A stretch of DNA of 64,000 bases from assembly GCA_002189035.1 (NCBI GenBank), contig NEEC01000010.1:2852001-2916000 (forward strand), given 5' to 3'. Both the position numbers and the translations under genes were made by a program. Below the pieces are notes generated by a model. That model was not told where the DNA came from, ran no database searches, and worked only from the letters and a program-made list of their open reading frames with translations. Every line of letters begins with the position of its first letter. Position 1 is the stretch's first letter. Source of the stretch: Utricularia gibba (Eukaryota > Plantae > Magnoliophyta). This document shows positions 1 through 64,000 of this stretch, piece after piece.

Positions 1-3000
1 TCTTTGATGTATTCCCTAAGAACATGGTATTTGATTTTGATATGCTTCGTCTTCCCAAACATGACCGGATTTTGAGCTATACTTATGGCTGATTTGCTGT
101 CAATTTTCAGAATGAGTGGCTTGTTAATCTTGATCTGTAAATCTTCACATAATTTCAGGAGCCATTGAGCGTGATTTGCAGCACAAGCTCCAGCCATGTA
201 TTCTGCTTCGGCTGAGGATTGAGCTACTAAGGTCTGTTTTCTGCTGTTCCAAGCAAATGCAGCAGAGCCCAGAGTAAACAAATAACCAGTGGTGGATTTA
301 AGATCAGATTCGTCACCTGCGAAATCAGAGTCTACGAACCCTTGAAGAGATAGGTCAGTATGCCTTTTGAAGTATAAACCCATAGTTTTTGTAGCATTCA
401 GATATTTGAATATTTGTTTAGCTATTCTAAGGTGTAAAGCAAGAGGGTGATGCATAAACCTGGATAGAAACGTTACAGCGAATGTAATGTCCGGTCGAGT
501 TGAGGTGAGGTATAGTAGGGCACCAACAGTCTTCTGATATTCTCGTATGTTCACTGAATTTTCTTGAGGATCTTGTGGCCCTGAATCGGCAGAATTTAAT
601 TCTTTCAGATAGTTGTTTGCCTTGTTCTTCAGGTATGGAGTGAAAGGCGTAGTTGCTTCTTTTGCATTGTCCATCCCAAATTTTTTTAGTAAGTCTTCAG
701 TGTATTTTTGCTGGCTGAGAAATATAAAATTGGGATCTTGTATTATCTCTAGTCCAAGAATATATCTTGCTGGCCCTAGATCAGTCAATTCGAACCGTTG
801 TTTGAGCCTTGATTTTTGATCTGCTATCAATGTCTCGTTATTTCCTGTTAGTAAGATGTCATCAACGTATAAAGATATGATGACCTTTCCAGTTTGATTG
901 TTGAGGGTGTATAGAGTAGGGTCGTTCTTGCTTCTGATATAACCCATTTGACCAAAGTATGAATCTATGGTTGAATACCATTCCTTGGGCGCTTGTTTAA
1001 GCCCGTAGAGAGCCTTTTGGAGTTTTAACACCTTATTTGAGCCATCCTTTAGTGTAAAACCGGGAGGATTTTCAACATATATGTCTTCTTTCAAGTCTCC
1101 ATTCAGAAACGCATTCTTTATGTCTAAATGGTGCAGGATCCAACCTTGACTGGCGGCTAATGCGATAATCAATTTTATTGTATCCAGACGAGCTACCGGT
1201 GCGAAAGTCTCCCAGTAGTCTATACCTTCCTTTTGAAGATATCCTTTTGCAACCAGCCTAGACTTTAACTTATTTACTGAGCCGTCTGGATTTAGCTTTG
1301 TGCGATAAATCCATTTTAATCCCAACGGTTTAATATTGAGAGGTTTATCCACCGCTGTCCACACTTGATGCTCTGCTATGGCCTGTAACTCATTATCCAT
1401 TGAGGTTTTCCATGCAGGATCATTGAGAGCTTCGAAGGGAGAGGTAGGTTCACAAATCATAAGCGATCTGTCATAGACTTCAGTAAGAGGACAGTAACCT
1501 CTAGCAGGCTCTTCATCTATGAGATGATCGGCTGACTGCAGCATAAAGTGATGTGTATAGGAATTGTAGTTGTTTGCTGAATCTTCTGAGATATTTTCTG
1601 TGTTATCATGTCTTTCAGATATAATTTGCTCAGAGTTTTGGAAGTGAGATGTATTTTCCTCCTGTTCTTGTAATGAAGAGAATTGATATTCTGATTCTCT
1701 GCTTTCTCCATGTTGAGGCTGTTGCGACGAAGTAGGATATGGCATATGATCATTACTTTGCATGTCTTGATTCCTTTCTGAGTGATGTCTGAAATAATTG
1801 TTGTCCTCTGTTTCTGCACCAACAAGATTGGAATTATTCGTAATAGTGGTATTAGTTTCAGGAAGTTCATTGACAAGATTCTCTTCGTGCATTTCAGTAA
1901 GATTTTCAGATGCATTGATAGGAAATAGGAGTTGCATGTCTCTGGAATATTCAGCTTCGTTTTCAGGAGTAGAAGAGATATTATGCCAGTCATAGGTCAG
2001 ACTTTCTTCAACCACAACATCAGCACATCTTTGAACTTCTATACATTGTTTGGATGGAATAAATATTCTGTAAATTTGAGAGGAGTCCGAATATCCCATA
2101 AAGACCCCATTTGAGCATGATTCTCTAACTTTCTGCGTTTTTCTTTAGATATATGGACATAGCAGAGGGATCCGAAGATTTTCAGATTCTGTAGATCTGG
2201 GACTTTTCCATACCACAGTTCATGTGGAGTTTTTCCTTCAGGTATTCCTTTGGTGGGAAGTCGATTTAATAGGAATACCGCTGTGTTAACAGCTTCTCCC
2301 AAAAGCGCAATGGTAAGTTGTGTTCCAATAACAAGCAACGAGCCATATTCATAATCGTTTGATTTTTCCTTTCACAAACACCATTTTGTTGAGGGGTATA
2401 TGGAACGGTAAACCGATGAACTATACCACTTGCATTGCAGATGTCTCGGAGTTCGGATGATTTGTATTCCCGCCATTGTCTGAATGCAAAGTAAGTATTC
2501 TACAATTGCTTTGTAATTCTGCCATCATCTTGAACTGCTTGAAGTATTTAGTCACTTCAGACTTTTGCTTAAGAAAATATACCCACATATGCTTGGTGTA
2601 GTCATCAATAAATAGGACATAGAATTTCTTTCCACCAGGTGTCTCAACATGCATAGGTCCGCATACGTCAGAGACTACTAGCTGTAGTTTAGAGTCGGAT
2701 ACTTCAGTACGATTCTTGAATGGCTTCTTGTGCATTTTCCCAAATAGACAGGTGCTGCACGGGAAATTCCAGTCCTTTAATTGAGGTACGCCATGTATAA
2801 CTCCTTGGGTTTGCGCTGTTCTGAGTTGGCTTGCATGATAGTGACCTAATCTTTTGTGCCATAGGAAAGAGGTATTTACAGCTGCAAGACAGAAATTACT
2901 ATTAGTTGTCATGCAGTTAACTGGAAAGAGGCGATTTACCATGGGCACTTTTAGTACAATATTGTGAGCATAATCCTTCAACAAGCACATATTGTTCTCT

Positions 3001-4268
3001 ATATTCAACTCATATCCACATTCTGCTAGTTGTCCTGCACTCAGTAAGTTGTGAGAAGCCTTTGGTACATAGAATACATTAGTAATCTTGATGAGTTTTT
3101 GTTCAGTTTCCAGACAGATTGATCCAACACCTTCAACTGCAATGAGCGTTCCATCAGCAATGGTGAGAGTTTTTCCTGATATTGGGGTATATGTTGTGAA
3201 TATAGACTTGTTGTTGGTCAAGTGATTACTGCAGGCGCAATCAATGAACCAGATTGTGTTGTGTCGTAGATCAGTGAAATCAGAGAGAGTAGTCTTGCTG
3301 CACAAGATATAAACTGAAGACTTCACTTTCATATTTGAATCATCAGGAGATACATGAATTGATTTGTTTTTTGAATGTTCAGAAGATGCAGCAACAACAT
3401 AAGTAGAGGCATATGATTTCTTGGTGGGACACACACGCTCCACATGGCCTTTGGTTGAACAGATTGCGCAATGAGCCTCAGGATGCCAAAAACAGTTCGT
3501 TGGAATGTGGTTTTTCTGTGCGCAATATGGGCAAGGAGGATGTGGCCCCTTTTTCTCTTTCTTGACAGGTAGGAAACTTGGTGCAGAATATTGTTGTGTC
3601 CCATTTTCTCCTTTAGGACCTGCTATAGTAAGTGATGCTTTGAAGGCAGCTTCTAATAGATTTTCTTCATTGCGAGATTTACGTCTGCTGTCCACATTTT
3701 TGAAGTGTTGGAGCAGTTGCTGCAGACTCAGAGTTTCTAGAAATCCGGTTGCTTCCAAGGATTCAACGACAGCATCATAATCTGCCGGAGCACTATGAAT
3801 GATCCTGGCCTTAAGCTTGCGCTCTTCACGGGAGTCAACTTCTTCTCCAAGGCGCTTTAGTTTTTCCAGGTTTTTGAGAAGTTGTTCTGCATTGGTGGCT
3901 ACCTCGCCATCTCTAATTTTGAAGTTGTAAACTTCATTCCATAGTTTCTGTATCTCCCTGTGCTTGTCTTCCTTTGTTTCTTCAAAGGTTTTCTCGAGCA
4001 TAAGCCACGCCTCTCTTGGAGACCTTCGAGTTATACACCTGTAAGCATCTCCAACCACTGCTGTGGCTAGCACAGCTGCAGCCTGAATTTCTTTGTCTCT
4101 ATAAGCTTTTTCAGCTGCAGTTTTTTCTTCAGGTGTTCCTTCAAAAACTGGATCAGTGGCTATTATTTTCCAGAGCCCATGAAGTTGGAGATATATCTCC
4201 ATTTTTGGCGCCCAAATATCGTATTCCTTTCCGTCAAAAATGGGAGGTAATATGTTTGTTACAGACAT
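1..4268 (-). CDS. Copia gag-pol polyprotein (3'-partial; three apparent -1 frameshifts at ~2470, ~2299, ~2106)
   Basis: ATG at 4268 (MSVTNILPPIFDGKEY). Integrase motifs SDVCGP / SDNGG(E)Y / QNGVCERKN. RT motifs KSRLVAKGY, LYGLKQAP, YVDD. RNase H motifs DSDFAG, SSAEAEY, IDSKSAI. Hand translation from ~2105 to base 1 gave no stop codon. Confidence 0.93.
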
Positions 4269-4382
4269 GATGACACTCTTTTGAGAACCTGCGATAGAAT
4301 ATAGAGTAAGGTAAGAAGCCTTTAGATGTAGTGTTTGAGTGGCAAACCGTGTTTGGAAGGATAGCAATGTTGAGCTGCTTGT

Positions 4383-4400
4383 TTCACGTCGGGTTCACCA
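4383..4400 (-). other. Primer binding site complementary to the 3' 18 nt of tRNA-Trp
   Basis: Plus strand TTCACGTCGGGTTCACCA (minus strand TGGTGAACCCGACGTGAA) directly abuts the LTR end. It matches the recalled 3' end plus CCA of plant cytosolic tRNA-Trp(CCA). Confidence 0.85.
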
Positions 4401-4539
4401 TGATAGCAGTTTATATCGATGTGTGAGGGTTGTAGAACAGATATTTTTTAATGTTATGCAAGAGTACACATATTTATAGTTCTTTAGCAACGGTCGCCTA
4501 CTTCTAGGGATTAGCCGTTGCTCACTACGACTTCCAACA
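4401..4539 (-). repeat. 5' LTR, 139 bp
   Basis: Minus strand begins TGTTGGAAG and ends CTGCTATCA immediately before the PBS. It contains a CTATAAATA TATA box (4471-4479). The outer boundary is inferred, since the second LTR is outside the window; candidate TSD ATATT at 4540-4544. Confidence 0.75.
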
Positions 4540-4559
4540 ATATTGACTTCAGCACGTTG

Positions 4560-5930
4560 GGCCATATCATCATGTTGGGCCATTTTCTTGAAGTGGATGA
4601 GTAGCAAGATCTTTGTTGGTGGCCCATCTTCTGATCTTGCTGTCCAGTATAATCAGTCCGAGTTGCTGACAGACCTTCTTCTTCTTCCTCCCGTTATCTC
4701 TCAACACATTCGTATTTTCCTGTTCTGGGTCCTCCACATTTCTCACAGTTTGCTGCTGGTTTATCTCATATTCGTCCTCACTCGACATCACTCCTCCAAA
4801 ATATGCCGTTCTAGATTTTTCGAGAATGATACTTCTTCACAGGGGTTCGAAATAAGATGATTCTCCTTCGTCATATGCTAAAAAATGGGAGCACTTCCCT
4901 TTATTTTCTAAAGTAACCAGTGCTCCAAACCTTCTCCACACAGAAATCACTCCTGAGAAACCGCAACCTCGGCCAACAAACAAACAAAGAAGGGTCAGGG
5001 TCGCTGTATAATCATGACAATGTGCTTCCATTTGAAGTTGTCTGTGTAACTCGTCATTGATGAAATATGGGAAGCAGCAGCAGCTGTGGAACTGTTGGGT
5101 AGAATGGAAAGAAGTCTTGTCGGATGCCAACAGAATTCATTGATGGGAAGTTGGTCAGAACCTTAAGGCTAACTCTCGAGCTCCTGTGCAACTTAGCGAG
5201 AGGCCCTAGTTTTCAAAAGGAGAAAAAAAAGAAGAGATTCTTTTATCGGGAAAAGCATAGAATGGGCATAGGGTTGGCCATTAAACATCAGAGGGAGCCA
5301 GGCATTTGTCATTGTTGGAAATTTAATGAGCCAGATGCAATGCAGGTGCGCGTCATTTAAGTTTGCACAGTAAATAATTTTTCTGGGCATCACTGCTGCC
5401 TGCCACAGCGCTCTGCTAATGGGGTAAGTAGGGGATTCAACGTTATTGCAAGTTTACATACAGTTGATGTTGCTGTTTCTAAACCAATAACGATGATCAA
5501 GAAGAAGTCTTGAACTTGAACCCCAACCCAGCCGCAGTTTGCAGAAGAAAGCAGATCACAGCGAGACCTTTCTGGAGGTGCCAATCATGAATCTCTGATG
5601 ATGAACTGATTAGAGTTTGAAGATTCAGTAGCAGTCCCATCCTCCCATTTCACTTCTACTCCTGGCCTGTGTTGCGTGTGAGGGAATGCAATATATTGGA
5701 ATTCTCATTCGCACACGCCAGAAAGAACCCCATGAAACCAGATGCGCAGGTCTCTAAACCCATTCAGCTGCTTCAAACACACTGTAGTTCCATTGACTCT
5801 TCCCTTAACACCTGACTTATTATTGATGCAAACCGTGTCGGATACGCTCACATCTCCCATTTCTATCTCACACTTCCTCCCTCTCATAGAAAATTGAATA
5901 TTGTTTAAACTTTCAAAAGGTGCAGACTTC
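4560..5930 (-). pseudogene. Possible degenerate Mutator/FAR1-like transposase remnant
   Basis: Coding-like composition broken by stops. Scattered weak motifs: KCSHFLAY (SWIM-like), GRKKKK, GHQQRSC (knuckle-like). No convincing contiguous domain. Confidence 0.2.
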
Positions 5931-7274
5931 ACGTTCTGTTTTCTTCACGCTTTCAAAACTTTCATGCGGTGTTTGGTATGCGAATTTGAGTTTAACATGA
6001 TTTTAGTTTATTTGTATTTAAATAAACACATTTCATTGGTTTAAAAGATAATTTTTGTTCGTTTATTGGGTATAATTTATTTGAGTTATAGCTGAAGAGA
6101 GTAAAAAACTTGGTGTATTTCAATTAGATTAATTATTTATTTTTTAAAAGATAAATCGATATTCATTTTAATTCAAAAATCTGAAAATTGGAAGCATTGA
6201 CTGATTGGTCCCGAGCCCTACTCTTGTATTTCTCTATGTGATGGGGGTGATCGGTAATTTCACACGGGGGAAGGAAAATAGAAGGTATGTATTTTTTTTA
6301 AAGAGAAAAGTAAAAACCCAAAATAGAAAAAGTGCAGGGAGGGCCCACGGCGAGTGGTTGAGGATGAGAGCTACTAGTTTCTCGCCACCTGGCAGCATCT
6401 CAGGGACTGAAACCCAATCGCCCATGCCTTGGGCGTCGCTGGCCTCAAATAAATGGCGTATTTTTTTCTTTTTTGGTTAGAAATTTAATTCGACTCGTTG
6501 TTGTTTGTGGCTCAGGATTTTTCCGAATAAAAAGAAAAAATGAAAACCGCAAAGTTCTACGCTTTCGCTCTTCGTTCCACTTCTGCAGATTCGATTCGCG
6601 CCAGCCGCTAGTCTTCTCTAATGTCTCAGTTTCGCTTGTTCTAGTAGTTCTTGATGCGGAGGTTTCGATCTGCAGGTGATTGCAGTTTGTTTTTCAAGGA
6701 TTCGCTGAAATTCGAAGGCTGGGCATGGATGGCTTCAATGGTACTTTCTGTGAACTATTCATCGTTTTCCAAGCGATTCTAATGGCTGCAGCCTTGTTTC
6801 AGTATCTTCCTGATTCGTACTAATGCTTTCGGGTTGTATTTGGTATTTTGTTTTGATTCTCTGCCGTTTTCCGTTGGACGTGAAGGATAAAGCAGATTTC
6901 GGTGCATTTGGTGAGGATTCAGGAAGCTGATAGCTTCTTATTTTCTAATACTGTCATACTTCTACTCGGTTTTGGATGAAGATACGCGTTTCTCTGCTTC
7001 CACTTTTTAAGTTTTTTGGGGCCTAGATTGATGTAGAAATGGTATATGCTTTCTATTTAGTTTATTCAAACGGGTTATGAGTTTTGACGATTGGAAGAGG
7101 CGATGATTTTCTAAAATCTTCTTGTTACTAGATTTTCTCTTTTGCAGTACTTACTGATTTGCCAGGTCGCCTTCCATGAACACACTGCAAGAAGGAAGCT
7201 GGATTGGGTATTTTTTGCCAGTTAATGAGGCAAGCTGGTCCCAGGATATGACGCATGCCCTTGTCTCATTTTAG

Positions 7275-10200
7275 ATGAATCCTGATTTGTCAGTAGAAGA
7301 CCTTGCGATTAAGGTCCCAATTAAAGTGCTTGTTCTAGTTAGATTTTTCGCTCTTTTTTAACACGAAGCTTCATTCTCTGGTGGCAGGCAAGGAAGCCGT
7401 ACACAATAACAAAGCAGCGTGAGAGATGGACTGAAGAGGAGCATACAAAGTTTTTGGAGGCCCTCAAGCTTTATGGCCGTGCTTGGCAGCGCATAGAAGG
7501 TTTTCACTCTTCCATTTATTCTCATTGATTACAGATGCTGACCTTTTTTCGATGCTCATGCTGTATTTTGCATCGGGAACTGTGTGCCCTGGAATCCTTA
7601 TTTTGGCATGTGATAGAGCCACTTTTCATTCCAATTATACTTGGTAATGGTGCAGAACATATAGGAACAAAGACTGCGGTTCAAATCAGAAGTCACGCAC
7701 AGAAATTTTTCACGAAGGTTCACCAATCAGTTTCTTTTGTTGCCTTGTTAATGAAGTTCAGTCTTTTCCCCTTCTTCATCAGATTCTTTGCAAGGAAATA
7801 CAAAAGCAGTTCCATAATAGGGTTGTAGCTGTAAAACAAGTGACTTCAGCTTTTTTTTTTCTGTTTCCCTTTAAGCCACACTAGTTTTGGTGAACTTGAG
7901 ACGGATTTTTTTCTCGTCCTCGTGAGGGTTGACCGTTTCCTCATTAGCGCATTCACTTGCCCATTCACGTGTAAAATTTAATATGAGAAGGTTGGCTTGC
8001 AGAGAATTGTTGATAACTCATGGGTCGGTATCACTGAAAGAGATAACGTGATGCCTGGAACAACTTTCACTGCTTTAGATTACTGCATCCTATCTCTTTT
8101 CAAATCCTGTCTTGCTTTGCGCTGAAGTCTACTCATATTAATCATGTTATATAGAATCTTCTTGATACTGGATCCCTTACACATTTAGAATCTTTTGCTG
8201 TCATCTGAGATTGCATGCTGCTTTATTTATCGTTTCCAATGTCTTGAGTTTTGAAATTCAAACCTCGATCAGTGCATGCATGTGTCTACAGTATCATCGT
8301 CTGGAACCTTGAATGTGTACCATGAAAGGAGCACCTGTTCTTATTTCCCTCTAGGTTGTCTGCATGTATATTATCTAATTTCCTTCTGGTTGTATGCTTA
8401 TCATTCAGTTGGAAAAGGAGGCCACTGTTAATGGAGTAGGGAATGTTCGTGATATTGAGATACCCCCACCACGTCCTAAAAGGAAACCTAATAATCCTTA
8501 TCCCCGAAAAACTTGCATAGCTCCTGCGTTGCAGCTGGGATTGAAGGATGGAAATGCATCAGATGCCACTTCCACTTTGCTGCAGGAAAATATGGCGACC
8601 TTTGAAAACGATCCTGAGGTATGTCGACACTTCTGGTACATCAATTTTGGTGAGTCATTTCTTGTTTCTGTTTTTTTTTTCATTGAATGTGTTTGTGGAT
8701 GGTATTTTATCTGCCATTTCTCTAGTGCTGTTTCTTTGTCCAGTATTTCCCTCACGATGCATTGTTCTTTACCAGAAATTCAATGGCCATGGAAATAATC
8801 GGAGCAACAAAGAGTGCTCTGAAAAGTATACTTGCTTTGATGGTCCTTGTGCATCCCCAGCATCAGCAGATAACGGTTCTTTTGCATCTGAGGCTCCTCT
8901 GACATCTTGTACTTTTAGGCAGTTTAACCTAGTCATGGATGACTCAAGTAATCAGGATGAAAGTGCAGCAGCATCACTAGTCACTGCCGATCCTGTGGGA
9001 AATGATGCAGAACTTTCTGATGAAAAACAGCTGTTCCATGAAAATGCTTTGAAAAGTTCATCTAGTATGGATGCTGTCAATGGTGAGCTGCAGCAGCCCG
9101 GAAGTTGTTGTCAGACGTCAATCACTGATGAGAAATCTTCTCAGGACTACCCTCGCCATGTTCCTGTTCACATTCTTGCTGGGAGCTTAGGAACAAGTGC
9201 ACAACATTTTCCTACAGATATGCCATTTATGCAATCGATGCTCAATCAAGGCGCTGGACTTCATGGTGGTCAAAATTTTTCTATGAATCCAGTTGCATCT
9301 GCTACTGAATCTCATAGTAATGCACCAAGACCATCCATATATCCATTTTTCAATTGTCATCACTTCTTCACTCCAATGCAGAACTCGATGACTACCAGGC
9401 GTTTTTGCAAATGCAGTCCTCATTTTCGAGTCTCATAATGTCTTCTTTGTCTCAAAATGCAACAGTGTATGCTGCAGCTAGCTTTGCGTCAACTTTATGG
9501 CCATGGTTCAACACGGGAGCTCCAGTTGATCCGGCCATAAATTTATCTGGGTTTTCTCAGTCGCCGCCAATGAGTTCAACTTCGAATATAGAAGCAATTG
9601 CTGCAGCTACAGTCGCAGCTGCAACTGCTTGGTGGACAGCCAATGGCCTTCTTCCTGTATGCCAGGATCCAGGATTCATGTGTTCTCCTGGATCAGCTTC
9701 TGCAGCCGAAATTGTTTGTTGCCAAAGTGGAAACATAGATGGAGAAACTAAAGACAATAGGCATGAGCCTGCCATAGAAAATCATCAACCGGATATGGAG
9801 TTCACAGAGGATCAGAATTCAAATGCACGAACCTCTTCATCATCAGACAGTGAGGCAAGTGAGGCTGGAAAGGCAAATGGCGGATTGAGCGCCACTGCAT
9901 CTCCAGAGGTTGAGAATGGAGTCGTGCTGCATGACTCAAACGCGTCAAAGAACAAGAAACAGCTAGACCGCTCCTCATGTGGATCAAACACGACGTCAGG
10001 CAGTGATGCTGAACCTGATACTACAGATAAGCTTGCCAAGGGGAAGGAGGAAAATCCCATCACAAAAAACGAAGATGCTAAAGCACCTGATGCAGCTCCT
10101 CAGATTGCTGATCTCTTTAGTCGTCGCTCTAGAAGCAGCAGTAGTGTAGCTGAATCATGGAAAGAAGTATCAGAGGAGGTACTCGCACTTGCTCCTTCAG

Positions 10201-10653
10201 CTTCCATCTTTTCTTTATCGTAGACTCTACTGTTTTTTTTTTCTTTTTTGTTTTTGTTTTCGTTAATATAAGATGGTTGCAGGGACGACTAGCATTTCAG
10301 GCTCTGTTCTCCAGAGAAGTGCTGCCTCAAAGTTTTTCTACTTCTCATGAATTAAAGAATAAAGCCAGGAAACAGTCTAGTCAGCCTGAAGAAGGGGGAG
10401 AATTATTGTTAAAACATGGGGAAAAGCTAGAGATGGGAAAGAGTTCTCTCATCAACGGAAACAAGGAGAGGGACTCTTCTGTCAGGGACTAGGCCAAGAT
10501 AAACTGAAGACATGCCGAACCGGATTCAAGCCATACAAAAGATGCTCAATGGAGGCTAAAGAAACTAGAATCTCCTCAAACCATCAAGAGGAAGAGAAAG
10601 ATCCCAAGAGGCTACGCCTCCAAACCCAGGTGAACGATGGCTCCATCCTTTGA
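7275..10653 (+). CDS. LHY: LHY/CCA1-type single-MYB circadian clock transcription factor
   Basis: Exons 7275-7313, 7388-7499, 7656-7717, 8409-8618, 8776-10178, 10283-10653, all GT-AG. Motifs [80 protein letters not shown]. Two apparent -1 frameshifts at ~9386 and ~10468. Confidence 0.95.
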
Positions 10654-11015
10654 TCAGTGCATGCCATTTTCCATTTCCATATATCTGATTTTGAATCGCA
10701 CTCAACTTCAGCCATTTGTATTTAAATAACCAGCTAAGTTTATGTCCCCCAACTTTTGAAGAACTTCCATTCTGGGTAAATGGTCGTCACATTGTGTTGT
10801 TATAGAATTCAATTCTTGCTTGTTTCAGTTCTCTGGTTTTGTGAACATCTCCTAACGTTCTTCCTGTTACTTCCTTTGAAATATGAAAGTGGTTATTGTC
10901 TGTGAGTTCATTCTTGTTCATGAACCTGTTCTCTGTTGAGGTGAAGTACGCTTGAATAAGCGAGAAGTGTTCTTTGAAGCAGGGTTTAGTATATAATACA
11001 GACACAAGTCTCCCA

Positions 11016-13492
11016 CTAAGAACTCAAAGATGCAGACTTTATTCCTGTGCCACCTGCTTCAGATATACCTGTCGTTTGTCTTAAGCATTTTTCCGGCTGC
11101 CTTACGATGTAAATCTGATCTCCGGCTGTGTTATACATGTCCTGGTTCCGATGCCATGTCCACAGAGCGTGTGTCTCGTTCTTCACCTACGCACGAGCTC
11201 ACACTTTAAGACTGACATGAATAGAAATGGGCAGGATACAGAGAAACTATGCACAAGTATTCATTCATCTGCTGTAATAGAGAGTTAGTTCCACACCAAG
11301 AAATACAAGTAGTATACCTGGAGGATCCCATGGCCAAAGCTAGTTTCCCTGTAGGCGCTGTATTCAGGTTGCTGCTCCCAACAGAAGCTACCCATGAAAG
11401 GGCCAGAGGTGAAATTGTAGGCGCAGAAGCCACCCATGAAATCATCAGGAGTGGTGGATGGATCAGGGCAGTGGCCTGGATCATCAGCATGTGAAATTGC
11501 CATCTTCTCTCTGTTTCCACCATCACCAACTGTTATGTAGACTGGGCCGCATGGATCCAGAGTGTAGTTGTACACTCGATTTGACCTTTCATATGCATGA
11601 ACCTGAACATTTTTGCAAACATAAGTCATGTGATCAAGCATTTGGAATAGAGCATCAGTCAACTACTAATTCATTTTGATTGGAGGAGTCAAAAGAGAGG
11701 CTCTGCCAGAAATGGAGTTACATGTCCATTGAAGACTATGTCAACGCCATTTTTGTAAAGAATATCTTCCATAGACACCCTCATACATTCAGCTTCCCTG
11801 TAGTGTGCCTCGAAGGTGGAGTACCAGGGAGGATGCCAAGCAGCTATCAGCCATGGAGTTACATCTCTACTAACACCACGCAAATCTTTTTCCAACCACT
11901 TGTATTGATCATCTGAAATGGAACAGTCAAATTTTAAGTAATCTCAGCGTTCAGTATGCAAACTTCTAGGCATCAACTAGCTTACCAGATTTGTTGTATG
12001 GAGTGTAACTACCCAGAACAATAAAGTGTATCCCCCCTGCATCGAATGAATAATATGATGGAGAGGAAGATCCACTTTCTCGGGATGGGAATGAAAATCG
12101 GGAGTTATAGGACACAAAAGTTTTGCCTTCAGCTTGTTCTTCTATTTCATGGTTGCCTTGCACCATCATTATTGGAGTCCTGGATATCAGTGGCTGCATA
12201 AATCTGAGAATCCTGGTTAACAAATGGTTTGCTGTGCAAGATACTGAATGCAATAAATATTTTTTTTGTGAACCAATGCAATGAAACATCCTCCAAAAAA
12301 CGAGATTCCATGAAAAGAGCAATTAAGGGAGAGAAAAAGGCTCAAGATTACTACCTTCCCCAGTAATCCCAGCGGGGCTGATAGCTTTCATGAATAGGGG
12401 TGGCTGGGAAAGAGCAGGAGTAGCAGTCTGAACCAGTACCATTTGTAAGATATAAATTTGCATAGGATACATCTCCCAACACCAGAAGTAACTCAGGCTC
12501 ATTTTTTGTGACGTGATGTATAGTTGATGTGGTGTTGTAAGTGAGACCAAGGTCACCAACAAAAGCTATTCTTCTTGGGTAGGATTTTGGAGTTGAAGCT
12601 GGCATCGTCTTGAAACGATGTATGCTGCTCATGGCTGGTATTGACGGATCACCACATCTGTAGTAGTAAACCGTATTGGGCTTTAATCCTACAAAGGAGG
12701 CAAACATAGGGAACCTCAGACTTGCCGGCTCACAATTTTTCATCAAGACATCCAAAAGGAAAACAGAAGAATGGAGGAGAAAGAGGCATGCCCTTTAAGC
12801 GGACATGATGAATAATTCCAGAAGTGTAGTTCAGCAAGCCCGGGAAAGGATACAGCTGACTGTAGACAAGGGATTCTCCAGTAGCTTGGTGATTCATAGG
12901 AAATCTCAGCCTCCCATAGGTAACAAAACTTGCTACCCTTGTTGGCTCTAATGGTTTAATGTTCTCCCCAATTTGAAAATCTCCTGAAAACGATAGTACC
13001 ATAACAAGTATAAGCATGACATTCAAATAGCATCGAAAAAGGGCAAACATATGTGATAGAATTATCGATGGTGGGACTGGTGCCCTCAAAGATTCTGATA
13101 TCTGACAAGCTGAGAACAAACTCTGCGATAACTAGATAAAATTCATATGGACACTTAATTCTAATCACCAAACAGCAGCACATGATGAACAAGACCTGCA
13201 GGAAAAAAGGCATCAGATATCCATGCATACCAGTGATCCAGGAAATCCAGACTGAATCATAAGTTGAAGAAAGAGATACAGAGATTTGCTCAGGCATAAA
13301 TCCAGTGACATGTCGTTGCACTCTAGGATCAGTATCAGGCAAATCTATGGCAATGCCCTTGCAAATATCATCCAGCGGAACAGTTACCGGCTCAAAGGGT
13401 CCATCAAGGGTTGTGGGAATGGAATTCTCAGCGAGAATTCGATAGGCGATATTCACAAGAAGAAAACCAATGGATGCCGCCAAGAAACCCAT
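11016..13492 (-). CDS. Purple acid phosphatase, PAP15/PAP23 (phytase) type
   Basis: Signal peptide plus seven exons. Metal-ligand motifs GDLG, GDVSY, GNHE, AAWH and GH|VHAYER are all present. Last exon VKNETHALWTWHRNQD; TAG at 11016-11018. Confidence 0.95.
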
Positions 13493-14539
13493 GGTCAGAT
13501 GAAAATTGTGAAAAGAAAGAACAAAGGGAAGAGAGTTCAGCAGTCATAGCGATCAGGGGTGGTTCTCATTATCCCACACCCTCTGGTCTCGCTTATAAAT
13601 CGGAAACTCAGCATCTACCCTGAAAATGGCGACGACGGTTGCACCACCACCTGCCGGCGGATATCTGCCGGAGAGCATGTTGCAATCTGCAATTTGATGG
13701 GAATTGATGCAATACTTTATTCTTTTCGCGCATATCGAGAAAAAATGCCAACATCAACGAATTTCACTTCAAATAACATCTTTCAGAAAAATTCGATTTT
13801 CCATCCCTCGCAGTTCGCAGCAGCAAGTAGGGGAGGGGGCCAAGTTGGCTACTTGCTGATTGGGAGACTGCACCTGGCCCAGGTCTTTAGCATCCAAAGA
13901 AGCAGAATGCAGCAGTTTGTCATAGAGAGGAGGAATGCTGCCAAGGACTTTGAACAGCCTTCCATAATTCCATCCATTGCGCGCTCTGATTCTGAGGCAG
14001 CCGATCCAACTGAAAATGTGGTTTTCTTGGCAAACAGATTTCAGGTTTGAGCGCAACTGTCCCGGATACGAATGCTGCACTTGATTCTGTTGATGCTATC
14101 GCGGGTTGACCCTAGAACTTCGGCTTCAAGTTGTGAGATTCATGATCAGGTGCAGTCAGATCAAGCGTTCGTTACAGGAGGATATGGAGAGCTTGCAGGT
14201 TAGAAATATTCCGTAGAGAAGGTAGGTGAAGGACCCAGAACAGGAAATGGGTAAATGAGGTCACTGAAACTGTGCTGTGACATGTGACATTTTATTGTCG
14301 CTGATGGAGAAGGATACATCAAAATGAAGACAGTGGAATCAGCTTCAGGATGAATTTTGGATATACATAAAGCACAGATTACATTTGATCTAGACTGTGA
14401 TCAAGCATAGCAATAAAAAATGACTAAGAGAATACAGAATGTGCAGCTTCTATATGCACAAGACACCGACACCCGGGTGGGAAAACTGCAAATTTCCAAC
14501 AATCACGAACTTGTAGCACCGACGATCCTCCAGCAAGTA

Positions 14540-15795
14540 CTACCCATCAACGATGAACTGATCTTCCTGGTTATTACCATCTTCCCGTGCGTCTCCGTGA
14601 ACATGGTCCAAGTTCTGTGGCAAGTAATGGCTACTTGCAGCAGCGTGATCAGAAATTCCAGAAGGATGACCAGCCCACTGAGAAACAAGTCCAAGAAACT
14701 GATTGGCAATAGTTTGTTGGTCATGTAGTACTCTAGCCTGAAGTTGGCTCATTTCTTCCCTGTGCTGACTTACCATTTCATTCATTCTCTTCTTCCATTC
14801 TAATCTTCTCCTCTTTAGCCTCTCTTCTAACTCTATCTCATGCTTAATTTCCTCTTCTCTTCTGCCCTTTTCTCTTTCTTCATTTTCCCTCTCTATAGTT
14901 TGCCATTCCTCAAGTAACTGTCTCCTCACCTTTTCCCTGGTATTCTTCCTGATTTCCCTTTCCTTTTCCATCCCTTCTAACTTCTTTTGGTGCTCTTTTT
15001 CCATCTCAATTTGATGGTTTTCTCTCCTTTGCATCTCCCTCTCTCGCTCCGCATCTCGTTGCTCCAGATGAATTTCCAGCTTCCTCAAATGGTTTAACTG
15101 GTTCGCAACGAAGGCCCAGGTTTTCCTCTCGGATACTTTCAACCCCTTTTTCTTCTTCCTCAAATCTGATGGACTCGGTTCAATGTCCTCACATACAAAT
15201 CCTTCCTTTGCAGAAACCATACTCTTATTACCTCCTCCACTGTAACCGGCATCATAGTTGAATCCCACATCAACCACCCCGTTTTCGACTACGAAATCCG
15301 CCTCTCCTACTGGAACCATCGGATCAAACTGTAGAATATCAAGCTCATGATCACCCCCTTCAAATCCTCCAGTGCATTCACTCCCCTTGCAACTCCACCA
15401 CTAGCCACAAGTGCTAGAGGAACATCTCCAAACACCTCCTTATATCTTAGGAAATTGGACCAATGTGTTATCCCCTCCATCCAATCATACTCTTCCTCGG
15501 CTGATCCCCGAACTGAACATTCCTGCCTCTTAATCTTCTGCTTCACTAATGCATACTGATGCCTCATATTTTGCACCTTTGTTGACACATCTTTCCAAGT
15601 CCACTGCCATGGATATGTCACCGGGTCACGAGCATGGTGCACAGAATTGACATAAAGAGCGATCGGTCTGTACTTCTTCTCCCTCGTTTTCATTTTACAC
15701 AAACTCCCATCGCAAATCATTTCTCCGTACTTTTCAATCAGAGTCCTCTCTTCCGCCTCAGCCCATTTCTTCCTTCTTGGCTGAGGCATCATCAC
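14540..15795 (-). CDS. Trihelix (Myb/SANT-like) transcription factor with C-terminal coiled coil; single exon with one apparent frameshift at ~15385
   Basis: ORF 15307-15795 (KKWAEAEERTLIEKY...WTWKDVSTKVQNMRHQY) joins ORF 14540-15319 (E/R/K-rich coil) if one G is added to a G4 run. Confidence 0.88.
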
Positions 15796-16443
15796 CTTTC
15801 CCGATTTCCCTCAAACTACATGCAACACCACCCACAACTCATCCAACAGGGAGACACAAGAACCGCGCAATTTCAAAATACCCCCATCAAATTCGCAAGT
15901 AAAAAGATGTAAACAACAGTTCCTTTACTCAACCCTGATGAAGAACAACCCAAAAACTCCCATCTTCTGATGAGTTCGTGAGTGGGCAGATAATCGCTAT
16001 GAACTCACCTTGACTTCAGCAGCCCTCGGATATTACCCCCGCCCACGGCGCCAACGTTTTTCCCGGCTCGATTATCGGGCTCACTGCTGCTAAAGTACGG
16101 CATCGACGACGAAGACAGACGCGGAAAAAGAATCTCCCTCAAGGAGAAAAAGACGCAAAACCCCCACCCCCAAACATGGAACACTTTCCTTATATTTTGT
16201 CTTCCCTGTTCTTATTCTAAAAAAAAAATACAGCCCTTTCTCAAACCAGTTTCTACCTTGACTGTAATTTTAGCATATTTTTTCTTTTATTAGAAAAAAA
16301 CATGAAAAATCATTGACACAATCACTCACTATTTATCATACACTAATTCTCCTGTTTTATACAAATTTACATACTCGATATACCGATTCATCATTCATGT
16401 GCACATATTTAATAAATTTTCATTAAAAAGAATAAATAAATAA

Positions 16444-16467
16444 ATATATATATATATATATATATAT
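16444..16467. repeat. (AT)12 microsatellite
   Basis: Direct reading. Confidence 0.9.
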
Positions 16468-16754
16468 TATTCAATAAATTCATTCAATTCTATAATTATT
16501 ATTTTATTTTTATTATAAATATGTACACATATAAGTTTCATGAATACTTCTACGCGTATCCGTATATCCCTAAATACATGAACCCATATTTGTGCATCAT
16601 AGCTCACTATGGAGTTTAGAAGTTATTTTCGAAATTTTAAAAAAATTTAATCTGAAATTTCAATCAATTTTAAGAAATTTTCTAAAAAAAAAGAAATTAA
16701 AAGACAGATTAGCAAGCATCAAGCCCTAATCACTCCATATGGCCATTACTAACC

Positions 16755-16816
16755 AGCCCATTGATTTCTTATTGGGCTAACAAGCCCAGCCCACGCTTCG
16801 GTAACAAGAAAGCCCA
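16755..16816. promoter_or_regulatory. Cluster of five site II (TGGGCY) motifs between the divergent trihelix and bHLH genes
   Basis: AGCCCA/TGGGCT at 16755, 16773, 16783, 16788 and 16811. Confidence 0.55.
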
Positions 16817-17379
16817 GACTCGAGAAATTAAAAACAACCAAGGAATAAATTAATAAATTCGATTTTATTTCTCAACGATAAAAATTACTGAACATAGGCT
16901 TTAGGGGTTTTATTGTGAGAATATTTTCCCAAAAAAAAGATTCGGAATCTTGACCTTTCCAAAAATAGCAGGTGCGTTCGGGAGTTGTTCGATCCGAATC
17001 TCAAGCAGACAGCCCAATCCGAAGTAGTGGCAGTGAGTTCCAAAATTGGGCACTTCTAACATTAATCTTAATGTGTTAGAAGAGAAGACGGGTGGGTATG
17101 GCTGCTTTTGGAGACGAAGAGTGGAGTTTTAGAGTTGGGTTGTGTGTTTTGGGGGAAAGATGGAATGAGCATCGGTTTTTTTGTTTTGTTTTTATTGGTG
17201 TTGCCATCACTGCTCCTCTACTTTTCATGGCCAAGTTGCATCCACCTCCCTCTTTTTAAAAATCCCTCATCACTCCATTGCTTCCTCCTCGTCCCACCTC
17301 ACGCCTCTTGCCCTTAACGTTTTACAGCTTCTGCCTGTGCTTGAGGTTTCTGGGGTGTGGGTAAGTCCCTTTTGTTGGA

Positions 17380-19772
17380 ATGTATCAGTCTTCATCCTCG
17401 TCTTCCTCCGCGGGCGCCTCCGGGCTCCCCCACAACGGATCCGTGCCTACCCGTCTTGCACCGGCGAGGTTTTTCCCGACGGAGGAGGCCTGTGATTCCT
17501 CTGCAATGGTGGAAGAAGCTACCGCCAACACCACCATCGGACTCAGGCCTTCCTACGGCTTCTGCGTCTCCCCTTCCTCTTTCTCCCCTTCTCTCGTCCG
17601 CCACAGCAGCTCCCCCGCGGCCTTCATCAACCAGCTCGCCGCCACCGTCTCCGCCAATAAAAACGGTACCCCTCCCTCCCTCCCTCCCCTGCTACTCGCT
17701 ATCGTTCCTTAAATCGCTCCCTTGTCCTCCACCGAACCCAAGATTCTCAGCCACTGCTATGGCCTGAGCTGCGCTGTCTGCTCTTTTAACAATCGGACAG
17801 CTTAAGCACGACTGAGCCTTGGTTTTGGTTAGTGGAGGCAAGGAATAGGAATAGCTTCTGTGTTTCCTGGAAAAGGCGTGGTGGATACATTGCATGCAAA
17901 TTGCAGTTTTTTTAATGTTTCTCTAACAATTACAGAGGACCACAAAAATGAAAGAGAATCTTATTTATTTCAAAGGCCTTTAATATCACCTTTGTCCTCT
18001 CCGGTGACCTCCTTTACCTCCTCCAGAATTCTTCTATTCCATGCATGTACGGTATCTTGAAAGACATGAACCGCCACCGAGGAATCGGAATTTCCCTTTT
18101 GGCCTGTCGTTATTTCCTGCAAATCAAAAGAAACTGAGAGAGGGAGGAAGCAGACAAAACCAGAACGAGGTGAGGAGGTGGGTGGAGGTGACGTGAGCAG
18201 AGGGATATAATATAATTCCAGGCCCATTGGTTTCTCCTCATACCGCTATCCCAACAGCTGTTGCTTTTGACTTGTATTCTCAAGGTCACTAGTGTGGATC
18301 TGTGACAGCATCAGATCTGTCTCGTTTTCGATTACCCTATTCATATTAGGCCACATGGGATCACAGGGGCCTCCTCCCCCACCTCCTCCTCCTCCCTGTT
18401 CCGAACACAGACCTCAGAAGCCTGTGTTTTTTTGGGATCAAGAACTGGAGGAGATGATGGGAGGGTGGGCTGCTGCTCTTCTCCTGTGTTTCTCCTCTGC
18501 GGCTGCATTTGAGCTCCATGAACATGTTCGAGTTCTGTGGAGCTGAATGGGGAAGACTCCGTTGAACCGGCGATCGGAGGTTTACTGTCCGGTGGCTGTT
18601 ACTTTTTTTTTTTACAGTCTGGTAAAAGGGTAAAAAGACTGACGTCCGTTGCGGAGTTCTAGGGGGCGACGGCCCCCGTCCCCCGCCCCCGTGGGTCCGC
18701 TCCTAGTTGGCTAGTTGGGCTTTTTAAATAAAGACAGACAACCACCACACCTGGAGTCGTATATTTTATTATTTTAAAAACATCTTTATGGGGCCCACAT
18801 TCATTTAATTTTGGTGTTACAGGGGGAGGAGGGGGTTTTCCGGTGACGAGAGGGGGGAACCCCAAGTCTGTGTGCGACGCCGGAAGCGCGTCGGCGCGGC
18901 TGAGCTTCAACCGATCGGAGTCGCTGTCGAGAATCTCCGAGGAGTCGGATCGTGGGAGCGAACAATTGAATTCGGAGCAGCACGGCGACAAGTACCACTC
19001 CCACGTCGACGCCCCCCATCCCATCCTATTCCCCGTCGAGCAGCGAGCCAAACCCCTCTCCGTGGCGACCTCTTCGCATCTTGATTCCATGGAATCCCAA
19101 TCTCGGGTACCCTGCTCGCCCTCCATACTCCCGCGTTTTTTCCACTTCATTTTTGTGCTCAAATTCTGCGTTTTGTAATGGCAGCTGCAGTTCTGTATCT
19201 CGCCGTCAACGGTGGGCATGTCTTCCATGGATAAGTTACTGAACATTCCCCTGGATTCAGTTCCATGCAAGATCAGGGCCAAGCGCGGATGCGCCACCCA
19301 TCCTCGAAGCATTGCAGAACGGGTGGGTATCCGTTTCACAGAACAAAGAATGAGGGTGTTTGTGAACGAACACGTGTGTGATTCAGTTCGTTTTGTCGAC
19401 AGGAGAGAAGAACGAGAATAAGCGGGAAGCTGAAGAAGCTGCAAGATCTAGTCCCCAACATGGACAAGGTTCTCCCATTTTACTGATTCATACAATCGCG
19501 TTACTCAGCACTTAATCTAATGCGCTGCAAACTCACCATGGCATCAGCAAACGAGCTACGCAGACATGTTGGATTTAGCTGTGCAGCACATCAAAAGCCT
19601 GCAAACTCAAGTTCAGGTAACCACCAGCTTCAGAACACACATTTCAGAATGCTGAAGCTTCGGATTTCGTGTGCATTTCATCGCTGACTCATGATTTGTT
19701 ATGCACTTTCAGAAGCTGAACAAGGACCTGGAGGGCTGCTCCTGCGGATCCAAGAGAAGCAGAAATCTGTAG
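17380..19772 (+). CDS. bHLH transcription factor, FBH / bHLH128-129-like
   Basis: Exons 17380-17665, 18823-19106, 19191-19322, 19403-19468, 19548-19616, 19713-19772, with consistent phases. Motifs LVRHSSSPAAF, SVPCKIRAKRGCATHPRSIAER|ERRTRIS..LQDLVPNMDK|QTSYADMLDLAVQHIK. Confidence 0.92.
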
Positions 19773-20346
19773 CAGAAGCTGAGGGAGTTACACAGCTTGG
19801 CCTTTTGCTACCTCTAGGACTATTTTTGTGTATGTGAATATGCATGCTCTATCCATAGGAAATAAAAAATAATGTGTTGTTTTTTATTCCAATTTTTGTA
19901 AAACATGTACAAGTTTCTGATCTTTATTTTTCCAATGTTGGTTGGAATTATGCACCAATTTGCAAATGATCTTTATTTGCAAGTGTTACATTCTAAATGA
20001 AATCAATAAAATATACTTTTATAGATTATTACATAAAAAATATAAGTTAAAATCAAAAGAATTATAAAAATTTCATTATAGATTATTTGAAATCGAAGTA
20101 ATAACAAACCTTTGAAATCAATTATATGTCTATTATTGAAATCATTAAAAAATATATAATTTATAAAATATCAATAAATACAAGTACAAAAAATCAATAT
20201 ATTTGATAGAATAAACTATAGTTAACTTATAGAAAATTGTATGTAATAAATATCATTCATATTTTACAAGTATAGTTATATATATATAATTATTTCATTT
20301 TTTAGCAATAAAAAGAATTACTTACCAAAAAAGGAAGGGTAAGTTC

Positions 20347-20372
20347 GTGTGTGTGTGTGTGTGTGTGTGTGT
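20347..20372. repeat. (GT)13 microsatellite
   Basis: Direct reading. Confidence 0.9.
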
Positions 20373-21439
20373 TAGACATACTTTGGGTTGTAATAACACT
20401 ACATATGGAAATCGAAAGTCCCTTCCTTTCTCTTCCGTCCCGGTCCGACACGCAACCGGTGTGCCCGAAAGCCACTTTCGCACAGGATTTCAGCCCATCT
20501 GCTGTGATCCCTTTGTGTGTCCGAAGGTGCATCAAGTCGGTCGGCGCCGCCAGCCCATGGGAGCGAGCTCGGTGCACCTGACTCCGACCCACATTCAGGC
20601 GTGGTCCATGAAGGATGGCTCCTTCGGTTTCATGTCAACATTTGGATTCGGGTCTGGTTGACGGCAAGCGGGAGGAGACAGTTGTGGACTTGGGACCGGC
20701 TCGAGATCCCTACCCAGGCTAGGCAACATGCTCGCTCACATGGGCTTCTTCCCAATTATTCTCTTTTGTGTTTTGTATATGCCGTTTTCCACATCTGGAT
20801 TTTGCGTGAATTATTTCTCGCATAAAAAGTCATAGTTTATCAGCAAGTGGCATGAAATGAGGCGGAAGACAGAGTGGACCGGGTCCGGTCCGGCCCTACA
20901 TGTCCTGCTTTTTTCACGGGCGTGCTCGCTCGGTCGGGCCACCCGTGACTCCATTTTTAAACCGTTGTTTTGTAACTGTTTCTCTTAAATACTGAGTCTG
21001 ATGTTACCATCCTATGATCATGGCTTCTTCCTGCTTGTTTTAGGGAGGTTTTGGTGGTCTTCAGGCACTCCTTCAAGAGGGAGGACTTGGGCAGAAGTGT
21101 GTTTGATGGTTTTGATCTTCATAAAACAGGAAGGATCTTTGAACAAGACGGAAGAAAGGGAGGTGACAGGACAGCACATGGGGGATTCCTGCAGCATATA
21201 ATGCAAACACACAAGTTAGAAGCTAATCACTATCTGGTGAACATGCTGCAAAACAGAGGCAATGGAACAAGGCCTTGGTGAGCCACTTCTCCTATCTCAT
21301 CTCTAAAAGAAGCACCACTCAAAAGCTGGTTTCTTCCCCCTGTCTGTCTTTCATCTTCCCGTGAACACCAACCCATCAACTTTTTTCTCCTCCTTCTCTG
21401 GGTACTAATGCTTCTTCACTAAAAAAGTCTCTGCGGAAA

Positions 21440-24400
21440 ATGGGCAACTTTTTCATGCTCCATCTTCTTCTTCTTGTGTGTTTTGCTTCTGTTGGGGGAG
21501 GTTTCGCCGGAGAAAATACTGGGCTTCTAAATGATGAGGTTCTGGGGCTACTTGCCTTCAAATCCGGCATCGCTGACACCCGTAACTCTCTGGATTCATG
21601 GAACGCGGAGGATGAGTTCCCCTGCGCATGGAGATTCATAGAGTGCGGTGCTGTTAACCGCCGTGTGACGGCGGTTTCTCTTGATGGTCTCGGGTTGTCC
21701 GGGAAGCTCGGTAGGGGCCTGGAGAAGCTACAGTTTCTCAAAACGCTTTCCCTGTCGGGGAACAGTTTCTCCGGCGAGATAAGTCCGGAGTTGCTTCTCC
21801 TGCCGAATCTCGAAAGGCTCAATCTTAGCAACAATGGCTTCTCAGGGACAGCTCCTTTGTCTCTTTCCATGGCTTCAAATCTCCAGTTCCTTGATTTTTC
21901 CATGAATTCACTGTCGGGGCCGTTGCCTGATAACTTGTTCCAGAACTGTTCTTCTCTTCGGCATCTTTCTTTGGCAGGGAACCGCATTGAAGGACCAATT
22001 CCAAGTACTTTGCGACAATGCAGTGTTCTTAATCATCTCAACTTGTCCAGTAACCGCTTCTCTGGTCAAGTTTCCGATGGATTTTGGACGCTGTCGAGGA
22101 TTCGAACTCTAGATTTCTCCGCAAATGCGCTCACTGGTTCAATTCCTGGGGGCATTTCCATGATGTATAACTTGAAGGTGCTGGATTTACATGAAAACCA
22201 GATATCGGGTTCAGTGCCTGAAGATATTGCCTCGTGCCCACATCTAAATCAGGTGGATTTAAGCAAGAATCTGATAACTGGAACAATCCCAGAATCACTG
22301 CAAAAGATGAAAGCACTCAAGTTCCTGAGTTTGTCTGACAATGGTCTCACTGGATCTTTCCCTCAATGGATTGATCAGATGAATGCATTGGAGTACATGG
22401 ATTTCTCCAACAATGCCTTGACTGGATCTCTTCCTTCATCCATGGGTTCTATGAAGCTTCTGAAATTTGTGTCCTTGTCCAATAACCAGCTGACTGGAGC
22501 CATTCCCAGCTCATTGGGTGAGTCCACTAGTTGCTTGTCAGTTCTGAGGTTGAGTCAAAACAGCATCAACGGTAGCATTCCGCAGAATTTGTTTGACAAG
22601 AGTCTTGATGAATTGGATCTTTCAAGAAACAAGCTGAATGGGATGATTCCTCTGGCTTCGAGCAAGCTCGCAGACACATTACAAGTTCTGGACTTGTCAT
22701 ATAACAATCTCAGCGGGAAAATCCCAGCAGAAATGGGGATACTCAGCAAATTGAGATATTTGAACTTGTCTTATAACCAACTTGAATCTAGTATACCACC
22801 GGAGCTTGGTTACTTCCCAAATCTCACTGTGTTGGATTTCAGGAGAAACAGCTTGATTGGATCTATTCCAGGTGATATATGTGAGTCAGGCAGCTTGAGC
22901 ATCCTTCAGCTTGATGGGAACTCATTGACAGGACCAATACCTGAGGAAATAGGCAATTGTTCATCCCTGTATCTGCTGTGAGTTAACTTCTTCCGTGCTG
23001 GGATCTTGCACTTTTCCATTCTTTTTTTATGGAAGTAATCTCCATGATTTCATTCTTCTGTCTTATCCTCTGCAGAAGCTTATCATACAACAATATATCT
23101 GGTCCTATACCTGAATCACTGTCACGGCTGAGCGACCTCAAGGTTCTTAGGCTGGAAATGAACCAGCTGACAGGAGAAATACCTCAACATTTTGCCAAAC
23201 TGGAGAATCTCCTCATTGCCAATGTTTCAAACAATCAGCTCGTCGGCCGTCTCCCTCCTGGAGGTGTTTTCCAGACACTAGATGCCAGTGCTATCGATGG
23301 GAACCGCGGCATTTGTTCACCATTGCTTAAGGAGCCCTGCATCCTTAATGTGCCAAAGCCCCTGGTTCTTGATCCATTCGCCTACGGCAACCAAATGAGA
23401 AACCCAAACAAGCACGCAGACCGTTCCACGAGCTTTAGGCACCCCGGATTCTTCACGGTTTCCGCCATAGTCGCCATTTCAGCAGCTGCAGTGATTGTGG
23501 TTGGAGTAGTGATTATATCACTGCTGAACCTATCTGTGAGGAAGCAGATGTCTTTGGTGGGGACTTCATTTGGGAGCAGCAATATGTCCATCTCCACAAA
23601 GTCGGACAAGTTTGGAGCCGGGAGGCTCATCTTCTTCGACTCCGAGTTGAGCTTGGATCTACTCAACAACACTCTCGAAGCTGTGTTAACAAAGTCGGCA
23701 GAAATCGGAGCAGGCGCTTTTGGAACTGTTTACAGAGCTTCCGTTGGAGGGGGACAAGGCACAGTGGTTGCAATCAAGAAGCTTACAGCAACCTACACTC
23801 TACAGTTTCAAGAAGAATTCGAACGAGAAATCAAACTTCTTTCAAAAGCTAGGCACCCAAACCTGAATCCTCTGAGAGGTTACTACTGGACTCCCCAACT
23901 TCAGCTTGTTGTATCCGAATTCGCAGCGGGAGGAAACCTGCAGACAAAGCTCCATGAATCGATGGTATCTCAAGCACTCAGTTGGCAAAGCAGGTTCAAC
24001 ATTATACTCGGAACAGCGAAAGGCCTAGCTTACCTGCACCACTCGTTCCAGCCTCCGATCATCCACTACAACATCAAGCCGAGCAACATTCTCCTTGATG
24101 AGAACCTTAACCCCAAGATATCAGATTTTGGACTGGCCCGAATTCTAACCAAGTTCGATAAGCATCTTCCAAACAACAGGCTGCACGGGGAACCAGGCTA
24201 CACTGCACCGGAGCTGACCTGCCAGAACCTGAGGGTTACCGAAAAATGTGATGTCTACGGGTTCGGAGTGTTGATGCTGGAGCTGGTCACTGGAAAACAA
24301 CCAGTGGAGCCTAGAGAAGACGATGCTGTGGCTGCTAGTGATCATGTTCAAGCATTGCTGGAGCAGGGAAGTGTTTTGGATTGTGTGGACAAGGGAATGG

Positions 24401-24552
24401 GGCCATACCCTGAAGAAGAAGTTCTGCCGTTGATAAAGCTGGCACTGGTGTGTACTTCTCAGATACCTTCTAGCAGGCCTTCAATGGCGGAAGTAGTGCA
24501 GATACTGCAAGTGATCAAGGCACCCTTGCCAAACAGAAATGAAGGCCTTTGA
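21440..24552 (+). CDS. LRR receptor-like kinase, LRR-VII (At3g28040/IRK-like), probable pseudokinase
   Basis: Exons 21440-22977 and 23076-24552. Signal peptide, LRRNT, many LRRs, TM segment and kinase domain (GAGAFG, VAIKK, DFG). The catalytic loop reads HYNIKPSN, so the catalytic Asp is absent. Confidence 0.95.
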
Positions 24553-25217
24553 CCCGGTTTGGATATTCTAGTCACAGTTCAGGAGTGAAAATCTTAGTCT
24601 TTCCATTCAAATTCGAGAGCTCTTGTTGAAGTTTCTGAAATACTTAGTTTTCACAGATTAGAGCCATACCAAGATCAACATAAAGCTCAGAGTAACATGT
24701 ATCAGCAAGGGAATTGGCATATCCAGCACACTGAAGTGCAGCAGAAGCCATGCAGGATCATCCCAATATTCTCTATTTACAAGAATCTCAATGACTATAA
24801 AAGCAATTCGTTCATTTCATATTGAGTTACCGACAGATTATACGGTCTCCTTGTTGGTAAACCTCATCATGGTGTTTGAGATTGCTTGACAACAGAAGAA
24901 AAAATCTTGGGTTTGGCAATATAATATGACGGTAGACAATGAGAACATGTCACATAATTAGCCTATAATCAAGTGGAAACAGTGAACAAGCCTGTACATG
25001 AATCAAGTTGAGCGAATGAAGGGCACCAATACTTCCTCATTGTTTAGGCATAGAAGCTGCCACGAAAAGAAAACATGTGATGGGATGATGTAGTGAGTTC
25101 CACGCATTATGCTGGGTCCTCGAGGAAACCTGACAATGAAAACGGAGTAGGTATTCAGCAGGTAACTAAAACAACAAGATATTTTGAAACTTCAAGTCTA
25201 AGGTAATGCAACCTCTT

Positions 25218-28200
25218 TCAGTCTCCTCGCCAGTCAGTCAGTTCACTACGGGGTACACGTAGTTTTGCTGCAAGCTCTTCAGATTCCGTGTCATTCACAA
25301 CACCTCGGCATCTTGAAGAACCGCAACGGCAAACTAGTTTTTCGTCACTAGAAATGAACCTGCAAGACACATGGCCACAAAGCAAAGCGAAGAATTATGG
25401 ATGAAATGCTTGAAACAATGCCCACAGTTGATGAAGCTGTAGGTGGAAAGATTAAAAACCTGTAATCATATGTCAATTCTTCCCACTGCCTAAGATCTCG
25501 TTTGGCAAAAATGATGATATGATCATCACCATTGACGCTGATTACTCTTGAATAACAATTTGGCTACAACAAAAAAGAATAGAGATAAAAACCTAAAACG
25601 AGAAGCTGAGACAAAAAACTCATCTTGAGAAAACTCTAGCGAGACTGCAGTAAAATAGACAATCACCATTTTCAAGAGGCTGTTAGCAAACATGCATACT
25701 TTTCCATAAATTGAAATCTATGATCTACATGCATAGAAACTTAGCACCCAAGCATGAGATTTGATGGCACAAATGGATTCAAGAAACAAGACCACATGAT
25801 ACATACTTCACATGAGTGGTTTATTAGTTGAGCTATGCTTCCCGCTCTAGTGGCATCTACGACACTCTTATCATCAATGCGAAACATATATGTTCCAGCA
25901 CCCTGCATGAGGATTTAAAGCAGCAATATCAATAATTTTTTCAAGAGATTTCACAATAGCCAAGCTAAAACAGCCACATTAATAGTCTGGTGGAGCCCGA
26001 AATCGGCAAATCGGCAAGTGGCACGTGGAGGCAGGCAGAGGAGACACTAATTACTTCGCACCAATAAAAGTCTCCAATTCTAAGAAAGGCAGGCTTACCA
26101 CTAATGAATTGTAGATCATATGTTCTCTTCTGTCAGCAATAACGGGGCGGATAAGTTCACCAGTATATTCAATTACCTACAACCCAGAAAATTTAGCACT
26201 ATCACAGAATCAAATTGCTAAGGAAAAAAAAGTGAAAAATCACCATGTCTCCAGCCCTGATATGAAACTTAGTAAAGACACCAAAACCATGTATCCGAGA
26301 TTTCCCTGAAATAGGGTCCAGGAAACCCAATGATCAACATCTCATTTGATTGAACAGAATTTACACTTGAGAATTCCATACAACATAAAAATAAGCTGGC
26401 AAGAAACACAGGTGGCAAGATCAACTTATTGTCTACCAACATAGTCTATGGTGGTCGAACAGAATTTAGACTTAGTACTTCTATAGTAGAAAAATAACCA
26501 CTCGACATTTGGCAAGATCGACCACAAATAGTCAGCTTCAAACAACTAGTGCCAAACACAACACTTCTCGGTAAAGGGACATCATGGACTATGTGGGTAG
26601 ACAATCAAGGATTATGCAAAAAGCTGATTAATACAACACAAAAATTTAAGAGAGCAGAATGGATTAAGATAAGGGAAAGCATGAAATCCGAGTGCAGATA
26701 ACATATCACACTTGTTCTTTCCCATAAAAATGCTAAATTTATGAAATGCGAAATTTACCGAATGCCAGCCTTTTTCTAAATGTTTTGCGCATGAAATTAT
26801 ATTTATCAGCCACTGAAAGAATCTCATAAGATGGCTCAAGTCGAGAGTTTTGCAGCTTCTGAAGAGAAGGTCCATCGGAAGATTTGTCCCATAATGGCAT
26901 ATGGGGACTGCATCCACCAAGCAAGAAAGGCGCATTCTCCACATATAAGCGTTTTAATGAAGCAGCAGGCACATCTGATTTGTTTGTTTGGAGCTTTCCA
27001 AGAAAATCACGAGGCTCTGATTGCAATCACAATAAAAGGACTTAGTATAGGAATCAACCGAGAACCAAATACAGAGGAACCCCAACTAGTGTTTTCCATC
27101 TAAAAGAAAAATATGGACTAAAAGAGATAATTAACACCTGTACGAGCACAGCCAGAAGGATTTTCGGGTGGGATATAATTTGAATGATCATAGATCATTT
27201 TTTCATCATGCTCATTGTCTGGTAAACGTTCAGCTGACAATGGCCCATGCTTTTTACAGAAAGAAAGTAGTTGAATGCATTGACTCTCTTCATCGTCACC
27301 AACAGGGATCAAATGCACATCCTCATTCTCTGTCTAAAATAAGAAACACACATGGCTTGAAAATAGGCGGGGAGTGAAATTTGAACGATGATGAGTCCAT
27401 TTATCAATCAAGCGTCTTACCTCAAGGCAAAACCCAGCAGCACGTGCACATAGAGGATGATATGACACACGACAATTGTTATTTGAGCACTGTACAGAGA
27501 ACATAAGATGATGTATAGTTTTAAAAAGGAGTTTAGGGCACGGTTGTTCGTAAAGAGAAAAAAAGGAAAGCAAAAGCATTGTCATTTGAATCTAAATTCC
27601 CACATGCACTACGGCTCCATAGTCCATTGCTTCATCATGTGATAAACGCACTAGTCCTGTTGGGGGGGATTACCTGGATGCATGCCCCATAAGAAACGTT
27701 ACAGATGCTACAAACTAGTTTCCAGCGATCCTTCAAAATGAAACAACAATGGCATCAAGATGGAAACCAACTCTCCAAAACTAATGTAGCTGTGAGCAAT
27801 ACATCACAAATATCTCATCCTTCTTCTCGAGCATACACATTGTAAATAATCACAAGAACATATACCCCATGTTTCTCCTTCAAAGGGGTTATTAAACAGA
27901 ATAACTGCCATCAATCCTGTAGTCGATATCATAAGAAGCAGTACCTTGTTGATTCTAGATAGCCCATCAATTGGTTCCATTTTCTTTATATCAGACAAGC
28001 AGGTTTCTGTGTAAAAAAATAGCAATTTAATTATACACCATATTTGACACAATAACGAAGATAAAACCAAGAATATACTAGTCATGATCACAGCACCAAC
28101 CAGGTATCCATATGGCACAAGCAAGATGAGCCCAGCGCCCATCTGTTGTAGGCTTCATAGCACCGCCTGCAATAAATTCATACATCACATTGGAAAATCC

Positions 28201-31200
28201 AGATAGACACTCTTGAAGACAAAATGCCGAAGCAACCTTAAAACATGGATGGAAATAACTAATTACCTACAACAGGGCACAGACAGCAAGGTGGAGGTGT
28301 CTCTGGAGCCCCTGGACGACATAACTTGCACAACCACAGCACATCATCTGTAGTCTCAGGTTCTCCATAGCACCTAGCGTGCACCTGCAAAAATATCATG
28401 GAATATGAATAAACATACACATTCAACTCTAGTTTGATGAGCAGTCCAAAGAGGGTTGTTAACCAAAGCGCCTCCACAAAAGTCAAAACAAGGAAATGAA
28501 AAAAAGGATTCTCAAGAGACATGCATGTGCTTAGAAATATGAAGCATTGAAACTTGGAGGAAGTTACTTGACCCAATGAAGCTAAAAAGCTCAAGATTAA
28601 GAAGAGACACAAATTTGAAAGCAGGGGAGAATCAATTGCAAGGAAACAGAAGCGAAGCTTCACATAGGAACGGATCCTTGAAATAAAGTCTAACAAATTA
28701 CAAGGGAAAAAAATATATAGGTCCATGCAATTGTGAATCATCACATCAAAAAGGCAAGTTACCATCATTCGGCATTTGTCGCACTGAAGAAATAAATTGC
28801 TCTCGTACTCCTGAAATTAACATAAGGTCTACTAAGCAGATCCATCAGTAGGATAACTTTCACAAAACTCATCCAAGTAAACATTTTGAACCCTCTTGAA
28901 ATAAAAATAATTACCTCATCCATATGGCAAACATTGCATTTGTCAAGGTCTCTCCATTCAACATGCACACGCCTATAACCATAAGGAATACACTTGGATT
29001 TTCTATTAGCTAAATCATTTTTTTTGCTCATTTCATCATGGCTCACACAATCCCTGCTACTTGAATCGGAACCATCTTGATGCTCTCCACTGCCGCATTT
29101 ATTCACATCAGTATCACAATCTCGCAGTTTCAGCATCCTTTCAGGAAGTTTTTGCTCATTAAGATACCTGAGAAAATCAAATATATAGCTCAAGTGAAAC
29201 GAGAGTGAGAGATTATAACATCTTCTGATATGAATACACATCCATACAGACTCAGCTGAATAACACTCTATGGTACCAAAAATTGAAGATAACTGGATGT
29301 TCAAAACTCAATGACCAGAATCTTGGTATGAAAGAGGAGTGCAAAAGATGCTAAGAAACATTTTTTCCCCTTTACTTCAGTGGTTTCTTTTCACATGTGC
29401 AGAAGATGAAAACAGCCTGTAGATATGGACAATCTTCCATGGAGGCAGTGCAGCAAGGAATAAAAATGTATATGGAGTTAAACGCAAAATAACAAAATTT
29501 TTCCATCCAATAAAGAGGTATCAAGCACGTATCTAGCAAACAATATAGATGCCTTAATAACCCAATCATATAACAACATCATGCCATTTCAAGCCTGAAA
29601 AGTATCAGAAACTAACTAAAGCTTAATGGACACCATAATTGTATAGCAAACTCACATTCTTACTTCCTCCATTCCACGGATAAAAGTAGGTTTGCTGCAC
29701 TTAGCATGATAAAGAGAGACGAGGCCTGTGCAGAAAGAATATGCGTTCTTATGTTTTATCCTGTATGTCGAAAGAATAAAACAACATTGAAGTTTTCCTC
29801 AACCAAGAGCCTGAAAATATTCAAGAAACACTTCCACGAAATCCCAAGGCAAGTAGGTACTGACCTGGCAAAATCATGCGAACCAAAGAACTGTACTAGA
29901 ACTGTTTTTTCTCCAGACATTTTATTTAGACCCTTGTGTTTAGACACTTGAGATTCATCCATAACAATGGCTGGCCAGACAGCATGGCCTACGTCAAAAA
30001 TTTGAAAAATATAATGACCAGCATTTTGAGTAGTTCAGATGTGAAATGGTCATAGAAAATAACCATCACTGGAATCTGAGGGACAACAATATGCATCATC
30101 ACATGGTAACCAAACAAACCATCACAAGCAACAATGATCAAACCACGCACCGAAGCACAAGTAAAGATTTTTTTCTTTTTACTTCAGAAATATGCCAATC
30201 CATCCACATGATCCTTTTAAGTAGCATGTGATGAAAAAAATAGATCTATCTTAATCAAGATTTGATCATCCATGAAAATCTTAGACACACCAGCAAGTTT
30301 GGCCCAGATTACATCCCCCGTATCCATCTCCTGGCTGTCATCCAAACTGGCTGCCAAAATCTTCAGCTCATCTATATCAAGTCCATCTGATTCTGAACAT
30401 CTAGTACGTACTTTCAACTTCAAACTTCGCATCAGCTCTAGAGACACGTTAAACATTATTCTTTCATTGGAAAAACAGAGGTTTTCTTCGTCTCCGTCCT
30501 CATACCTTACCTGGATTCATAGCAAAGGCGCTATCGTAAGTATACTACTATCTAGAATAAGAAGAATCATATTGTACCACAAAAAAAAAGTTACCAGATG
30601 CCGGCCGGTGTCCGAATTATAACTGATCACGTTACCACAATACCAAACACCATCCAATGGCCACAAGACCTATGCATGTTGAATCCAAATTTACATTCAG
30701 ATTTTATTCAAGCCAAAGTGAATAATAGATGCTTTATTATGGCACAATAGCTGATCAAAGTGGCACACATAAAAGCAGTCTACCAGTAAATACAATCTCG
30801 ACTTATATGATTGCACATCAGGCAGATGTTAATTAATTTCATACCTTGCAATCTAACCCTACAAATTTCGTGGGGTCCTCATCTTCAAAACTCAACCTAC
30901 AAGAATTTTCATGCCAAATTAACTCCTATAACTTGCACAAGATATTAGATTTATCCAATTAAATCCAGGTGAAAGCAGAACACACCACTTCCAGGTTTTT
31001 CTCCGACCATCTCCTGCACTCTTCGGATCGTTTTCAGCTCTAAAAATGCGCTTCTTGGGCTTCCAAGTCTCAGCGCTAAGAAATTTTTTCGAGCATATCT
31101 TTTTCCTAAGTTCCCGAATAGTAATCTCACCACTGCTCAACTGCATTTCACCATCCAATTTTCCGGATGGCTTATCACAGACCGCCGGTTTCACCAACTC

Positions 31201-31608
31201 ATCCCTGTTCTCTATTCTAGCCCGTTTAACTCCGCGTTTATCATCACATAATCCTTCCAAATCGGAGGAATTTAACATTCCATGAAAAGAAGGGTTCTTC
31301 CGGTTCTTAAATCGTCTTGAATAAACCAGAGTTTCACGGGAATTCAACGCGATCGGCTTATCTCCAAACTGATCATCCGCATTAATTTTGGGCGTCGCCT
31401 CCTTGAACTTATTCGATCCCGTAGCGGTGACGGAAGGAGACGCAACCGAGTAAACTTCGCAAAGTGGTATACGCTCGTGCGAACAACTCAGCCCATCGCG
31501 TTTCCCCTCCTCTTCCCGTGACCCATTCTGCTTCCTTCCCTCATCCTCTTCATCCTGCGAATGCGACGCACCAGCAGCAGGCGGCGCAGACGCCAGAGCA
31601 AGCATCAT
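25218..31608 (-). CDS. ATX2: Trithorax-class histone H3K4 methyltransferase (ATX1/ATX2-like)
   Basis: Multi-exon gene. Tudor-like region ([10 protein letters not shown]), PWWP ([10 protein letters not shown]|HAVWPA), PHD ([12 protein letters not shown]...), ePHD, SET ([19 protein letters not shown]) and post-SET (CRCGSSRC). TGA at 25218. ATX1 versus ATX2 cannot be resolved here. Confidence 0.9.
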
Positions 31609-32175
31609 AGATACCTTGTGGGCGAGAGAGACTCCTTAGAACGGGATTCCTGCTAGGGTTTTCCAAAGAGGATCGCGCAAGGATTCCCGCCGATGAGAGC
31701 CAAAAAAAAGAGAGATGGCGCGGTGCTCGTCTGATATATATCATACAAGAATCCGTGCAAGCGCTCCCGCATTCATTGGCGACTTGGCATTTTTAGATTG
31801 GCTAATTTCTTAATAATCTATTATTATAATATATTTTTTGAATCTTTTACAAAATAAAGTATTTCCTAACATTTTAACTTTTATATTAAAAATTCAAAAC
31901 TTTTCCAAACTTCGGTACCATAAATATAATTCTGTGCTCGAGTATATTTCAAATTTTTTATTGCTCCCATAAAATTGAAATTCTGAATAAATGATTAAAA
32001 TTTTAGAAGAAACTTAGAAAATCTAAAAAGTAATCTAATATTTTTAAAAAAATAAATATTGATAATATTAATAAATATTGATTGCATATATCTCAAAACC
32101 CCCAAAAAAACATTTAAAAACCTTGGATCAAATTGAATCTCACAATATTAAAAATAAAAAAATAAAAATAAAAAT

Positions 32176-35100
32176 TCAATCACTCAAGTAGAAGGCAGCG
32201 CAGAAGAGTATGATAAAGTCTGTTAGCAGAAGGCCCACGGCATCAAACACGAACTTTGGGGCAAAGAGTCCCCAGACCTGCACCAGCACACACAAAAAGC
32301 ACTGAGACTCAGCTGCAGCAGTGATGGCGAAAGAGAGGTGGATACCATCAAATGGCGCCTGTGGAGTGTGACGCACAGCATGGAGAATGCGGTGGTTATG
32401 GCGGAGATGAATCCATATATCAAGTAAACCTGGAATGCAAGAGGGATGATAGAAGAGAAGATCAAAGCATGCTGATGATACGTCTCTTTTGCCTAACTTG
32501 GCAATGGCAGCTGTGAATTCAGGAGGACGGCTAACTAACCTGGCATAGTCTAGTACTGAAGGTGCGTCTCTTTTGCACCTCGGAATTGCAAGATGGGGCA
32601 AGGAGTAGAGGAAGCCCCAGCACGGGGAAGATGAGAGAGAAACCAAATGTGTCCAATGTGAGGAGAATTGCTTGAGGAATGAGGTGGAATTCATCAAATC
32701 TGAATGCGATGATAACAAAGGTGCAATGTGTTAGCACAAGCATGGGAAATTTGCAATGACAAGCCATGTTCTGTTCTCACCCTACAAAGGCAGCTGCATA
32801 TCTGAGGCCATCAAAAGAACACCTGCGATTTCTGGTTGTTAGGCAATGACATGAAGGGCGAAAAGGAGGTGAGTTATACACCACATGTATAAAAAGCCTA
32901 ATCGAATTTCCATATGTTTCTGAATTCTAAGGACTGAGGCCATATGGAGTATCTGCCTAAAACAAAGAATCATACCAGTGGCCAGAGCTGAAGAACATGC
33001 ACACACCCAAGAGGCTCCACTGGGTAACTGGTAGAACATAGAAGAGTAAATGTTTAGATGATTCCTTGTTGGAGTCCATTCTTAGTGTTGACAGCCTACT
33101 TATGCACCATCCTGTTGAAAAAAGTTTGAAAGTTTAGCATGGCGTTCAACATACAGGTGGAAAAAAAACTACCTTTGCTTTCTGTTGATGTACTATTTAT
33201 TTATTGAAATGATGAAAAACAACACAAGGTCTCCACACAAATAAACTAACAAAATGAAAGGGCACAGTGATTTTTGTTCCTGTTGTTTCCCAAATGCTTA
33301 ATAGTGAGTGCATGTTATCTAAGTTAGCCAAGATTAAAGAAGTGTGCAGCAAGATACACCATGTACCTCCAATGACAAACGCCAAGAGTATCATCGAACC
33401 TTGCTTTCCAGATAAAATAATGATTGTTGAACTCCCTGCAGACAGCAAAGCCAATGCTTTGCCAGTAGGTTCCATCCAATCCTTTGATCTAGTAGTAATA
33501 CCCCAACGAGATACAGCTAACAACATAAGTTGTAGAACCCCAGCAGCATACGTCAACCGGGGAATTAGATTTCCCTTCATACTCCCAAGCAACGGCTCCA
33601 GATTTAAGACAAGACTATCCGAGGCCCAAAACAAGGTTATGAAGAAAAAATTGAATAGTGTTATACCAACAACATACTTAAAAATACCCCCAGATGAATA
33701 TAAACGAATGCTCTTGCAAAGAATGAACGCAAGACTCATGAGAGACAGCATCTGTGTGACTTCAATCGTACAAATCCAGAACCAAGAATCAAGAGCGACG
33801 CCAAGATTTTGTGAAGGGTCAACCTTCAAGAAAAGCGAATTCACAGCCTGTTTCAATTGACCAAGTTCAATGCCGAACCTGAGAAAAACCATCAAGGAAC
33901 AAAGCAGCAACCCCTGCAGATTCCATGAGGAACTCATGAAGTTGCTTGGAGTTAAAAATCAGAAATAAAACAGTTATACACTTACTTCAACTAACAGCGT
34001 TCTCTTCCTTAATGCATAGCGTAGCTGGAGTATCGATGTTGTGGCAAGGAAAAAAATGGCTACTCGGCCTTCTTCCACTGCACTTCAATGAAAAAATAAT
34101 GAGACAAATAATTAATAATATGACTCAAAAATTAATAAGAATTGGGCAGTAGAAGGTGAGAACAGGATAAGTACAAATACTTACAAATATAGCTATTGGA
34201 AAGGAAACTGGAGGCACGTACTATGACCATGAAGGATGCGAGATTCACCCCCAACAGATTCATGTGATAACCAGACAACCATGAACCATGTTCACACAGC
34301 TTTTCAAATCTCTTGATGAACAGTAAATGCATATAAAATGATACTAACATAATAAAAATCCTAGTCCCATCATCTTCAAATTAAACTCAGTCCAGTTAGA
34401 TCGTGCTAGCTTTGCAACACTTTCAAGAAACAAGGAGAATGCATCAAGTAGCAGCTGCACTGAAGGCGATGATTCCAAGGAAGATTGATTCAATGAAAAA
34501 TTCATTGTCATAGACCAAAGCTCCTGTGCCTTGGAATAAAGATCCGACACATACAGCAATTCCTTGTCAGAAAATCCAATTAGGGACATTGATGAATAGG
34601 CATCAATGTACTTTTTCACCTACACGAATAAACACACGTCAGAATAGATACAAACACTGCTTTAACATTCTAAGAAGAACAGCTCCCTCAAAAGGTAAGC
34701 CTTCTAAACTTTAAATGTTACAGTAATGACATGCAAGAAAAAAAAAAAGCAGTAATGTATCTGATGTTGACTTGAAAAAGAGGAGTGGCAAGACTAGAAG
34801 AATCACTAAGAAATTACAACTCAAAAACCTGCCACGAATTAATACAGAGGACATTTGCATAGTCTTGAATCCACTTGCCAACTATGGATGCACTCTGATC
34901 AAATCCAACGGTGGCTATTTCATAGTTCCAGGAACCACCAGCTAAAGCCAAGATTTCAGGATTAACACGTCCAATGCTGCAAATAGGTAAATCACATCAC
35001 TACCCTTCAAAACAAGAAATCTGAAAATCAAAGAACTAACTTTGTAAAAAAGCGTAAAAATTACTTGAACGAAAACTATGATAAAGCAGCAGCACAATGG

Positions 35101-38100
35101 ATTACCTTCCAAAAGGAAAAGGCAGTCCAATAAGAGCAGACGCAGTTGCAGCAAAATCAAGCTGAAAATAACGACATACATTAATGAAAATTCCTGTAAC
35201 CCCAGATGACACAGCAGTAGTAGACCTGTTGAATAGAGTCAATGCAGATCATCCTCCCCTCCTGTAGAATATCAAGCCATATAAATTGTAATTCTCCATC
35301 TTGCTATTTGGTGCAAGGAGATATAGATAGAACTCCTTAGCAAACCAGACAAAAAGGAGGGATGCGATTTCTTGATAAGTCTAAGAAATTGGAACCAACA
35401 CACTGAGTAGGGAAATGATTACTCATACCATATCAAGTTGACAAGTTGAACTATAGGAGTTAGGTAGTGGCAGAATTGACTGCTTGTTCATACTCAGTGC
35501 AAAAAGTGCTGTTTCAACCTACACAACTTGCAGGGTGTTAAAAAGATTCTACCATCTGTGGTATATCTCCAATTGCAAATGGTACTATTGTACCTCTTCA
35601 GCTGTGCCTCCACCATGGTCACCATTAAGGGTCTGCCCATGATCACCCATTACCAGAAGCATTGTGTTTTCATGTAAATCACCAGGTCCACTTTGTCTCT
35701 CTAGCACACCAACCACTTTCTGTGTATTACAAGACCATTGTTCCAATTGATAGGTCAATCAACAAATAAACTCTTCATCAAGAAATAACACTGAGTGTTC
35801 ATATGACTCATGGGGTTAAGAGAGTTTACAATAAACCCAAGATTACGAGGATTTCTTAACCCATTAGGGAGGGTTTATTTAAACCTCCACCTCCCTCCGT
35901 TTTTCTTTACATAATCTCACATGCTTCATATCAAAATTTCCCTTAAACATCATTTCTACTTATCACCCCTTAATACATATACCTGCAGTTAAAAAGAAAT
36001 GCACGTATGCAATGTTTACACATTTTTAGGGCACCTACAATGTGGAAAACAATAAAAAATTTCAAGCATCACAAACACGTATTTCCAGTTCTTGCAATGT
36101 AAAAAATAATAAAAAAATATTCAGCTAATGTGTGCCTGCACAAAATTTTCCTCTTCTGACCACATCACTAGTAGATAATGGAAGAGAAGTTTTGATTGCA
36201 CAAACTGCAAACCCTAATTTAAGGCTATTTTTGTAAATTAACAATTTCTAATTCCATTATATCCTAAACACTACAACCAAACATGGTATAAAATACATTT
36301 TTAATCCTACTAACCAAACATCACGTAAAAAAATATCCCTTTATATCATCCTTATCTAAACCCACGTAAATTAAACCCTTTCTATCCTAATATCATCAAC
36401 CAAACACAACCCAAATGTATTTCAAGCCCATTTGGACGTTGAAGCTGTTTTTTTTTGTATAAGATGAAGCACCTTGATAATTTCGTTGTATTGCTCCAAC
36501 TTCTCAATCATCGGGGGAGAGTCAACACCAAATATATGCCCAGCATGATCCTATCTTAACAAAATCAATACTGGAAATTAATTAATAGCAAACAGACTCG
36601 GAAAAAAATAAGTCAAAAACAGCACTCAAAGATGACCATGCGATGGATCAGGTAAATAAAGGGAAGTTTTAAACAGAATAATTTGAGAACCGTAAAAGAG
36701 CGACAATGTAACCCATTGTATAAATTGAGAGAAAAATCAATCGAAAAGAATTGAAAATACGTGAGAGAAATGATGAAAAGTGTAGAAAATAGAAGGAAAT
36801 GTTGCAGAGAGAAGTGGCTTACCATGCCAAGAAAATGTGCTATCAGCACATCCCAATCTTTTTCATAAAGAGTAGGGATTAAGTTTTGTATGCATCCATC
36901 ATCTACCTGCCCAGAGGAATATATGAAATACAACATCATCTAAATTTCAAAGAAACAAAAATTGGGGGGTGCATACCGTATGAAGATCTTTGACATTAAA
37001 AGATGGAAATGGATAAGATCTAACGAAATGATTGGGAAACAATTTCACCCATGTGTCGTCTCCCATCATCACTACCCTTTTTCCATTCTGGACCAACTGT
37101 GACCAACATTGTGTGTTAGAACTAAAGGTGCACATGAAACGTAACAGGCCATCAGCTCCCTGAATTGTACACTTTACATTTAAGATGTCGTATTCATTCA
37201 AAAATTTATGAGCAGAAATGCTCATTAAAAAAAGATTTTTCGCTATAAAGCGCCAAATTGGTTTTACCATTCACAACACAGAACAGACCTGTTGCATCCA
37301 GTTATCTTCAACAATTTCTGGGGCACCAAAACTGTTTCCTACATCAATAAATGTGGGAAGCCCTCCAGTGGTCAAACCCTGAAACAACAGATCCGCTACG
37401 TGTTAATAATCCCCTGCCAAAGCTATTGCAGCTTCAACTCTTGTCCATCATATCATTTGCCAAGATAAAAAGAATCTTCAACGAGACCCAAGGTTATAAA
37501 GAATAAGCTATTGCATTCACCTTCAGACGCTGCAAACTGGTGGTAGGGGGGTCAGAAAAAGCCTTGAAGATTTTTGCTGCTGACCCATTCCGACTAGCAA
37601 GGTCATGTAACACTTCTAACTTATCCATCCATTGTTTTTTCTCTAGGGAGAAAAAATCAAAGCAAAACTCAGAAGAATAATGCGAGGAGGGGTGGATGCA
37701 ACAAAAAACATTAAGCTAGAAATTTGAGAACTTGCCAGCAAAAAAGGTACTTGGAGCAACAAAATCAAACCTAAAGTATCAGAAACAATTACGATCAGAG
37801 ATTAAAAAATGTAAGTCACAGAAGGCCACAGTGCAACAAGATCAAATTGCGAACCTGAGAGCATCAAGAACTATGATCACAAGACGATTAACAGCGGGTT
37901 TTGTCCAACATACTTGGCTAGAGTTGTGATCACGTGGAGGAGGAAAACAAGGAGACCCATAAACGTCATCGCACTGGCTGTACAATGAGAGCTCTGAACG
38001 TGTGAGAAGGAAACCCCTGGTAAAAATGAAAATAGCGATTCCATGAACCAGGAAAAGCACCAGGAACACCCATTTTACGCCAATCCAATCCACTCCTCCC

Positions 38101-38111
38101 CCAAACCCCAT
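32176..38111 (-). CDS. PIGO: GPI ethanolamine phosphate transferase 3 (PIG-O/GPI13)
   Basis: Motifs [31 protein letters not shown]|[31 protein letters not shown], and C-terminal RRHLM|[12 protein letters not shown]. Confidence 0.92.
36222..36413. mobile_element. Degenerate Tourist/PIF-Harbinger-like MITE in a PIGO intron
   Basis: AT-rich segment with repeated AACCAAACA ending CAACCAAACACAACCC; the left end (GGCTATTTTTG) is degenerate. A similar end, GGCTTTGTTTGGTTAG, occurs at ~41596. Confidence 0.35.
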
Positions 38112-38174
38112 TTCGCCAGCAATCCCATCTGCGTTCGAGAACGTAGATGCAAGTAGTGCAAATTGTTGGGTTTT

Positions 38175-38182
38175 TAGGGTTT
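38175..38182 (-). promoter_or_regulatory. Telo-box (AAACCCTA) upstream of PIGO
   Basis: TAGGGTTT on the plus strand, 64 bp upstream of the PIGO ATG. Confidence 0.5.
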
Positions 38183-38298
38183 ACTCAATTTGAATTCAAG
38201 TATATTAAATAGTTTTATATAATCATTTTCTAAATTTTAAATATAAATAAACATAATAAAAATAATTCATTATTAAAATAATACTGCACACGCCACTT

Positions 38299-40570
38299 TC
38301 ACATGCTTTGAGCTAATCCATGATGAATCAAGTATCCAAATGAAGATGACTGCCCGATCCAGTAAATGCACTTCTCCAGCCTGCCGCATTTCATCAGCCG
38401 CCGTATCGACTTCTGTTGAGCCACCGTGAGACTGCCGTTAACGGCGTCAACAAGCCCGGCAGTTGTTAGAGACATATCCTTGGCATAAAGGTGAAGTATC
38501 TTGGGAAGGTAGAGCTTCCTCTGATCTTTAACATACATAGTTGATTGGATGAACTCTTCCTTGGCGAGTTTGAGATCAGCAAATACGGTGTTTGCGGAGT
38601 AAACTCGAACCTGCAGTTGAGTTTGGTTGATATCAGCTGGATGGTCCCTGGAAAACACACAATCGGAGACGATGGATGGATGAACATGTACCGCAGGGTC
38701 TGTGATCATGCCTGAGCAAAGAGCAAAATGAACAAGTGGTTCAGGATACTCAATGGCATAGGGGTGCTCAGAGTTGCATGTCTTGAGCTTCTTCCCTGGA
38801 GACAGAAGTGTATGGAGCCACTGCAGTGGTGATGACAAGAGGAAATAAGTTTCGAAATCACGATTCACAGGATTTCAGATGGGGGAGCAAGCTGAGAAAT
38901 ACCTGTGCAGATGAGTGAGCTTTGATTCTCAAAATACAGCTTTGTATGTCACAAAGATTGATGCAGTGTCCACCAACATTATATGAAGCCTGCAAGAGAT
39001 ATGCCAACCTCTGTGGTGATGAGCATCATTGACTAGATGTACAAACAGCATGGTTCATGCGCTCTTTACCTTCATTATCAAGCTACTCCTGGTATAGATG
39101 TGAGTCCCATATGCTAAATACCCCTATCAAAAGCCAAACCATTCAGTGATACTCAAACAGGAGATATACATACAGATGAAGAAACTCCAAGATTCTCTGT
39201 AGTTTTTGCAAGGCATACATGCATCACCAATGCATTGTGAATGTTGATCCAAAATGCAAGTTTCTCCTCACGGCTCATCTTGTTTGGATTGACAATCTCA
39301 AGAGTCTTCACTAAGGACCTGAACAGCATCAACGAACCGAGAATATAAACAAGTCGCAATCTTTATAATCTCAACAAAACGGACAGTAGATAGGCTACCT
39401 GAACTTTTGAAGTTTTTTAGTAGCATAAGTGTAGCTCTCTTTGCCTAAACTTATCTTCAGAACTTCCAGCATTGATGAGTATGGTACCTTTTCACCTTTT
39501 AGACTATCTGGATTGAAGGGCTCAGAAGTTCTAGGATAGACTGAAAACTCCGAGCAGAAGAAATTGAAAAGCTGTTTCGATTTTTTGTTTGATCAGCAAG
39601 TTTACAATAGATTGAAGCTATGCATCTTATAATATCTTCGGACAGTCTATCAGGACAAAGAAGTGCATTAGGATTCCCATTCCCTAGATGATGAGCTAAG
39701 CTCATATGCCGCGTAAAAGCACCTTTCTTCTCCTGCATGAAATCATGTAAAGATTTACCTACAAAGCAAATGAAAACTAACCAGAAGTTGCACTAAACAA
39801 TACCTTAACCATTTCTGTAGAAACGACAAGGGGAGCGGATTTTCTTGGGGCAGAGAATGAGTTTTCCACATGAAGAAGTTCTCCTCTTTTATGCATTCCT
39901 GATCTAAGTTTCTGAAATGGCTCATCAGTTCGCTTTGGAAAGTTTCCGATACTGACACCTCCAGCAACACTCGGAAGATAAACAGTCCGGTAGAGAGATA
40001 GCAGATATCTTTCCAAATGCATTATTTCTTCTTCAAGTGTAACAATTTCTTCCATCAGTTTGATTGACTGCAGCAAGCACCAGCTAAAAGGTCAACCAAC
40101 GTCCAGCAAAACATAAAAAAAAAAGTCAAGTAAGAGAGACAGGCTGATTCAGAATGAAACGATTTTTTACAAACTTTATAATCCCTTGGAAACATCCATG
40201 AATCATATCCTCTAAATTCTTATTCTAGAAACATTGATTCCTGAAAAAAACAACCATTTATAAAGTGCTGTGAAGATCCTCTGCTGGTTTATCACTCTGT
40301 TCTGTGTACACTGACTTGTCTACGAAAGCTTATGCCACTCTTCCAGAACTACAATCAGTAAGGACAAAAAAGAAAAAAAAAATGGAACACCCGAATGAAA
40401 GAAAAAAGGTTGCAAGACAGATAAACGACACTGAAAGGGGAAATTCTAACATGATTTAAGCCAGGCCGTGGAGACTTATTGACCGCACTCTGATCTTCAG
40501 TAACGTCATTGCTAATCCCAGAAGTGGAGACACCAGAAAATGAAGAAGAAGAAGAAGAAGAGGTATCCAT
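38299..40570 (-). CDS. DUF547 domain protein with MIP1-type leucine zipper; N-terminus uncertain
   Basis: Motifs LMEEIVTLEEEIMHLERYLLSLYR, CPDRLSEDIIRCIASIYCKL, REEKLAFWINIHNALVMH, EPLVHFALCSG, LPKIL. One apparent -1 frameshift at ~39545. Confidence 0.88.
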
Positions 40571-41906
40571 ATGAACACTCAACACCCCCATACCCGAATA
40601 CTCAATGATGCTCCACCTTCGTCAAACATTCACACCAATGCGATCATGAAGTGTCACAACGGCTCACAAATACCGAGGAATATTGAAAATTTGACAATAA
40701 ACATTAAATGCAAAAAACCCACAGAGCAAAACCATGAGAAAAAGTGGCAAGAAAATAATAAATGTTTAGAAATGCAGGGAGTGGATCAGAGGAGAACAGC
40801 TGGACTGAACACAGGGCGGCAGAGTTAAAAGCTTTGACACAGTCTTGGAGCAAGGAGGGGTAAAGTTTGTTGCGAATGGAAATCGGAATATAGTAGTTGA
40901 TAATGCATCCATCAAGCTGCCATTATCATGCTAAGGACAAACACTACGCTATGCCACTTTGGGTAAATTATGAGGATGATGGCAATTGACAATAGGGTAA
41001 AGCGATGAAGGAGACCGAGAGCTCGACGACAAGCCCATCATAATCTTATCTTTACACCCTTGTCATTTTCTGCCAAATTCATCTCCAAACCAAACCATCT
41101 TCCAAGTTGTATCCCTCTACTGGATCATTCAACTCTCCACCCAAGTTCTTTCTCCCTTCATCCTCCACGGGAGAACAGTATCAGAAGTTCTCGATGAAGA
41201 CCTAACTATAAGAGCAAACGCAGATCAATGTAAACCGATGCCCCGTCAAGATTCTTCCAATTACCAGCTTCATTTTGTAGCAGCGCAATGAAGGGCAACA
41301 GATCGCCTTCGCGCGGGCTTAAAAGGCCCAAAATCCGCCAACGGAACCGTCCACCAGCTCAGTGGGCTGCTCTGACAAATGAGAATGGGCTGGGAGCCCG
41401 ACCCAGTCCTAGGAACCAACCCATTTGTTCCACCCAGGCCCAGTATCATATTTTTTTTATTTTTTTTAAAGATAAAAAATTGATATTTATAACTTCTTAG
41501 ATTATTTTTTAAAAATATATTTTTTTTTAATATAAAATTGATTATAGAATATTTTTTAATAATTATAACATATGGAAAATTTATTATGACAATGAGGCTT
41601 TGTTTGGTTAGTTGATTTTAATTTTTATGAATTTAGATTCTTTGGGTTTAAACAAACTTAATTATATAGATATAAAAATAATCATACCTCTCTTAGGTAT
41701 ATATATATATGAGTATAATATGTGGTGACTACATAAAAAACAACATAATTTTATTAAATCTATTATAAATCAATCTTATAATTTCATGTCAAATAAGGCC
41801 AAAGTGAATCAAGGCAAAAGCCATTATGGGTTTCTAATGAAATCTTAGCATCAGACAAGAAATAACTAAAACAGTTGGAACTGCAACACAAGGCAAGCAG
41901 GTCGGG

Positions 41907-42968
41907 TTATGGCCGGGATGGACTCGGCCGGCTGACGGAGACATCGAAGTAGATGGGGCAGGCAGGGCCATGGCCGAGGCCAAAGGCGGCAACGTGGTCC
42001 TTGAGGGACCTTTTGTGCTTGAAATCTGAGCCGCAAACGCAGAGCCACCTCTTGCCGCAGTTCTTCTCATGGGTGCGCCAGTCCCCTTTCACGGCCAACG
42101 CCTTGCCGCATTTTCCGCAGGTGAAGTCCTTGGCGCCGTGCTTTCTCTTGTAATGGGTTTGCAGTGTGCGGAAGTCCTTCAGCGGCCGCGCCTTCGGGTG
42201 CTCGATGTTGTTCTTGCATCCTTGCTCGCAACAAAAACACGCCACGCGCCCGGTGGCTCGGTGGTGGTGGTGGTGCTGCGGCGGCGGCGCTCCCTTCAGC
42301 GAAGCTGGGCCCTTTCGGAACTCCGAGCCGTGGCTCCACAGGTGCATCTTGTAGTAAAAACGAATGGCTCGATTATCGTGATGAAGATGATGAAGAATAT
42401 GAAAAACCCACAGCACGCACCCGTTGTAGAAGTGTAGAAATGGAAAGCTTGCCCTATCCCTAATTGCTTTGATTAAGGGTTTTAGGAAGGTTTCCTATGC
42501 TATAAATTTTGTATTTTTGTGGACTCGATCCATTTACCATTCCAACAGATGATCACATAAGATGAATGTTAATGGAACCTGAAGATTGTTGTGGCGGTTG
42601 AAGAACTTGCTACAGATGCTGCAACAGAAGAGACTGAACCCCAAGAGGATCTCCTCCCGGCTCGGTATCCAGAACTGGGTCGGCCACGACGGAGCCACTT
42701 CCCTTTTCGGGTCGCCGTTGTTGGTGCTCGGGAGGCCCATACGTAGAGCTACGGCGGCATTGTCGCTTTCTCCCTGCTCCCTGTCGACGGTTGAAGCTCC
42801 ATTACCGGAGGAGCCCGGTTTCTCCTTGAAGAAATCGAACGGTTCGAACGCAGCTCCATCCATACTCCCACCTGATGATGGTTTCAGAAATGAAGTGGCC
42901 GGGTGGAGCTCCCAGATAAACGATGGCGTAATGATGCACATGGGCCAGGGGGCTTCCATTTCCTGCAT
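41907..42968 (-). CDS. WIP6: WIP-family C2H2 zinc finger, WIP6/DOT5-like; start codon uncertain
   Basis: Exon 1 ends at 42579 ([12 protein letters not shown]...NRHNNLQ). Exon 2, 42347-41907, reads MHLWSHG...[10 protein letters not shown]...[21 protein letters not shown]...FGLGHGP. Confidence 0.85.
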
Positions 42969-43292
42969 GGGGCATGCATCAGCGGAGTGCGGCAAATATG
43001 GTGGAATTCAAAGCGTTTTTTGTCATCTTCTTCATTCGGAATTTCATGCTGCAGGAATGGATTGCTCACAACCTTTGTTTCCAGTTTTATTCCCTTTTTT
43101 CCTTGAGGAGGAAGCGATAGTTACCAAATCAGTGCAGCCCCTCTCTTCTCCCCTGCAGGCTGCACGTTTCAAATTCCTAGATTCATTCATCTTCCTCAAA
43201 TGGGTCTCGCCATTCCATTCTTTGAAATGGAAACGATGAAACATGCAATCAGAATTAGCAAAACGTTGTCTTTTCATTAATTGATCTCTGGT

Positions 43293-45627
43293 TTATACAG
43301 AACTGGAGTCCACCACGATGCCACAGAGCTCCGGCTCTACATCTCTTTCATCAACATCATAAACCGGTCTCCGTTCGAAGTACCAGTCCCCAACAGCCTG
43401 CTGAACATTCTGCAAAACCATGGCCATCAGCTGATTATCACCTCGTTAAAAAGCAGTCATATACAACGACGAACAAGAATCCCACCTTGCTCCCCACCGG
43501 AGCCAACGGAATGGACCATTTCCGATCATCATCCAGGTGCGAGTGCGCGACGCAGGCGTGCACGAACAGCCCTCTTCCAGGACCATACCCAACCTTCTCC
43601 TTCAACGTCTTCACAAATATTCTCCTGAAATCTGCTCCATGGTGCGAGTGGAAGCTCCCGTTTAAACCCCAAACAAAAACTGCCGTGCTGGGAACCGGGA
43701 ATGAAGAAGCTACGCACCTTTCATGGTCTGAATGTCACGAGGGGTGCAGCCACGCACTGCATGAGTGCAGTTTAGGAAGGTGGAGTCTACGTTGTCGATC
43801 CCCGTCGGCATCTGCAACTCGGATCATCCGCATCATCGAACTGAGTAATCATGTAATGCAAGATAACCGATTGATTACCTGGTAATTGTCGAAACCTGAT
43901 TCGATTACAAAGAGCGGTGTCTTGATATCCTGGATGATGTTTTGTGGAAACATACACTGAAGACAATATAACTCATTACCATCACAGACGCAACATTGCA
44001 GTAAACAATTTGATCCATGTAAAAAAAAAATATATATAGAATAAGAAATTTTCGAGATAAAAAAGGGCAACAAATTTTTCAAAATAGGCAGCAAACTAGA
44101 ATAATTATAAACTTAGATGAATCTTAAATAGATTAAAAACTAGTAAATTGACAGTTTATATAAAAAAATATTCTCTAATTTTGAATGAGATATTTTTTTG
44201 AAAAAAAACATAAAATCATGAAAATTAAGTTTTCGAAGAATACAATATCATTATCTTTATCATTTGAGTAGGGGATAATAATAATAATATTATTAGTAGT
44301 AGTACAAAAAAACCTAATTATTTGGCTAGGTTCTCTTACCAGAGTTGGGGCCAGTCTCGATGTGCACTCCTTCGGTAGGAACTTAGCTACATGCTGCATG
44401 AAATCGTAATGTGGATTAATAAATCACAATAATAACATTTTTGAAAAATAAAAAGAAAAAAGGAATTAAATACGTGTCTTTGGATGACGGCATCGAACCG
44501 GTGCTCTCTTAAGTCGAACCCGGGCAGGGACCGGTCGGTCCTGGAGTAAAAAGTAATATTAGTCTACATATAATTGGGACGAGTGTGAAGTTACGAAAGT
44601 GCCCACCCGGCGAGAAAGAATCCGGAGTCGGCTATGCACTTGACCGTTTTAACGTCGCCGACGAGTGACCGGAACATGTCGCAGTGAAGCATTGCGGCCA
44701 CTCCCCGGCGGAGGACCCGCTCAGTATGGCCTGACCGGAAAGCGGAAAATATCTTGAGAGATGGAGATGAAACTTGAAAGGTGCGCTCTTTCAGAAAGGG
44801 GGTTTTGGTTACGTACGTTATCAGCTCTTTGCATTCCCTTGGCAAGAAGATCTGTCATCACACGCTTGAAAATCTGCATCCCCTTTCTGGTAAGGTTCAT
44901 TTCCTGTCAAGGACGACGCTTGTTATTTGATGCTTAGTAATCCTGCAACACCGCCTGAAAACTAGCCTTGTCAAAAGGGGCATCGCCCATGAAGGAGGCG
45001 CCGTCACAGTAGACAACTCGGACTCTATTCCAGTTATAGAAATCAGGATTCAGGGAGTGATCGTGGGCGAGTATTCCGGGGAGCAGCATCGTATCGGGTA
45101 GTTTATATGTCGTCTTGTTCTGAATCCATGTCTGGCAGAACCCACCTCCACACCACGCCCCGCCCTGAACCAGAAAACAACTTTTTCACCTGCCACTATT
45201 CCCTCAAAACGTGCATTTTTACCAGAAGGAAGACGACCCAATTTTTAGCTCCCTCTCCATATCCTTGGGAGTAGTAGTACCCAGCAGGACTCCCATCCAA
45301 GCAAACTGCACAATGCACACCCACCCATTCACAACACGAAAGAAGCCTCCAAACACAGGAATGGGAGAAAAGAAACTCAACATCTAATTGTTTAGATCCT
45401 AATCTCCAAGAAACCCAAATCCAAATCAGCAGAGTGCGAAACAATTACTAGGGATTTCAATTTCATTTTCCTAAGAAAGAACCTGCGTGATCAGCATTGG
45501 AGGTGGGGAGACGAATAAACACCGCGGGACGTTGAGCATCAGTTTTGAGGAGCGTCGAGGAGAAAACCTGAAGGAATACTACGGCTACCAGACAGCGACG
45601 AGGCGGGGCGGAAAGCTGGTTTGCCAT
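43293..45627 (-). CDS. Pectin acetylesterase family protein (divergent); one apparent -1 frameshift at ~44705
   Basis: Signal peptide. Motifs VCLDGSPAGY, GGAWC, FYNWNRV..YCDGASF, AILSGSSAGG, KCIADSGFF, GFDNYQ, HACVAH, VGDWYFER. TAA at 43293. Confidence 0.9.
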
Positions 45628-47104
45628 GTTTTTGAAGGTAACGGCGCTATTTCTCTTGGCGCTTCATCATCTTTTTTTCACCAGGAGAAAGAAAACAGCG
45701 TGGTTTTTTCTCTGGGATGGCTGCTGCTGCGTGAGCAAGATGGGAGAACAATGGATCACCTTGAGATGCTCAAGTTTGTGTGGTGTAGAGATAACTTCGA
45801 TTCTGCTACTTTTTTGTTTTTTCACCCTCGTTTTCTCCGTTGGAGACGAATTCTTTTTTTTCTATATTATTTTTTATGTTGATAAATTTTATAAATAAAA
45901 AATAATATTTTATAATATTATAGTAACACAAAACTTGTAATTGATTCTCAAACTATAGATTCAATGGAGTTGATTTGATTAGAAAAAAAAATGATAGAAT
46001 CGATTCGAAAATCCGTCAACTTTTGGTTAATCAACGAAAATGAACGAGTTGAAAATGTAGCTTGCAATGTTAACTTGTGCATAAATCTTACTCTATCTTA
46101 ATATAGAAATATTCATACGGACAAGGGTATGGCTTATGGAAAATAAAAAATATAGTATATGTTCTATTTATGGAAGTGAATTTAGTGGACTTTCTTGTGG
46201 AATTGGGCCACGATATTTCTAGAGGCCCATTTGAGGGGTTTCCTTTTCGGTGGTGGGAGCCCATTTAAGTTTGACTCTGGCCGTACAACGTACGGAGATT
46301 GGAGATGGATGGCTCATAGAAACGTGCACTCAATCTCGCTGGTTTGACGGCTTTCCCCTCGGATCCGTCAGAAATAAAAAAAATTCGTTTCGATTCGGAA
46401 ACCAGGGTTTTCTTTTTTTTTTTCTTTGTTCTTGTGAAGGAAATGGCTGGAATCTGATACTCCGCTTAATGTTTCTGCGAATCAAACATGCTGATTTACT
46501 GTATTAAGGGCTGGATTCAATACAAAGATGAGTTTTTTTTTTTTTTTTACTGGTTTACCGTTCAATGGATTTGAGAAATTGTGAATTCGGGGTCGTGTCT
46601 GCGATATACTAATGCTGTCTCACTTCGTACACAGACTGGGGCCATCTGATTTTTTGAATTTCGCTCTTCATTGCATCCTCATTAATGTCATTACCCATCC
46701 ATGGGTAATGCCACCTAGCACTACTAAGCAAAAAAATTAATACTTTTATACGACAATGGATGCGGTTATGTTGTCCATACCAGCATCAGTTAATTTGAAG
46801 TTTGAGGATCATCTGTCAGCCTGTGGGTATGGTCACTAGTTAGGAGGATTCAGGGGTATGTGAAATCAACATCACTCCTATTCTGTTGCTGTCTTTTCAC
46901 ATCACTCAACAAAATGATTATACTCTTTGCTTTCACTTTTCTTGGACCAGAAAGCAATCATCTGCATGGCCTGCATTTATACCATGATTAATAGATCCTT
47001 CTCCTCACATTTGCATCAGAATTACATCCAACAGCATAGCCTGTCTGTGAAATGAAAATTGACGCATTATGACATACAGACGCATCTTCCTTCTAAAGTT
47101 GCCG

Positions 47105-47743
47105 CTAACATAAGAGGCTTAAACTCTGGTCGAATGATTGACCAGACGGCTGCATGAATTTACAGTTGGGGCATGCAGGAGAAGACTTGCACATTATCAC
47201 TAACAAGTAGCACTTTTTGCACACAGCTGTAAACATCTCTTGCTGGTCCTCTTCAAATGTTAGCCATGAAGGTGATCGTCTATGACCCTTTGAGTTGCTG
47301 GAGTTCCTGATGCAAAAGAAAGAGCTTTTCGCAGAATCTTCCCTCTTGTTGGTTTCCTCTTGATTGCTCCCCGCATGCTGGCAAGGAAGATTCAGTTTAA
47401 GCTCCAAGCTCATCGGCGCTGGACTCGAATCACATGAATCCCTCTTCTTCGTCGTTGTGTTGTAGTAGAATATCTGCCCTGTCTATTTATGCTATAAGTA
47501 AGGTGCTACACAGAAAGATGAATAATCATGCAGAGTTCTACGCTGATAAAAATCTACCTTCACATCAAGGCATTGTTGCCAGTTGAGTGGAAATGGAGTC
47601 TGCCTTGGTATATGTGTACCCAGGCTTCTCATCTTGGCATGCTGCTTCTCCTTTGTAAGTTCCTCATCAGAAGCATTCCATTTTCGCTTCTTGGAAGAGC
47701 TCTGGTGATGTAGATTTTCTCTTGATGTTTGCAGAGAAACCAT
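47105..47743 (-). CDS. CFL1: CURLY FLAG LEAF 1-like WW-domain/EAR protein
   Basis: Exons 47743-47558 and 47482-47105. Motifs SKKRKW, WW-like PFPLNWQQCLDVK|TGQIFYYNT, EAR-like LELKLNL, and C-terminal CKKC...CPNCK. Confidence 0.85.
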
Positions 47744-49953
47744 TGTTGAAGGAAGAATCCACCAGACGAAAGATACTACATAGTGAAGTAAATGGATGTT
47801 GTTTATAAAGATGGTGAACTGTTCGGTGAGCAGGGTGCTAGCTTGAAGAGTGAACCATGAGATTGAATGCCCCATTAATGATGGCCATGCAATGAATCCT
47901 GCTCTGTCTTCTGGTCAAAAAAATAAAAATAAAAATAAAAAATTCAAGCTTTTAACCAGCAGAAGAGTTTTTCATATCAATGGAGTGCAGTTTACAGGCA
48001 GAATCCATTAGGGAAACAGCCAGCTTTTATTGTGGCACTGCGGAGTCTCAGGTCAGTACTCATCTTCAAAATGAATTGCTTCAGTACATCTTGGCCTGCT
48101 GGTATGGTCTTTCATTAACTTGCTACTCCCATCTCTTTAATAATAAAAAAAACACCTTGTTATTGACCACTCTCTGTAAGCTTTTATCAAACTTAACAGG
48201 CTGTTTTTCATGGACCATTTCTGCCTTATAAGACTGTGGTACCTCAACTAAAGATTCATTACAACAAAAATCATACTCCTCTTTATTTTTTTCCTTTCCT
48301 TTTCTCTTTTTTTTTTTTTTTGGTGTAACTCTTACAAGACATGCAGCAGCTATCATAAATATCATCAGTTTAGGGTGGGGCAATCATGGAGACACTTGAT
48401 CAAAGCTTCTTTAAAAGAAAAAAAGGCAAAAACCAAAAATGATAAAAAAAGGACAGACTGATTTTTAATATAAGCTATAGTTGCAGTTGCAGCTATTCAT
48501 TGTGCAACCATCCCTCCCAACCACCCTCACCTCCCATTTTAATACAATCTTGCTCTCTTATGTGTTGCTCTGCATGCCCATCTTTTTGAATTTGTAGTTT
48601 GAATCGCTGGTGGATATGATACCACTCATTGCAAATTTTCAAAGTCTGCAGTCTAATCATTTGCATTGTAAATCAAAGAACAGCATAAATGGCAACTCAA
48701 AAGACCATCAAACTGTGAATAAAAACTTGAACCAACCAAGGGCCATTAGAAGGTTCTAAGCTCTGTTTGTCCCTGTACTCCACTTTTTTGAAAAGACGAC
48801 TCTGCAAGTACAGACTACCAAGGAGTCGTCAAGTCACAAAAAAACAAGGACAAGGGAGTGGAGTAACGATGGCCTTGCCTGCTTAGTTCTCACCCCCACA
48901 ACAGAAGTACGACTCTACTACGTTAATCATACTTATTGCTTAACCACGCAAGCCAGAGAGTATCGTTACCTTACGACAGTTCCTTCGGAGGTGGGGCGGA
49001 TGATGGAATAGGACCAGAAGGTACAACTCGCACGTGGCATTGCATTCAATTGGGGGGATTCACGGAGCAGCAGGGCGAGGCAGCTGTCTGCCTCCCCCAT
49101 TTAAGCACATCTGCCCTCATCTCCATTCCTCGGGCCGCAAGGTTCCCACCGCCCACGACCTCGTTCGACGCATGGCCGGGCGGCTTTCCTTTAGGGCCCC
49201 GGACTCAGCGGACACGGAGGTGGCTGTAGTTCGAATATGGGTCGGGCCTCGAGGATCCGGATCGGCCCAAGACCCACTCAGAGATTCAGATTTCGGGCCA
49301 ATTACTATTTCCTCTTTCAACCCATCAAAGAGGACCAGATCATGATTTGGTTTTCGATGTGTTAAAATTGAGCTGAATTTATTTTTTGATTTATCCATGA
49401 TTTGGGGTTGGAAAATATAATTTTAATAATTTAAATTTCAAATTTTTTTTATAAAAATTATTGGATTGAATCAAAAAAATTCAAATCAAACAGGTCTAAC
49501 CTCATATTCAATTCTTAATTTTAAGACACTGATTTGTTTAATTATAAGTTGGAGTCTATCCACCCAAAATTCATACTTTACTAGAATTTTTTTTCTAAAA
49601 AAATATTTAAAAATGTATCAATCAGATATAATTTAATTTTTGAAAATCATTTTTTTGAGAATTAAGACAATAAAAATTGGGTAGCTATTAAGCACCTATT
49701 AAAAAAATTAATTCCACTTTCTCCCAATACCAAAATCTTTTTTTTAAGAAAAAAAGACAAGGATTAGACAAAGATGAAGTGACACAAACTAATATTACAA
49801 GGTGGGCGCTAAGGAAACAGTGGTGGTATCCCATTCCATCTCCTCTAACCCTAGTCTACCTACTCCTTCTCTACCACTCCTCCATGGGGCTTGCTGGTTG
49901 GCTAGGGTTACGTCATGGTGATCACTCCCAATTCCCACAGTCGATGTAATGAT

Positions 49954-50883
49954 TCATTCCCATCTGGATTTCACCAAATCCACAGGCCTTCCGCTTTTCG
50001 TCTTCCTCCTCGTCTCCAACCCCCAACACCCCGGCAGGTGCTGCAAGCTCGGTAGAGTTGCATCTCCCCGGCCGCCGCAGCAGCCCTTGTCTCTCGCCGG
50101 TGGGAGGTAGAAATCGGAGATGAGGTGGTTCTGCAGCGCCGGCGTGAGGTCTCCGGGATTCTTCTTGTCACTGCTGCTGCATATCTTGTGGAATATTCTA
50201 CACATCACCCACTCCTCCTGCGCAGAACCGTACGGGTACAGGTCAAGATGGTAGATAATTAATTTAACCTGAGCCGGAGGATACTTGAGGTTTACTTATC
50301 AGACCTTGACGAGGTGGCGGCAGGAGAAGTGGCCGTCGAGGCGGTACTCATGCATGACCCATTTGGTCTTCTCCCCGCGGGGGCTCTCCCGGTGTAGAAA
50401 ACCAGCGTCTTCTTCATCCCGATGAGGGACCGCCCGCAGTCGCCGTACACCTCCCTATCTTTTCCGGTAGCTTTCCAGTACCCGGCACCGGTCGCCCGGT
50501 TGGTCCTCACCCCCGTCGGGTACTTCCTGTCCCTCATGCTGAAGAAATACCACTCCCTTTCCCCCATCTTCGCCCCCTCTGCAAAACCAACCCACACAGT
50601 AACATCACTGAAAACCCCAATTTCTCTATCTACCAACGATAACTAACAAAAACCGACCGGGAAGGTCCCAGGGCTCGCACCGGTTGAGGTCGACCTCCGC
50701 AATCTGAACCCCGTAGAAGCCGACGCCGTTGAACACCTTGGAAGCCAAGTAGAAGGTGACAAGCTCCTCGTCGGTGGGATGGAAGCGGAACCCCGGAGGC
50801 ATCCCCATCCCCGCCGTCGCCTTCTCCTCGCCCCCCTGAAGCTCGCACAGAATCTCCTCTATCCCCAGCATCATCATCATCAT
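49954..50883 (-). CDS. CUC3: NAC transcription factor CUP-SHAPED COTYLEDON 3-like; one apparent -1 frameshift at ~50381; C-terminal frame uncertain
   Basis: Exons 50883-50658, 50578-50305 and from ~50217. The N-terminus ([12 protein letters not shown]), [19 protein letters not shown] and DGHFSCRH..K|[11 protein letters not shown] match the recalled CUC3 clade. Confidence 0.88.
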
Positions 50884-52943
50884 TGCCAAACAATTGGAAT
50901 TGCCTGTGCTCCCCCTGTCTCTTACTTATAGTGGGAATCAAACAAAACAACTACAACAATAATAATAAAAAAAACACAGTGAAGGAGACGACGGGAAGCT
51001 GGGCATTTAAGTAATGGGAACGCTGCGACGGTGGGTTTTGGCCACCTGAGGGACGGAAGCAAAACAAGGCAGGGATTTGTAGGGACGGCAAGTTTCTGTT
51101 AAGCAGTAAATGCAAAAGGAGCTGCTCCACAGTCGTTACAGACACCGAAGCGGGTTTTATGCGTGCGTTCGTGGGCATGTCTCGAACAATTAGAAAGCAA
51201 AAAAAAAAAACATTTCTTTTTTTTTTCCTGCAGTAAATGATAATTATTCTCAAAATTTAAAATAGGACAGGAATGATTCTGCACATAATTCTGATACCCA
51301 ATAACATCCACCCTCCTTTCCATCTTTGAAATATGATTTTTTTTTTAATTATTTTTCATTTTCTGTTAAACAGCAAAAAAAAAAAAAAAAATTTACACAC
51401 ACAGATAAACACAACAATTTCTCCTTCCCAAACATGTTTCAATGTCAATATTGAGATTTATATCAATGTGTATATGATATATACAAATAAAAATGATATG
51501 TTCCTAAGAGGTTGTTTAAAAATATGATATTAGTATATTGAATAATAGTATATATATATTCAATTATATATAACGCTTTATATTTGAGAATATATGTTTT
51601 AGTATATGAATATTATAAATATAATTATCTCCACTTATTTGTGGTATAAAATTACAGAACTATCTCCAATTAATAGATCAAAGCCATCTATTCTAAAACA
51701 CATTGAAAACAAAGTCAATGCAGCTCGAGTTCTGATGACTAACAAACCAGGATAATGATGATAGTTCTACTTGTAGATTTTGGATCTTTTTTTTTTCTGG
51801 GTTTTTTTTTAACGAACCAGTGACTCAGTTAACTTGTGCGGGAAGTGAATTTAGGTGGCAGATAGATGAGTGTTCTTGGGAGTTGAGGAAGTGGAAAGCG
51901 ATCTTTCTAAGGCTCATGAATGAAATGAATGAATGAATGGGTGAGGAGGAAGAGTATAGAGACCCATGCAAGTAAAAGATAGCAACAGTGAGAATCTAAC
52001 AGCGGCAGCAGCACTGTGTCTGCACCTCAGCTCCTTGGAATGTGAAATGCAGTCCCCTGGTCCCGCACGTGCGTCTCATCATCCCCTCTTTTCTTCCAAA
52101 ACCAAGAATGGGTTTGAGTTTGTGGTGGTAACTGGTAACAGAGGGTTTGAGTTTGTGGTGGTGGATCCGAACCAGTCTTGTGGGGAACTTTACAGTGCAA
52201 TATGTTGACAAAACCAGCGCATGCATTCAAGACCATGGGTCACATGTTCATTACTGGGTGGAATCTGAGTGATCTACTCCTCCCTGCTGTGGGATCACAT
52301 GAACGGGAGCGTAAGTCAACCTGATGCGATCGCTGGACCCAGGGGCTGGTTCCATGGTGCTAAGATGATGGTGCAGTTTGTACCTTTTTTTGTTTTGAGA
52401 TGGAGGGGTGCTTGAGTTTCAACAAAAAACAAAGCAATCACTGCAATTTTCCGAGGTTAGATGGTGGCACACCAAATCTGATGGAAGCTTAAAAGCCCAT
52501 TTGAACGGCATTTGCAACCACCGTGTTGTCCGTGTTGACATGCCAGTTTCTCCGACGCCATTCGCCAACCCAGGAAAACAGAGGCGCCCCTTCTTCAGAA
52601 AATCACCAAGGGACTGCGGAATGGCGTCGGATTTGAAACACCAGGAAAACGCTGTTGGCCGCCGGCCGGCACAATGCGGGATCACCGCAGTAGGAAGCCA
52701 CTCCATGTACAAAACCATAAAAAAATATATTTAAAAATTGAGTTAAATCCATATTGTAAAAATAGTACAAAAAATAAAAATAAATATCTAAATATAATAT
52801 TTTAACCTTTTTATTAATTTTTTTATTATAAAAATTATGAATTTCGATTGAATCGGGTCAGATTCTAACACCGGATTTTAAAACACTGTTTGCAAGGGGG
52901 GTGGGCTTTTAAAAAATTAAACACGTTTTCTAAGGCCCAATAA

Positions 52944-52968
52944 CCCCCCCCCCCCCCCCCCCCCCCCC
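52944..52968. repeat. Poly-C/poly-G homopolymer (25 nt)
   Basis: Direct count of 25 consecutive C. Confidence 0.9.
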
Positions 52969-53280
52969 GGTGGTTCCGCATATTTTCAATTATCCAATAT
53001 AATTTATCGAATTTCAATAATCTAATATTTTAAAAACCGTGATTGAATTGTGATTAAATAATTTTATATCATAAATGAATCATAATAATGATTAAAGTAA
53101 ATCATTATTTAATCATTATTTAATTTAATTATAATTCAATCGTAATTTAATACTTTTTGTAATAAAATATTAAAAAATCAAACTATAAACCACGATTTTT
53201 TTTATCATTTTAAAGAACGCAATAAAGGTAAAGTATTCAAAATACAAATCCACAAGTAGTGGGCCACCACCCATGTGGCC

Positions 53281-53305
53281 CGTCATTCAATTCACATAAG
53301 GCGGC
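53281..53305 (-). promoter_or_regulatory. TGACG motif plus GCC-box core upstream of the glucanase
   Basis: CGTCA at 53281 and GGCGGC at 53300, about 700 bp upstream of the ATG. Confidence 0.4.
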
Positions 53306-54007
53306 CTATCAAAAGTGATAGCGTATTGTGATTTTATTTTCTTTATTATATACCTGATTTATAGTACAATTATATAAATTATAGTTTTTTCTAAAATTAT
53401 AAAATATAATAATATTTTTAATATATTTTAATAAAATTTATTTACCATATATACTTTCAAATCTCAACTGTAATTATATAATGCATACTTATCTAAGTAT
53501 AAATAATTAAACGTGACTCCGACACTTTTTAGCATATGTGGAAGCCACTGATTTTGGATAATAAAGAGGTTCATAGTGCACCCATCTTTACAGTAGGATG
53601 AGTATTTTATTTCCACTAAAAAAGCTGATTATTCACTTGCAATTATTTATATAAAAAAAACCAAATTCTGGTGTACTTATCTTTTTATTAATAATATTTT
53701 TAAATTTCAATACAATATTTGAAAAATACCTATTTTATATAGTTTTTCAAAAAATTAAATAAATAAATAATTTACTTATACCAATGTAAACCATTGGTTT
53801 ATTCTGATATTTTTGATGATAAATATTCAATTATTTAAATTTGTATTATTTATTTGATTACGAATAATTCAAAATACAACCAATATGATGAATCTTTTGT
53901 TTTTTTTATTTGGGATTTATCACTAATTCAAAACGTATTGAAATTGCGGGTGCATGTTTATAAGGACCAATTTGGGATAGCATCATGGACTACCAATTGT
54001 GAGTACA

Positions 54008-55247
54008 ATGAATATCATCACGCAAATCCTTCTTCTTGTAATAACGCCTGCCACGCTCTTTGATTTATCAGGTTTTATATCACGTTTTTTTTTTTTTTTG
54101 AATTGCAGGATCTTAGGTTTGGTTCATTTTATTATTAATGTGTTTTTTTTTTCGGATTGCAGGAGCTCAGATTGGGGCTGCTTACGGGAGGAACGGGAAC
54201 AACTTGCCGTCCGGCGCAAATCGTTCGGCTTTTCAGCAGCAACGGAATCCGACGGATGAGAATTTATGATCCGAATCCGGCGACTCTGCAGGCGCTTCGC
54301 GGTACAAACATCGAGTTAATGATTGGCGTCCCCAATGGTGATCTGAGATCGATCGCCGGAAGCCAAAACGCAGCGAACTCTTGGGTTCAAAATAACGTCC
54401 GGAACTACGGGAACGTAAGGTTCCGGTATATCGCCGTCGGCAACGAGGTCAGCCCCTTCCGAGGGGAGTCTTCTCAGTACGTGCAAGTGCTCCTACCGGC
54501 GTTGCGGAATATCCAAAACGCTGTAAATCAAGCAGGTCTTGGCGGGAGAATAAGGTAGGTATTCGTCGCTCTGCAACCCTGTCATGGTTTAAATTGAGAG
54601 ATTTATTTCGTTGGTTCAATAGGGTTTCCACCGCCATCGATACCGGACTGATCGGAAACTCGTATCCGCCGCGAGACGGAGCTTTCCGGAGCGACGCCGA
54701 ATGGTTCATCACTCCCATCGTCCAGTTCTTATCCAGGAACCGGTCCCCGTTACTGGCTAACATATACCCATATTTCTCCTATATATACAACAAGGCCCAG
54801 ATTAGCCTCCCCTACGCGCTGTTCACGGGCGACGGAGTCGTCGCCGGTGGAGTCAGATACCAGAACTTGCTGTACGCGATGTACGACTCTGTAGCGGCCG
54901 CCGTACAGAGGGTCGGCGGTGGTGGCGTGGACATCGTCATATCTGAGACAGGGTGGCCCTCAGAGGGGGGAGACGCGACAAGCCTGGAAAACGAGAGAGT
55001 ATACGTTACAAATCTCATCCGCCGTGTCCAGGCCGGAACTCCGCTTCGTCCCGGCCGTCCGATCGAGACGTACATATTCGGAATCATAGATGAAAATCTG
55101 AAGAACCCGGAGTACGAAAAGCATTGGGGTATCTTCTACAGCAACATGCAACCCAAATTCTCCCTCAGAATCAATCATCTGAACGACAGTTTTGCCGGAA
55201 TTAGTGAGACTAATCCCGGCAACAAACCAGAGTATGCCGCCGAGTAG
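54008..55247 (+). CDS. Glucan endo-1,3-beta-glucosidase (GH17, PR-2; basic, vacuolar class I-like); one apparent frameshift at ~54211
   Basis: Exons 54008-54071 (signal peptide), 54163-54554 and 54623-55247. Motifs GAQIG..YGRNGNNLP, YIAVGNEV, IVISETGWPS, EKHWG. Confidence 0.92.
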
Positions 55248-56071
55248 CATATGAATTGTGTGTTTCAGTTGTCTTCTTGTTGACCTTCGTTCCGGCAGCA
55301 TACAGTGTCTGATTTGCTCAAGCTGACCTCCTTGGCATGAAATAAAATATAAATAGAAAAAATATAAATCATATTATAAAATATTATATTCAATTAATTA
55401 TAATAATTTATAATTTTTTATATGATTAACTATTTTAATTTCAAATATTGATAACAAAAATGAAATGAACTTATAACTTGATCATTAACTATGATCATAA
55501 AAAACAATTCTTAATTAGACGGAAGATCAATTAGATTTGAGGTAGATATTAAAACAAAAAATGTCATATTTTCCTAATATTTTAGTAATGTCATAAAAAA
55601 ACAATTCTTAATCCATTTAAATTAAAATTAAAATAATCAAATATATTGTAAATTCTATATTATTAGTAATTAGATAATACCTAATATTTTATAATGTTAT
55701 TCACATTTATTATGTATTTGATTTTTATATATGTTCCCACGATCCTATCGGATAATTTAAAAGTTTGAAAAGTTAGTACCGATGGAAATTTTTCTGTTGA
55801 TGGGCGCTTTGTATAGGGCCACCGGAAATTTTTATTGGGATGGCCCCACTTCTGATCGTCCTCCCGAATTGGATGGTCTGCAATAAATGCAGGTTGGGCC
55901 TCAGCCTGTGAGGCCCTCTTTCCTGAACGATGGTCCTCAAGTCAGGGAGCTTGCGTTGCGGCCGGACGTCGGAGATTCCGGTCAACAGATAGAAATCACT
56001 GTAAATGCCAGTAGCTTGTAACGACAGGATACAGGGAACAATGAACTCTACAGTTACGCAGTATCATCATC

Positions 56072-57924
56072 TCAGCTGGGTTTGAAGAACTTGAGTTTAA
56101 TTCCATTGCAGACCAAGCTCCAAACTCCGCCGACGGAGAACGCCAAGCTGAACGCCACCCCTAACCATCCCAAAGTCCAGTTGAAGTACCATTTGAAGCT
56201 ACATTTCTCTGGCTTCTTGATCAGCACCCACATGAAACAAGGGTACGCAAACGTCACCGGAAGCGTGAGTCCTCCCAACAGGCCTGCGAGGCTTGACAGG
56301 AAGGGAAGCGCCACGCCGATGAGGAGGTTGATAAACGCGTAGAACACTCTGAACCCGGATCGAACCCAAACGGGGCATGGTTTGTTAGTCCGGCTGGTGT
56401 AGGCTGCTTCGAAGCTATCGAACACTGGCATTGAGTATATTTGGAAGCTGCTTAGGCAGTTGAAGACGACGAGGATGAAGGTGAGGGCGAGGAGGCTGCT
56501 GGGGATGCCGCGGCTGTGAAACGCGAAGATAGCATTTATGATCCCCCCTGCAGGCATCTGGACAAAATAGCAGATCAATCACACCCTGTACTTGGTTTTC
56601 AAAGCAAGCACAGATGAAGGGAAAAGGAACTTGCAAGGTTTCCATAAGCCCAGTAGCCTCCAATGGCGACGGGGAACAAGCAAGCTGCTATGAGAATGTA
56701 AGCGACTTTTGCTCCTTTCCACATGGGGATGTGGGCTGGTTTCTTGAACGTTGATGGCATTGTAGCCTAAAACAAAGCGTCATCATATTATGATCCATTC
56801 CTGCCTTCCCATCTCACGAATCAAGCACAAATGGATTACCTGAATTTCAAGGACTAAGTTATGGCCTCTGAAGGCAAATGCAATGATCCCAAGAGCGTTC
56901 AGAACAGAGAACAGAGAAGATGTCGCAGAAGGCAAAGAAATCTCCTCATACGAGATATTCTGTGGCCGTTTCTGGCTCACAGAGAGAACCCACACTAAGG
57001 TTGAATAAGTGACGGCGGTTACTGCTCCGACGAGTGAAAGTCCGGCAATGGAATTCAGATTAGGAAGTTGGGATAGGACAATGCAGAGTGATGTGAAAAC
57101 CAGATACCACTCCACTGTTGTCAGAGGATTTGGTGAACAACTTGGGCCGCATACTGTTTGAAAAAATAGCTTCATCGTCTCTCCGCCGACGATAATCAAC
57201 GCCGTCGCTGTCCCGGCAGACAGGTAGATCGTCGGAAAAAGGGCAAGCCAAAGGCCTAATCTTTCACCTAGTAAGTCAAATGAAATGCATCAGATGATGA
57301 ATTTCCGTCATGAATTCATTGCTTTTGCTTACCAAATGCGGCTTGGGCCAGCTCTACGTATCTGTTGTAACGTTTCCCTGGAACTGCTTCATGGAGCTGG
57401 ACGAGAATCCAGAGAGTGTAGAGTTGCCAAATGTAGGCTATTATCAGGGAGATTACACCCCATCCCCTAAATTTCAGAGAATATGCAGTTATAAACAGGA
57501 AAAACTCTACTTCGGTGCAGGGAAAAAAAATATACCATCCGAGAAACGAGAAGGCGACGGGGAGAACGAGGGCTTGGAATCCGACGCCGGCGTTGAGATT
57601 ATGAAAGGCGGCGTAATGGGCATTCCCATTTCTCGATTCAGTAATCGGAAGCCATGAATCCTGGGGATTTAGCTTTGTCAAATGACCCACTTCCTCCAGG
57701 TACGCCTTCATATTGACGAGGACCCTCTTCATCGGTGTCCCAATGGGGCTCAAAAACCGGGGAGATATGAAGGAGGTCGGCGTCCAAGACTTGGCGGTAA
57801 CGGAACCCACTTCCTTGTGTGCGAATCTCGGCGACCTTTGGCCAGAGGGAGTGAGTATCTCCGGCGTGAAGGCGCGTGGAGTCGCGGGCAAGGACAAAAG
57901 CTCCGTTTCCGGCCGCTCCTCCAT
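56072..57924 (-). CDS. Lysine histidine transporter-like (At1g47670/LHT-like 8 clade) amino-acid permease
   Basis: Five exons. Motifs MEERPETELLS, WLPITESRNGNAHYAAFHNLNAG, SQLPNLNSIAGLSL, FAFRGHNLVLEIQ, GLTLPVTFAYPCFMW. Confidence 0.93.
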
Positions 57925-60399
57925 AACTCGTGGCGCAGACTCTGGCACAGAGCGCAGAAATGAAATGGAATGAAGATAAAGGAGTGAACTGTAGATGGGC
58001 CTTGGAGGTGGAGAACAATAATTCAGGGAAACAGCGTGAAATGGCCTACTGAGCAGAGCAGAGACCATGCAGCAGAATTATTGCTGTGAGCTTTTGTCAA
58101 AAGGTTGCATCTTTCACGGGACGAAATCATTCCATCCACCCCCCAATCGATTCACGACCTAACGGGGATAAATTTGAGAAACATGAACTTGCAGAATGCG
58201 ATCCTTTCTTCTGATTTTCAGGCGGGTGCGAAGTGAATTGAACTCCCGAGGATCCCGGGAAGTCTCCCGAGAGACATTTTACCCTTCGTCGTTATTACAT
58301 TTTAGATTCCGGATTCACATCCCCGCCACAAAATTCATGTACACCGTTATCGGAAAATGCCAAAAGGAAGTTACTTTGTGTTCACGAGTTCCATTGCCCA
58401 GATTTCACCATATCTTCAAGCAAGAAATCTCACACAGTAAGAGTTCAACAATTGCACTCAAGACGACCATACACCACAAAACTATTTCCTAAATTGATTT
58501 TGTTTACTTTTTAAAATATTTAAAATATTTAAATAAAAAATTTATATAATATGATTAAATATATAAATTATTGATTTTTTAAAATCTTTATTTTGATGAT
58601 TAAATAAAATATTAATTAAAAATTATAGTATTCAATTTTTATTTCGTTAAAAAATATATTTATATCATAAATATTAAATTATACAATCTAAAACTGATTT
58701 TATTCATATAATTTCAAAATTAATTCTATTTATATAATATGAATCACAACTTTAAATTATAGAACACTTCCTAAAAATAACCCAAAGTCACACTAAAAAT
58801 CAATTTGAGAAACAAAAATAATTATCTAAATTTAATATTTTTAAAATTTTAATTAATAAATCCCATTCAACAGAGTCCAACCAGTGTCTTAAAATATTAA
58901 TAGTTCAACTTCAATTGGGCCTTTTATCGCCCAGGTCCAACTTCAATTGAGCCCCTTACCGTCCAGGCCCAGTATCATAGTCAATGAGCCAATCCACTCC
59001 GTAAACTATTAATTTTCGACAATTTTTTTTATATAAAAAACTGATATCACAAATATTAAATCTCTGTAGAAAAAAAGTCAAAAATAAAAAATGTGGTATT
59101 GAATTATGATAAGGAACCTTCAAACTTTACGAGACATGCCACGTGGTAAAAAGGCGACAATCCATTAAGGAAAAAAGATTAATTATTTTATCTGACTTGT
59201 CGCACTCAAGGCACGCAACTGCCTTCACAAAATCTCTCTCTCTCTTAAACCATATGTTATAAATTAAATAATGCATTGACTATACAATTGGACTAATAAA
59301 TAATCATTGTCTACCTGACGTTGAAGCTATATATAATATAATCGTGACCGAGGACATAGTGTTTTGAAATGGAGTTCCGAAATTGAATTCGTAATTCGAT
59401 TTCAAATCGATTAAGCTTAAGGTTTACCGATTAGATTCGTTAATTTGTAATTTGTATGTTTTACTAGAAAACGAATCCATCAAGTTTCAAATATCATTTA
59501 ATCCAAGTATTCGTTGATTAACCAAAACTTTGCTATTAAAAAAAATCTCATATAATCTATGAATGATATATTATCTTTCTAAATATTGAATTCGTAATTA
59601 GAATTTAGAACAAAAATATCACGGTCTATATTTCATTTATATAGCATTGTTCAATTTGAACATACAAACTTCATAGTTTTATGTTATGTTAATTTTTTGG
59701 AGCAACAAATTCCTAGATATTCATTATATCATATAATTTATTTAAATTAAAATATATATCTAATCTTGAAATTTCTATTAAATAATTATTGTTGTATTTG
59801 AAAAAAAAAATTCCTACAAAGTTTATATAATCATTCTATTTAATTTATTTTCATTAATTATCAGTTATATGCTTTTTTAATAATATTCTTTTTTTGTGTT
59901 GGCCTATTTGACACGTGTATTCTAATTATTTATTAAGGTTGTGACACTTGATAGATCATGGTATTCAATGTGCGTATCCCTTTGAATAATAATTTTAGTC
60001 AATATGTTGGTTATGTTAGGTGCTATTTTATATTTATATTTAGATTTCAATTTTAGTTTTGAATTGCTTGTTACAATACTTTCGGAATTTCGTCGTAAAT
60101 CATCGTCGAAATCCGTTGAACTATAGTTGAAACTAATCAAACTCTGAATTATATTGAAATACGATGAAAACAAAAAATTATATATTTTCTTATTTTTTAT
60201 AAACGTGTGTAAGATTTAACATTATTTTAAATTTATATAAAATTAAATAATTTAAAATAGAAACTTCGTACCCAACAATAATCGAAATAAATGATGTTTT
60301 TAGAATAGAAAATACAAGTGCCAACAATAAGGTAAGGGGAGTCTGGTTAAAAGGTTAAAATTTAAATATTAATTATAATTGTAAACTAAAATGTGTGTT

Positions 60400-61150
60400 T
60401 CAGTGAAGTCGTAGAAAGAAAAGACTTAGTTCTTGACCGGAAGCTCCGTCGGGATTGATCATATGGAAAGACTCCGAGTTCTTGGATCCGACAACTCTAT
60501 CGAATCGGGCCCGGACGTACGTCATCTCCCCGTCGGAGTACTCCTTCTCCGACGGCGGCGGTGGAAGAACTCCGGCACCCATTGAAACACCTTGGATTTT
60601 AGAGTATGTTAGTATCGGTAGTGACATCGTACCAAACGCTGAATTCGATCTTTTGTGTTTCGGGAAAATATGCATCATCAAAGAAGGATACGATACCTCT
60701 GAGGAGCTTCATGACGTGGGCATCATCGTCGCTCATGTTCATCCGTCTGATGGAGTATCCCATTTTCCGGCCGTTGCAGTAGACCTCCCACACGAATTCT
60801 TCCAGAAGCTTTCGTTTATGGGTCTTGGTGTCGGTTTCGAGGGCGATTCGGAGGACGTCGGAGGCCATTTCTTTGTGTAGAAACGTGGTGAGAATGGGAA
60901 GTTCAGCCACGAAGATGGGCATCCTCTGAGGGTCTTCTTGTATCGCCAGTGTGAGTCTTCCTTTCCGGTACCCGAAAAGAGTTCCGATGGAGGCGTTGTC
61001 GGTGAGAAAGGGTCGGCGGTGGCGGCCGCTGAGGAGGGCCACAACTTTGGAGCCGGTGGAAAGCATTGGAAGGAGCTTGAACATGCGGAAAAGGCCTCCG
61101 ACTGTGGGCTTCTTTCCGGCACGGTGGCCGGCTCTGCGGGTAGTCTCCAT
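60400..61150 (-). CDS. MIZU-KUSSEI 1-like (DUF617) protein with one intron (60591-60696)
   Basis: Motifs TLFGYRKGR, ALETD, YCNGRKMGY, LLRG|VSMGAGVLP, YVRARFDRVVGSKNSE...ELSLFFLR. An upstream out-of-frame ATG at 61211 leaves the N-terminus uncertain. Confidence 0.9.
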
Positions 61151-62449
61151 GATTTCAGTCTCTTTTGGAAGGCTTTTTGGTGAGATCGTGGGGGTTGATT
61201 TGTAAAGCCATTAGTGTAGGCTTGAAGGTGGGGACTTTGGGAATAAAGGGGGACTATAAATAGCTTAGAAAAGCATAAGTTAGCTGCCTGTGGGGCTTGC
61301 GGATTGGGAGAGGAACAAGGGTAGAGAGGTTCCAATAATAGACTCCAATTTAAGGTAACAACAGCATAATTTGGCTTGTAGTGTAGCTGAGCAGTTAAAA
61401 TTCACATAGCAATGGAGGATCTCAGTCTGGGCAACCCAAAACTCCATGATCATGTCCTCGTTCCACCCGAGCTCTAAATGAGACCCCCCTTGACCTCTGT
61501 GCTGCGCCATTTACAAAGAATGGGGCTTTCTGTGAATCCCATCAAAAGTATGACTAGGTAAACCATAAATGCCACCATTGAAGGCAATGACGGCTCCTCT
61601 AAATGCACTCACAGAGAGAGTGAGAGAGAGTATCCTGCATGGTTGGAGCTAACCACCATTCATTCATAATGTTTATGGTTCAGACCATGAGCTAGTCTTC
61701 GAGCACCTTCAACCGGGCTGTTTTTTTCTGAGATGACAGTAGTAGAAGATGACTGACTGACTGAATCTTCACCCTTAACAAATGTTTTCAAGACAAGATT
61801 AGACTTGTGTGCTGCCCAACTTGTCTGCCACCAGAAGACTCCATTTTTGCTTTTTTTTTTTCCCATGGCAAAAAGGGTTCACTCCTTGAGGTCATGACAG
61901 GACGCCCACACCATTTATTGCATCAGTGTTGGAAAGTCACGGTTGGGCATTTCGATTTCAGTTTGAATGGAGCAGAGCAGAGAGCGAGTGGGGGATGGAT
62001 CACGAGTGCATGTTCTCAATCAAAGTTTGTGGGGCATTTGCTTCGGTTGAGTCGAGTTGGGAGGGAGATGGAGACGAAGGACCACACAAAGGAGAGGAGA
62101 GTAGTTGATGCCTTTATGCTCCAAACAAACCAAAGGAAGCGATGCTCTTCTCCACCTCCTCTGCTACATTCCCACTTCACTTTTGCTTCTTTTCTCTTCA
62201 TCTTCTTTACTTTTTTCGCCACCCCAGATGCGGATCATATGATCTGTCTCCATGACCTTCACCTTCCTTTTATAAATTTCCAAAAAAAATATTAAAAATA
62301 CTTGCATAGTGGGCCGGGCTTTGAAATGGGTTTGGAAATAGTCATATTCCAGTTCTGGGCTTCAGGAGCCCAAAACGTTTTAAATTACGATTTTGCCACT
62401 CACAACAAAAATTTAAAAAAAAAAGGAGCTGACTTTCGAGTGAGAGAAA

Positions 62450-64000
62450 ATGGTCGCTGCAGCCGTTGGTGGTCTCACTTGGACTCCCGTGACTCGCTTT
62501 CTTCTTCCCGAGTTTCTGGCTTCGAGATTCTTTGCGTCTTTTCGTCCCCGGAATACCGTCGCGGTGGAGGAGGAATAGCCACCAGAGTCATGTTCTCGTC
62601 GTCTCCGCGAACTGTGTCGGAAGGAGGGAAGATTACAGCTCCCTACGGTTCATGGAAGTCGCCCATCACCGCGGATGTTGCGGCTGTTGCAGATAGGCGC
62701 CTCGGGGGCTTTGCTTCTGACGCTTTAGGTCGCCTGTATATTGCTGAGCCTCGTCCTGCGGAATCTGGGTATTCATATATAATTATCTTGTCTGCAATCC
62801 AAGTGGTGATGATGATACGGCTTGTTTCTGTTGGTTGGGTTGTTGTTTGCAGAACATTTCATTTTTCAGTTGTTTTGGATGCGATAGGCATGCACTTTTT
62901 CTGAAACGATGTATGGGTAAGAGATATGCTTTTTATTTACTTGATTGAAACATGTGGATGAATCAGGAGAATGGCGCTTATTAGGCGAGATGAAAGTGAG
63001 AAGGATGGCCAGATTGACATTACGCCCAAGGATTTTGCTGTCAGGACAACGGCTCAGGAATACGGTGGTGGGGCATTTAGCATTTTTGGCGAATCAGTTG
63101 TATTCTCAAATTACAAGGACCAGAGACTATACAGGATCTGCACTTCATCTAGTGGTGTGTGTGTTTTTTTTTTTTTTTTTTTTGCTGTAGTATCGTGAAT
63201 CTTAAAGTCTTTTGGCCATTCGCTTTTTGTTTGAAATTTTTGAATTAGTTCATGACTTAGAGGTTGCAGTTATTCTTGTCGTATTATTTTTCTGTACTGC
63301 AAAGTTATCTATTACTGATAGCTGCAGGTTCAACTCCTAAGCCATTAACACCGGATTATGGTGGGCCAGTTGTGTCTTACGCTGATGGTGTCTTTGATGC
63401 TCGGTTTAACCGATACCTGACTGTCATGGAAGGTGGATTATCATTTCTAGTATCGGTGATAAAAATATTCCCGCATCCTCATTTTTCATTCACGTTTCCT
63501 CATTTCTTTTTAACAGATCGTCGTGGAGATGCTATTAATTCAATCACAACTATTGTTTCAATTGATCTTTCTAGCAACAATGTGGAAGGTGCATATTCAG
63601 CATGTGGAAGCTTTTCTCTTTATGTTGGTGGCTGCGTATGACTATACATTGCCAAGAATGGGAATTAACGAGTTATTAGTTGATTTATTATCACGTTTTT
63701 TTTCTTATCTAAAAAAATCAGAACCAAGAAAATTAGTTGAAGGCAATGATTTCTATGCTTTTCCCCGGGTTGATCCAAAGGGAGAACGAATAGCCTGGAT
63801 TGAATGGGGACATCCCAATATGCCATGGGACCGATCTGAACTTTGGGTTGGCTACATATCTGAGAAAGGGTATAATATAAGATCTTTTCATTATTTTAGT
63901 ACAAGAAGCTTTTTCTTCTCTCCAACTACTTAATTCCTAGCTTAGATATTTTTTTCCTAGGGAAAATTCATTCTGAATGATGTATGAGGATATGACTTCC
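62450..64000 (+). CDS. S9 family peptidase (dipeptidyl aminopeptidase/acylaminoacyl peptidase-like, At5g36210-type), 3'-partial
   Basis: Motifs TAPYGSWKSPITA, AVRTTAQEYGGGAF, SNYKDQRLY, PLTPD, YADG, GNDFYAFPR, WGHPNMPWD across five exons. The start is either ATG 62450 (needs one added C at ~62508) or ATG ~62590. Confidence 0.88.

What the first reader, a model, noticed from the sequence alone, without database searches (positions are those of the whole stretch)
28915..29167. Trithorax ATX1/2 homologue apparently lacking the entire FYRN/FYRC (DAST) domain
One 253-nt exon runs in frame from the post-PWWP segment ([11 protein letters not shown]...[10 protein letters not shown]) straight into the pre-PHD segment ([38 protein letters not shown]). 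In ATX1/ATX2 as I recall them, well over 100 residues of FYRN+FYRC, encoded by several exons, lie between these segments; this domain is the signature of the trithorax subfamily. The flanking splice sites are canonical, and PWWP, PHD, ePHD, SET and post-SET look intact, so this reads as a clean in-frame domain deletion (junction ~29020-29045). It would be a natural test of what FYR does in H3K4 methylation.
Basis: partly seen in the sequence, partly recalled or inferred. Interest (0 to 1): 0.75.

Follow-up and report, generated by a model that had tools for sequence, protein, structure and literature searches.

The report
Trithorax gene that lost FYR domain
A plant gene for an ATX1/2-type (trithorax) histone H3K4 methyltransferase has cleanly lost, through a roughly 1-kb genomic deletion, the FYR module that marks this family since green algae, yet it is still expressed and conserved, so it offers a natural test of what that module is for.

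Summary
On the minus strand, a 20-exon gene (ATG 31608, stop 25220-25218, 935 codons, all introns GT..AG) encodes an ATX1/2-clade methyltransferase. Exon 7 (28915-29167, 253 nt) runs in frame from the post-PWWP linker into the pre-PHD segment.

The nearest relative is Genlisea aurea M569_00564 (76% identity, sister at 100/100 support). It encodes the same stretch in five exons that include FYRN and FYRC. About 144 residues, the whole folded FYR module, are missing here. Both breakpoints lie in predicted disordered linkers.

No FYR remnant exists anywhere in the 64 kb (tblastn and a profile HMM). An independent DNA contig is collinear with the window. Spliced transcript contigs from three studies carry the fused exon.

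The rest of the gene is constrained: 199 of 202 family-invariant residues are kept, dN/dS is 0.125, and all 12 listed exonic variants among deletion-bearing haplotypes are synonymous.

The loss is not unique. Rhododendron ATX1/2 genes lost FYR independently, with different breakpoints. I found no paper describing either case. Whether this genome also holds a FYR-bearing copy could not be tested.

The parts
25218..31608 (-). Coding region of the FYR-less ATX1/2-type gene. It has 20 exons and 935 codons, with ATG at 31608 and the stop codon at 25220-25218. Exons (high to low): 31608-30986, 30896-30845, 30669-30595, 30510-30291, 29988-29865, 29760-29656, 29167-28915, 28810-28763, 28384-28267, 28166-28101, 28006-27945, 27730-27674, 27489-27421, 27333-27138, 27016-26759, 26305-26244, 26176-26099, 25902-25807, 25563-25460, 25359-25218.
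   Evidence: Splice joints in RNA contigs of three studies; GT..AG refinement and an open frame over the whole model.
28915..29167 (-). Exon 7, the fused exon of the finding (253 nt, window protein residues 401-484). Its 5' boundary equals that of Genlisea exon a, and its 3' boundary equals that of Genlisea exon e.
29023..29167 (-). Left half of exon 7: the post-PWWP, pre-FYRN linker ([11 protein letters not shown]...SHDEMSKK). It is homologous to the first 150 nt of Genlisea exon a.
29005..29022 (-). Deletion junction (MSKK|NDLAN). The breakpoint cannot be fixed to the base because the linker sequence has diverged.
28915..29004 (-). Right half of exon 7: the post-FYRC linker and the start of the PHD finger ([30 protein letters not shown]). 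It is homologous to the 3' part of Genlisea exon e.
29168..29655 (-). Intron upstream of exon 7 (488 nt, GT..AG). It holds no FYR-coding remnant and has zero RNA depth.
28811..28914 (-). Intron downstream of exon 7 (104 nt, GT..AG).
29656..30669 (-). Exons 3-6, encoding the Tudor-like and PWWP reader modules.
   Evidence: Pfam PWWP and PTM_DIR17_Tudor on the pieces; alignment to homologues.
27421..28810 (-). Exons 8-13, encoding the PHD finger and the extended PHD (zf-HC5HC2H).
   Evidence: Pfam on the pieces; invariant residues kept.
25218..26305 (-). Exons 16-20, encoding SET and post-SET. The motifs LINHSC, EELTYDY and [10 protein letters not shown] are present.
   Evidence: Pfam SET on the pieces; translations; invariant residues kept.
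25130..25212 (-). 3'-UTR intron (83 nt), with its donor 5 nt after the stop codon.
   Evidence: Loose ends of the RNA contigs, located in the window.

Best explanation
This is a real, transcribed orthologue of the plant trithorax genes ATX1/ATX2. A single genomic deletion of about 1 kb removed the 3' end of one exon, four introns, three whole exons and the 5' end of a fifth exon. The two exon stumps were fused in frame into one 253-nt exon. The deleted coding part (about 144 residues) is the complete FYRN+FYRC (FYR/DAST) fold, and both breakpoints fall in flexible linkers, so the neighbouring PWWP and PHD modules are untouched. The deletion happened after this lineage split from Genlisea and before the common ancestor of the sampled accessions. 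Those steps are shown. The following steps are inferred. The 935-residue protein still works as an H3K4 methyltransferase: Tudor/PWWP and PHD/ePHD read chromatin, and SET/post-SET catalyses. It lacks the FYR surface, which in other proteins serves as a docking or clamping module. FYR would therefore be dispensable for the function that keeps this gene under selection, most likely because in plant ATX1/2 it mediates accessory partner or transcription-factor recruitment and is not needed for catalysis.
For: Gap defined: pea P0007 residues 451-600 (FYRN 463-521, FYRC 528-601) match nothing in the 64 kb at E<=10. Relative to Sesamum P0063 the gap is 462-608, covering FYRN 468-525 and FYRC 532-601.
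Ancestral structure: Genlisea locus L001 encodes residues 193-421 in five exons, and the window exon shares the outer boundaries of the first and fifth.
No remnant: the FYR HMM hits the Genlisea exons at E 1e-15 to 1e-20, while the best hit in the window is E 4.6 and lies outside the gene.
Not an artefact: the independent DNA contig X3 is collinear. RNA contigs X7, X11 and X12 (three studies) show joints 28809->28914 and 29165->29654, with no depth in the intron.
Intact gene: 935-codon frame and 19 GT..AG introns in the coding region.
Constraint: 199 of 226 invariant columns are kept, 24 are gapped (all in FYR) and 3 are substituted, the same number as in Genlisea. Lineage-specific changes are 61 versus 50 (not significant), and dN/dS is 0.125. 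All 12 listed exonic variants among deletion-bearing haplotypes are synonymous, with P about 1e-8 to 2e-7 under neutrality.
Module boundaries: the AlphaFold2 model of Genlisea 185-470 has pLDDT 85-95 for the FYR module and below 50 for both linkers where the breakpoints lie. The segment matches the TBRG1 FYR fold 2WZO.
Placement: sister to Genlisea at 100/100 support.
Parallel case: the Rhododendron FYR-less ATX1/2 keeps 201 of 203 non-FYR invariant residues.
Against: No enzymatic or genetic test exists, so activity is inferred from conservation. dN/dS against Genlisea averages over time before and after the deletion, and dS (about 1.08) is close to saturation. The polymorphism test rests on 12 sites, and the reads tool did not show 13 further differences. 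In animal MLL proteins the FYR domain is reported to be essential for methyltransferase activity (PMC8401916), which argues that its loss could impair function. A FYR-bearing paralogue elsewhere in this genome, which would make this copy accessory, cannot be excluded. The RNA runs are labelled RNA only as a guess, although the precise intron-less contigs show that they are cDNA.
Confidence: 0.85

Rival explanations
1. This is a sub- or neo-functionalised paralogue. An intact FYR-bearing ATX1/2 elsewhere in the genome performs the canonical role, and this copy is kept for a narrower or altered role. This reading accepts the anatomy but changes its meaning.
For: Plant genomes hold lineage-specific numbers of ATX1/2 copies (PMC3457860).
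Against: No FYR-bearing protein closer than Genlisea appeared in three large protein searches. The window's own product is not in that collection either, so this is weak evidence. The only other ATX-type locus noted in this genome is described as a three-exon relic.
Confidence: 0.4
2. This is a pseudogene in early decay. The deletion inactivated the gene and it is merely still transcribed.
For: A signature domain is gone. In MLL the FYR domain is reported to be essential for activity (PMC8401916).
Against: The gene has an open 935-codon frame and all splice sites are canonical. 199 of 202 non-FYR invariant residues are kept. There is no rate acceleration relative to Genlisea, and dN/dS is 0.125. 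There are 12 synonymous and 0 nonsynonymous variants among deletion-bearing haplotypes. Correctly spliced transcripts occur in three studies.
Confidence: 0.05
3. This is an assembly collapse, or the FYR exons are hidden or alternatively spliced in the flanking introns.
For: None was found.
Against: The independent DNA contig (X3, from a different study) matches 27668-30207, differing only by single-base changes and one 1-nt intronic indel. RNA depth is 0 over 29200-29599 in all three RNA runs. tblastn and the profile HMM find no FYR-coding DNA in any frame of the 64 kb.
Confidence: 0.01
4. This is an ATX3/4/5-type gene, a subfamily that never had FYR, misread as ATX1/2.
For: The resulting architecture (PWWP-PHD-ePHD-SET) resembles that of ATX3/4/5 (PMC3457860).
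Against: The nearest relatives are all ATX1/2-type. The gene is sister to the FYR-bearing Genlisea gene. The linker sequences on both sides of FYR and the exon boundaries are homologous to ATX1/2 genes.
Confidence: 0.01

Closest known systems
Genlisea aurea M569_00564 (partial, 831 aa; P0138), the nearest relative found
   Same: It is 76% identical over 676 aligned residues and sister at 100/100 support. It has the same exon boundaries around the region and the same Tudor, PWWP, PHD, ePHD and SET modules.
   Different: It keeps FYRN (249-306) and FYRC (313-380), encoded by three whole exons and parts of two more that the window gene lacks.
Arabidopsis ATX1/ATX2 and their angiosperm orthologues (SDG class III-1)
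   Same: The window gene belongs to the same clade by descent. It shares the PWWP, PHD, ePHD, SET and post-SET modules and nearly all family-invariant residues.
   Different: The literature treats PWWP-DAST(FYRN/FYRC)-ePHD-SET as the signature cassette, stable since Chlamydomonas (PMC3457860, PMC6986063). Here the DAST/FYR part is absent.
Rhododendron vialii 'ATX1 isoform X1' (P0193, 960 aa), R. vialii P0192 and R. molle RHMOL_Rhmol09G0045700 (P0194)
   Same: They are ATX1/2-clade proteins with Tudor, PWWP, PHD, ePHD and SET but no FYR. The loss is genomic, and 201 of 203 non-FYR invariant residues are kept.
   Different: This is an independent event in Ericales with other breakpoints (ADSGEEC|KMELSNSK; Sesamum coordinates 453-596 versus 462-608). 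Two exons remain separated by an intron instead of being fused. A family-invariant His in CNVCHMDE is replaced by Asp.
Arabidopsis ATX3/ATX4/ATX5
   Same: The domain order is PWWP-PHD-ePHD-SET without FYR.
   Different: They have a different phylogenetic origin (PMC3457860). The window gene is not related to them by descent, and it reached a similar architecture by loss.
Animal MLL1/MLL2 (KMT2A/B)
   Same: They are Trx-type SET enzymes that carry FYRN and FYRC.
   Different: In MLL the two halves lie far apart, hold the Taspase1 cleavage fragments together and are reported to be essential for activity (PMC8401916). In plant ATX1/2 they are adjacent. Here they are dispensable for whatever keeps the gene under selection.
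Volvox ATX1/2-type protein lacking PWWP
   Same: It is a precedent for the loss of one module from the otherwise stable ATX1/2 cassette (PMC3457860).
   Different: It lost a different module (PWWP, not FYR), in an alga.

Membership tests
Plant ATX1/2 (trithorax, SDG class III-1) | Descent: groups with ATX1/2 proteins in a phylogeny | tested here: met
   Sister to Genlisea ATX2-like at 100/100 support inside Lamiales ATX1/2. The best hits are all ATX1/2-type. No ATX3/4/5 sequence was included in the tree.
Plant ATX1/2 (trithorax, SDG class III-1) | FYRN+FYRC (DAST) between PWWP and PHD | tested here: not met
   No Pfam FYRN or FYRC on any exon piece. tblastn and the FYR HMM find nothing in the 64 kb. 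The alignment gap covers the whole module. By architecture the gene is therefore not a canonical member; by descent it is a derivative of the clade.
Plant ATX1/2 (trithorax, SDG class III-1) | PWWP domain, with the Tudor-like module upstream | tested here: met
   Pfam PWWP at E 3e-8 on the exon-5 piece, plus a weak Tudor hit. Invariant residues in this region are kept.
Plant ATX1/2 (trithorax, SDG class III-1) | PHD finger plus extended PHD | tested here: met
   PHD_2, zf-HC5HC2H_2 and zf-HC5HC2H on the pieces. 89 of 90 invariant columns in Sesamum blocks 600-799 are kept.
Plant ATX1/2 (trithorax, SDG class III-1) | SET and post-SET with catalytic motifs | tested here: met
   Pfam SET on two pieces. 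69 of 70 invariant columns in Sesamum blocks 900-1099 are kept. The motifs NHSC, ELTYDY and CxCx4C are seen in the translations.
Plant ATX1/2 (trithorax, SDG class III-1) | H3K4 methyltransferase activity | not testable with these tools
   This needs an enzyme assay or a genetic test.
Plant ATX3/4/5 (SDG class III-2) | Descent from the ATX3-type lineage | tested here: not met
   All the nearest relatives are FYR-bearing ATX1/2 proteins, and the exon structure and linkers are homologous to ATX1/2. The test is indirect, because no ATX3/4/5 sequence was fetched.
Plant ATX3/4/5 (SDG class III-2) | PWWP-PHD-ePHD-SET without FYR | tested here: met
   The architecture is the same, but it arose by secondary loss.

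The most novel reading that the evidence does not exclude
This FYR-less gene is the only functional ATX1/2-type gene of the species, the other copy having decayed to a relic. If so, a flowering plant runs its trithorax pathway without the FYR/DAST module conserved since green algae. The independent, equally clean loss in Rhododendron would then mean that FYR is a repeatedly expendable accessory of plant ATX1/2 and not part of its core mechanism.
Probability: 0.35. Interest if true: 0.75.

Novelty: new variant of a known kind. Interest (0 to 1): 0.6.

Why it matters
FYRN-FYRC (DAST) is the feature by which the ATX1/2 subfamily is defined, and it is described as part of a cassette transmitted unchanged from Chlamydomonas to angiosperms (PMC3457860). 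I found no experimental statement of its role in plant ATX1/2. What is known comes from MLL, where FYR clamps the cleavage fragments and is reported to be essential for activity (PMC8401916), and from JMJ14, where it docks NAC transcription factors (PMC4659397).

This finding is a natural, precise excision of the folded module. The gene around it stays expressed and under purifying selection, and a second independent excision exists in Rhododendron. Together these show that the module can be removed without making the gene useless. They also supply ready-made constructs for testing FYR function: cross-species complementation of atx1 atx2, comparison of interaction partners, and comparison of chromatin targeting. 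If this is the species' only ATX1/2, the result is stronger: the module is dispensable for the pathway itself.

Tried and rejected
1. My first expectation, an ATX3/4/5-type gene that naturally lacks FYR, was rejected by the homologue lists, the linker and exon-boundary homology, and the tree.
2. Hidden FYR exons: tblastn with four FYR-bearing proteins at E<=10 and a 164-position FYR HMM over all six frames found nothing.
3. Microhomology-mediated deletion: an AAAATC motif occurs near both Genlisea breakpoints, but joining through it would shift the frame. No mechanism beyond a simple deletion is claimed.
4. P0002 from Rhododendron simsii looked like a second fused junction. It is a two-exon model that runs into a retrotransposon integrase, and only fragments of an ATX gene lie in the 24-kb locus.
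5. The other short hits are only the exon-e equivalent.
6. Finding the window's own product or close relatives in the protein collections failed: it was absent from the region-limited search in which it should rank second.
7. An exact look-up of a window ORF to name the organism found nothing on record.
8. Look-ups of the scan's notes by sequence for a second copy were blank, which is uninformative.
9. Papers: nothing on FYR-less ATX1/2, on Utricularia or Rhododendron trithorax genes, or on engineered FYR deletions of ATX1.
Full report
OBSERVATION. The plus-strand frames are closed. Transcript contigs laid on window 25200-31199 show splice joints on both sides of this stretch. After GT..AG refinement the exon is 28915-29167 (253 nt), with introns 29168-29655 and 28811-28914.

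GENE. The remaining joints plus three introns solved by frame and GT..AG give a 20-exon model. The ATG is at 31608, the stop codon is at 25220-25218, and the reading frame is an uninterrupted 935 codons. Pfam run on the separate stop-free pieces finds PWWP, PHD_2, zf-HC5HC2H_2/zf-HC5HC2H and SET, with a weak Tudor-like hit, and no FYRN or FYRC. It was joined only inside local scripts, from window coordinates, for the frame check, alignments, the tree and substitution counts.

WHICH SUBFAMILY. I first expected an ATX3/4/5-type gene, a group that normally lacks FYR. That expectation was wrong.
- The exon alone, searched against 1.84 billion representative proteins, hits ATX1/2-type proteins. The long ones all carry FYRN+FYRC between PWWP and PHD.
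- Two further searches, with Salvia and Genlisea proteins as queries, list 120 proteins each. All are ATX1/2-named or unnamed, and all carry both FYR halves.
- The nearest relative is Genlisea aurea M569_00564 (P0138), 76% identical over 676 sites.
- In a maximum-likelihood tree the window gene and P0138 are sisters at 100/100 support, on a long common stem inside core Lamiales.
This agrees with an earlier agent's guess that the genome belongs to the bladderwort family. I did not establish the species itself.

WHAT IS MISSING.
- Pea ATX2 (P0007) aligns with residues 408-450 to 29169-29041 and with residues 601-641 to 29022-28915. Its residues 451-600 (FYRN 463-521, FYRC 528-601) match nothing in the 64 kb at E<=10.
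- Against Sesamum P0063 the gap is 462-608, covering FYRN 468-525 and FYRC 532-601.
- Against Genlisea the window exon follows the protein up to DKMSKK (residue 242) and resumes near residue 387.
- The junction in the window is MSKK|NDLANRKSK, at about 29022-29005. The linker has diverged too far to fix the base.
- A 164-position profile HMM of the FYR segment, built from 50 homologues, hits the three internal Genlisea FYR exons at E 1e-15 to 1e-20. In all six frames of the window its best hit is E 4.6, outside the gene.

HOW IT AROSE. The Genlisea locus (L001) encodes residues 193-421 in five exons: about 2669-2879, 3147-3240, 3337-3435, 3532-3688 and 3804-3936. The window exon begins at the 5' boundary of the first and ends at the 3' boundary of the fifth. 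In Genlisea coordinates, one deletion of about 1.0 kb (roughly 2822 to 3830) accounts for this. It would remove the end of exon a, four introns, three exons and the start of exon e. Both breakpoints lie inside exons, so exon skipping or cDNA-mediated exon loss is less likely than a plain genomic deletion. An AlphaFold2 model of Genlisea 185-470 shows a confidently folded FYR module (pLDDT 85-95) flanked by low-confidence linkers (below 50), and the deletion's ends coincide with those two linkers. The removed segment matches the single-domain FYR fold of TBRG1, PDB 2WZO.

NOT AN ARTEFACT.
- A DNA contig from another study and sample (X3) covers 27668-30207 collinearly, with 13 single-base differences and one 1-nt intronic indel.
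- Contigs of three further studies (X7 3084 nt, X11 2412 nt, X12 999 nt) lack every intron at GT..AG borders, so they are cDNA. They carry exon 7 uninterrupted.
- RNA depth over 29200-29599 is zero in all three runs.
- Runs X1 and X2 may be the source of the assembly and were not counted.

IS IT STILL A WORKING GENE.
- Of 226 columns invariant in 49 FYR-bearing homologues, the window protein keeps 199 and lacks 24, all inside the FYR gap. It changes 3, the same number as Genlisea, and two of those positions are shared with Genlisea.
- With Sesamum, Erythranthe or Olea as outgroup, lineage-specific changes are 61/50, 61/44 and 52/47 for the window gene versus Genlisea. None of these differences is significant.
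- Nei-Gojobori dN/dS against Genlisea is 0.125 overall and 0.17 for the flanks inside exon 7, with dS about 1.08, near saturation.
- Every sampled haplotype carries the deletion, so the differences among them most likely arose after it. The 12 listed exonic differences are all synonymous, against 28 non-coding ones. Under neutrality 12 of 12 has P about 1e-8 to 2e-7. The tool withheld 13 less well supported differences.
Together these results exclude a decaying pseudogene for practical purposes.

A PARALLEL CASE. A search restricted to the post-FYR part of Genlisea, in which the window protein would rank second, returned no window-like protein. It did return three Rhododendron entries without FYR in their Pfam lists. 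Pfam confirms Tudor, PWWP, PHD, ePHD and SET and no FYR in R. vialii 'ATX1 isoform X1' (960 aa) and R. molle (996 aa). Their junction (ADSGEEC|KMELSNSK; Sesamum coordinates 453-596) differs from the window's. In the R. vialii locus the two exons remain separate, a stump of exon a survives as intron sequence, and the three internal FYR exons are absent. These proteins keep 201 of 203 non-FYR invariant residues. The R. simsii model P0002 is a related, retrotransposon-interrupted annotation. FYR has therefore been excised at least twice, independently, from asterid ATX1/2 genes.

WHAT IS KNOWN. The literature treats PWWP-DAST-ePHD-SET as the signature of ATX1/2, stable since Chlamydomonas, with only a PWWP loss noted in Volvox (PMC3457860). 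It treats FYRN-FYRC as specific to this clade within class III (PMC6986063; PMC3567966). In MLL1/2, FYRN and FYRC hold the Taspase1 fragments together and are called essential for activity (PMC8401916). In JMJ14, FYR docks NAC050/052 (PMC4659397). ATX1-5 differ in chromatin and DNA-motif targeting (PMC13084085). That paper does not mention FYR. I found no paper on a FYR-less ATX1/2, natural or engineered.

MECHANISM. Shown: the anatomy of the deletion, transcription and splicing, and purifying selection on the remaining domains. Inferred: the protein is still an H3K4 methyltransferase that reads chromatin through Tudor/PWWP and PHD/ePHD, and it has lost a partner-docking surface. Because FYRN and FYRC are adjacent in plant ATX1/2 and flanked by linkers, removing them need not disturb the other modules.

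OPEN. These tools cannot tell whether a FYR-bearing ATX1/2 exists elsewhere in this genome. The scan's notes mention only an ATX-type relic of three exons on another piece (s1-184189; unchecked). Look-ups by sequence were blank.

VERDICT. This is a new variant of a known kind. It is of moderate to high interest as a natural domain-deletion experiment, made stronger by the independent Rhododendron case and limited by the unknown copy number and the lack of functional data.

Noticed in passing
window 25130-25212 (-): The ATX gene has an 83-nt 3'-UTR intron whose donor lies 5 nt after the stop codon. All three RNA contigs jump from about 25210 to 25097-25126.
   Followed up: partly
L003 9647-10797 (Rhododendron vialii CP127073.1); P0193, P0192, P0194: There is an independent genomic loss of the FYR exons in Rhododendron ATX1/2 genes. 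These are annotated in public records as ATX1/ATX2 isoforms, and I found no paper on them. They also replace the family-invariant His of CNVCHMDE with Asp.
   Followed up: partly
L002 10001-13867 (Rhododendron simsii CM024962.1); P0002: A gene model runs from the FYR-less ATX exons straight into a retrotransposon integrase. I did not resolve whether the rest of the ATX gene lies beyond the insertion.
   Followed up: partly
P0005 (189 aa): This protein fragment has FYRN but apparently no FYRC before the DLDKCNVC motif. It may be another partial FYR loss or a gene-model artefact.
   Followed up: no
window 26408-26787 and 28398-28657: Low-depth unspliced contigs in RNA run X11 cover parts of two introns, which suggests pre-mRNA or intron retention.
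   Followed up: no
another piece of the same genome (note s1-184189): An earlier first-stage note describes an ATX-type gene reduced to its last three exons. It could be the decayed duplicate of this gene.
   Followed up: no
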